From Mustelus asterias (lineage: Eukaryota), in assembly GCF_964213995.1 (NCBI RefSeq), contig NC_135830.1, forward strand, positions 7,006,001 to 7,070,000: a stretch of DNA of 64,000 nucleotides, given 5' to 3'. This document shows, one piece after another, positions 1-64,000 of this stretch (positions within the stretch are counted from its first letter, which is position 1; every line of letters begins with the position of its first letter). The notes under the pieces are model-generated. The model searched no databases and was not told the DNA's origin. It saw nothing but the letters and a program-made list of their open reading frames with translations. The position numbers were made by a program, and so were the translations under genes.

Positions 1-640
1 AGCAACCCTCATGTCTTTTTTTAGCCCTCCTGATTTCCCTCTTAAGTCGCTTCTTGCACTTTTTATACTCCTCGAGCATCTGATCTGTTCCTTGCTGCCT
101 GTACATTTCGTACAACTCTCTCTTCCTCTTAATCAGTGTTACAATCTCCCTCGAGACCCAAGGTTCCTTATTCCTATTTACTTTGCCTTTAATCCTGGCA
201 GGAACATACAAACTCTGCACTCTCAAAATTTCTCCTTTGAAGGCCTCCCACTTTCCATTTACATCCTTACCAGAGAACAGCCTGTGCCAATCCACACTTC
301 CCAGATCCCTTCTCATTTCATCAAAATTGGCCTTTTTCCAGTTCAGAACTTCAACCCGAGGACCAGATCTATCCTTATCCACGATCAGGTTGAAACTAAT
401 GGCATTATGATCACTGGATCCAAAGTGTTCCTTCGCACTCACATCCATCACCTGCCCTAACTCATTTCCCAATAGGAGATCCAGTATCGCATCCTCTCTA
501 GTTGGCACCTCTATATACTGATGTAGAAAATTCTCCTGAACACATTTTACAAACTTTACCCCGTCTAAACCTTTAACAGTATGCGAGTCCCAATCTATAT
601 GTGGAAAATTAAAATCCCCTACTATCACAGCTTTGTGTTT
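1..640 (-). mobile_element. CR1-clade LINE fragment (end of APE endonuclease and linker of ORF2)
   Basis: Minus strand reads VIVGDFNFPHIDW...CVQENF...PTREDAILDLLLGNE...GSSDHNAISF, typical of CR1 ORF2. Confidence 0.85.
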
Positions 641-701
641 CTTGCTGTTTCAATCTGACTATTTTGCTGCCAACATTGACTTATCTGTCTTTAAAAATCT
701 G

Positions 702-2081
702 TTGGAAAATGGATAAATCGCATCTCGAATGACGAGGAGATTACTGGAAATTGATCTCACTAAAGTTCCTGATTTTCGACTCAATTATGTGCTGATTTGT
801 GAAAATGATGGCGGAAGTGACCGTGGATATATAGCCGACAGGAGATAATTACATCTGTAATTCTCAGACTTCTTATTCCTATTAATGCAAAGGATTGAAA
901 CATCTGCTGTTCTCCAGAGATCTGTTTAACCGTTACATTCGCCAATTCCATGGTAACCATCCTAAGTATTTTCTACTGTGGAAAGGTTGTACAATCTCGG
1001 TAACACGACGAATCAGGATCAGGTATATTATGAGGGTGGCCAGACCTTGTGTGATACAAACAGTGATATTGCCTGGTGAACATGGACAGTAGCTGTTCAA
1101 GATGGCAGCTCATCATCACTTTGTCAGGGCAATTAGGGAAGGGCAACAGATGCCAGTGATGCCCACATCCCATAAATGATTAAAAATTATGCAGTAACAA
1201 CAGAGACAGAATCTAATCTAATATAGACAGATATGCTGGCGCAATGATAACATAAACTGGCCGGGAGAGTCATGTAAGCTAATGCATTAGATATATAGAA
1301 TAAGAGAGACAGAACATGATATAACATTTAAATAAACAGTTTGTTCCGTGTGATCATTCTAGAAAAAAGTAAATTGTCCAATAATAATTGGCAGGCGTCA
1401 AACGTAGCAAAACCAGATATAGGTTCCAATTCACAACTGATTGGGTAACGGTTTCGAAAAATAATCATAGAGAATTAGAATATTATAATTTGAATGGCCG
1501 GCCCCGGTGTTTCACTAACAGAGACAGCTGGGCCCGGAGTCAGACTGGGACCTGATATAAGGAAGCATATCTTTTCGAGGGCCTTGTGCAGGTTTCCTTG
1601 TCATGACGAGTGATGCAGTGATTTGTGTGGCAAACACGGATTGGAAACCGATGACAGCCGCAAGAATGACTGACTCCACCTGACAAAGAGCTGTTATTCC
1701 CATGGGGGGGGGGGGGGGGGTGGATCAATCATGGTGGACTCCAAAAAATTCTGTCATCTGAGGTAACAATGGTGAATCTGTTAGAGGAACAGAAAATAAC
1801 ATGCTCCTTCTCATTCTTACAAACAGTTCCACATTTCCAGTCAGAATTGGAACATGTGAAGACTGAAAAGACGAAGTATGAAAATATCATCGGAGGCAAA
1901 ACGAATAGTGCAATAACTGTTAAGGATTATTGCACTTTTCCGAAACAAGTTCGATCCAATGCTAATTTGTTCAAAGTGATGGCTTGTAAATAGAATTGAA
2001 TAATTAAATTTCGGCATCGTTCCTGGCAAATGTCCACCACCAACCCTCCCATCCCCCCCTCCCCCACCGCGCACACACACG

Positions 2082-2112
<31 letters not shown>

Positions 2113-2945
2113 GTGTTGCCAAAAGATAAGATTAGCACAAGACGACAGCTGTATAAATATTGCATCTTATTCAGTCTCAATGAAGGACAGGGGGAGACTC
2201 AAAAACGATGCTAGGACAATGGTGCATAAGAACCATTAAAATGGACCTGTTCTCGAAAATCCTTCACATTTTACTCCATGAAGGATATATCTCATTTATT
2301 TTCAAAGTTACTGTGAAATCTGATTCGATCACCCTCTGAAGCTGTTCATTCCAGTCCACAACAACTTTTGTGTAAAAGTAAACAATCACATTTCTGTCTC
2401 TCTGCTCAATAAAATAAATCTGTGCCCACTGGTTGCTGACCGTCCTCCCAGTTGAAATATCCTCTCTTTAATTACCCCACTCAAAACGTCATGATTTTGA
2501 ACACGAATAAAAGTGTTCAAAACACTGGCAAGGAGATAGAGAGAGAGAGACACCGGGAGAGTTAGGAGAAAGAAAAACGGGGTGCTGACAGATAAAAGCT
2601 GAAGAACAAAAAATAAATAGCAGATGGAGAGAAAATGATCGAACAATGCAAGATAACAGCTATCATTTCCTTTCTTCACGAAACCTGGGAGAGCTCAGTG
2701 ACTGATCCACTGACCATCCAGTTATGTCCTGGAATGGAAACTCTGAACAGATCACAACAGACTCATTTGTAAATGTCACCACAATGTGATCTGTGTGTCT
2801 CTGCCCTGGCTCTGTGGACAGATATAGGCCGCACTGACAGATGTTCTCGTCAGATTGTGGCCCCTGGATTTATTTTCTGCTCAGAAGTGAGATGTGTGGT
2901 TTGGAACTGGCAACAAGAATCAGGAAGTTATATTACCTGAGAATG
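702..2945 (+). pseudogene. Probable decayed interleukin-1 receptor family (Ig-TM-TIR) gene remnant
   Basis: Four exon-like blocks in the expected order: 702-845 Ig-domain end (LLEIDLTKVPDFRLNYVLICENDGGSDRGYI); 918-999 AG..GT-bounded hydrophobic exon (ICLTVTFANSMVTILSIFYCGK); 1522-1710 in phase with it (RDSW..YKEAYL..FVWQT..LTPPDKELLFPWG, TIR box1/box2-like); 2681-2945 (RAQ*LI..SSYVLEW..HNRL..NVICV..RLWP). Many in-frame stops. Alignment by eye only. Confidence 0.4.
2070..2112. repeat. (CA)n microsatellite
   Basis: Direct reading. Confidence 0.95.
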
Positions 2946-3714
2946 AAACAAACGGGGCCAGTTTAATGTTATCACCGTGAACAGTCTTCCTGCCTGCGAG
3001 GGTGAACTCACTCTGAAAGCTTCAAGAACAGTCACAGAATTGCTGCCGGTCGCAGCATTACATTCACTTCGATTGCCATGTTAATGAATCAAGAAAATGA
3101 TCATATTTGGGGTTTAGGTAGGTTAATTGAAAGGAAGATGGATTGAAAATTATCGCTGAGAGAAAAGATGGAAAATTAAAGCAACATTTTTCCCCGCACA
3201 GGTGTTCTAAAATAGAAAGTTTAAGTGTGTTAGGTGTTGTGTGAGTGAAATCGAGGAGAGCGTATAAAAGAATGAACTGGTCTGTTTCCGGCACTGAATT
3301 TTCCTCTGTTGAGATTGTTCTGTTTCATCTTTTCAGTCACAAGTTGCCTTAAGCATGAAAGTTAAACATTTTTGAACGAGTAGCCAGATCCGGCTCATGG
3401 GTACCTGTGTAAGTGAGCTAAAGGAGATTGAGAGAGAGAAGAGAGGTTTTCCGATTTAGGTCTTGTCTGAGACAGAGAAAGATAGGAGAGAAGTTCAGTG
3501 AGTCATTTGAAAGATGCAATGCCTTGGCAGTGGAATGGCCAGCTGTATATCACATTCAAGAGCGTCCAGAGCAGTTCATTAACTTTAGGCATTGACTGAG
3601 GCAAAGAATGTGCAAGTAAATACTGAACAAATTACCATAAAATTCTTAAAACTAATTGCAATTATTTACATAGGATTTATGACTGGTACATCACATTGTT
3701 ATGGGCATAGGGTC

Positions 3715-3850
3715 CACTTCGGGCTTGTGTAACTGTCTGTCTGGTTTTTGCAAATTGTGTGCGTGGGTTTCCGCCAGGTTTACCGCTTTCCTCCTGCAGT
3801 CCAAAGATGTGCAGGTTAGGAGGAGTGGTCATGCTGAATTGTCCCTGAGA
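3715..3850 (+). mobile_element. Degenerate tRNA-derived shark SINE fragment
   Basis: gggtttccgcc...ttcctcctgcagtccaaagatgtgcaggttagg core shared with the other SINE copies. Confidence 0.65.
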
Positions 3851-4074
3851 ATCCATTTGCAGTCCAACGTGGCATACGTTTACTGTATTCCTCAATTTCT
3901 TTTGAACAAGAGGATGTTACAAGATTCATCCCATGCTTTCAACAAATTATTGCACACAATACGTGAGCAACTAGATATGATGTGCAACACCGAATATTTA
4001 TTAACAAGATGAAATGCATACTTCCAACCGCTTTCATCCACACGAATACGTTTCATTTCTTAAGTTAGTATCTA

Positions 4075-4368
4075 TTTATTTAAAGTTAATTTATTAGTCA
4101 CATGTCGGCTTGCATTAGCACTGCAATGAAGCGGCTCTGAGAATCCCCCAGTCGCCACACTCTGGCAGCTGTTCGGGTACACTGAGGGAGAATTTGACAT
4201 TCCCAATGCACCTAACTAGCACAGCTTTGGAATGTGGAAGGAAACCGACACAGACAGAGGGAGAACGTACAAACTCCACACAGAAAGTGACCAAGCCAGG
4301 AATCGAACTCGAGTCCCCAGCACTGTGAGGCAGCAGTGCTAACCGCTGCTAACCACTGCGCCATCCAG
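4075..4368 (-). mobile_element. tRNA-derived shark SINE (HE1-like)
   Basis: Minus-strand 5' end with gtggttagc A-box and gttcgattcc B-box; same body as 12695-12966 and 18212-18500. Confidence 0.85.
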
Positions 4369-4399
4369 CTAGCTTGGTCTTCCTCTTTTTCCATCCATC

Positions 4400-6330
4400 A
4401 GACGCATTTCATAGAAAATTAGTAACTGAGGCAGTGCCTGCTTTTTTATTCGGACCCAATGTAATGCAACGTGAGGTACGGGTGTGCTCAGTAGTGCATG
4501 ACATACAACCTACCAAAAATAATATCTGAGATGGAACCTAATGTAACATATGTGGACTATTGACTGAGCAACAACAGCTCAGAAATGATTAATTGTAGCA
4601 TATATCACGGCATGTCTTCATGTAATATAAAGGAAGCGGTACGTAATGTAATGTAAACAGATACAAGGTCTATTGCAATAATGATTCAAATGAATCAAAT
4701 GCAGTATATAAAGAGGCATGGCCTAGTGCATTACTGTATACGACTGCACCAAATGGGTTATTGCAGCGAACATCGTCAAGTACAGTACTAACTGAGACAG
4801 GGTTAATTGTAGCCCTAATAGATCAAGGCCCAGTCCGTTAATAAATTAAACTTCAGGTTGCGTTATATAGTGCAGAAAGAAAGATAAAACGAGATATGGT
4901 GGCGTACAGACATGACTGAGACAACTCCTGTGCAATAAAAAAAATTACATGGTTAAATGCAGTAATAACAGAAGGAGGGGCAGTGTAATAAAACTAAACT
5001 CAATATATAGTGAAATTTAAGCAGATACATCGTCGTACCATAGTAAGCAATAGAACAAAAATGGCCATTAATATGTTCCTCGGAATCATAACCTAATTCA
5101 GTAATAAAATGCTATGAATCCTGGAGGATGAACTGCAGTGTTGACTGAGGGAGGAGAGAGAGAGAGAGAGACAGATGGACAAGTGCACTAATATCACTCC
5201 ATTTATGATGAATGATCTGCTGAGTGTTTCTGGCAGTTCATTTTTCAGATCCCATGCATCCGCAGTATCTTGTTTTTGAGCAAGGAGATATTTGAACAGA
5301 TTACTAAAAGGACGATCAATACAGGGACAGTTTTATGCCTTGATTTAGACGAGGAAAGTCAGATAAGGAGATTTAGGGAGGGAATAACAGAGCTTCGGGC
5401 CTGGGCAGATTAACACATCCCAAACTGAAAAATAATTTTGAAGATAAGAATGGAAATTGCAGAAAATATATATATTTAAATTCTATTCAAACATAACTTG
5501 TTCTGTGGCCATTTCGTTTTATTTCTTTCTGAAACAGATGAACAATGAACCATTGGTTAGAAAATTGGCCTGTGGGAGCCCATCTGGCGCGAGTACAAAA
5601 TTCTGTCTCATACCGCCAGTGTATCAGTTGAATGCTATTAATAAAATACGACAGGCGAAACAATCTTTATCGCTAAAATCTGCAGCAAATTGACATAGTG
5701 CAGCACAATCTACAACGAATAAAAGGCATCATAACAGAGATTCCTAAATATATTGCAAAGAGCACTGCACTATTGTTCATATTGACCTGTCCCTCAATGC
5801 CAGTTTATCACTGAGAAAATGTTATAACGTTCACGCTAAATATTACCCACACAATAGCAGAGTGATTAGACGTTTCTCACAGCTACTTATAAATATTAGC
5901 AAAAAATAAACCGACTGTTTCAAACAAGAATGATTGGTATCGGACAGGCACACCCACATATATCATGACTGATAATATCTCGACAGGCAACATATTCATG
6001 GTCGCATGTTGGATTAACAGAGACAGGCTCTGATGTAATGTAAAGAGACAAATCCTGTGTAATATAAAAAGAGGTGGGATCCGACGTAATATAATCAGAT
6101 CTGTGGTCCACTGTAGGACTAATTGAGAGGACCTAATGTCGCATAAATAGAGAAATGGCTGAGTGTAGCATAACGAGAAAAACGACCGAATGTAGTATAA
6201 AGAGAGACAGGGTCCACTACCATATCATTAAAGACTGGGTCTGGTACAACATAAATAGAAGTATGGACCAGTGTAATGTAATCAGAGGATTGATTCAGTT
6301 AATTAATAACTAATAAAGCAGGGTCTTCTA
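4400..6330 (+). repeat. Highly degenerate ~27-30 bp periodic repeat (aactgagacag..gtc.agtg.aa family), two patches at ~4400-5050 and ~5960-6330
   Basis: Recurring actgagacag/acagagacag-like words at ~28-nt spacing; same family as 17270-18700 and 34280-35470. Confidence 0.55.
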
Positions 6331-6949
6331 CATACTGGCCCTATTGCCAATGGATAGCGTTTTCTTCCTAATGAGCAAAACATGCTCATTCATAACTTTG
6401 AACTTCTGTACTAAGTCTCCCATAAACTGCACTGTTCTAAAGGAAAGAAACTCCGCGTTCAGCTGTTCTGATAGTGCAGCTCATGCATGATGAACGTCAA
6501 GCTCCACACCACCTTCTGCCTCGCATGTTTCCCGATGTCATGTTAGGAATTGATGGAACTTTCACATGGATTCTCATTAATCAATGGCATCGTGTCAGAA
6601 TAAGATTCAAGGCTAAGAAAAGACTTGCTTCTGACAATTAAATGCATCAGTGAAATATTGGACACAGATCTCAGAGTTTAGACACACTGAGCTCAATGTT
6701 ATGTCAAAACACAGAACTGTGATCGGTTAACAGTCTTATCCCAGTGGAATCAACATCATTTTTGAGTCAAATGCTAATGTGCTCAATTCCCACAACAGAT
6801 ACCTGAGCTCATGATACAACCTGTGACAAAGTGCTGAATGTTCAGTTGTTCCATTATTGGATGTGATGATATTTCAGTCCAAGGTGTAGCATACAATATT
6901 ATTATTAAGCTTGTATTCCAGAAGCTTGAAGTAATGCTCTGCGGGCAAG

Positions 6950-8176
6950 AACATAAGAAATAGGAGCAGGAGTAGGCCATCTAGCCCCTCGAGCCTGCCC
7001 CGCCATTCAATAAGATCATGGCTGATCTGACGTGGATCAGTACCACTTACCCGCCTGATCCCCATAACCCTTAATTCCCTTACCGATCAGGAATCCATCC
7101 ATCCGCGCTTTAAACATATTCAGCGAGGTAGCCTCCACCACCTCAGTGGGCAGAGAATTCCAGAGATTCACCACCCTCTGGGAGAAGAAGTTCCTCCTCA
7201 ACTCTGTCTTAAACCGACCCCCCCCCCCTTTATTTTGAGGCTGTGTCCTCTAGTTTTAACTTCCTTGCTAAGTGGAAAGAATCTCTCCGCCTCCACCCTG
7301 TCCAGCCCCCGCATTATCTTATAAGTCTCCATAAGATCCCCCCTCATCCTTCTAAACTCCAACGGGTACAAACCCAATCTCCTCAGCCTCTCCTCATAAT
7401 CCAAACCCCTCATCTCCGGTATCAACCTGGTGAACCTTCTCTGCACTCCCTCCAATGCCAATATATCCTTCCTCATATAAGGGGACCAATACTGCACACA
7501 GTATTCCAGCTGCGGCCTCACCAATGCCCTGTACAGGTGCATCAAGACATCCCTGCTTTTATATTCTATCCCCCTCGCAATATAGGCCAACATCCCATTT
7601 GCCTTCTTGATCACCTGTTGTACCTGCAGACTGGGCTTTTGCGTCTCATGCACAAGGACCCCCAGGTCCCTTTGCACGGTAGCATGTTTTAATTTGTTTC
7701 CATTGAGATAGTAATCCCATTTGTTATTATTTCCTCCAAAGTGTATAACCTCGCATTTATCAACGTTATACTCCATTTGCCATATCCTCGCCCACTCACT
7801 CAGCCTGTCCAAATCTCTCTGCAGACCTTCTCCGTCCTCCACACGATTCACTTTTCCACTTATCTTTGTGTCGTCTGCAAACTTCGTTACCCTACACTCC
7901 GTCCCCTCCTCCAGATCATCTATATAAATGGTAAACAGTTGCGGCCCAAGTACCGATCCCTGCGGCTCGCCACTAGTTACCTTCCTCCAACCGGAAAAAC
8001 ACCCATTTATTCCGACTCTTTGCTTCCTGTCGGATAGCCAGTCCCCGATCCACTTTAACACACTACCCCCAACTCCGTGTGCCCTAATCTTCTTCAGCAG
8101 CCTTTTATGGGGCACCTTATCAAACGCCTTTTGGAAATCCAAAAACACCGCATCCACCGGTTCTCCTCCATCAACC
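6950..8176 (-). mobile_element. Young 5'-truncated CR1/HER1-type LINE (RT and 3' UTR)
   Basis: ORF 7198-8157 of 319 aa with LDFQKAFDKVPH, PQGSVLGP and KFADD; short tandem 3' tail; GCAAG target-site duplication at 6945-6949 and 8177-8181. Confidence 0.95.
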
Positions 8177-9142
8177 GCAAGGGTTCAAATTCCACCCCAG
8201 CAACTGGGGAATTTCAATTCAATTAATTGATTAAGCTGAATCAAACATCGTTGTCTAATTAATAACAATCATATTTCGGCAAAGTTCATCTTCTTCTCTG
8301 ATGTATTTTAGGAGAGGAAATTTTACTTCTTACTTGTAAGACATATAAAATTGCCAGAAGAAGCAACAAGCCTGAGGGTTTGGAATGTTTTAAAATTCAA
8401 CAAAAGAAGACACAATGTGCGAGGGGGGAAAGAGAGAATGAAAGTATAATGGCAGGAAGCAGAGAAACTAATTGTACAAGCTTCTCTGAATATCTGAAGA
8501 GACAAAGATTATTTAAGACAAATTAGGTAGCTTCCAGTCACAATCCAGGGAAATTATAATGGGGAACAAAGAAATGTTGGATGAATAGAACACAAAGTTT
8601 GACTCCATCTTCACAAAAGGGGACACAAATATCCTCCCAGAAATGTGAGGGAACCAAGAGCTAGTTGGCATTGAAGAACACCAGTGTTAGTAGCAAAATT
8701 ATGCTGGGGAAATTAATGGGGTGAAATGCTGATAAATCACTAAGGCCTGAGAATCTACATCCCAGAGTATGAATGAAAATGGCCCTGAAAATATTGGGTG
8801 CATTGGTGTCATCCTCTAAAATTCTATACACTCTGGATCAGTTCCTATAGATTGGAGGGTGACAAATGAAATCCCAATATGTACAAAGGAAGGGAGAGTA
8901 AAAATGTTGAATTACAGCCTGACTTTAGCATAAGCGAAGATGTTAGAGACTGTTATCAAAGACATGATAGCAAAATATTTGGAAAGCATTAACGGAATTT
9001 GATGAAGCCAGCATGGGCTTAAGGAAGATATGTCATTCTTAACAAACCTACTTGCGTTTTCTGAGGCTGTAAGTCATAGAATAGTGAGGGGGGGGGGGGC
9101 GGGGGGGGGGGGGATGGAGGGAGGGGGGAGGGAACCAGGGTA

Positions 9143-12100
9143 CATAGAACATAGAAACATAGAAATAAATACAGTACAAACAGGCCCTTCGGCCCACAAG
9201 TTGCGCCGGTCATGCCGCTACCTACCTAGGCTTATATATAGGCTTATCTATAACCCTCAATCCTGTTAAGTCCCATGTACTCATCCAGAAGTCTCTTAAA
9301 AGACCCTATCGAGTTTGCCTCCACCACCACTGATGGCAGCCGATTCCATTCGCCCACCACCCTCTGAGTGAAAAACCTACCCCTGACATCTCCTCTGTAC
9401 CTACTCCCCAGCACCTTAAACACGTGTCCTCTCGTAGCAGCCATTTCAGCCCTGGAAAAAAGCCTCCGAGAATCCACCCGATCTATACCTCTCAACATCT
9501 TGTACACCTCTTTCAGGTCACCTCTCAGCCTTCATCTCTCCAAGGAGAAAAGACCGAGCTCCCTCAGCCTATCCTCATAAGGCATGCCAACCAATCCAGG
9601 CAACAGCCTTGTAAATCTTCTCTGCACCTTTTCAATCATTTCCACATCCCTCCTGTAATGAGGCGACTAGAACTGAGCACAGTACTCCAAGTGGGGTCTG
9701 ACGAGGGTCTTATAAAGCTGCATTATTATCTCCTGACTTCTAAACTCAATCCCTCGATTGATGAAGGTCAGCACACCATACGCCTTCTTAACCACCCCCT
9801 CTACCTGCGAGGCCGATTTAAGAGTCCTATGGACCTGGGCCCCAAGGTCCTTCTGATCCTCTACACTGCTAAGAGTCGTACACTTGATATTATACTCCTT
9901 CATCCCATTCGACATGCCAAAATGGACCACTACACATTTATCCTGTTTGAAGTCCATCTGCCACTTCTCTCCCCAGTCTTGCATCCTATCAATGTCACAC
10001 TACAGCTTCTGACATGCGTCCAACCTATCCACAACACCACCAACCTTCGTGTCGTCGGCAAACTTACCAACCCTTCCCTCCACTTCCTCATCCAGGTCAT
10101 TTATGAAAATGACAGACAGCAAGGGTCCCAGAACAGATCCCTGGGGCACTCCACTGGTGACCGACCTCCGTTCAGAAAATTACCCGTCTACAACCACTCT
10201 CTGCCTTCTGCAGGCAAGCCACTTCTGAATCCACAAGGCAACAGCCCCTTGCATCCCATGCCCTCTCACTTTCTTGAGAAGTCTTGCATGGGGTACCTTA
10301 TCGAACGCCTTGCTGAAGTCCATATAAACCACATCTACCGCTTTTCCTTCATCAATGTGTTTAGTCACATTTTCAAAGAACTCCACCAGTCTCGTAAGGC
10401 ACGATTTGCTTTTGACAAGGCCGTGCTGACTACGTTTGTGCATACGAAACTCCTCTAAATGTTCATAAATCCTGTCCCCCAGGATCTTCTCCATCAACTT
10501 ACCAACCACTGAGGTTAGACTCACCGGTCGGTAATTTCCTGGGCGATCCCTATTCCCTTCCTTGAATATAGGAAACACATCCGCAATCCTCCAATCCTCC
10601 AGAACCTCTCCCGTCTCCATCGACGACGCAAAGATCATCACCAGAGGCTCTGTAATCTCTTCCCTCACCTCCCACAGTAACCTGGGGTACATCCCATCCG
10701 GTCCCGGCGACTTATCTATCTTGATGCTATTCAAAATTTCCAACACATCCTCTTTCTTAATGTCCACATACTCAATCTTTTCAGCCCACCTCAGTCCTGT
10801 AGTACAACCACCCAGGTCTTTTTCCACCGTGAATACCGAGGTAAAATATTCATTAAGCACCTCTGCTATTTCTTCCGGTTCTGTACAGACTATCTCACCT
10901 ACACCTTTTATAATTCCTATTCCATCACATCTCATCCTTTTACTCTTCACATATTTATAGAACGCCTTCGGGTTCTCCTTAATCTTACCTGCCAAGGCCT
11001 TCTCGTGACCCCTTCTGGCTCTCCTAATTTCTTTCGTTCCGACAAGCCGTCTACTCATCTAGATCCCTATCATCGCCTAGCGCTCTGAAGCTTTTGTACG
11101 CTTTCGTTTTCTTTCTCACTAGGTTCAGCGCACCTTTCGTGCACCATGGTTCCCGTAACCTACCAACACCTCCCTCTCTCATCGGAACGTTGTCATGCAG
11201 AACTCGAGGCAAACATTCCTTGAAAATCTGCCACCTTACTTCAGTACTTTTCCTCGAGAATGCCTCCTTCCAATTTACACATCTAATCTCCTGCCTGATG
11301 GCTTCATATTTCCCCTTACTCCAGATAAACACTTTCCTAGCTTGCCTGATCCTATCTCTTTCCAATGCTTGCGTAAAGGAGATAGAGTAATGATCACTAT
11401 CCCCAAGATGCTCTCCCACTGAGAGATCCGACATCTGGTACTGGCTCATTAGCCAGTACCAGGTCGAGTACAGCCTCTCCTCTTGTAGGCTTATCCACAT
11501 GCTGTGTCAGGCAACCCTCCTGAACACACCTAACAACCCCCTCCCCATCCAAACCCCTTACTCTATGGATATTCCAATCGATGTTTGGGAAATTAAAGTC
11601 TCCCATCACGACAACCCTGTTATTCCTACATCTCTCCAGGATCTGTTTCCTATCTGCTCCTCAACATCCCTGTTACTATTGGGCGGCCTGTACAAAACAC
11701 CCAGCAAAGTTATCGACCCCTTCCCGCTCCGAACTTCCACCCACAGAGACTCCGTAGACAATCCCTCCATGGCTTCCACATTCTCTGCAGCTCTGACACT
11801 ATTCCTGATCAGCAGTGCCACTCCCCACCCCCCTCTTTTGCCTCCCTGTCTGTCCTTTCTGAAACATCTGAAACCCGGCACCTGAAGTATCCAGTCCTGT
11901 CCCTGTCCCCAAGTCTCCGTAATGGCCACCACATCACACTTCCAAGCATCGATCCACACTCTAAGCTCATCCACTTTATTCACTACACTCCTGGCATTAA
12001 AATAGACATATCTCAAACCTTTGGTTTGAGCTCTCCCCTTCCCCATCACCCGTCTATTCTCCCTCTTACACTGTGTACAATCCTTCTCTATTTGCGAGCT

Positions 12101-12480
12101 AGCCTCCTCGCTCTCAGTCACCTCATCACGATTCCCTCCCCCCAACCTTTCTAGTTTAAAGCCTCCCCAGTAGCCTTAGCCAACCTTCCTGCCAGGATAT
12201 TTGTCCCCCTGGGATTCAAGTGCCACCCGTCTTTTTTGTACAGGTCACACCTTCCCCTAAAGAGGTCCCAATAATCCAGGAAACTGAATCCCTGCCCTCC
12301 GCTCCAGTCCCTCAGCCACGCATTCATCCTCCACCTCACTCCATTCCTGCTCTCACTTTCCCGTGGCACAGGCAACAATCCTGAGATTACTACCTTTGCG
12401 TTCCTCCTTCCCAACTGTCTACCTAACTCCCTATATTCTCTTTTCATTACACCTTCCGTCTTCCTACCTATGTCAGCGTG
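9143..12480 (-). mobile_element. CR1 LINE with C-terminus of ORF1 (SGNH esterase-like) and frameshifted ORF2 (APE + RT)
   Basis: 12151-12483 VVISGLLP...DGWHLN (esterase-like); 11606-12145 YFNARS..ITETW (APE); 10180-11058 KSPGPDG..NYRPVSLTS..DFSKAFDKV (RT); tandem 3' tail near 9143-9165. Confidence 0.95.
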
Positions 12481-12694
12481 CATGTACGTGGTGCATTTGC
12501 ACTTTCAGAAGACATTTGAGACGGTTCCTCGTAAAATATTAGTAGGTCAAATTAAAGCACGTGGGATAGGGAATAATGTATTGACATTTGTGTAGAATTC
12601 GTTGACAGACAAGAAACAGAGAATGGAAATACATGGGTCTTTTTCCGAGTGGCAGTCAGCGACTGGTGGGGTACTTCATGATCCCAACTTATAT

Positions 12695-12966
12695 TATTTA
12701 TTTATTAGTCACATGTCGGCTTACGGTAACACTGCAATGAAGTTACTGTGAAAAACCTCGAGTCACCACACTCCAGCGCCTGTTCGGGTACACTGAGGGA
12801 AAGTTCAGCATGGCCAATGTCCCTGAGCTGCACGTCCTTCGGATTGTTGGAGGAAACCGGGGCACCCAGAAGAAGTCCATGTAAGCACGGGGAGAACGTG
12901 CAGACTCCGTACAGAAAATGACCCAAGCCGGGAAGCGAACCCGGTCCCCGACCCCGTGCCACCGTG
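12695..12966 (-). mobile_element. tRNA-derived shark SINE
   Basis: Same body as the other copies in the window. Confidence 0.85.
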
Positions 12967-13692
12967 GGATCTGGATAAGGAAATCAAATGTAACATGTCC
13001 TAAGCGGCTGGCGATATATAACTGTGAGCAATGAGGAGGATGCAGTGACTTGTGAGCTGTGAGGAGGATGCAAGGGTGTTCAATGTGATCTGGACAAGTT
13101 GTGTGAATGGGTGAACATGTGGCAGATGCAATACAACGTGGCTAAATGTACAGTTATATGCGTGTGCAAAGAACAAAACAATATATATTTGGAAGTGTGA
13201 TGTACAAATGGATCTGGGTATCCTTGTACACCAACCAATGAAATCGGAGAGGTATGTACAGCAAGCAATTTGGAAGGCCTTCGTTGCAAGAAGATTTGAG
13301 TTCGGAATTAGTGAAGTCTTACTGAAGTAATGCCGGGTCTTCAGAAGACCACATCTGGAGTAATGCGTGTAGATTTGATCTCCCGACCTAAGAAAGGGTC
13401 TCTGGCGAGTGCAGCTGATACACGCATTGGTGGGACTGTCCTATAAGGCGAACTTGCATCGACCGGACCTGTATTCACTTGACTGACGTGATGAACGAGC
13501 AGCGCTTGGAAAGCTCGTGATTCCAAATGAACCTGTTGGACTTTAACCTGGCGTTGCGAGACTTCTTACTGTGCACACCCAAGTGCAACGCGAGCATCTC
13601 CACCTCATGTATTCACTCGAGTTTAGAAGGATGAGAGGAGATCTGATTGAAATACATAAAATTGTGATTGCAACATTCAAAGCATAAAAAAT

Positions 13693-13985
13693 GAGGGCGA
13701 TGCAGTGGCACAGTGGCTGGCATGGCTGCTTTACAATGCCAGGGACCTGGGTTCGATTCCCACCTTGGGTCACTGTCTGTGCAGAGACTGCACATTATCT
13801 GCGTGGGTTTCCTTCGGGTGCTCCGTTTTCCTCCCACAGTCCGAAAGACGTGCTGATTCGGTGCATTGGCCATGCTAAATTTTCCCTCAGCGTACCTGAA
13901 CAGGCGCTGGAGTGTGGCCATAGGGCCTTTTCAAAGTAACTTCATTGCAGTGTATGTCTACTTGTGCATTAATAATAAATGAAGT
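13693..13985 (+). mobile_element. tRNA-derived shark SINE
   Basis: gtggcacagtgg A-box, ggttcgattcc B-box, AT-rich tail. Confidence 0.85.
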
Positions 13986-14369
13986 TATGAATAATTAAAC
14001 GAATTCTAACAGGGCTGGGCAGGCAAGATGAAGGAAGGACGTTTTCGCTGGTTAGGTAGTCTCAAACCAGGGATGCAGTCTCAAGACATAGGGTAGCCAA
14101 TTTAGGACAGAAATGGGGAAATATTTATTCACTTCAGAGGCTAGTGAACATACGGAGTCCTGTAGCACTGAAGGCTTTGGATGTCATGCCACTGAATAGA
14201 TTCAAGAAATAAATCGATCTGTGATTAGATCTTAATGGTATCAGGGGGTGTGGGCAGAATCCAATAATGTGGCCTTGAGATAGGAAATAACCCATAATCA
14301 TGAAGACTGGTGGATCAGGCTCGACTGGCCTCCTCCGGCTCCTAATTTCTATGTACCTAATGTTCAGTC

Positions 14370-14680
14370 AATGTTCTGAGGACCTGAGTTCAAATCCCGC
14401 CACGGCAGATGGTGGAACTTGAAATCAATTAAAACTATCTGGAATTAAGAATCTATTGATGACTATGAGACCATTGTTGATAGTTGTAAAAACCCATCTA
14501 GTTTACTCATGCCTCTTTAGGGAACGACATCTGCCGTTCTTACCTTGTTTGACCTCCATGTGACTCCAGAGTCACAGCAATGTGGTTGACTCTCAACTGC
14601 CCTCCACGGGCAACTAGAGATGGGCAACAAATGGTGGCCAGCCAGTAATGTGCAAGGCCCACGAATCAATAAAAAAAGCT
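14370..14680 (+). mobile_element. Shark dispersed repeat (gagttcaaatcccgccacggcagatggtgg family) with A-rich tail
   Basis: Related copies at ~27535-27900, 29405-29740 (-), 42130-42490, 44093-44410 (-) and 52705-53040. Confidence 0.7.
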
Positions 14681-15589
14681 ACGTTTAGCCTGTCTGTCCT
14701 ACATGTGACTCCAGTTCCACAGTGATGAAGCTGACCCTTACGTGCCTCTGAAATTGTCAAAACAGCCATTCAGGTGTTTCAAAGCTGCTGCAGAAAGTCA
14801 AACACAAATAAAACCGACCAGAGGGCAATAATTTCAAAACGGTAGTTCGCAACCGCCTTCTCAGGATGGGCAATAAATGCTGGCTTTGTCAGTGATGCCC
14901 ATATCCAGAGAATGAATAGAACAGTGCAAACTGCTGCGAATTCCGGAAATCTAAAAGTAAAACAACAAAAAAGGCAGGTCAGCGGGCATTAGCAGTGGGT
15001 GAAACAGATTCTTATTTCAGGCCGATGACAGAACGTAAAATCTCATTGATAAAATTCAATATAACAGGACTGTCCTGCCCAGTATCCTGGCCACTCATTC
15101 CTCAACTAAAATCACAAAATGACTGTTCGTTTACCACATCTCGCTTTGTGGGAGCTTGCTGTGCACCAAATACTTGCTGTCTGTCCAATATTACAGCAGT
15201 GAATAACTTCAGCAAAATATATCAGTGAGTTTTAAATGGTTTGGGACGACCTAAGGTCAGGTAAAGCGTTATAAAAATGCAAGGCCTTTCCAAATGTTAT
15301 TATAAAATGCAAGAATTGATATGTTAAAAGCTCTGCGATTAATGCGATTATCGTCACTCCTCTGCCTGATGTTTTAACATGTCTAGTTTTAGTAGATTAA
15401 ATCATCAATGAAATTGACATTCAGTGGAATACCAGCCTTTTCAAACATGTTTTATTTATTCTGACATCAGAACTTTCAGAACAAATTCTTGATTAGAGGG
15501 TATTTTTTTATTTGAATTAAATAGCGTCTGGTCAAATGGGTATTCACGAAGCTTCTATTGATTTTGAACCTGCTGTCAATATACTTTAA

Positions 15590-15800
15590 AGAAACCGCTA
15601 TTTTGAATTGAAACTAATGAATAAATGACGGTTTATCTGGTTTTGCTGCCATGAACATCTCATTGTAACCAGTGAGGTGTTTATGTTAATAAACACAGAA
15701 ATAGAAATCCCAGATTAGATTTATTGATTGACAAAAACACAACAAATATTTCCCCATCAACACAGCACAGAAATAGAGACAAACATGCAAATCAATCATT
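15590..15800. promoter_or_regulatory. Conserved non-coding block, copy 1 (candidate enhancer: octamer, forkhead palindrome, IRF-like motif)
   Basis: ATGCAAAT 15785-15792; GTGTTTAT-N4-ATAAACAC 15677-15696; GAAATAGAAA 15698-15707; visibly better conserved between duplicates than the flanks. Confidence 0.5.
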
Positions 15801-16104
15801 GGATTTCAGTCGTGATTGTTTTTGGACATATTTTTTCATCAGTTATATACGCAAAACAAGCTATGATTATCTATGTTCAAAATTAAGAAAGATTCCCTCT
15901 AATCACAAAATATAAGGACACGGCAAATATATTTGCGGCGATTTAATGTGCTTTATCTCTCTTTGTCTTTCTCCTCTCTGATTCTGTGTCTTGTTTTGTC
16001 TCTCCATGATGGGTCATTGTTTTTACTCAACAACTTCAAGTCAAACTCCAGCTAATGTATTCTCTCAGGCCTATTTTCAGGTCTCTAACTAAATGGATTT
16101 AATT

Positions 16105-16390
16105 CAATCTACAGAGGGAGCTTTTCTCCTGACCATTCCCTGTATCTAACCCTTTCTGTCCCAGCGTCCAATTGTTTCAATGGACAGTGTAGAGAGGTTT
16201 TTACTGTTTCTAAACAGTCTTCATTTGCTGGAAATGCTTGATTGAGATAGTGTGGATGGAGTTTCACTTTTTATCTATCCCGCGCTACACCTGCTTGGGA
16301 GTGTTTAATGTTGCACTGTGGAGGGAGCTTTACATTCAGAGCCTAACCACATGCTACACCTGACCTTGGAATGTTTGATGGGACACTAGG
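16105..16390 (+). repeat. Degenerate shark ~60-bp satellite (gggagctttactctgtatctaacc...gtgtttgatgggacagtgtaga)
   Basis: About 5 units; paralogous arrays at 32975-33600 and 46570-47195. Confidence 0.75.
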
Positions 16391-16699
16391 CCCTGTCTCT
16401 ATATTGCACTCATCTGTGACCTGTCTCTGCTGATGTTAAATTAACTAATCCCTGTTTCGGTTTATATTAAAGAAGATTTTGTCTCTGTTCACATTACACT
16501 AGACGTACTTTCTGTTTATAATAAACTAGATGCTGTCTCTGTTAATATTACACGTCACCATGTCTCTGTTCATATTGAGATCGACAATGACTGCTTTTAT
16601 TAATGTAGACCTGTCTCTGTACTAAACTGGATGCGGTCTTAGTTCTGCACTTGACCATGTTCATGTTCATGTTGACCATATTGGCCCTGGGGTTTTTCA

Positions 16700-16960
16700 C
16701 TCTGGGTTTTCGCCTCTCCCTGGAGATCACATGGTCTGGAATGAGGGGGTGGGGGTGAGTTAATAGGTTGTAATGAACAAAGCATCGTAGCTGTGAGGGA
16801 CAGCTCGGTGGATAGGATATTGGTATGTAGATAGGCTGGAAAATTGGGCGGGGATCCTGGATTCAGGATTCAATCCTGGACCGGGGAGCGGCGCGGGCTT
16901 GGAGGGCTGAAGGGCCTGTTCCTGTGCTGTATTGTTCTTTGTTCTTTGTTGTTCTTTGTT
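16700..16960 (+). mobile_element. Short LINE/SINE 3' end with (gttcttt)n tail
   Basis: gggctgaagggcctgttcctgtgctgtattgttctttgttctttg, a CR1-type 3' terminus; absent from the paralogous units. Confidence 0.7.
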
Positions 16961-17269
16961 CATTTTATATTGGGCACGGACTCAGTTATTACTGTACTGG
17001 ATAATGCGCAATAATGTGAAAAGTGGCTATGGGAACATGATACTCTGCATCCTCCTATAGGTACAACTCTGACGGATGGAGACTAGTCTTGGGAACTGGA
17101 AAAGAAGAAGTGATATTTGAAAGCTCATTCTACTGACTGCATTGAAAATCGATATCAAATCCTGCGCAGCATACACTCTCGATCCAATACTTTCCGTTTC
17201 AATTCAGATTTTTTAGCCCAGCATATTTATGCATTATATTATCTCTCTACCTCACAGAACCGTGGAGTA

Positions 17270-18700
17270 ATGTTAATGGAGCCATAGTTCAGACAGAGGC
17301 ATACTATACTGCAGTATCAACAGTGACCTGGTCTCGCGAAATGTAGACAGAGTCAGGGTCAAATGTCATATAAACAGGGATTGGGTCTAGTGCATCATAA
17401 ACTAAGCTCCGGTCAAGCGGAGTATTAACAGAGACAGGATCTATTTTAATATAAACAGAGGCCTTATGCAGTGAAATAGAAATGAGGTCGTGCCGAGTGC
17501 TTTGTGGGAAGTTAAAGGCAAAATACTGGCCTTTCCAGAGACACCCACATCCCATGAAAGAAATATTTAAAAAATATGGATGACATCAACGAGTACAAGA
17601 AAAACTGAGATGGTGTCTAGTGCAATTTAACCGAATGCAGGAACTTGCGCGATATAAACTGAGACACATCGTGTCAATTACTGATACAGGCCTGAACCGA
17701 TATTAACTGAGGCAGAGCTTAGCGCATTAGCAGTAATTACTGATACAGATTCTGGACTGACATAAACTGAGACAGAGGCCAGCGTGTTAATGGTCATTAC
17801 TGAAGCAGTACCTAGACTGATAAAAACTGAGACAGAATTTACTGTGTTGTTAATGATTAGAGATACGATATTTAGACTGATATGAACTCAGAAAAAGGAT
17901 AGTGCATTGGTAATAATTATTAATATGTGATCTAGACTGGCATACACTGAGATATGGACAATGCAGCAAATTAGAAGGATCACATGATGCAATAATAACA
18001 GAGGCAGGGCACAGTGTTGAATAAACAAATACATGCACTCGTGCAGCATTAACTAAAACAGTGTCGAGTTTATTAGATCTAATGAACCATTAGAGTAATG
18101 ACAGTGACCGAAACTTGTGTAACGCAAGAAGGATGTTGCTCCAGTATAGGAGTGACAGATACAGGTTCTGATGCAGTCGGAATTGAGACACAGTCTCTTC
18201 CCAGATTGAAGATTTAAAGCTTATTTATTGGTGTCATAAGTAGGCTCACATTCACACTGCAATGAAGTTACTGTGAAGAACCCCGAGTGGTCACACTCCG
18301 GCGCCTGTTTGAGTACACTGAGGGAGAATTTATCATGGCCCAAATGCACCAAACCAGCACCTCCTTCGGACGGTGAGTGGGAACCGGAGCACCCGGAGGA
18401 AACCCACGCAGACACAAGGATAACGTGCCGACTCCACACAGACAGTCACCCAAGTTGGGAATTGAACCCGGGTCCCTGGCACTGTGCCACCGTGCCGCCC
18501 TGATTAACTGAAACATATTTCAGCACAGTCATAATTCAGAAACCATCGTTAAAACAGGCCTTGGCTTCACTTATGAACAACTGATAATGAGCCGAGTAGA
18601 GAAACAACAGAGACAGGACATGCTGTAATGTGATTGGGACATGGCCTGTTGCAATACAAACAGACGTGGGGGCCAGTTGAACGTAATCAGAGATATGACA
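17270..18700 (+). repeat. Degenerate ~28/60-bp periodic repeat array (interrupted by a SINE)
   Basis: Repeated taaactgagacag and attactgatacag words; paralogs at 34280-35470 and 47905-48950. Confidence 0.75.
18212..18500 (-). mobile_element. tRNA-derived shark SINE
   Basis: Ends in gccaccgtgccgccc (reverse of the SINE 5' end); absent from the paralogous arrays. Confidence 0.9.
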
Positions 18701-18714
18701 TGTTCAAAATCATT

Positions 18715-20590
18715 TCATGAGGTTTTGGTGTCACTGGTAAAGTAGGATTTGTTGCCACTTATAATTTTTCCTTTGAGAATGTGCTAGTGAGCCCTCTTCT
18801 TAAATCATTGCATTCCATATGAGTAAGTACACATACAGTGCTGATAGGAAAGGAGTTGCAAGATTTTCATCCATTGACACTGAAAAAATAGTGATATAGA
18901 TCCCAGTCAAGACGGTGTGGAGGTTTTATGGGCATTTGCAGATGATTGTGTTCTCATGCATCTGCTGCCCTTGCCATTTTAGTGTCAGAGTTAATGTGTT
19001 TGGAAGTTGCTACCAAAGGATTATGTTGCTGCTACACAAGTTGTATATGGGTCACACGACTAGAGTTGTACATCTGTGATGCAGAGAGTGAATGTTTAAA
19101 GTGGTTGGTGGGGTGTCCATCCAGCCGCCTGCTTTTTACTGGGTGGTTTCGAGCTTTTTGGGGGTTGGTTCAGGACCATACGCCAGGCAAGTGGAGAATA
19201 TTCAATCACAATCCTGACTTTTGCCTTTATATGATGGATAGGTTTGGGAAATCTGGAGGTGAGTTACTTAGCGCACAATTCCCAGCATCTGACCTGCTTT
19301 TGTAGCAATATTATTTACATGGCTGTCCCAGTTCAATTTTCCATCAATGGCAATTCCCAGAATGATGATAGTGGGGTTTCGGCTGTAGTCATTCCATTAA
19401 TGGCAAGCGGAGATGATTGCAATCTCCCTTACCTGAAAGGGTCATTGCCTGTCACTTGGGTGGCGCGAATTTCACATGCCACTTCACAGCCAAAACCTGA
19501 ATGTTTTCTAAGTCTTTCTGCTTACGGACACGGATAGCTTCAGTATCTGAGAAGTTGTTAATGTGCTGAACATCGTGCAATCATCAGTGAACATCCGACT
19601 TCTGATCTTGTATTGAAGCGTGAATATTAGGCCGAGGGCACTATCCTGAGGAGTTCCTTCAGCAAATGCACTGTGACTGAGATGATTGGCTTTCAACAGC
19701 CACAACCATCTTACTCTGTGCTCGGTATGACTGAAGCCAGTGGAATGTTTTTTTCCCCGGATGCCCATTGACTGCAGATTTGCTCGGGCTTATTGATGCC
19801 ACAATCGGTCAAGTGCTGCGTTGATGTCGAGGGCCGGCACTCTCACCTCACCTCATTAAAGCAGCTATTTCCACTAGATTTGGACTAAGCTTAAGTGATT
19901 TCTGGAACTGAGTGCTCCGAGTGGGACCCAAACAGAGCATCATTCAGCAGAATTCTAGTATTTGTAGTTGTAGCAGCATTGCTATTATTATATTATTATT
20001 AGTTTTTTAGATGATCCTTCATAGTTCCCATTACGTTGATCGAGTGAGGACGCATTGGGGGATATTTGGTCGGGTTGGGTTTGTCCTACCTTCTGAAACA
20101 GGTCATGTCTGCCAATTCTCACACTGTTGTGTATGTGACCGTGATGTAGCTGTACTTGAAGAGATTGGCTGAGGCTCAGCTAGCTCCAGAGCACAAATCG
20201 TTATTATTATTGCTGAAATATTGTCAGGATCCATAATCTTTACAGTATCCAATGCTTTCAGCACAGGGTTAGGCCACAGATCAATCATGATCATATTGCA
20301 TGGCGGAGCGGGCTCCAGGGGCTGAATGGTCTACTCCTATTCCTATCCTCCATGTTATCATGTTGAATGAGTTGACCTCCTTGGAGACTGGCATCTGTGA
20401 TGTTCGGGGCATCAGGGAGAGGCCGAGATGGAACATCTTCTGGCTGAAGATGGCAGCAATTGTTTCAGTCTTGTTTCTTTTACCTTTTGCAGAGCTCCCC
20501 CATCATTAAAAATGGGGCTTTCGTTTGAGGCTCCTGCTGCAGTTACTTGTTTAAATGTCCATCACCATTCAGGACTGCATGTGGCAGAAC
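18715..20590 (-). mobile_element. Decayed non-LTR retrotransposon (L2/CR1-group RT)
   Basis: Minus-strand remnants GTPQDSALG..MFTDDCTMFST and ALDTVKIMDPDNI; shorter paralogs at 35490-36370 and 48970-49810. Confidence 0.75.
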
Positions 20591-20859
20591 TGCAAAGTTA
20601 GGGTCCAGTGTAGTATTTATTGAGGCAGTGCCTTCTTCATGTAATGTAAACCATCAAGGTGCCAATTCCATCTGCTGGCAAAATTCTGCAATTACAGTTA
20701 CTGTAAATATATCGCTGTCAGGTATGATTTATGATAGTAATATACAAATAATTCACATTCATAAATGTAATACCATATCCCCTTCTGCGGAAACTCCCCA
20801 AATTTAAGGTGCAACGAATTATAGATTAGATGTACGTTGCTGAATAATACAGGTTAAGT

Positions 20860-21710
20860 TGTGTCCCGCAGGAGTCTGTCTTGAGGTCTCAATTATTTAC
20901 AATATTCATAACGGCTTAGATAATGACACAAAAAGTCAAATAATCCAAATAATAGATCAAGGTAGTTTTTAGAAGGCACAAAGTAAAATTTAGTGGATGC
21001 CCAGCGAGATTTGGGTGTTCAAGTGAATAGCTTCTTAAAATGCCACGAACTGATGCAGAAAATAGTCAAGCAGGTCAACGGAGTTCTGGCCTTTGTATCT
21101 AAAGGACTGGAGTATAGGGATGCAGATGTTATGCTGCAATTATGCAAAATCCTGGTTAGAGCCCACCTGGAGTACTGTGCACAGGTTTGGGCACCACACC
21201 TTTGCAAAGATTTTGGTCCTGGAGGGAGTTGAACGCAGGTTCACAAGAATTAGACCTGGCCTTCAGGGGTTAAGTTGCGAGGAGAAATTAGACAAATTGG
21301 GAATTTTTCTCTCGAATTCAGAAGGTTGAGGGGTGCTCCTACAGAAATCTACAACATTTTTACGGGTAGGATCGGGCGGATCAATAATTTTTTCCAACAG
21401 TTGCAGACTCGAGAATAAAGGGCCATAATTTTAAAAAAAAACAGGGCCAAGCCGTTCAGGAGAGTTGATGGAAAGTATTTCTACACACAGAGAGTGGTGG
21501 ACTTTTGGAACTCTCTTCCGCAAAGGCCAGTGGGTGCTGGTTCAATTGTTAGATTTATGTATGAGATCGATTATTTTATTGAACAGGGGTATCAAGGGAT
21601 ATGGGCCAAGGGCAGGTACATAGGGTTTGGCCACAGATCAGCGATGATCTTATGAATGGCGGGGGGGGGGGGGCGAGTTCGAGAAGCTGAATGGCCTGCG
21701 TCTGCTTTTT
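20860..21710 (+). mobile_element. Decayed CR1 LINE 3' fragment
   Basis: RDLGVQV..LVRAHLEYCAQVWAP; CR1-type 3' UTR. Confidence 0.85.
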
Positions 21711-22202
21711 TTATTCATGCTTGGGACATGGGCTTCGCTGGCTGGTCAACATTTATTCCCCATACCTAGTTGCCCTTGAGAAGGTTATGGTGAGTTGCCT
21801 TCTTGAATCGCTGCAGCACATGTTCTGTGGGCAGACCCACAATGCCGTTAGGGAGGAAATTTAAGGATTTTGACTCAGCGATTGTGAAGGAACGGCGACA
21901 TATTTCCAAGTCAGGATGGTGAGTGACTTGGAGGGGAAATTCTGCTCCTCTGTTCCTATGATGCCAGGTCAGCATCAGAGCATAATGCCTCAATCCATGG
22001 TAATGTATATTTGTTCATTTTGGTTAGAAGGAGGAATGCTGACCAGAGCGCTGTTGGAGACAATGGGGCCTTTAATGTTCAGCTCAGCAAACATGGTGCT
22101 GGGGAAAATGTAATTGTTCTTCATTCCATCTGAAAGATAGCTGGGGTAATTGTCTCTTAAGCCCCCCAGGAAGCAAAGATGGAGTCTTAAGTTGAAGGAA
22201 AA

Positions 22203-22237
<35 letters not shown>

Positions 22238-24090
22238 GTGTGCGTTTTCTGAAAAACGTCATATTGTTTACAAATCAATTTCACAATGATAACCGGCGTC
22301 CTTCCATTTAAAATAAAAAAATAGACGCAGAGTAAACACATCAATTTCAGAATGGTTTCTTTTCCAAATGTCACCTTTGTTGATGACTGAGAAGGACAAT
22401 TTTTGAGAGGTTGGCTCTGTTACAAATGCTGCCCATGAAGCTACCAATTGTGGTTTTATGTTGTCGTTTTCTGTGTCATGAATGAGACCGAGGAGTTTTG
22501 ATGGAGTGCGACTTTTTCCCAAGTATGGTAGTCCCTGCTCTGCTACCGGTGTTGAATGTCTTGATGAGATTGACGAAGGTAAAGATAAGTACATAGGGCA
22601 TATAAAGCAGATATTTTCCAGAGTCAATCTTCCATTAAAAACACAACATTGTGCTTCAGGATAATCCGGATCTTCAAACAGATGAATGTTTTCAGATGTG
22701 TCACTGGCAATTATGTATATTTATCTGTAGTTGTTGCAGTGTCCTCCGGCGGCTTTTTTTCCCGGTAGTGTTGTGCTTTTGAATCATGCATCTCCTGTGG
22801 AGCGCATCCTATCTTCCATTAAGAAAGAGAAGATCATAAATGTTCACAAAATTGGTATTTATTTTCACCAATTGCCATCCATTCACAAAGTTGCATAATT
22901 TTGTTCACCAGTTATCAACCATTCATAGACATTAATATATTTACGTCTTAATTTAAGTGATGTGATCGTTGCTGGCTAGGTCAACATTTGTTGCCTATCC
23001 CTAATTGCCCTCAGTAAGCTGGTGGCGAGCTACCTTCGTGAATTGCTGCGAAGCCTGTGGTGTATGTACTCACACAGTGCAGTTACAGAGGGTATTCCAG
23101 GATTTCAATCGAGCGACAGTGAAGGAAGGGCGATATTTTTCCAAGTCAGTTATATGACTGACTTGGAGTGGAATTTACAGGTGATATTCCCAGGTAACTC
23201 TTACCCCTGTTCTTCCAAATGGTAACAGTCCTGTGGTTGGAAGGTGTTGCCTAATGAGTCTTGGTGAGTTCCTGAAGTGAAACTTGTAGATGGTGTATAA
23301 TGCTGCTGTTGTTTGTCGGTGATGGAGGGAGTGAGCATTTGCAAATGCTATGCCAGTCAAGCCGCCTGCTTTGTCCTGAATACTATAAAGCTTCTTGAAT
23401 GTTGTTTGAGCTGCACTCATTCAAGCAAGTGGAGAGAACTCAATTACTCCTGAGTTGTTGTTTGTAGGTGGTGGACAGGTTTGGGGAGTCAGGAGGTTAG
23501 TTAGTCACAGCAAGCTGACCTGATATTCCAGCCGGAGCATTTATATATCTAGTTAATTCAGCGATTAGCCAATGGTAACCCCGACGATGTTCATAGTGGG
23601 TGATTCAGTATCGTAATATCATTGAATAACAAGGAGCAATGGGTAAATTCTCTCTTTTTGGAGATGGTCATTGCCTGGCGCTAATATTACTGATAATCTG
23701 CAAATCACAAAAACAAATAAATATTTCACAAATTATTTTCAGCATTTTATTGGTACAAATATAGTTGCAGTTTATTTATTGTAGTTTATTGAGATTCAAA
23801 TTTATTGAGGTCACTTTGGCCTTTCTGTCACCAAAGAATCAAATCTGTCCCAGAATTCAGCGGGAAGTCGAATCAAATCAGACCGAGGATAATGAGCAGC
23901 GACCCAGCAGCCTCTGCGCTTTATTGACACGTAATCAACTCATCATCACACATAAACCCCTGATATATAACTGGAGTGTGTAACCATTTTTAAAGTGACT
24001 GTAGAACTGAAAGTACCTGTATCTAATGTCACATATAATTTATAATATCTAATATGACGTTATAGAATCTTAAGATCCAGATTAATTATT

Positions 24091-24416
24091 CATAGAACAA
24101 AGAATCTACAGTGCAGAATGAGACCACTGGGCCCATCGAGTCTGGAGCGACCTCAATCCTACCCAGGCCCTATTCCCGTGACCCCTCATATTAACCCCAT
24201 TAATACCCCTGACACAAGGGTTAATTCAGCATGGCCAATCAACCTGAACTGCATATGTTCCGACTGCAGGAGGATACTAGAATACCCGGAGGAAAGCCAC
24301 ACAGACAAGGAGAGAAACTGCAAAGTCCACAAAGACAGTGACCTGAGGACGGAATTGAACCCGGGTCCCTGGCGTTGTGAGGCAGCAGGGCTAACCAATA
24401 TGACACCGTGTCGCCC
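24091..24416 (-). mobile_element. tRNA-derived shark SINE
   Basis: SINE body; absent at the paralogous position ~41600. Confidence 0.85.
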
Positions 24417-24632
24417 TTGCACACTTACACAGTACTGGAAAGTCATTTACCACTTGGATCTGTCCAGTGAGTTTCACAACATTTCAATTGCCTCATTATT
24501 TTTTAGCCTGTTACCTTCACTAATTTAGGTGATGATATGTTGAGTGATTTGTTGCACTAGAAAGGGCCATATGTTCCAAATATTACAATCCTCCCCCTCA
24601 ACCTAATCCCTCTTTCCATCTTGGATTTGAAG

Positions 24633-25210
24633 ATTTTGAAGACATCGGTGAGGCTACACTTGGAATGCTGTGTACAGTTCTGGTCACCCTATTATAGAAC
24701 GGATATTATTAAACTGGAAAGAATGCAGAAAGGTTTTACTAGAATGCTACGAGGCCTTGATGGTTTGAGTTGTAGGGAGAGGCTGGATAGACTGGGACTT
24801 TTTCTCCGGAGCGTAGGAGGATTGGGGGGATCTTATAGATGTCTATAAAATAATGAGGCGCATAGATCAGCTCGATAGTCAATATATTTTCCCAATTGTA
24901 GAGGAGTCTAAAACGAGAGGGCATAGGTTTATGATGAGAGTGGAGAGATACAAAATGGTTCAGAGGGGATATTGTTTCACACAGAGTGTGGCAAGTGTCT
25001 GGAACAGGCTGCAAGAGGTAGTGGTAGAGGCGGGTACAATTTTGTCTTTTAAAAAGGGTTTAGACAGTTACATGGGTAAGATGGGTACAGAGGGTTATGG
25101 GCCATATGCGGGAAATTGGGACAAGCTTAGTGGCTAATAAAAAGGGCGGTATGGACAAGTTGGGCCGAAATGCTTGTGTCCATGCTCTCAACCTCTATGA
25201 CTATGACTCG
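24633..25210 (+). mobile_element. CR1 LINE 3' fragment
   Basis: VRLHLECCVQFWSP..SKTRGH; (ctatga)n tail; empty site at ~41818. Confidence 0.9.
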
Positions 25211-25316
25211 AGTCACCGTCAGCAGATGGAAAAAAAATCAGACTGCTCTTAGTTCATTTGTTCCCGATATCTCGGGGATTGAATTCACCGAGAAAATCTG
25301 GAAGGACTAAAAGTTG

Positions 25317-27340
25317 CAGCACAGCATAAAGGTCAAGCACAGCATTAAAGCAAAAGTTAAAGCATACAAAGCGGCAAAGATTTGTGGGAAGCCAGAGGAT
25401 TGGGACGTATTTAAAAGCGAGCAGAGGACAACTAAAAAAGCAATAAGGGGAGGAGAAGATGAAATATGAGTGTAAGCTAGCTAGTAATATAAAATAAGAC
25501 AGGGAGAGTACTTTTCAATATAAAAAAAGGTAAGAAAGACGCAAGAATTGACATTGGACCACTGGAAAATTAGACTGGAGAAGCAATAATAGGAAACAAA
25601 GCAATGGCAGAGGACCTGAATAGTTACTTTATATCAGTCTTCACGGTGGAAAACACCAGTGGAATGCCAGAGCTCCAGGAGATTCTGGGGGCACAGGTGG
25701 CTGTAGTGGCCATCACTAAGGAGAAGGTTCTGGGGAAATTGAAAGGTCTGAAGGTGGATAAATCACCTGGACCGGAAGGACTACACTGCAGGGTTCTAAA
25801 AGAGATAACTGAGGAAATTGTGGAAGCATTGGTGGTGGTCTTTCAGAAATCACTGGAGGCAGGGAATGTACCAGAGGACTGGAAAGTAGCGAATGCAACA
25901 CCACTGTTTCAGATGGTTTAAGGGAGGCAGCAGACGCGAAATTATAGGCTGGTTAGCCTGGCTTCGTTCAGAGGCAAGACTTTAAATTCCATTATTAAAG
26001 ATGAGACCGCAGAGTACATGGAAGTGCATGATAAAGTAGGCCTGAGTCCAGTACAGTTTTGTGAAGGGGAGGTAATATCTGACAAATCTGTTAGAGTTAT
26101 TTGAGGAGGTAGCAAGGAAGTTAGGTAAAGGAGAGCCAGTGGACATGATTTATTTAGATTTCCAGAAGGCCTTTGACAAGGTGCCGAAAAAGAGACTGTT
26201 AAATAAGTTCAGTGCACATGGTGTTAAGGGTAAGGTCCTGTCATGGATAGAGGATTGGTTGATTAGCAGAAGGCAGAGAGTGGGAATAAAGGGGTCTTTC
26301 TCAGGATGGCAGCCGGTGACTAGTGGTGTGCCTCAGGAATCAGTATTGGGACCACAACTTTTCACAGTATGCATTAACGATTTGGAGGAAGGAACTGAAG
26401 GCACTGTTGCTCAGGTTGCAGATTATACAAAGATATGTAGAGGGACAGGTAGTATTGAGGAAACAGGGGGGCTGCAGAAGGGCTTGGACAGGTTAGCAGA
26501 GTCGGCAAAGATGTGGCAGCTGGAATACAATTTGGAAAAGTGTGAGGTTATGCTCTTGGAAGGAGGAATGGAGGCATAGACTATTTTCTAAATGGGAAAA
26601 TGCTGAGGAAATCAAAAATACGAAGGGACTTGGGAGTCATTGTTCAAGATTCTCTTAAGGTTAAAGTGCAGGTTCAGGAAGGCAAATGCAATGTTAGCAT
26701 TCATGTCGAGAGGGCCAGAATGCAAGAGCAGGGATGTACTTCTGAGTCTGTACAAGGCTCTGGTCAGACCCAAATGGAGTATTGTGAGCAGTTTTGGGCC
26801 CCATATCTAAGGAAGGATGTGCTGGCCATGGAAAGGGTCCAGTGGAGTTTCACAAGAATGATTGCTGAAATGAAGAGTTTGCTGTATGAGGAACGGTTGA
26901 GTCCTCTGGATCTGTACTCGTTGGAGTTTTGAAAGATGAGGGAAGATCTTATTGAATCTTTCAGGATACTGCGAGGCCTGGATAGAGTGGGCGTGGAGCG
27001 GATGTTTCCACTCGTAGGAAAAACTAGAACCAGAGGGCACAACCTCAGACTAAAGGGACGATCCTTTAAAACAGAGATGAGGAGGAATTTCTTCAGCCAG
27101 AGTGTGGCGAATCTGTGGATCTCTTGCCGGAGAAGGCTGTGGAGGCCAGGTCATTGGGTGTTTTTAAGACACAGATAGATGGGTTTGTGATTTATAAGAG
27201 GATCAGTGGTTATGGGGAAAAGGCAAGAGAATATGGATGAGAAAAATATCAGCCATCATTGAATGGCGGGAGCAGACTCAATGGACCGAGTGGCCTCATT
27301 CTGCTCCTATTTCTTATGTCTTCTGGACTTATGGTCTTAT
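25317..27340 (+). mobile_element. CR1 LINE, RT region and 3' UTR, frameshifted
   Basis: KSPGPEG, YLDFQKAFDKVP, GVPQESVLGP; empty site at ~41930. Confidence 0.92.
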
Positions 27341-29156
27341 ATACTGACACACTTGGAATAAAGGACATGCTTCGATTTTTGAAGTAGTAAATCACAAATA
27401 TGCGAATGTAGAACAGCAAATTTTAGGACCAGCTATCGTCCCATCCATCCGTCCACTCTCTGATTTCTGAAGCAAAACATTCAGGCATCCAACTATCGTT
27501 CATCCCTGCATCAACGCAAGTATTCCTTTATTGCTGGGTAGATGGTGGCGTAATATTAATGCCAGTGTACCAGTAATCCAGAAGCCCAGGTCAATGATGT
27601 GGAGACACGAGATTAAATCCGACCCTGGCAGCTGGTGGAATTTGAATTCAATCAATAAATCTGGAATACATACTGACAGCGACCAGGTAAACCTCTCTGA
27701 TTCCCCAATGAAGGAAATCTGCCATCCCTACCTGGTCTCATCAGGATGTGACTGCAGACGGACAGCAATATAACTAACTGGGCAATGCCTTCTGAGATGC
27801 CCTAGCATACCACTCAGTTCAAGAGAAATTAGGGAAAGGGAATAAATGTTGGCCTTTCCAGAGATTCTGACGTCCCATGGAAGAATGAAGTGAAATAAAA
27901 CACAAGCATACATGTTTATCTAGTATAAAATGTATCACCTCTCTGAATCAACTCTCATAATCTGCCGGTATTTTTTCTACATCTATCCATCAATGTTTTG
28001 TTGTGTTGGAGAGATTCATCATTGTTGCTAACAAGGTGCCGGAGAAGCTGAATACTTTCTTTTCCGAAGAAATGGGAAACATTCATAGATGTTTGCAACT
28101 TAAAAATAATTAAATTGCCTCCAGTACTGTTGCTGGGTAGATTTGTTTATAAATAGGCCTCATTGACAATGCTGAGAGTTTGAAGTTGGCTTGCAGCCAA
28201 GTGTTCAGTACTGAGGAAACAGGTTTTTGATTTACCGAACAAACACCCTCAGATGCTTCCTGTAAATATTTTTGGGTATTTGGCAGCAGCCTGGACAGTT
28301 GCCAAATGCTGCGTCGGACAGATTAACGTGAATCTGTAAGGATAACATGGGACTTCGTCAGTTATACAATAAATGTTTTATTCCCAAAAGGAAGGCACAT
28401 TTTAAATGTTTTTTCTTCGAAGCAAATATTTTATATGAATGCACTGTCCATTATGTGATTAAAAAGTATCGGAAACTAGTCAATTGACTTGATGCTATTT
28501 CATTTGTATAGCTTCCAAAGAAATGTCCTTCCAACAATTAAAGCCTCTTTATGACCAACGTATGCTGATGGCCCCAATCCCTCCGTCTCATGAGATCAGT
28601 GTAAAGGCACAAAAATGAAAATAATTAAAACTAAAAGAAAATCATATATCTGCCTTGAACAGCGGGGACTTGGGCATATTCTCAATGTTCTGCACCTCAT
28701 TAAAAACTTATATCTGATGTATAACGTGTTCTGTTGTCCAGCATAATCTGATTTCAATTATTTAACAGTCCCTCTCATAACTGCCAATGAGTGAAGAAAT
28801 GATCAGTTCATAACCTGGTTCAGTGAAAGATAAAGTATTTATTCTTGTGATATTGTGCATTATGCCGCAAAGTCCTGATATCCTGTGTTCCCAATACCAG
28901 CTGCTCGCCAATACAATGATCTGTCATGATTTGGATGCTGAAGGAGAACTTTCCTGATTGCCGTGTTCCGTTCTAATTCATTAGCTTCTTTGTCAAAAGT
29001 CAATGTCAATTTTATGTTTCTCTGTCAACTCAATGCTTAATTATAAGTCAAGAAGTTTTCTTTCACCGTTAATTTTCACAGGGTTAAGGAGCTGTTGGGG
29101 AAATATAAGGTGTAACATTGTATCAGATAAGGAGTTTATTTTGTTAATTTATTAGT

Positions 29157-29405
29157 GGGCGGCACGGTAGCACAGTGGTTACCATTGCTACTTTACAGCA
29201 TCAAGGACTGATGGTTCAATTCCCGGAATGGGTCTCTGTCTGTGTGTAGTCTGCACATTCTCCAAGGATATGCCATTTAGGTTGTTTGGCGATGATGAAT
29301 TGTCCCATAGAATCAAGTGAATTAGCAGGGATGGGAATAGGGCCTGGGGAAGAGCGTTGTCAGTGCGGGCCCGATATGCTCCTTCTGCACTGCAGGGATT
29401 CTATG
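29157..29405 (+). mobile_element. tRNA-derived shark SINE shared with 43781-44093 (inserted before the younger duplication)
   Basis: gggcggcacggtagcacagtgg start; absent from the functional unit at ~54325. Confidence 0.85.
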
Positions 29406-30140
29406 GACATGGGTGCCGCTGGCTGATCAGCATTTATTGCCCACCCATTGTCGAGGGCAGTTGAGAGCTAAACACATTGCTGTGGCTCTGCAATCACAAG
29501 TAGGTTAGATGAGGTAAGGACGGCATATTTCCTGCTCTAAATGACATTAATGAACCAGATAGGTTTTTACACAATCGACAATGATATCATGGTCATAAGT
29601 AGATTCTTAATTCCAGACGTTTTTACTGAACTTAAATTCCATCATCTGCCGTGGCGGGATTCGAAGCCGGGTCCTGAGAACATTAGTTGAGTTTGTGGAT
29701 TAATTGTCTCGCGATAATAACGCTGGGTCACTGCTTCCCTTCTTCTTATATCCAGTCCCAAATTACAGTGATAGCTATCCACACCTGAAACACAATCATC
29801 CCAGCATTAAGTTACATAAATCGATATTAATTCTTCTAATGAATCATATTTCGCTGTAATATGTCAGAGATACAGAATTATTGCAAATCAGACTGACGGC
29901 TTTACCCTGATAATGTAATGTCATCTGTTTATGTCCATTCCCTTGTGAAGAGGTGCAGAAATAAAGGCACTTAATTTACACTGAAATTGTTTCTTTTCTG
30001 TAACAGATGCTCAAATGCAATTTCACCTCTTGGATTAGCAGAGACATGACAATGGATCTCACTGTCACTCCCTCGGTGTTAGTCTGTCTCTGGAATGTTC
30101 CATTGTCAGCAATCAATTCACCAGGAATAATCCTTGGTGT

Positions 30141-30458
30141 TTTTGATACATTTTATTTGATTTCATTTGACTTATTATTATCGCATATATTAGTACACAG
30201 TGCAAATTATTGTTTCTTGCGCACTATACAGTCAGAGCATAACGTATATAGGGAAGGAAGGGAGAGAGTGAATCATGTAATTTTGCACTCATAGCTGGGG
30301 TGTAGAGAAAGATGAACTTAATGCGACGTAGGTCCATTCAAACGCCTTATTGCAGCAGGAAATACATTGTTTTTGAGTCGGTTTATACGTGCCCTCAGAC
30401 TTTTGTATCTTGATCCCGATGGAAAAAGGTGACAGAGTATGTCTGGAGTGCGTGGCGT
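30141..30458 (-). mobile_element. Rex1/Babar-type LINE 3' end inserted in the leader-V intron of VH pseudogene 1
   Basis: The paralog at 44830-45130 encodes RVKNSFFPAAFRLLN on the minus strand, a Rex1-type C-terminal motif. Confidence 0.7.
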
Positions 30459-30491
30459 TTTATTTTCATCGGCTTTTAGATATTTTTACAA

Positions 30492-31002
30492 GTGTGGAAT
30501 CGGAGGTTGTGCTGAGTCAGCGAGAGGCAGAAACTGGGCGTCCCTGAAACTCTTTGAGACTGACTGCAAAGCCAACGCGTCCAATATTAGCAGTATCTGG
30601 ATGTTCCGGGTCCGACAGGTCCCTGAACAGTGTTTACAGTGTCTTCTTCAGTACGATAGTCTTGGGTCAACCTACAATTCCTCCCCCCCAGGGATTCAGA
30701 ATCAATTTACTCCGCCCAAATGCACTTCAAACAACGGAAAGAGAAAATGCTGGAAAATCTCAGCAAGTCTGGCAGCACCTGTAAGGAGAGGGAAGAACTG
30801 ACTTTTCGATTCCAGATTACCCTTTGTCAAAACATTCGAAATGTCAGCTATTTTCTCTCCTCACAGATATTGCCAGGCCTGCTGAGATTTCCAGCATTTT
30901 CTCTTTTGGTTTCAATTGCAGAATCCGCAGTAATTTGCTTTTATACTTCAAACGACATCTTCTCTTTGGAAATAACTGAAAACCGAAGATTTCTATCTTT
31001 AC
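30492..31002 (+). pseudogene. IGHV: IgM-type VH pseudogene 1 (no leader, mutated acceptor, stop and frameshifts, insertion, no RSS)
   Basis: VESEVVLSQREAETGRP*NSLRLT/CKANASNISSIWMFRVRQVPEQCLQCLL..PGIQNQFTPPKCTSN [212-bp insert] DIFSLEI..KTED; acceptor reads acaa|gt; stops at the YYC position. Confidence 0.92.
30733..30944. mobile_element. Hairpin-like element (Penelope-type terminal repeats in inverted orientation) inside VH pseudogene 1
   Basis: ACTTCAAAC duplicated at 30724-30732 and 30945-30953; arms aaagagaaaatgctggaaaatctcagca... and ...tgctgagatttccagcattttctcttt. Confidence 0.75.
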
Positions 31003-31694
31003 CCTGTCTGTTCTACACAGACTCCAATTCTCCTATGATGAAAATGACTCCTAACCACGACTGAAATTGCCGGGCAGGCCAGTCAGTTGTATCAAAGATG
31101 CTATGGAAAAACAAATAATAAAATCATCCCGAGGGCAGGTTTCAACAAGGTGGTTCACAACCGCCTTCTCAGCAGGGACAACTAAATGTTGGCTTTGTCA
31201 GTGATGATCACATCCGGAGGATCAATAACAACAGTGTAAAGTGCTGCCGATTCTGGAAATCTAAAACTAAAGCAACACAAATGCTACTCAGCAGATCAGT
31301 ATGCATCAGCAGAGAGAGAACCAGATTCACATTTAAAATCGATGCCGGGATGCAAAATCTCATTGATATAATTCTAAAGAGCAAGGCTGATCTCCCCAAT
31401 ATCCTACCTTAATACTGATTCTTCAAACAAAATCACAAATTTACTGGCAATTTATCACATCTCGGTTTGTGGGAGTTTGCTGCAGTACATTACCTGTTGT
31501 ATTTGCACCATGATAGCAGTGACTAAATTCAGCAAAGGTACATCAGTAAGTTTTAAGATCTTTGGGACTACATGAAGTCGGGTAAAGTGTTGTATAAATG
31601 TAAGCTCTACCAAAATGAAAGTTGTAATACTTTGGAAGTGCTAGAGATTAATGCGAATATATTCATTCCTCTGCCTGATCATAGCAGCATAAAA

Positions 31695-32156
31695 TCATAG
31701 AATCCAGTGCAGTAGGAGGCCATTCGATCCCTCAAGTCTGCAGCTGCTCTCCAGCAGAGCATCCTATCTTCACCCTACCCCGACAACCAGACATATTCAG
31801 CGGCTAATGTCTCTAACCTACACATCGTTGGACACTAAGGGGCAATTTAGAATCGCCAATCCACCTTGGGCCTGGGAATGATGCCCTGCTGGACAGCTAG
31901 TGCAGACTTGATGGACCGAATGGTCTCCTTCTGCACTGTAGGGACTCTGTGATTCTACGTTGCTCATCCTTGGACTCAAAGGAGCAATTTATCATACCAA
32001 TCCACCTAGCCGTACATCCTTGGACTGTGGAAGGAAACCGGAGCATCGGAGGAAACTCACATGGACATGGTCGAATGTGAAAAACCACACAGTCACCCAA
32101 GGTTGGAATCGAACCCGCTTCCCTGTCACTGTGAGGCAGCAATGCTACTTGTGTCA
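31695..32156 (-). mobile_element. Shark SINE(s) on the minus strand
   Basis: SINE body and CR1-like tail pieces; absent from the paralog at ~15370. Confidence 0.75.
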
Positions 32157-32460
32157 CTTAGTGATAACCACACTGGATTTTTTATTCTTCCCTCGTGTGA
32201 GGAATTATGACAGGAATATTTCACGCATCAGTTCTCTTTGTTTAAACTTGTCTAGTTGAAGCAATTTAGATCATCAATCAAATTAACATTCAGTGGAATA
32301 CCAGCCTGTTCACAGATACTTTATTTATTGTGACATCAGAACTTTCAGGACAAATTCTTAAATAGAATGTATTTATTCATTTAATTAAATAGCATCTGGT
32401 GTAATGTATGTTAAAAAAGATTTCTATTCCTTTTGAACCAACTGTTAATATTCTTAAAAT

Positions 32461-32670
32461 AACCGCTATTTTGAGTTGAAACTAATGAATAAATGACGGT
32501 TTATCTGTTTTTGCTGCCATGAACATTTCATTGTAAACAGTGAGGTATTTATGTAAATAAACACAGAAATAGAAATCCCAGATTAGATTGTTGACTGACA
32601 AAAACACAACAAATATTTCCCCACCAACACAGCACAGAAATAAGACAAACATGCAAATCGATCAACGGAT
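32461..32670. promoter_or_regulatory. Conserved non-coding block, copy 2
   Basis: ATGCAAAT 32651-32658; GTAAACA, TAAACA and GAAATAGAAA motifs. Confidence 0.5.
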
Positions 32671-32974
32671 TCCAGAAATGATTGTTTTTATACATTAGTT
32701 ATTCATCAATTATACGAGGAAAAAATCATGACAATATCTATATTCAGAATTAGGAAAGAATCCCTCTGATCCCGAAATATGATAAAACGGCAAATGTGTT
32801 CGTGGAAATTCCCTGTGTTTCATCTCTCTCTCTCTGTCTTTCTCCTTCTGATTCTGTGTCTTGTCTCTTCACGATAGTTCATCGTCTTCCCTCCACAACC
32901 TGAATTCAATGTTGCCCAATGTATTCTCTCAGCCAGAGTAGTAAGGAATGCAACGCAATGAATTGGAATCCATG

Positions 32975-33600
32975 AGGGAGATTTACTCTAAAAGATCTCT
33001 TGAGCATTCTATGATCTTGGGATATTTTATACATTTTCCTCTGTATCTAACCTGTGTTGTACCTCGTAACAAGGATTCGATGTGGCAGTACCAAATAAAT
33101 TTTCCCTGCCCTTGGACTGTTTGACTGGACAGTGTAGAGGAATATTTACTCTGCATCTAAACTCACGTACCTGCCCTTTGAATGTTTGATATTACTTGTA
33201 GAGGGATATTTAATCCGTATCTAATCTCTGCTGTACCTAACCTGAGTGTATTTTATGAGACTGTGCCGAGGGATCTTCCCCCTCTACCGAACACCAATTC
33301 AAACTTGCCTCCCGATTCTCTGAAGGAAAAATGCAGAAGTGGTTTTACCGAGAAGAGAGTCCCTGGTCTGTATGTCTTTATTGTGTTTGAGCAGACTTTG
33401 TAGAGGGAGTTTCACTCTGTTTCTAGACAATCTACCTTTTCCAGGAATGTTTGATTTTGATAGTGAGAGGGAGGTTCACTTTGTATCTAAATCATGCTAT
33501 TCCTGCCTTGGGAGTGTTAAATTTGGCAATGCATGGGGGAACTTAACAGCTAACCCCTTGTTACTCCTGTCCTGTGAATTTTTGATGGGGCAGTAGGCCG
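32975..33600 (+). repeat. Degenerate shark ~60-bp satellite
   Basis: Repeated gagggagtttcactctgtatctaa..gaatgtttga words. Confidence 0.7.
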
Positions 33601-34768
33601 TCTCTCCACATTTCATGGGGGTTGAACAAGTCTCTTTATTAGACAGTAAATTTACCCTGCATCAGCTTCTATTATATAAGGTCATACCTCGGTTTATGTT
33701 GCACTAGACCCTATCTCTACACATATTAAACCAGATGCTTTCTCTAACTATACTAAATTAGACCTTGTCCCTGTTTGTATTATGCATCACCATGTTTCAG
33801 TTTATTTCAAACTAGACGCGGTGTCAGTTTGTATTAATTTAGACCTGTCTGTTTGTATTAAAATAGATGGAGTCTTATTCCTGCACTTGACCTTATCCAC
33901 GTTTATATTGAATTGGACATGGTCTCAGTTTTTACTGCACTGGACAATGCCAGTAATGAGGAAAGTGTTTAGGGGGACACAATTCTCTGCATCCTCCTGA
34001 ACATGGAATGCTATGAGGTCTTGGGCACTGGAAAAGAAGCAGTGTTATCTGAAATCTACTTCTGCTGACTGCATTGAAAATGGATACTAAGACCTGTATA
34101 GCATGCACTGTCAACACAGAACAAAGAACAAGAAAAGTTACTGCAGAGGCACAGGTCCTTCAGCACTGGAAGCCCACACCGACCAAATACTGTCGATCCA
34201 ACACTGCCTGTTTCAGAATCCTGCCAGAGACCACTGTTTTTCATCCAACATAATATCTCTTCTTCTCGAGAACCGCGGAGAAATGCAGACATAATTCAAA
34301 TAGAGGCAAAGTTAAGTGCAGGCATAACACTAACACAGTCCAGTGAAATATGTACAGGGTCAGGATCAAATATTACTTAACCAGAGAGTGTGGCTAGTGC
34401 AATATAAACTGATTTCTAGTCTAGCAGTGTATTAACAGAGACAGACTCTAATTTAACATAAACGGGGTCCTGATCCAGCAAAATAGAAATGGGTTCGTTC
34501 CGAGTGCCATGTGGGGATGGTCAAAGGCCAAATGCTGATCTTTTCAGTGACACCCACATCCCATGAAACAAACATTTCAAAGATATATGACAATGTCGAG
34601 GAAAATAAAACTGAGACAGTGTCTAGTGCGGTTTTACTGCACATAGGAGCTTGTGCATATAAACTGAGACAGAGCCCAGTAATTAATGATACTGGACCTA
34701 AATTTCTTTAGACTGAGACGGAGTCAAGTGCATTAATAATAATTACTAATAGATACAGGACAGTGACA

Positions 34769-35020
34769 GATGTAAACTGAGACAGAGTCCAGTGTATTAG
34801 TAATGATTACTGGTACAGTACCTAGACTGATGTAAACTGAGACAGAGTCCAGTGTATTAGTAATGATTACTGATACAGTTCCTAGACTGATGTAAACTGA
34901 GACAGAGTCCAGTGTATTAGTAATGATTACTGATACAGTTCCTAGACTGATGTAAACTGAGACAGAGCCCAGTTTATTTGTAATAATTACTGGGACAGGG
35001 CCTAGACTGATACACACTGA
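34769..35020 (+). repeat. Near-perfect 60-bp tandem repeat, about 4 units, within the degenerate array 34280-35470
   Basis: tgtaaactgagacagagtccagtgtattagtaatgattactgatacagttcctagactga repeated in register. Confidence 0.95.
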
Positions 35021-35489
35021 GATATGGACAATGCAGCAATTAGGAGGTATTGCAAAATGCAATTATAGCTCAGACGTGACATAGTCTTAAATAAATAAAC
35101 ACATGGACGGGTGCAGCATTAACGTAAACAGGATCGAGTTTATCAAAATCTAATGAACTCTTAGCATAATATCTGTGACAGAACCATGTGTCATGTATGA
35201 AGCAGTTGCTCCAGTTTAGTATGCAGTGGCAAATGTTCTGAGGCAGTAAGAATTGAGACACGGCCTCTTGTCGGATCAGCAGAAGCATGGCTCAGTACAG
35301 CCATAACTTAGAAATTATAATATAAACAGGGCCTGTGTCTCATATACGAACACCTGATATTGAGCCAAGTGCAGGACAAAGCTTAGACATGACCTCCTGG
35401 AATGTGATCCAGGCGCAGCCTACTGTAATATAGACAGACGCAGAAGCTAGCTGAATATAGGCAGAGATATGGTATATTTAAAATTGTTT

Positions 35490-36370
35490 CATGTGATTTT
35501 GATGTCACTGGGAAAGTCAGCTTTTGTTGTCAAACCATGAATTCCTTTGAGAATATGGCGGCAGGCTTTGGGAAGCTGGTGGGTGGGGTGTTCTTCGAGC
35601 CAGCTACTTTCTCCAGAATGACATTGAGCTTTTGAGTGGCACAAGTCAGGCAAGTAGGGAATATTCAATCATCTGTGTCGGCACATATTTGGTGGGCCGA
35701 AGAGCCTGTTCCTGTGCTTGACTGTTCTGTGATATTTGTTCATACTCCAGCCTTTTGCCTTGTAGATGATGGATAGGAGTTTGGAATTCAGGAGGTGCGT
35801 TGTTCACTGCAGAACTCCGAGCGTCTGATCTGCTCCTGTGGCCACATGATTTAAACGTCTGTCTTCGTTCAGATTTTCACGAATTATAATTCCCAGGATG
35901 TTGATAATGGGCGAATTCAGCGATGGGTAATGCCATTTAATGTCATGGGGAGTGGTTTGGAATCTCCCTCATCGGAGACTGTCATTGCCTGCCACTTGTG
36001 GTGCATGAATGTTCCTTGTCATTCATTATCCAAAGACTGAATGTTTTCTAAGTCTTACTGCATATGGGCACAGACTGTGTCAGTAACTGAGGAGTTGCAA
36101 CTGGTGCGGAACTTTGTGCAATCATCAGTGAAAATCCCACTTCTGAACTTTGATGAAGGCTGAAGCTTGGGGCTAGGTCACTACCTGAAGAATTCCTGCA
36201 GCAATGCGTGTGACTGGCATGATTGACCATCAACAACCATCCTCCTTTGTGCTCAGCATGACTCAGGCAGTGGACTCTGTTCCCCCTGATTCCCATTGAC
36301 TGCAGTTTCGCTCGGGCTCCTTGATGCCACAAACGGTCAGACGCTGTGTCCATGTCAAGGGCAGGCACTC
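35490..36370 (-). mobile_element. Decayed non-LTR retrotransposon RT fragment
   Basis: ALDMDTASDRLWHQGARAKL on the minus strand. Confidence 0.75.
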
Positions 36371-37074
36371 TCTATTCACCTTTTTAATTTATGTTTTTAA
36401 ATCTATATTTGGACTCTTTCCAAATCATTTCTGGAATCGAGTGCTCCGTGCGGGACCCAATTTGAGCATCTTGGTGTGTGTGTGTGTTATGTGAATTACA
36501 TCGTGTTTTATACAAATTAATTCCACAATGATCACTTGCATCCTTCCATTTACACTACATGTAGGACACACAATAAACACATCCAATTCAGATTGGCTTC
36601 CTTTACATATGTCACCTTTTCTAATGATTGAGGAGGCCAATTTTTGAAAAGTTAGTTCTGCCACAAGTGCTGCCCATTAAGCTACCATTCGTCATTGTGT
36701 GTTATCGTTTTTGTATCATGAATGGATATTAGGAGCTTTGGTGTAGAGCCAGTTATCACCAAAATCCTGTATTCCTTGCCCTGCTGACGGTGTTGAATGA
36801 CTTCGCGAGATTGGCCGAAGTACGTTAAAGATATGGACACATATGGAACATGGAGAAGTTGTTGGCTGGAGTAAATGTTCCAACACAGTCACTACACTGC
36901 ACATCAGGAACACCCGGTCTGCAAGCAGATGATGTATTTCAAGCGTGACCCCAGCAAAGATCTTACCCGTGATGTTATGACTGAGATATGTTGGTAGTTG
37001 TAATAGTCTCTTCCATCGGTTTACTTTGCAAAAAGTGTGATAAATTTGAATCATGCCTGTCTTATGGAATGATG

Positions 37075-37372
37075 GGTGCCATGGTGGCACAGTGGTTAGC
37101 TCTGTTGCCTCACGGTGCCGGGGCCACTGGTTTGGTTCCGGCTTGGGTCAGTGTCTGTGCGGAGTCTGTACTTTCTCCCCGTTTATGCGTGGATTTCTTC
37201 TGGGTGGTCCAGTTTCCTGCACAGTCCGAAAAGGCATGCTGGTAATGTGTACTGGCCAGGCTAAATTCTCCCTCAGTGTACCCGAACAGAAGCTACAGTG
37301 TGGCGACTCAGGGATTTTACAGTGACTTCATTGCAGTGTTAATGTAAGCCTACTTGTGACATTAATAAATTA
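37075..37372 (+). mobile_element. tRNA-derived shark SINE shared with 50500-50797
   Basis: Same insertion site in both Y-type copies. Confidence 0.85.
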
Positions 37373-37561
37373 ACTACAAACCTTAAATCTTCCAGCAAAT
37401 AAGGAGAATCTCATAAATGTTCAGAAAGATAGTAATTATTTTCACCAATGACCATCCATTCGCAATTTAATAAATGCATTCACTAATTCTCATTCATTCA
37501 CAAAGGTTAGTCTATTTAAAATTACTTGATGGAAGGTGGGCGACTGTCGAGGCTATAATTT

Positions 37562-37985
37562 AATAGAGTCAAAGTTTCGAGTCGGGATGACCCTTTTTTT
37601 TATTTGGGGGAAATTGAAGAGGGTGATGACATTGGGAAATGATGAGGTGGAAAGGGATTAGGATATAGTTAGCGATTGAGATGTTGATTAGGTTAGTTAG
37701 CATGGAGAAGTTGATGATTTTTGGGATCGGTATGTAAATTGATGAAACTTGTGTGTAGCTCGAAATAGTGCATATAATTAAACAGTATCTATTTGAACTA
37801 TTCCCATTTCACAGGAAAGTTATGCAGCTTCTCTGACACCTTGTTAGAAACAATGATGATCTCTCCAACGCATCAGGAATACTCTGCCGAAGCGTCATCC
37901 AGACTCGAAACGTTGGCTCTATTCTGTCTCCACAGATGCTGTCAGACCTGCTGAGATTTTCCAGCATTTTCTGTTTGTTTCCAGT
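37562..37985. mobile_element. Penelope-type inverted-end element, copy A (5' arm truncated)
   Basis: Inverted arms tagagtcaaagtttcgagtcgggatgaccc and gtcatccagactcgaaacgttggctcta; paralog at 51271-51801. Confidence 0.6.
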
Positions 37986-40260
37986 ATTTCCTTCTATACA
38001 ACTTTGCTTTCAATAATTTATTGATATTAACATTTATTGACACCTTTTTGTCACCAAGGATAAAATCTGTCCCAGAATTCAGTTGGAAATTGAATGAATA
38101 CAGACCGAGGATCATGAGTAGCTACCCAGCAGACTCTGCGCTTTAAACTCCTGAATCATAACTGGTGCGATGATTTCCAAAGTAATCATACAAATTAAAC
38201 TACCTGCACCAAATATGATTTTACTGAATCTTTAAATCCCGATTCATTATTACACAGTTTTGGGAAATAATGTAACACTTGTAGTTATCCAGTGAGTTTC
38301 ACAATATATCTGTTGCCACATTATTTATTTTACAGCCTGTGACCTTCATTTATTTGGGTGAGGGCATGGTGAGTGATTTGCTGCACATGTTTCAAATATT
38401 ACAAACCTCCCTCCTCAGTCAAATCATGTTCCCTCTTTCGATCTTGGATATGAATATTCAGCATCAGCAGAGAAATGAACCATCCGTGCTGCAGGAAAAT
38501 CCCCTCTTCTTTTTCGTGAGGATCAGCTTGCTAACTCCCGAGAAACTAGGGTTGGATTTCTCCCAGAACTTCTGGAAGTATTGACGTTATTAGACTGACA
38601 GAAATGGGATAAAGGAGCTGTTTCAATTTATGGACCAGTCAAGTACAAGTATGGGAATGTAGAACAACATCTTCCAGTACCATTTAACAATGCATCTATC
38701 AATCCATTCACTGATTCCTCAATCAAAATATTCAGGCATCCAACTGTCATTCATCCAACTATCATTCATTCAACTGTCATTCATTCCTGCATCAAGACAG
38801 TCATTCATTTATTGTTTGTGCAGATGGTGACGTAATATTAATTTAATTGGCCCAGTGATCCAGAGGCCCAGGACAATGATGTGGGGACAGGGATTTAAAT
38901 CGGAGCATTGCAGCTGGTGGAATTTGAATTCAATTAATAAATATGGAATACATTCTAATGGCCATGCTAAATTGCCCCTTAGTATCCAAAGATGTTCAGA
39001 TTAGGTGGATTGGTCATGGTAAATGTGTGGGGCTATGGGGCATGGGTAGGGGAAAGGGTTTGGCTCAGATACTCTGTCAGAGATTCGGTGCAGACTCGAT
39101 GGGCAATTTTTGAGAGGTTGATTCAACGGCAAGTGTTGCCCATGTAGCTATTAGTTATGGTTGTATATTGTCGTTTTCTGTGTCATGAATGAGACCGAGG
39201 AATTTTTGTTGGAGAGCCTAGTTCCCCCAAATCTTGTAGTCTCTGCTCTGATGCTAGTGTCGAATGTCTTATTTAGATTCAGGAAGGTATGGTTATGATA
39301 CGTATATCTTCCAACACAAACACAACACTGTGCTTCAGGTTAATCCCGGTCTTCAAGCAGATGAGTAACAAAATTGTCATCCTATCAAAGGCCTTTCCCG
39401 TGATGCTATGATTGAGATACAGCTGCAGATGTTGCCGCCTCTTCTGTCGACCTTGTCTTCGGATAGTGTGATGCTTTTGAATGATGAGTCTCCTGTGGAA
39501 CGGAACCTATCTTCTGGCAGAGAAAGAGAAGGTCATAAATGTTCAGAAAGTTGGTATTTATTTTCACCAATTGCCATCCATTCACAAAGTTACACAATTT
39601 TGTTCATAAGTTATCATCCATTCATAAACATTAATCGTTTAAGTTTTAATTTAATGGATACGTGCGTTGCTGGCTCAGTCAGTATTTGTTGCCTATACCT
39701 AATTGCCCTTAGTGAGCTGGTGGTGAGCTACCTTCTTGAATTGCTGCAGAACCGGTGGTGCTGGTACCCACACTGTGCTGTTGCAGAGGGACTTCTAGGA
39801 TTTCGATCCAGCGATAGTGAAGGAAGGACGATATATTTCCAAGTCAGGTATATGACTGACTTGGAGGGGAATTTATAGGTGATATTCCCTGGTAATTGTT
39901 ACCCCTGTCCTTCCAGATGGTAGGTGTCGTGTGGTTGGAAGGTGTTGCGTAAGGAGTTTCGGTGAGTTTCGGAAGTGAAACTTGTAGATGGTACATAATG
40001 CTGCTCTCTGTGGTGGAGGGACTGAGCATTTGCAAATGCTGTGCCAGCCCAGCCGGCTGCTTTGTCCTGAATGGTATGAAGATTCTTGAATACTGTTTGA
40101 GCTGCACTTACTCAAGCAAGTGGAGAGAACCCTTTTACTCTCCTGACTTGTGTCGTGTAGGTGGTGCACAGGTTTGGGGAGTCAGGAGGTGGGTTACTCA
40201 CAGCAGGCTGACCTGATATTCTAGCCGGAGCATTTATATACCTAGTTAATGCAGCGATTA

Positions 40261-41110
40261 TAATGCAGCAGATGGAGTATAACGTTGACAAGTGTGAGGT
40301 TATCCGCTTTGGAAGGAATAATAGTAAAATGGACTATTATTTATATGGTGAAAAACTACAACATGCTACTGTGCAGAGGGACCTGGGGGTCGGTCCTTGT
40401 GCATGAATCGCAAAAACTCAGTTTGCAGGTGCAGCAGGTGATCAAGAAGACAAATGGAACGTTGGCCTTTATTGCGAAGGGGATGGAGTATAAAAGCAGG
40501 GAGGTCTTGCTGAAATTGTACAAGGTACTGGTGAGGCTGCAATTAGAGTACTGTGTGCAATTTTGGTCCCTTTATTTGCGGAAGGATATATTGGCTTTGG
40601 AGGGAGTACAGAGAAGGTTCACCAGGTTGATACCAGAGATGAGGGGGTTAGCTTTTGAGGAGAGATTGTGTAGATTGGGCCTGTACTCGTTGGAGTTTAG
40701 AAGGCTGAGGGGAGATCTTATAGAGACATATAAGATAATGAAGTGGCTAGACAGGGTAGAGGCAGAGAGATTCTTTCCACTTAGAAAGGAAACAAGAACT
40801 AGAGGACACAGTCTCAAAATAAGGGGGAGTCAGTTTAGAACAGAGTTGAGGGGGAACTTCTTTTCTCAGAGGGTAGTGAATCTCTGGAATTCTCTGCCCA
40901 TTGAAGCAGTGGAGGCTACCTCGTTAAATATGTTGAAGTCACAGGTAGATAGATCTCTGATCAATAAGGGAATTAAGGGTTATGGGGAGCGGGCGGGTAA
41001 GTGGAACTAAACCACTATCAGATCAGCCATGGTCTTATTGAATGGCGGGGCAGGGTCGAGGGGCTAGATGGCCTACTCCTGCTCCTATTTCTTATGTTCT
41101 TATGTTCTTA
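40261..41110 (+). mobile_element. Young CR1 LINE 3' fragment
   Basis: ORF 40285-41010 (LEYCVQFWS..RTRGHSLK); (ttatgttc)n tail; empty site at ~23565. Confidence 0.93.
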
Positions 41111-43780
41111 TTAGCCAATGGTAACCCCGCCGATGTTTATAGTGGGTGATTCAGTATCATAATATCATTGAGTGACAAGGGGCAATGGGTCGGTTCTCCC
41201 TTTTTGGAGATGATCATTGCCTGGCGTCAATATTACCAATAACCTTCAATTCACAAAAATAAATTAATATTTCACCAATTATTGTCAGTATTTTATTTGA
41301 TGCAAATATAATTGCAGTTTATGAAACTGCAGATTCAAATGTATTGAGATAACATTGGCCTTTCTGTCACGAAAGAAACAAATCTGCCCCAGAATTCAGC
41401 GGGAAATTGAATTAAATCAGCCAAATAGTAGCAGCTACCCAGCAGCCTCTGCGCTTTATTAACAAGTAATGACCTCATCATCACACAGAAACTCCTGATA
41501 TATAACTGGAGTGTGTGACCATTTTAAAAATGACTGTAGAACTGAAAGTATCTGTATGTAATGTGAATTTATAGACGCTTAAAATCCCGATTCATTTTTA
41601 CAAAGTTCTGGCAAGGAATTTAAAACTTCAAGCTGTCCAGTGAGTTTCACAATATTGTAGTTGCCACATCGTTTATTTTTTAGCGTATTATCTTCACTAA
41701 ATTGGGTGATGATCTGTTGAGTGATTTTGTTGCACTAGGAAGGCCACATGTTCCAAATATTACAATCTTCCCTCATCAACCTAATCATGTTCCCTCTTTC
41801 CATCTTGCATTTGGAGATTCACCATCAGCAGGGGGGGAAATCAGACTACTCTTAGTGACGTTCAATTCATTTGTTCCGCATATCCCTGGGATGGAATTCA
41901 CCCAGAAAATCTGGAAGGATTAAAGGTTGTGGACTGACACAATTGTAATAAAGGACCAGCCTCGATTTTTGAAGTAGTAAAACACAAGTGTGCGTATGTG
42001 GAACAACAAATGTCAGGACCAGCTATCATCACATCCATCAGTCCATTCACTGATTCCTCGATGAAAACATTTAGGCATCCAACTATCGTTCACCCCTGCA
42101 TCAACACAAGCATTTATTTATTTCTTGTGTCGATGGTGGCGTAATATTAGTGCCAGTGGAGCAGTAATCCAGAGGCCCAGGCCAGTGATGTGTGAACACG
42201 AGATTAAATCCGACCATGGCAGCTGGTGGAATTTGATTTCAATCAATAAATCTGGATTCATATTTGCAGCGACCAGATTAACCACTCTGATTCCCCAGTC
42301 AAGGAAATCTGCCATCCCTACTTAGTCTCACCAGGGTGTGACTCCAGACGGACAGCAGTATGCGTAACTGGGCAATGCCTTCCGAAATGTCCTAACACAC
42401 CACTCAGTTCAAAATAAATTAAGCACAGGAAACAAATGTTGGTCTTTCCAGAGACTCCCACGTCCCATGGAAGAAAAAAGTGAAATAAAACACAAGCATA
42501 CATGTTTATGTATTATAAAATGTATCACCTCTCTGAATCAACTCTCACAATCTGCCTGTGTTTATTTTTATCCATCGTTCACGGTATTTTGTTGTGTTGG
42601 AGAGATCATCATTGTTGCTAACAAGGTGCCAGAGAAGCCGGAAACTTTCTTTTCCAAAGAAATGGGAAGCATTCATATAGGTTTACAACTTAAACAATAA
42701 TTAACTTGCCTCCAGTACTGTTGCTGGGCAGATTTGTTTATAAATAGGCCCCATTGACAATGCTAAGAGTTTGAAGTTGGCTTGCAGCCAAGCGCTCAGT
42801 GCTGAGGAAACAGATCTTTGAGTTTCTGAACAAACACCCTCAGATGCTTCCTGTAAATATCTTCGGGTATTTGGCAGCAGGTTGGACTGCTGCCAAATAC
42901 TGCGTGGGACAGATTAACGTGAATCTGTAAGAATAAAATGGGACTTAGCCAGTTATATAATAAATGTTTGATTCCCACAAGAAAGACACGTTTTAAGTGG
43001 TATTCTCAGCAAATATTTTAAATGAATGCACTGTTCATTATGTGATTAAACAGTATCGGAAACTAGTAAATTGGCTAGGTGCTATTTCATTTGTATAACT
43101 TCCAAATAAATGTCGTTCCAACAATTAAATCCACGTTGTGAGCAACTTCATGAAGTGCACGAAAGAGATTTTGATGTCCCCAATCCCTGAGTCCAACGAG
43201 ATCAGTGTAATGGCCCAAAATTAAAATAATTAAAAGTAAAAGAAAGTCATATAACTGCCTTGAACAGCGCGGATTCCTGAAATATTCTCAGTGTTCTACA
43301 CCTCTTTAAAAAGACAACGTCAATTATACGTGATTGGCACCATGTTCTGTTGTGCAGCATAACCTGATTTCGATTATTTAACAGTCCCTCTCATAGCTGC
43401 CAATGAGTGAAGAAATGACCAGTTCATAACCTGGTTCAGTGGAAGATAAAACATTTACTCTTGTGATATTGTGCAAAATGCCGCAAAGTCCTGATATCCT
43501 GTATTCCCACGACGAATGAATGTTAGACAGCGGTGGTCAATAAAATGAGCTGTAATGATTGGGATGCTGAAGGAGAACTTTCCTGATCGCCGTGTTGGTT
43601 CTGATTCACTAATTTCTCTGTCCAAATCGATTTCAATTTTATGTATCTCTGTCAACTCAATTAATTATAAGTCAACCAGGTTTCTTTCACTGTTCATTTT
43701 CACAGGGTTAAGGAGCTATTGGGGAAATATGAGGTGTAACATTGTATCATATGAGGAGTTTCTTTTTTCAATTCATTCAT

Positions 43781-44093
43781 GGACGGCACGGTGGCATAGT
43801 TGTTAGCACTGCTGCCGCACAACGCAAGGGACCCGGATTCAATTCCCGGTTTGGATCTGCGTGGAGTCTCTGTCTGTGTGGAGTCTGCACGTCCTCCAAT
43901 TGTCTGCCTATTTACTCACACGGTCCGAAGATGTGCCGCTTAGGTTGATTGGCGATGATAAATTCTTCCATGATGCCAAGGGAATTAGCAGCGAATATAC
44001 GTGGGGTGATGGGGATAAGGCCTGACTGGGAATGTTGTCGGTGCAGGCCTAATGGGCCAAATGGCCTCCTTCTGCTCCGTAGGGATTCTATGG
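43781..44093 (+). mobile_element. tRNA-derived shark SINE
   Basis: Paralog of 29157-29405. Confidence 0.85.
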
Positions 44094-44829
44094 ACATGGA
44101 TGCCGCTGGATGGTCAGCATTTATTGCCCACTCCTTGTCCGAGGGCAGTTGAGAGCCAACCACATTGCTGTGGCTCTGGAATCACATGTAGGCCAGCCAG
44201 GTAAGGACTGCAGATTTCCTTCTCTAAAGGACATTATTGAAGACAATCGACAATGATGTCATGGTCATAAGTAGATTCCTAAGTCCAGACGTTTTTACTG
44301 AATTTAAATTCCACCATCTGCCGTGGCGGGATTCGAAGCCAGATCCTGAGAACATTAGTTGAGTTTGTGGATTAATTGTATAGCGATAATAACACTAAGC
44401 CATTGCTTCCCTTTTTGCTTATATCCAGTCCCAAATTACACTGATAGCTATCCACACCTGAAATACAATCATTCCAGCATGTAGTTACATAAATCGATAA
44501 TAATTCCTCTCATGAATTATTATTTTGCTGCAATGTGTTAGAGACACAGAATTATTGCAAATCTGACTGACGTATTTACCCTGATAAGATAATGTCACCT
44601 TGTTTATGTCTATTCCCTTGTGAAGGGGTGCAGAAATGAAGGTATTTAATTTACAATGAAGTTGTTTATTTTATATAACAGATAATCAAATGCAATTTCA
44701 CCTCTTGGACTTGCAGAGACATTACAATGGATCTCAATCTTACTGCCTCAGTATTAATCTGTTTCTGGAATGTTCCCGTGTCAGCAATCAATTCACCGGG
44801 AGTAATTCTCGGTATTTTTGATAAATTTT

Positions 44830-45130
44830 ATTATGATTTCATTTGATTTATTATTATCACACATATTAGTACACAGTGAAAGTTATTGTTTCGTGTTCAC
44901 TATATAGACAGAGCATACCGTACACAGGGAAGAAAGGAAGAGAGTATAGAATGTAATGTTACCGTTATAGCTAGGGTGTAGAAAAAGATCAACTTCATGC
45001 GAGGTAGGTCCATTCAAAAGTCTGAATGCAGCAGGAAAGAAACTGTTTTTGACTCGGTTTATAAATGTCCTCAAGCTTTTGCATCATCGCGATGGAAAAA
45101 GGCGAGAGAGTATGTGCGGGGTACGTGGCG
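44830..45130 (-). mobile_element. Rex1/Babar-type LINE 3' end in the intron of VH pseudogene 2
   Basis: ORF 44883-45074 contains RVKNSFFPAAFRLLN. Confidence 0.75.
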
Positions 45131-45165
45131 TTGTTTTTACATGTTTTTCTTTCATATTTTTAAAA

Positions 45166-45313
45166 GTGTCTAATCAGATATTGTGTTGGCTCAGCCAGAG
45201 GCAGAAACCGGGCGTCCCTGAGACTGACCTGGAAAGCCATTGCGTGGCTTTACCCATGGCAGCAACTGGGTGTCTGGGTCAGACAGGTCCCTGGACAGTG
45301 TTTGTAGTATCTT
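45166..45313 (+). pseudogene. IGHV: IgM-type VH pseudogene 2 (5' half only)
   Basis: [16 protein letters not shown], ~10-nt deletion, ...VRQVPGQCL; mutated acceptor (aaaa|gt); cut off by a CR1 3' end at 45314. Confidence 0.9.
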
Positions 45314-45982
45314 AGGAACGTAAGAACTAGGAGCTGAAGTAGGCCAACTGGCGCCTCGATCCTGCTCCGCCATTGAATAAGATCATGGCCTACCTTTTTG
45401 TGGACTCGGCTCCACTTATCAGCCCGTACACCTAACCCTTAATTACTTTACTGTTCAGAAATGTATTTATCCTTGCCTTAAAAACATTCAATGAGGTAGC
45501 CTCCACTGCTTCACTGGGCAGGGAATTCCACAGATTCACAATCCTTTGTGTGAAGAATTTCCTCCTCATCTGAGTGCTAAATCTGCTCCTCCTTATTTTG
45601 AGGCTATGCCCCCTAGTTCTGGTTTCCCCTGCCAGTGGAAACAACTTCCCAGCTTCTATCTTATTAATGTTATATGCTTCTATAAGATTCTCCCGGCACT
45701 CTTCTGAATTCCAATGACTATATGTTCAAAATCTCTGAATTTCTTCATTTCCAGTTATTACATCCCCCTTGTCATCATCTAAAGGACCAATGTTTACTTT
45801 AGCCACTCTTTTTTTTTTGCTTTATATATTTGTAGAAACATTTGATACCTGTTTTTATATTCTAAGCTAGTTTACTTTCATCGTCCATCTTACTTTTCCT
45901 TATAGCTTTGTTCGTGCCTTTCTGTTGACCTTTAAAGATTTCCAAATGCTCTATTTTCCCACTAATCTTTGCCACTTTGTAT
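45314..45982 (-). mobile_element. CR1 LINE 3' end plus a second CR1 fragment replacing the rest of VH pseudogene 2
   Basis: ORF 45432-45644 FPLAGETRTRGHSLKI; the equivalent of ~30650-32400 is missing here. Confidence 0.88.
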
Positions 45983-46047
45983 CTTGTGTAATGAATGTTC
46001 AAAAAGTTTCTATTAATTTTGAATCAACTGTTAATATTCTTAAAATA

Positions 46048-46255
46048 AACGCTATTTTGATTTGAAACAGATCAATAAGTGACGGTTTATGGTTTTGCTG
46101 CCATGAACATTTCATTGTAAACAGTGAGGTGTTTATGTAAATAAACACAGAAATAGAAATCCCAGATTAGATTGTTGACTGACAAAAACACAACAAATAT
46201 TTCCCCACCAACACAGCACAGAAATAGAGACAAACATGCAAATCAATCAACGGAT
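46048..46255. promoter_or_regulatory. Conserved non-coding block, copy 3 (~8.7 kb upstream of the functional leader)
   Basis: GTGTTTAT-gtaa-ATAAACAC 46129-46148; GAAATAGAAA; ATGCAAAT 46236-46243. Confidence 0.55.
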
Positions 46256-46569
46256 TCCAGTAACGATTGTTTTTCAATATTATTGAAAGCTATGATTTTA
46301 AATTACATGAGGAAAAACGTCATGATGATATCTATGTCCAGAATTAGGAAAACATCCCTCTGATCCCGAAATATAATGACACGGCAAATGTATTCATTGA
46401 AATTTCCTGTTTCATCTCTCTGTCTTTCTCCTGTCTGTTTCAGTGTCTGATCTCCCCACAATGGTTCGTCGCCTTCACTCCACAGCATGAAGTCAATGTC
46501 TACCCAATGTGTTCTCTCAGCCAGAGTTATAGACTTCTAAAATAATTTAACTCACTGAATTGGAATCTG

Positions 46570-48950
46570 TGAAAGAGCTTGACTCTAAAAGATGTCTTGA
46601 GCATTCTTTGATCTTGGTATATTTGATACATTTTCCTCTGTATCTAACCTCGGCTGTACCTGGTGATAAGGATTCAATGTGGCAGTACCAAAGGATCTGT
46701 CCCCATATTTAGCCGCTGCTGTCCCTGTCTTTGGAATATTTACTCTGCATCTAAACTCACTGTACCTTCCTTTTGAATGTTTGCTATGACTTTGTCAAGG
46801 AAGATTTAATCCGTATCTCATCTCTGCTGTACCTGACCTGGGTGTGTTTTATGGCACTGTGTAGACAGCTCTTTTCCCTGTACCTAACACTAATTTAAAT
46901 CTGCCTCCCGAATCTCTGAAGGAAGAGTGCAGAAGAGGTTTAACGTAGAAGAGAGTTCATGCTCTTTCTGCCTTCATTTTGTTTGAGCAGACTTTGTAGA
47001 GGGAGTTTCACTCTCTTTCTAGACAGTATACTGTCCTGGGAATGTTTGATTTGGATAGTCTAGAGCGAGATTCACTTTGTATGTAACTCATGCTATTCCT
47101 GCCTTGGGAGGGTTTAATTTGGCAATGCAGAGGGAACTTTGCATTCTTCAGCTAACACCATGTTACTCCTGTCCTGTAAGCTTTTGATGGGATAGTCGGC
47201 CGTCTCTACAAATTTCATGGGGATTGAACCAGTCTCTTTATATTACAGTAAATTTACCCTCTGTCAGCTTATATTATGAGGCCATGCCTTTGTTGATTTT
47301 TCACTGGACCCTAACTATTTTTATATTGCACGTAGAATATTATATTGCCTGTCTCTACTCATATGAAACTAGATGTTGTATCTGTTTATACTAAATTAGA
47401 CGCTGTTATACGTTATATTATACGTTACCATGTTTCTGTTCATATTAAGCGAGACGTTGTCTCTGTTTTTATTAACATAGACCTATCTCTATTTGCATTA
47501 AACTAGATGCAGCCTTTTTTCTGCAATTGACCCTGTCCACGTTTATATTGTATTGGACATGGTCTCAGTTTTTACTGCACTGGACAATGCCAGTAATGAG
47601 GGAAGTGGTTGGGGGAATACAATTCTCTGCAAACTTTATGAGGTTTTGAGCACGGGAAAAGAAGAAGCGATATCTGAAATCTACTTCTGCTGACTGCATG
47701 GAAAATGGATACCAAGCCCTGTGTAGCATGCGTTGTCAATAAAGAACAAAAAACAAAGAAAATCACCGCACAGGGAAAGGCCTATCGGCCCTCCAAGACT
47801 GCACCAACCAAATGCTGTCGATCCAATACTGCCCGTTTCTGGATCCTGCCTGATAACAATGTTTTTATCCCAACATATTATCTCTTCTTTCGCAGAACCG
47901 TGTAGTAATACAGACATAATTCAAACAGCTATAGTTAAGTGCAGGAATAACACTGACACAGTCTAGTGAAATATATACAGGGTCAGTATCAAATATTACG
48001 TATCCAGAGAGAATGTCTCGTGCAATATAAACTGAATTTCGATCTAGCAGAGTATTAACAGAACCAGACTGTATTTTCATATAAACAGGGGCCAGATCCA
48101 ACAAAATAGAAATGAGTTAGTGCCGAGTGCCATGTGGGAATGGTCAAATGCCAAATTCCAATGACAGCCACATCCCATGAAAGAAACATTTTAAAAAATG
48201 ACATTGCCAAGGAAAAGAAAGCTGATACAGTGTCTAGCGCAGTTTTACTGATATAGGAGCTTATGCGACATGAACTGAGACAGCGCCGAGTAATTAATGA
48301 TACTGGACCGAGATTTATATGAACTGCGATGGAGCCAAGTGCATTAGTAATAATTACTGATACAGGACTGAGACAGGTTTAAACTGAAACAAAGTCCAGT
48401 GTGTTAGTGATAATTACTGATATCGTACCTTGACTGATATAAACTGAGACAGAGCCCGCTTTATTCGTAGTAGTTGTTGATAAAGGAACTAGACTGATGC
48501 ACACTGAGATTCGGACAATGCAGCAATTAGGAGGTATTGCAAAGTACAATAAAACTGAGACATGACATAGTCTTAAATAACCAAATACATGGACTGGTGC
48601 TGCATTAACTTAAAATGGACTTGGATTATTAAAATCTAATGAACGACTAGCAAAATAACTGTGACAGAACCATGTGTAATGCATGAAGACAGTATTTCCA
48701 GTTTAGTACACAGAGGTAAATGTTCTGAGGCAGTAAGAATTAAGACACGGCCTCTTGTCAGATTAGCAGAGACATGGCTAAGTGCAACCGTAACTTAGAA
48801 ATTATAATATTAACAGGGCCTGTACATGAACAGCTGATATTGAGCCGAGTGCAGCAAAAAAACGTAGATAGGACCTCCTGGAATGTGATCCAGGCAGAAC
48901 CCAGTGTAACACGGACAGAGTCAGAGGTGAGTTGAATATAAGCAGAGATA
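46570..48950. repeat. Degenerate satellite block (60-bp shark satellite, then reverse and forward ~28-bp arrays)
   Basis: Paralogous to 32975-35470 and 16105-18700. Confidence 0.75.
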
Positions 48951-48969
48951 TGATATTTTTAACATTACT

Positions 48970-49810
48970 TCATGGGATTCTGACGTCACAGACAGTCAAC
49001 TTTTGTTGCCAAATCATAATTTCCTTTGAGAATATGTTGGCAAGCTTTGAGAAGCTGGTGGGTGGGGTGTTCTTCGAGACAGCTACTTTTTCCAGAATGG
49101 CATTGAGCTTTTTGAGTGGCACAAGTCAGGCAAGTAGAGAATATTCAATCATTTATGTTGGAACAGACTTGGTGGGCAGAAGGGCCTGTTCATGTGCTGT
49201 ACTGTTCTTTGTTCATATTCCTGCCTTTTGCCTGGTAGATGATGGATAGGGTTTGGAAATTCAGGAGGTGAGCTGGTCACCTGCTCTTGTAGCCACATGA
49301 TTTAAATGCCTGTTCCAGTTCAGATTTTCACGAAGTATAATGACCAGGATGTTGATAGTGTGGGATTCTGCGCTAGTAATGCTACTTAGTGTCAAGGGGA
49401 GATGGTTGGAATCTCCCTTACTGGAGAGGGTCATTGCCTGCCACTTGTGTGGCATTAATGTTACTTGTCACTCAATAGCCCAAGTCTGAATGTTTTCTAA
49501 GTCTTGCTCCATATGGACACAGACTGTGTCAGTACCTGAGGAGTCGGAACTGGTGCTGAACTTTGTTCAATCATCAGTGAACATCCCACATATGAACTTT
49601 GATGATGGCTGAAGCTTGGGGCTTTGTCACTAACCTGAAGAATTCCTGCAAAGCCGTGTGACTGAGATGATTGACCATTAAGAACCGCAACCATCTTCAT
49701 TTGTGTTCCAGCCAGTGTTTCCCCCTGATTCCTATTAACTGCCGTTTCGCTCAGGCTCCTTAATGCGACAAACGGTCAAATGTTGCGTCGATGTCAAGGG
49801 CACGCCACCT
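48970..49810 (-). mobile_element. Decayed non-LTR retrotransposon RT fragment
   Basis: Paralog of 35490-36370. Confidence 0.75.
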
Positions 49811-50499
49811 CTCTTCACCTTTTAATTTAAAATTTGTATCTATATTTGGACTCATTTTAAATTATTTCTGGAATCGAGTGATCCTGGCGGAACAAAAATT
49901 GAGCATCTTGGTTTGCGTGTGTTTTGTGAAATATATCATGTTTGACAGAAATTAATTTCAAAATGATCACTTGCATCCTTCCACTTACAGTGCATGTTGG
50001 ACGCACAATAAACATATCCAATTCAGATTGGCTTCCTTTACATATGTCACCTTTTCTGATGATTGAAGAGGACAATTTTTGAAAGGTGAGTTCTGCCACA
50101 AGTGCTGCCCATTAAGCTACCATTTGTCATAGTGTGTTATCGTTTTTGTATCATGAATGGATATTTTGGTGTAGAGCCAGTTATCACCAAAATCCTATAG
50201 TCCTTGCCGTGCTGACGGTGTTGAATGTCTTAGCGAGATTGACCAAAGTACGTTAAAGATATGGACATATGGAACATGGAGAAGTTGTTGGCTGGAGTAA
50301 ATCTTCCAACACAGTCACTACACTGCACATCAGGAACACCCGGTCTGCAAGTAGATGATGTATTTCAAGTGTGACCCTAGCAAAGATCTTTCCCGTGATG
50401 CCATGACTGAGATATGTCTGTAGCTGGAGCAGTCTCTTCCATTGGCTTACTTTGCAAAAGGTGTGATGAATTTGAATCATGCATCTCTTGTGGAATGGT

Positions 50500-50797
50500 G
50501 GGTGCCAGGGTGGCAAAGTGGTTAGCTCTGTTGCCTCACATCGCCAGGGCCACAGGTTTGGTTCCCGGCTTGGGTCAGTGTCTGTGCGGAATCTGCACAT
50601 TCTTCCCGTGTATGCGTGGATTTCCTCTGGGTGCTCCTCCCACAGTCCGAAAAGGCATGCAGGTAGGGTGCACTGGCCAGGCTAAATTCTCCCTCGGTGT
50701 ACCCGAACAGACGCCGCAACGTGGCGACTCGGGGATTTTCACAGTAACTTCATTGAAGTGTTAATGTAAGCCTACTTGTGACATTAATAAATAAACT
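50500..50797 (+). mobile_element. tRNA-derived shark SINE
   Basis: Paralog of 37075-37372. Confidence 0.85.
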
Positions 50798-51270
50798 TCA
50801 AACCTTAAATCTTCCAGCAGATAAGGAGAATGTCATAAATGTTCAGAAAAATAGTAATTATTTTCACCAACGACCATCCATTCACAATTTTTAAAAATGC
50901 ATTCACCCAGTTCTCATTCATTCATAAAGATTAGTATATTTAACATTACTTTATGGGAGGTGGGCGACACTTTCTAGGCCAGCATTTGTTCCCCATTGCT
51001 AATTGCATTCAGTAAAGTGGTGGTGAACCGCCTTGTTGAACCGCTGCAAAACCTGCAGAGTAGGTACTCCCATAGTGCTGTTCGGGAGGGTGCTCATGGA
51101 TTCCGACCCAGCGACAGTATAGGAATGGTAATATATGTTCAAGTGGGGTTGATGAGTGTCTTGGGGAGGGGGGGGGGGGCGGTATTTCCAGGCGGGGTTA
51201 TTCCACTTCATCAATTATCATCAATTCATACAGATAAACAATTATTTCACCAATTATATTCAGCATTTTG

Positions 51271-51801
51271 ATAAAAGCAAACTACTACGGATTCTGGAAA
51301 CTGAAACAAAAACAATAAATTCTGGAAAATCTCAACAGGTCTGACAGCATCTGGGGAGAGAGAATAGAGCCAACATTTTGAGTCAGGATGACCAATTTTT
51401 ATTTGGAGGAAATTGAAGTGGATGATGAAATTGGGAAATGATACGGTTGGATAGGGATTAGGAAGTTTTTTTTAGAATATAGTTAGTGATTGAGGCGTTG
51501 ATTAGGTTAGTTAGGATGGAGAAGTTGAATATGATATTTGGGATCGATATCTGAATTGGTGTAACTTGTGTGCGGGTCGACATAGTGTATATCATTAAAC
51601 AGTAACTACTTAAACTATTCCCATCTCACAGGAAAGTGATGCAGCTTCTCTGACACGTTGTTAGAAACAATGATGATCTCTCCAACGCATCAGGAATACT
51701 CTGTCGAAGCGCCATCCAGACACGAAACGTTGGCTCCATTCTGTCTCCACAGAAGCTGTCAGACCTGCTGCGATTTTCCAGCATTTTCTGTTTGTTTTCA
51801 G
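51271..51801. mobile_element. Penelope-type inverted-end element, copy B
   Basis: Left arm ataaaagcaaactactacggattctggaaac...ggatgacc; right arm ...cgaaacgttggctcc...cagcattttctgttttg; empty site at ~23745. Confidence 0.65.
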
Positions 51802-54739
51802 TATTTCATTCTATACAACATACAATTGTAATTTGCTTCGTAGGATGTATTGATATTAACATTTATTGGCATCATGTTGGCCTTTTTGTCGCCAAGGAAT
51901 ATAATCTGTCCCAGAATTCAGTGGGGAATGAAATTAATTCAGACCGTGCATAATGAACAGCGACCCAGCAGCCTCTGTTCTTCATTGACAAGTAATCACC
52001 TCATCATCACACAGAATGTCCTGATACATAGCTAGAGTGTGTGATGATTTTCAAAGTGATGATATAAATGAAACTACCTGTACCTCATGTGAAGTTACTG
52101 AATCTTTAAATCCCGATTCAGTATTACACTGTTTTGGGAAGTAATGTAACAATTGTTATTGTCCAGTGAGTCTCACAATATTTCTGTTGGTACCTTATTT
52201 ACTTTTCACCCTGTTACCTTCACTAATTTAGGTGAGGGCATGTTGAGTGATTTGCTGTACGTCAAAGAACCACATGTTTCAAATATTACAATCCTCCCTC
52301 CTCAACCTAATCATGTTCACTCTTTTTATCTTGGATATGAAGATTCAGCATCAGCAGAGAAATGAACCATCCGAGCGGCAGGAATATCTCGTCCTTCTCT
52401 TCGTGAGGATTAGCTTGCTAACTCCCGATAAACTCGGGATGGATTTCACCCAGAGACTCTGGAAGAGTTGAAGGTATTAGACTGACACAAATGGAATAAA
52501 GGAGCTGATTCAATTTATGAAATAATCAAGCACAAATATGGGAATGTAGAACAGCATTTTTCAATGCCATCTCGCAACACATCCATCAATCCATTCACTG
52601 ATTCCTCAATCAAAATATTCAGGCATCCAACTGTGATTCATCCAACTATCATTCATTCAACTGTCATTCATTCCTGCATCAAGACAGTCATTCATTTATT
52701 GTTTGCGCAGATGGTGACGTAATATTAATTTAATTGGCCCAGTGATCCAGAGACCCAGGACAATGATGGGACAGGGATTTAAATCGGAGCATTGCAGCTG
52801 GTGGAATTTGAATTCAATTAATAAAGATGGAATACATTCTAATGGCGACCATAGAACCCTCTTTGATCCCCCAATGAGGGAAATCTGCCATCGCTACCTG
52901 GACTCACAAGAATGTGACTCCAGACGGACACAAAATGGCTGACTCTTCAGAAGTGGCATAGAAAACCATTCAGTTCAAGGGCATTTGGGACAGGCATAAT
53001 GTGCTCGTCGTTCCACCAACTCAAACATCTCATGGAACGAGATAGGGAAAGAATACACAAACATACATGTTCATGTATTACAACATGTATCGTCTCCCTG
53101 AGTCATCTCTCAGTCTGCCTGTAATTCTTTCGATCCATCCATGACAATATCCTGATGTGCTGGAAAAATCATCATTGTTGCTAACAGGGTGCCAGAGAAG
53201 CTGCATAAATTGTCTTTCTTGAGAGATGGGTAAAATCCATATAGACTTACAACTTAAAACATGAAATTGCCTCCAGTACTGTTGCTGGGTAGATTTATTT
53301 ATAAATAGGGCTCATTGACAATGTGAAGGGTTTGAAGTTGGCTTGCAGCCAAGCGGTCAGTACTGAGGAAGCAGATCTACTGCACAAACACCCCCAGATG
53401 CTTCCTGTCAATAACTTTGAGCATTTGACAGCAGGCTGGATTGCTGCCAAATACTGTGTGGGACAGATTAGCGTGAACCTGAATGGACAAAATGGGATTC
53501 AGCCATTTGAACAGTAAATGTTTCATTCCCACAAGAAAGACACATTTTAAATAGTAATCATTCTAATCAAATATTTTCATTCAATGTCCTGTTCATTATG
53601 TGAGTAAATAGCATCGCAAAACAGTAAAGTGACCAGATGTTTTTTCATTTGTATCACTTCCAAGTAAATGTCATTCCAATAATTAAAGTCTGTTTATTAA
53701 CCACTTCATGAAATGCGAGAGAGATGTTGATGGTTCCAATTCCCCAGTCAATTGAGATCAGAGCAATGGCAAAAATGCATCGAAATAATATTAAAAGAAC
53801 ATCATCAAACTGACATGAACAACAGGGATTCCTGGAATATTCTGAAAGTTTTGCACCCTATTTAAACAGCAGCGTCTCTTGTATCTGATTTACACCGTGT
53901 TCTATTGTACAGTATAATCTGATTTCCATTATTGAAGAGTTCCAATCATAGCTGCCAATGAGCGGAGAAATGATCAGGTCATAACCTGATTCAATGGAAG
54001 ATAAAACATTTATTCTTGTGATATTGTGCAATGTGCAGCAAAGACCTGATATCTTGTGTTCCCAATACCAGAGAATGTTCGACAGCCGGTGGCCAATAGA
54101 GTGAGCTGCAATGATTTGGATGCTGAAGGAGAACTTTAATGATCTCCGTGTCCGTTCATTCATTAACTTCTCTGTCAAAAGTCGATGTTAAATTTATGTT
54201 TCTCTGTCAACTCACTATTTAATTATCAGGAGGGCGGGATTCTCAGTATTTTCAAAGGGCTGTCTTCGAGATTGGGGCAGTTTGACAAATATAAGGAGAA
54301 ACATTGTATTGTGTGAGAGTTTCTTCTCATCTCCAAACCCAAAATGTCCAGTGACAGCCATCCACACAGTAAATAGAATCACTTTGTTCATACTCCGCAT
54401 TCAGTTACAGAAATCGACAACAATTCTTCTGATAAATGATGCTTTATTATTGTGATGTGACAGAGACCCGGAATTGTTGCAACACAGACTGACGGTCTCC
54501 TTATTTTCCCAAAATGTTATTTCATCATTTTTAGATTTGTGTTCTTCTTGGGGGCGTGGTAATAAAAACACCATATTTACAATGGAATTAGTTTTTTAAA
54601 TAAAGAAATGATGAACTGCAATATCACCATCAGAAATAATGGAGACAATACATTGAACATATTCAGCCAAACAAATATCCCGACGCTGATAAAATGTCCA
54701 TTTTAATATTAATCTATTGTAAATCTGGGAGTCCATTCT

Positions 54740-54930
54740 GTTGGGGTGTGGAAGGTGGGACCTGGATCCAGTCGCCGCCTCCAGCAGGGAATCAACAGGC
54801 GGCGCCTGGAAAGCCGCCCCCTTCTGCCGGGTATTTAAATGCCGCTCACTGGGACCGGAATCCAACAGTCCGGGAGCTGGTTTGTTCACTGAGTTCCTGA
54901 CACAACCATTTCCCCCAAATCACCAGAAAG
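54740..54930 (+). promoter_or_regulatory. VH promoter region (GC-rich, TATA-like box, no octamer)
   Basis: GGGTGTGG near 54744, GC box CCGCCCC 54814-54820, TATTTAAA 54832-54839 about 100 nt before the ATG. Confidence 0.65.
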
Positions 54931-54976
54931 ATGAGGTCGGCGATTTCTCTCAGTTTGTTGTTGAGTATCTTATCCG
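54931..54976 (+). CDS. IGHV: Ig heavy-chain leader exon (MRSAISLSLLLSILS-G)
   Basis: ATG, hydrophobic signal peptide, phase-1 GT donor at 54977; 124-nt intron ending ttacag at 55100. Confidence 0.97.
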
Positions 54977-55100
54977 GTGAGTAGTATTTTTTATTGTCCA
55001 ATTCCTCATTGTCACTGTATCAAAATGTTAGTCTGTCTCTGGAATGTTCCAGAGTCAGCAATCATGTCACCAAAATTAATCCTTTGATCTATTTTTACAG

Positions 55101-55405
55101 GTGTCCAGTCGGAGGTTGTGTTGACTCAGCCAGAGGCAGAGACCGGGCGTCCCGGAGGCTCCCTGACACTGACCTGTAAAACCAGCGGCTTCGATCTTGG
55201 CAGCTACTCCATGTACTGGATCCGACAGGTTCCCGGGCAGGGGCTGGAGTGGTTGCTTTACTACTACTCTTCATCTAGCAACGGCTACGCCCCAGCAATT
55301 AAGGATCGATTTACTGCGTCCAAAGACACTTCACGCAACATCTTCTCTTTGGAAATGACGAGGCTGAAGACCGAAGACACCGCCATCTATTACTGTGCAA
55401 GAGAC
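55101..55405 (+). CDS. IGHV: IgM-type VH exon, open reading frame, germline (unrearranged)
   Basis: [52 protein letters not shown]...[39 protein letters not shown]; both Cys and the Trp are intact; shark IgM framework signature. Confidence 0.98.
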
Positions 55406-55444
55406 CACAGCGAGAGGAACCAGGGTTGGACCCGGACAAGAACA
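55406..55444 (+). other. V recombination signal sequence, 23-nt spacer
   Basis: CACAGCG - 23 nt - ACAAGAACA. Confidence 0.95.
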
Positions 55445-55815
55445 GCTCGAGAGGGAATTCAACAACTTCCATCATAACCTGAAGGTCAGTGCTTGTTTTA
55501 AATGTAGTATTAACGACAGTGACCAGAACCAAAACACAAACTGCTTCTGACAAACCTAACTTAGTGAAAATTAAACATTAAACCAAGAAAACACACAGAC
55601 ATAACGGGCTGAGCTTTTCACTCTGTTTATATTTAGTGTTAACAGTTTCTGCAATTACACACCTGGATATAACTCTCGCTTTATTATTTCTGAGACTTGG
55701 AGGAGGTGTTTCTAGATTGTGTTTTGTAAACTGCTGCATAAATTGTAAATTACATCGAAATAATGGTCTATTTGAAGTACATATTGAGCGGCAGTACTGA
55801 ACAGAGAGTGAGTGC

Positions 55816-55898
55816 AGTTTTTGTGCGAGTGTCTGTCACTGTGATACAGCAGTGGGGGGTCACAGTGCTGAGCACAGCGACATCCTCATACAAAAACC
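55816..55898 (+). other. IGHD: DH1 segment (55844-55860, ATACAGCAGTGGGGGGT) with 12-RSS on the 5' side and 22-RSS on the 3' side
   Basis: AGTTTTTGT-12-CACTGTG | D | CACAGTG-22-ACAAAAACC. Confidence 0.96.
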
Positions 55899-56198
55899 TC
55901 ATGGAAAGAGATTGCTCAAATTGGTAATCAGTATCACGGCAGGATTTTCAAAGTAAACGCGGCTTCAGTGAAATAATGTGTGGAAGTAATATTAGTTTGT
56001 GAAAAGGTATAAAAATCTTCCCATAAAATCTATATTTACCGATCCGCTAAATCTACACAGAGAGTTTAAAAGCATTCCGATCCCCTTTATAAATACAATG
56101 ACCAGGACAAGCTGAAATATCTCAGTCACTCGCTCGTGGATGAGGCAGAATCAGATTTTTGAGACAGCAGTGAAATTAAACAGTTAGCAGTCGGGCAC

Positions 56199-56266
56199 AG
56201 TATTTGTCATGCTGTGTCTCACTGTGATAACTGGGTGGCACAGCAGTTACTGTCAATACACAAACC
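56199..56266 (+). other. IGHD: DH2 segment (56227-56238, ATAACTGGGTGG) with 12-RSS on both sides
   Basis: AGTATTTGT-12-CACTGTG | D | CACAGCA-12-ACACAAACC. Confidence 0.95.
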
Positions 56267-56593
56267 CCTCAGCACTAATTGACCGAGACTGGGGCAGTGC
56301 TCTGTTTTCCAATCCAGCATTATTTACAGTGCTGTATTATTTATGTCCCAGCACTACACAAATAGCGAGAATTAATATGGAAAATTTATGATAACTATTT
56401 AATTATCAGTTGGTGTTTTCAATAACTTGATCATGTGATCCTCTATGAAATATAAAACATTCAGGTTATTTATGTAGAGCGAACGGTATCCACCAGTACA
56501 ATAATAATTTCATGAAAATGCAGTGATTTGCTTTCCCTCTGGCTTGTGAATTTTTAAAATACTGATGGATTTCTGTCTATTTTGTGCAGAGAT

Positions 56594-56632
56594 GGTTATT
56601 GTATGACCCAGCCTAGAGAATGTGACACTGTG
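56594..56632 (-). other. J recombination signal sequence, 23-nt spacer
   Basis: GGTTATTGT - 23 nt - CACTGTG on the + strand. Confidence 0.95.
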
Positions 56633-56680
56633 ACGCCATGGGCTACTGGGGACAAGGGACCATGGTGACGGTGACTGCAG
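56633..56680 (+). CDS. IGHJ: JH segment (AMGYWGQGTMVTVTA)
   Basis: WGQG motif; phase-1 donor G|GTAAG at 56681. Confidence 0.98.
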
Positions 56681-56996
56681 GTAAGAACCATGCCTTTAAA
56701 TAGTCAGTGTTTTATTTGAGTTTTTGTTTTATACTTTTTCTCGATTTTATTAATTCATTCGTTCAATGTAATGTGGTTTGGTGGATTCTGTGCTGAAAAT
56801 CTTTTCAATGTTTCATGTGATCCTGCTTAAAATGGGGGTTATAGAATTCTACTGTTAATTGACAAAAGATGATACTGAGTGATTCAGTCTCTTGTTGTGA
56901 TTTGGTGTTTATCTGCTGAGGACATTGTGTGGCTGGGTTACTATAAATGCCTTCCTTTTGTTAAACAGTTCGGCGTTTCTTCAATGTTTAATCTCG

Positions 56997-57010
56997 GTGA
57001 CATCTAGTGG
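56997..57010 (-). promoter_or_regulatory. CTCF-like motif in the J-C intron
   Basis: Minus strand CCACTAGATGTCAC, 13/14 match to CCASYAGRKGGCRS. Confidence 0.5.
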
Positions 57011-58904
57011 CTGCGAGTTGCACCATCTACTGCACAATAGTTTAAAATCTAACCCAATATTAACAAAATGTGTTAAAGTTTCTGCTTTAATGTTGCGAAC
57101 ATGTTCCGCTTAATCACAATCTGGTTTTGTTATGTCATTGTTGTGCTCATTTTAATCATTAGTTGCTTTGGTGATGGTCAGGTTGGCTGGATTTTAAATT
57201 GAGATTTTCTGCCAATGTGAAATTTGATTCTGTTGCAACTGTTTGTAGAATTGAGCTGCTTCTGCATGAACCGGGGTTCAGTCCCTCAGTGCTGCGTGTT
57301 TCTGGTGAGGAGGTTGTCTGTCTGGGTGACTTTGAATAAGTAAAATTTGTGAAATGGTTCGGAGATTCTGCATTGTTTACACTCGGTGACACTGAGCTGT
57401 TACACATTTTGTGATTGAATACAAACAGTCTGCGGGTTTTAAACTACTTGACGTGTGCCTGCAGACAGAAATCAGGCAGGCTTTATTGTATTTGTATTTT
57501 TTTTAAATCGGAGCTGATAAGTGCAGGTTAAACCAAACCACGGTTTATGCCACTCGTCCAAAACATAGTTTGCCACTGCATTCACAATTTGGGATACATG
57601 CCATGTTTAACCTCGGTGGCATCTGACGGCTGCAGCTTTTACCCACCCAATATTTAAATATGTTTGAAATCTGTTTGAAATATGACCCAATATGAATAGA
57701 ATGTGGTAAAATTTCAATATTAATTTGTTGGACATATTCCACCTCCTCGCAATGCTATTGCTCTTATTCCAAATTTCTGTTTAGTTCAATCATTCATATA
57801 TTTGGTGACGAGCTGGTTTACCGGATTGAATATTGAGATTTCCTTGCAATCATATTTTTGATTTTGTTGAATGGATAATTGAGTTGCGTCCCCGTGAAAC
57901 GGATTCATTCCCTCATTGATGTGTTTTGGTGTGTTTCTGTTGAGGAGGTTCTGTTGTTAGGTCACTAAGAATGTTTAAAATGTGTGAAATGTTTTGGTGT
58001 TTCTGCATTGTTTAAACTCGGTGGCACTGAGCGGTTACACGTTTTCTGGTTAAATGCAAATAATCTATGAGTTTGAAAATCCTTGTAGGGAGAAAATAAG
58101 CAGGTTGTGAAAGAAATAAAATAAAGGTATTACAGCATTTTTATAAATTTTAACTAACTCTTAGAAATTAAAATAAATCATGTCTTACAACGTTCAATCG
58201 GACACTAAGTAGTTGCTGCAAAAACAAACTTCTCATTAACAAGTTTGATAGTAAAATTAATATAAATCAAACTGTTATTAATCGGTAACATAACTACATA
58301 TTCACAAAAGATTATTTTCTATTCATATCATTTCGCATTAATCGGCTTTAATAGTTCTGCTGTGCTTTGCATACAATTAACATGACCAAAAAAGTTTCTC
58401 GGCTGGAAATATTTTGTGATAATTCCAGAAACTATTTCACTGATAACATGCTGTTTCCACAGCAGCGCTCGGTTCAACAAGATACTTTGCATTAATTGTT
58501 ATATCCCCGATGAAGTTCGCATTCACTTAAATATGAGTTTTGGTGAATAATTGGCAATAAAACGCTATTTGGCAATTTTTGTGCCCGATTATTACATTGT
58601 TTCTGTGCAGGCGCAGCATTCCTTCCAAGTAATTTGTAGTTGGATGCAGAGATAATTAATCACTAATCTCATCTCAAAATTTGTGAAATGGTTTGGTGTT
58701 TCTCAATTGTTTCTGTATTGTTTCAACTCGGTGATCCTGAGCGGTTACACTTTTTCCCGCTAAATGAAAAAAACAAACTGCGTTTAAACATCCTTGTCAG
58801 GATAAAACAAACTGGTATCGGAAAAAATAAAACAAATATATATTTGAGCATTTTATTCATGTTAACTGATGCTTGCAGATTAAAGTAAATCATGAATTAC
58901 AATT

Positions 58905-60470
58905 CTTACTGCGTCACTGTATCTCTGTTAGGGACATTACACTACCCTGGATCGGTTATATCTGATGTGCACATTTTCAGAAAAAAAAATATTTTTTGCC
59001 TAGTTTTCGAGATTTGAGATAGACAGGGAGAAATAGTTAAAATTCGAAGGGAATTTTGAAATGAATATCAGTTTAATTTAAAAGAAGTTATTGATTTTTG
59101 TTGTTGTAGTTGGAAAATTGATCAATTAGAATCTCACAGTTTAAATAAATTTGACAGAGTGAACACAGTTTTCTGACAGGTGGAATTCGCTAACACTAAA
59201 CAATTGTTCATATAATGGTGTTTGAATTGTCGTAAGGTGTCAACAGAAACTGGCTCGAGATTTACAATTTAAGACTTGAAATTCAATTAATTAATTTTTT
59301 ATAATATTATCATATTTTTATATGAGTAATATTTGCGCTGCATTTAATAATAACATCCTGTCTCCCATTACTGCTGAACATAGAATAGAATTATTGGATG
59401 AATAAATGACAGAATGGAAGAATTGATTCTATTTGAGCATTGTGTTTAATTAGTATTAAATATTATACTGAAGAGAAAGTCTCGACTTATTTTGTGCATC
59501 ATGTTTCAGTGTTGCAGAGGATTTGAATCAATTGTCCTCATTGTGTTTTTCATTGTTTAATTCAGAACTTCTTAATTTAAACAATATGTTCAGTAATTAA
59601 ATTATATGGATGGTCCAAATTATTAAATCTCGGAAGCAGCTTCATTGACCTCAAACTGCCAGGCCGTTACAGTATATACAAAGTCAGAAACATGCATTCT
59701 TAACACGTTTGCAGGTTATAATAAGGCATTTGGAGTAAAAGTGGAAATGAAAAAACATGACAATGTTATTCGATTGAAGCAAATGAATTACAGATGTCTG
59801 AATCTTTCCATTCAGTAATTTGAAGTTTATCGTTTAATATTTAATTGGAACCTAATGACTTCACAATGTTCGAGGCAGGGAAAGTTTTGAATGATTGAAA
59901 ACTGATTTTATTAGGGAGTACAAATCAGCTAACAGGAAAAGTAACCGGCAATTAACAAAACAAAATATAATATTGGTGCTAATTAATTCAAAACAAAATA
60001 CCTTGAATAATGCACGGGCGTGCAAAGTATCATCCGTTTCAGAGAATGTTTAATTGTATCGAAAATGAATTCAGAAACAAAACCTTTCTTTTATCAGCTA
60101 TGCTTAGCTCGATAAGGTGTTTTACCTCGAATATTTTGTTGATTACATTTAATTAAGAAATTAGATCGAATCAGGTAATGATTTTCAATGTAAATGTTTC
60201 TTGGTTTATTTAATCCTTACTGTGTCACTGTATCTCTGTCGGGGACATTGAACTGTCCTGAATCTGTTATTTTTGATTCCTAATTTTCAGCGAAATTACA
60301 TTTTTACATAGTTTTCGAGAAGTGAGACAGGCAGAGAGACATAATTAAAAATCGACAGGAGTTTTGAAATTAATATCAGTTTTATTTAAAAGAGGTTATT
60401 GATTTTCTGTTGTAAATTGATCATTGATCAATTAGAATCAAACAGTTTGAATTAAATTGACAGATTGATC
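58905..60470 (+). repeat. Local ~260-bp direct duplication in the J-C intron (58905-59165 and 60215-60470)
   Basis: Both start ttactg.gtcactgtatctctg and share ttttgaaat.aatatcagttt and tgatcaattagaatc. Confidence 0.85.
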
Positions 60471-60949
60471 ATACCTACCTGCTGGGAAATCGATTGTTGC
60501 ACCGTTTGTGTCTGTTCTGTTTCTGCGCGCGTGGTCACTGTTTTGGGACCAGGAATCTGCCTGACTGGTTGTAAAACTTCTGGTTCCTTCTGCTGTATTT
60601 CAGGGAGTGAAATTTGATTTATTTCTTCAATAAACTTGTATCTGTGAGAAATGTGACAGTTTGACTTGATGTTTGTCTCGGCGTCTCAGAAATGAGATCC
60701 CTAAAGCATATTGTGACCATCAGAGAGAGCAGAAACGTCAGATTGTAGAGGGAGATTTGGATGATTTTTAACCAGTGATGTACCGGCCTTGGGAATGTTC
60801 GATGAGCAAATGCAAAGTGAGATTGTGCTCCGTAGTAAAGCAGTCCATGACCTGTTTGGTATGACAGTTGAAGGGTCAAATTCATTTGCATCTTATTTTT
60901 AATCTTCTAAACCCATTTTAGAGTCATTTGCTCGGCCAGAAGTTTTAAT

Positions 60950-61395
60950 CATCAATAATTGTTCCTTGAGAAAGTGTTGATATGAAGCATCCTTGAATAA
61001 CTGCAATCCATATGCTGCAGGCATCCGCCGTGCTGTTAGGTGGAAGTTCCAGGATTTTGACCCAGAAGGAACTGAGGTATTGTTTCAAGTCAGGATGGTG
61101 TGTGTCTTGGAGGGGAGCTTGCAGGTGGTAGTCTTCATATGTGGCTGCTGCCCTTATCCTGTTAGGATATAAAGGCAACGGGTTTGGACAGTGTTTACTA
61201 TGGAGCCTTGGTGAGTTGCTGCAGTGCATCTTGTATATAACACACACTGCTGTCACTGCTTGTTAGTGATGGAGAGAGAGAATAGGGTGAATGAGGGGGC
61301 GGATAATCTTGTGGGTGGCTTTGCCCTGGATTGTGTCAAATTTCTTGAGTTTTTACAGGTTTCCCTCATTGAGTAGGGTGAATTATTCAATTGCG
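60950..61395 (-). mobile_element. Decayed LINE 3' fragment (L2/CR1 group)
   Basis: AVCVIYKMHCSNSPRL on the minus strand; same family as ~22960-23680 and 39660-40260. Confidence 0.75.
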
Positions 61396-61539
61396 ACTGA
61401 TCGCGAAAGATTTAAATGTTTTTCCAACCCTTGGCCCGCGCTCCGTATTGTGCTCACTTGTCACTCCCACTTACTGTGTGAATGGGTGAGTATGTGTGGA
61501 GTGAGTGTGTTTTCCAGACTGAATCAGCCAAATAGAGAC

Positions 61540-62575
61540 TTATACACATCACACACTCTCACACACATAAATACTCTCATATTCTCTCACACATGCACAC
61601 ACACAAACATACATACTCACACTTACTTTCTCTCTCATACGGTCTCTCTTACACACCCATACACATTCTCTCTCTCACGTTACACATCCACTCTCTCAAT
61701 ACAAATACATACATCGTCTCGCTCTCTCCATCAATCTCTCACATCCCCATACACAAAAGCGCTCACATCCCCACACACCCACCCATTCTCTCTTACACAT
61801 AGACACACACTCTCACATAAGCACAGTCTCACACTCTCGCGCACGCACTCTCACATGGACTCTCTCTCTTCCACTCTCTGTCACACACGCTCAAGCTGTC
61901 TCACATTTCTCCACACGCTCTCTCACAATTCCTCTTGCACACGCATCTCTTCCTCTCTCACACACACACACACGCACATATTTCTATTTCTCTTGCGCAC
62001 ACTATCTCACACCTCTGCATTCTTGCTCTCACACACTGGCTCTCTCACAATCACTCTCTCACAAACATAGAACATGCACACACTCTAACACACACTCTTA
62101 CACACAGACACAGTCTCTCACATAAGCACAGTCTCGCGCACACATTCGCTCTCTCACACACACATGCACTATGCCTCTCACATTCCCTCTTCCGTACACT
62201 CTCACTTCGTCTCACACACATTCCCATGCTCTCTCTCTCATACGGACACTTGCACATGTATTCTCTCACACAGGCACATATTTCTCTCTCTTTCACACGC
62301 TCACTCCCTTACACATTGTCTCACACACGCACAATCTTGCTCTCAAACACTGTCTCTCACAAACACCCTCTTTTTCACACGCACACAATCTCTCACACAG
62401 TCCCTCCTTCTCTTACATACGAAAACACATGTATGTACAATGTATCTCTCTTTAAACACTCCACCTATCACAGACACATGTTCTCTCAACAGTTATTTCA
62501 CTCACACACACTCACGCATCCATTCTGTCTAAGTTTCACACTTTTTCTCGCTCACACACACTCTCCCCGCCCCTC

Positions 62576-62606
<31 letters not shown>

Positions 62607-63121
62607 TCAAACACCCCACATTGCTTCTATCTCCCACACACATTGTACACATCTTTCGCACTCACACGCCATCCCATGCACAGTTTCACACACTGATGAA
62701 CATATTATTTTGCTTTCCAATAGGCACTCCCTCTCACACACACTGTCTTTCACATGAACACAACACTCTCCCACACACACACCCTCCCTCAAGCACACAC
62801 ACTCTCTTTCACAGACATCGTGTATCTCAAATAGACACACTCCCTTTCACATCAACATACACACACTCACACACAGAAGTACTCTTTCACACAGACTCCC
62901 CACACACACTCTCCCCGCCCCTCCACACACATACATTTTCAAGAAGAGACACACTGTCACACACAAAGAATAACTCTTCAAACACACATTCTGTCTCACA
63001 CACACACATTATCTCACACATCCTTTCTCTCACGTACACTCTCTCCTCTTGCACGCACAGCCCACTGTCTCACCCACGTGCAAACGCATTCTATCATACA
63101 CAGGCATCCTCACACACACGT

Positions 63122-63155
<34 letters not shown>

Positions 63156-63280
63156 CCTCTATCTCTCTCTCTCTCCCTATCGCTCTCTCTGTCACACACA
63201 CCACAGACACACACACACACACTCTCTCTCTCTCTCTCTCTCTCACACACACTTTCGATCTCACATACGTCAGAGTGTCT
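61540..63280. repeat. Long degenerate (CA)/(CT) low-complexity tract
   Basis: About 1.7 kb, strongly G-depleted on the + strand. Confidence 0.95.
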
Positions 63281-63291
63281 GTCCTTGACAC

Positions 63292-63605
63292 CATAGAGTA
63301 GAATCATAGGATGCTACAGTGCAGAAGGAGGCCATTCAGCCCATCGAGTCTGCACCAATAGCAATCCCACCAAAGCCCTATCCCCATAACCACATGTATC
63401 TACCCTAACTAGTCCCCCTGACACTAAGGGGCAATTTAGCACGGCCAATCCACCGAACCCACACATCTTTGGACTGTGGGAGGAAACAGGAGCACCCGAA
63501 GGAAACCCAAACAGACACGGGGGGAACTTGCAAACTCCACACAGACAGTGACCCAAGTCGGGAATCCAACTCTGAGGCAGCAGCGCTAATCACTGTGTCA
63601 CCGCC
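63292..63605 (-). mobile_element. tRNA-derived shark SINE with CR1-like tail
   Basis: SINE body ggactgtgggaggaaacaggagcacccg; catagagtagaatcatag tail. Confidence 0.88.
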
Positions 63606-63659
63606 ACCGCCCCCCCCGTCCCGACCCCCCCCCCACCCCCCCCCCCCCCCCCCACGACC

Positions 63660-63910
63660 CCGGTGGCATTTGAATGAGGGTGGGATCAAGGGGCCCGAGT
63701 AAAACTAGTCAATAAGAATCGGCGGGAAATTCTTCTCTGTTTGGAGTCATACTTAGCACAAAGCAACACGGTATTGGTGGTTGGAGGTCAAACATCTAGG
63801 TTCAGATTTCACTGCAGGATTTCGGCAGGGGAGTGTTCTGGGACTAACAATCTTCTACTGCTTCAACAGTGACATTCCATCCAACATGGGGTCAGAAGTA
63901 GGAATTTCCA
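63660..63910 (+). mobile_element. Decayed non-LTR RT fragment
   Basis: gcatttgaatgagggtgggatcaagg (AFDRVWHQG-like) and cagggagtgttctgggac (QGSVLG-like). Confidence 0.6.
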
Positions 63911-64000
63911 TGTGCTACACCGGACAAAAACACCCAAAAAATAAGAAGGGAATTGGCTGAGACCAAGGCCGCCTGGCTCCCAATACTGGTTGATTCCTGT

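Follow-up and report, generated by a model that had tools for sequence, protein, structure and literature searches.

How dozens of shark immunoglobulin heavy-chain (IgH) miniloci with octamer-less promoters are switched on singly is an open question. Shark IgH genes carry no upstream octamer according to the available part of PMC2435157, where a promoter-enhancer holocomplex was postulated. Literature listings and abstracts describe no shark IgH enhancer, mention of one in the full texts or supplements of papers being possible; the words enhancer, octamer, promoter, noncoding and regulatory have no occurrence in the main text of PMC12227049, nor do enhancer and octamer occur in the accessible texts of PMC5192425 and PMC4279169. 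In this study we analysed a window of 64,000 bases (positions 7006001-7070000 of contig C71, in a genome of 3.68 Gb), in which a first-pass annotation had proposed, from the letters of the sequence, that a block recurring three times upstream of an IgM VH gene might be a B-cell enhancer.

Organization of the window

The window carries one intact V-D-D-J IgM cluster with correct recombination signal sequences (RSS), whose C-mu exons and secretory tail lie just past the window end (Table 1). Upstream of this live cluster are two older duplicates of a unit reaching from the element to mid-V, both with a broken V. Unit 2 (window 30900-45400) is a recombinant, with its 5' half in the clade on the u2/u3 side and its 3' half with unit 1, which points to unequal crossover in the building of the array. 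Long CA/TC-rich low-complexity tracts occupy the J-C intron at window 61500-65700 and past the window end. At 15-35 kb past the window end we also found V segments of the NARTCR, supporting V-delta and TAILV-like types (L066:5503-5769, L067:938-1219, L107), the NARTCR and V-delta family names being presumed from their motifs. The same interleaving of antigen-receptor segments as on C71 is described, in the available portion of PMC12227049, for the elasmobranch antigen receptor complex (AgRC), in which IgM, IgW, IgNAR and NARTCR/TCR-delta segments are interleaved.

Table 1. Positions, in window coordinates, of the conserved elements and of the V, D and J segments
Feature	Position	Strand	Details
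Element copy 1 (distal, u1 type)	15584..15810	+	Forkhead-like pair 15678-15695 (halves at 15678/15689); ISRE-like 15698-15707; TTTCCCC 15749; octamer 15785-15792; ATGTTAAT in place of the central variant octamer
Second block, other copy	28129-28364
Unit 1 dead VH	30473..30989	+	Frameshifts; interrupted at 30736-30944; promoter/leader not alignable
Element copy 2 (middle, u2 type)	32451..32679	+	Forkhead-like pair at 32546/32557; variant octamer 32551; ISRE-like 32566; octamer 32651
Second block, other copy	42720-42955
Unit 2 dead, truncated VH	45155..45298	+	Promoter/leader not alignable
Element copy 3 (V-proximal)	46037..46265	+	Forkhead-like pair and variant octamer 46130-46147 (halves at 46130/46141); ISRE-like 46150; octamer 46236
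Second, weaker conserved block	53281..53508	+	Some 1.4 kb 5' of the VH TATA; TTT[G/A]TTTATAAATAG; CAGATG E-box
TATA-like box TATTTAAA, live VH promoter	54832..54839	+	From sequence; no octamer nearby
Leader exon	54931..54976	+	From sequence; ATG at 54931
VH exon, open frame	55101..55405	+	Followed by 23-bp-spacer RSS at 55406
D1	55844..55860	+	12/22 RSS
D2	56227..56238	+	12/12 RSS
JH	56633..56680	+	23-RSS

Three copies of a conserved block

As had been read at first pass, all three copies carry the canonical octamer ATGCAAAT, the IRF/ISRE-like GAAATAGAAA and an inverted forkhead-like pair, TGTTTAT..ATAAACA, with one mismatch in copy 2 (TATTTAT). Missed at that stage was that the spacer of the forkhead pair is a variant octamer, ATGTAAAT, in copies 2 and 3 (32551 and 46135), at the place where copy 1 has ATGTTAAT. 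The element includes a central quasi-palindrome, its core is AT-rich (66-68%) with AT and CpG content within the range of the flank windows, and no E-box (CANNTG) was read by eye in the core of copy 3. Across 211 columns of 15590-15800, gaps included, the core differs at 16 (u1/u2), 19 (u1/u3) and 12 (u2/u3) positions, where the hand count gave about 14. When each pair of units was aligned and scanned in 200-bp steps of comparison (375, 211 and 369 overlapping windows), the core ranked first every time, with gap-free identities of 0.949 (u1/u2), 0.934 (u1/u3) and 0.964 (u2/u3) against medians of 0.83, 0.77 and 0.84, and with runner-up windows close behind in u1/u2 (0.934) and u2/u3 (0.958).

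The live VH promoter lacks an octamer, as had been stated, none occurs between 47499 and the live V, and the estimated distance is borne out, copy 3 lying 8.7 kb from the leader ATG of the intact cluster. The element has likewise been kept in units with a dead V, copies 1 and 2 standing before the broken VH of units 1 and 2. Octamers number 22 in 410,000 bases of other loci on both strands, or about 1% per 210 bp; a single octamer is weak evidence, and the case rests on conservation.

Linkage of the block to IgM clusters

An exact 22-mer gave 87 matches in the genome, and two longer patterns with up to 3 mismatches gave 136 and 149, reversed controls giving 0; the patterns for JH and VH matched 85 and 123 times genome-wide, with 100 of the 123 VH matches listed. 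Among the 121 distinct listed copies of the element, 113 have V/J on the same strand within 50 kb downstream and none has V/J within 50 kb upstream, 36 and 49 weaker pattern matches lying outside the listed copies. Seven of the 8 copies without nearby V/J are remnants of the IgM upstream unit and the eighth comes from a short contig; four further copies likewise lie in IgM upstream-unit remnants. Copies are solitary or form arrays with two or three members, and most IgM clusters hold the element 3-15 kb before VH, with many insertions in between. The canonical ATGCAAAT is present in 81 of 96 copies and the central ATGTAAAT in 69, with neither in 6. Among the copies listed by this whole-genome search, the block is thus tied to IgM clusters and is not a dispersed repeat. 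The expected pattern of one copy upstream of each cluster stands for most IgM clusters and fails for two that look intact, C158 and C173. At least eight orphan two-unit arrays, made of element and dead V, had no live V-D-J in the stretches examined (L051-L054, L057-L058, L061-L062, L203-L210), and their elements decay faster.

Regions around the most divergent IgM clusters were chosen by J/V position alone, independently of the element. The IgM cluster at C71:1563826 (L074-L076) is intact, combines an IgW-like VH with only one D (V-D-J, RSS 22/12/12/23), and has a frameshifted sister 58 kb upstream; this VH has 48% amino acid identity to the window VH, and a PDB search with it returned only generic antibody V domains. 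The element lies 6.3 kb before the intact cluster, which has both octamers, with 74% identity (E 6e-36) and unalignable flanks; it also lies before the frameshifted sister, which has neither octamer, and 3.3 kb before V in a third divergent cluster, C71:1677446. In a 40-kb comparison with the intact IgW-like-VH cluster, dispersed repeats being masked, the collinear parts are the element, the D-RSS, JH, the C-mu exons/UTRs and a few short low-complexity pieces. Neither VH nor promoter aligns at the DNA level between the window and the intact IgW-like-VH cluster, whose 10-kb J-C intron is likewise without any alignable stretch. By sequence comparison, the element is the only alignable block, other than exons and RSS, between the two most distant IgM families. 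Two octamers of the J-C intron (58054, 60884) were considered as a shared element and rejected, as they are not kept in the distant clusters.

Evolutionary constraint

Linkage of this kind could stem from block duplication alone, so evolutionary rates were tested. With 27 copies placed on a fixed 3'-flank tree, the rate scale of the core is 0.68 compared with 0.98 +/- 0.09 for 18 flank windows (minimum 0.82), in agreement with the earlier claim that the core evolves more slowly than its flanks; the tree scale is 0.20-0.28 for the u1/u2/u3 pairs and 0.77-1.0 for copies in dead or orphan units. When unit 3 served as the reference for 26 partners, only the core held a 100-bp window aligned in 26/26, a retention count biased by the picking of most partners for having the element. 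The divergence ratio of the core in this comparison is 0.52, the lowest outside the promoter, and the core is significantly slower in 18/26 partners, with p>0.05 in 8/26, two of which have almost no other alignable DNA.

The ratio of core to flank changes per site, by parsimony, is 0.34 in single copies (n=8, p 8e-7), 0.32 in u3-type proximal copies (n=6, p 0.021), 0.68 in u2-type copies (n=25), 0.66 in distal copies (n=32, p 0.0085, a mildly biased sample of mostly top BLAST hits to the core) and 0.93 in middle copies (n=7, p 0.43), which are unconstrained. Constraint is strong in V-proximal copies, weaker in distal ones and absent in middle ones. The suggestion that up to three copies serve one V-D-D-J can thus be kept in part, for the mildly constrained distal copy, and has no such backing for the middle copy. 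The core tree keeps the clades of the 3' flank and u1, u2 and u3 do not group in it, so recent conversion within the array is no explanation, and the three window copies have not been homogenised. Within the core, the canonical octamer has 2.25 changes per site compared with a core average of 2.16 (rank 120 of 186, 71 distinct copies), the best-kept parts are TAAATAAAYA and AATATTTCC, and 21% of core 8-mers in unjoined proximal copies are preserved as well as the canonical octamer. Being slower than its flanks and relaxed in dead copies, the block qualifies as a conserved non-coding element under purifying selection.

State of the element and state of the cluster

We tabulated 86 clusters, about 37 of which are germline-joined; a short V-J distance proved to be a germline join in 19/19 such clusters checked (D1D2, VD and DJ joins; L171-L189), and two single-D clusters were counted as unjoined. 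An octamer-intact copy is present in 40/42 unjoined clusters with the element versus 18/25 germline-joined ones (Fisher p 0.011; 0.025 or 0.002 when 3 joined clusters of unknown state are counted either way), and distance from consensus is lower in unjoined proximal copies (25 versus 18 joined, p 0.003), Fisher and rank tests alike overstating independence since the clusters are related by descent. C1053 is one more unjoined case with an octamer-intact copy, giving 41/43 RAG-rearrangeable clusters. Among the same 25 unjoined and 18 joined proximal copies, the canonical octamer is intact in 96% versus 50%, and the mean core 8-mer in 72% versus 57%; germline-joined clusters may simply include more pseudogenes, which would be an alternative reason for the decay of the octamer.

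The element is missing from five unjoined clusters. Of these, C325 and C1012 are without promoter and leader, C420 is without half its V, and C158 and C173, which have an intact-looking V-D-D-J-C with promoter, yielded no copy in stretches of about 44 and 34 kb, their homology being cut 5 and 3 kb before V. No full copy was found at nine joined clusters that are promoterless, truncated or at contig ends, C447 being searched at 6-16 kb upstream only. C325 and C1012 belong, with C1007, C1179 and C91:1128485, to a sub-family with homology from window 55011 that has open V frames but no promoter or leader.

Other isotypes, a second block and other organisms

Searches with the element profile found no copy in the 20 kb preceding 3 IgW V genes, in the 30 kb preceding 3 IgNAR V genes or in about 10 kb preceding 2 TAILV-like V genes, isotype names here resting on our reading of translated V and C exons. 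The presence predicted at IgW and IgNAR clusters was thus not seen at these genes, and the block is not a universal IgH element. Unlike the promoters of IgM and IgW, which lack an octamer, two of three IgNAR promoters (C71 735082 = L193:9426, and 1001262 = L195) have ATGCAAAT about 20 bases before TATA, and the third (L199) has the variant ACGCAAAT at the equivalent place before TATA; no published account of an IgNAR promoter octamer was found in literature listings.

The second conserved block, whose motif can also be given as TTTGTTTATAAATAG, has a tree scale of 0.72, the lowest of 13 windows. It is present in the element-less C158 and C173, and was not found at the IgW-like-VH clusters or at IgW and IgNAR.

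Public sequencing runs labelled as seven other organisms share 17-30% of the core words; as the flanks also align in the six organisms compared, these look like close relatives, which say nothing on deep conservation. None of the runs listed as carrying core words was an RNA run. None of the 40 differences examined (of 253) falls in 46050-46250, which is not support, the runs having been chosen by core words. One relative's contig, from a run picked in the same manner, has 2 differences in 89 core bases versus 11-18% in 7 flank pieces. Runs of two further organisms gave no cover of the core and just 0-3 short pieces aligned anywhere.

Discussion

The block is IgM-specific, constrained, non-coding and not RNA-like; it is linked to IgM, evolves slowly, and has decayed more in germline-joined and orphan copies. 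On the strength of its sequence features and evolution, we consider it probable that the block is a cluster-autonomous B-cell enhancer located 5' of VH. Such an element would supply from afar the octamer input that the IgM promoter is missing: ATGCAAAT and the central ATGTAAAT would be contacted by Oct1/Oct2 together with OCA-B, the flanking inverted pair by a forkhead factor, and the GAAANNGAAA site by an IRF, these factors being candidates named after consensus sites. The factor complex might then loop about 9 kb to the TATA promoter, opening V-D-D-J for RAG before driving transcription, and contact with the octamer-less VH promoter could result in the rare, cluster-autonomous activation of single miniloci. 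An OCA-B orthologue is reported in shark in the available part of PMC13043367, and the variant formed by ATGTAAAT, ATGtAAAT, is described as functional and Oct-binding in the catfish IgH enhancer in that of PMC1800861. The putative origin of the copies before dead V units is tandem duplication, with unequal crossover, of the stretch from element to V; of the three, the proximal copy would be the main working one, the distal copy may add to it, and the middle copy looks neutral.

In mammals, both the intronic enhancer E-mu and the VH promoters carry the canonical ATGCAAAT. The shark block has the canonical octamer in common with E-mu, and a role in accessibility for RAG and in transcription is proposed for both, the available text of PMC2435157 citing work on E-mu and D-J accessibility. 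On the other hand, E-mu belongs to a single translocon locus, in its J-C intron, whereas a shark minilocus has the element in one to three copies that lie kilobases 5' of V, and distant IgM families have no J-C intron block in common. The catfish E-mu-3', as far as the accessible part of PMC1800861 describes it, is likewise a single enhancer for an IgM gene with an octamer-based core including the variant ATGtAAAT; this core, located 3' of C-mu, combines two variant octamers with a mu-E5 E-box, while the shark block, known from sequence, has one canonical and one variant octamer and a forkhead-like inverted pair, has no E-box, and lies 5' of VH. It thus shares the octamer of known IgH octamer enhancers; since it has no E-box and lies neither within the J-C intron nor 3' of C-mu, it is not assigned to the E-mu or E-mu-3' families. 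A V-gene promoter octamer of the IgNAR or mammalian type was also considered and rejected, as the nearest leader is 8.7 kb off and no conserved TATA follows the octamer. The nurse shark IgH holocomplex (Malecek et al. 2008, PMC2435157) likewise explains autonomous and infrequent activation of miniloci; the available text names no enhancer sequence, and infers from the absence of the octamer that IgH factors differ from light-chain factors, an argument that a distal octamer would weaken.

It is unlikely that the block is instead a distal promoter of sterile (germline) RNA directed toward V, which would open the cluster by transcription and not by looping. Its orientation is fixed in all linked copies, as such a promoter would have it, but duplication alone predicts the same; ATGCAAAT, at the 3' edge of the block, is oriented as in heavy-chain promoters, those of IgNAR being an example, but conservation falls right after the octamer with no conserved TATA following, and the spacing to V varies over 3-15 kb with many insertions.

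A boundary, an anchor or a silencer, which might for example keep IgM off in T cells or shield it from TCR-delta/NARTCR cassettes, seems similarly unlikely. While NARTCR and V-delta cassettes do adjoin the clusters, and the AT-rich block (66-68%) is close to where alignable cluster DNA ends on the 5' side, homology in deep clades stopping no more than about 1.3 kb farther upstream, its set of motifs resembles activator sites, and loss of the octamer tracks the lost need for rearrangement.

We rate as lower still the chance that the block has no function, being a mutational cold spot or a gene-conversion tract among about 150 copies that is V-linked via block duplication. Segmental duplication alone does explain linkage, the recombinant unit 2 indicates that inter-unit exchange occurs, and some pairs have no excess conservation; however, the agreement of the core tree with the 3'-flank clades, in which u1, u2 and u3 are ungrouped, speaks against conversion, dead copies evolving at the flank rate (ratio 0.87-1.0) do not allow a cold spot, and the copy at the IgW-like VH is still 74% identical where its flanks are unalignable.

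A transposon fragment, a coding exon or a structured RNA, as about 150 copies and a central quasi-palindrome might suggest, is highly improbable, given that no listed copy lies outside IgM units, an Rfam scan of the window gave 0 matches, a 12-copy alignment folds at -3.96 kcal/mol with 0/20 pairs compensated, the longest stop-free frames are 15-59 aa and inconsistent across copies, and the core has no tandem array. A dispersed repeat and an snRNA gene with an octamer-containing DSE were rejected likewise, the copies being IgM-bound and having no Rfam match or covariation.

If the block is a B-cell enhancer, a wider role is possible, which we put forward tentatively. This 5'-of-V octamer/forkhead/IRF enhancer may be the master cis-element of the IgM minilocus and may be older than the divergence between the two IgM VH families; its rare activation might license one cluster at a time for RAG and so underlie heavy-chain exclusion among some 80 clusters. 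It would represent a third enhancer position beside the mammalian intronic and the teleost 3' ones, the octamer of IgNAR staying in the promoter. The 200-bp candidate would give the enhancer complex postulated in the available part of PMC2435157 a defined, testable sequence, for which the element-less C158 and C173, the octamer-less sister clusters, IgW and IgNAR are natural controls, and it bears on where Ig enhancers were placed before the translocon locus arose.
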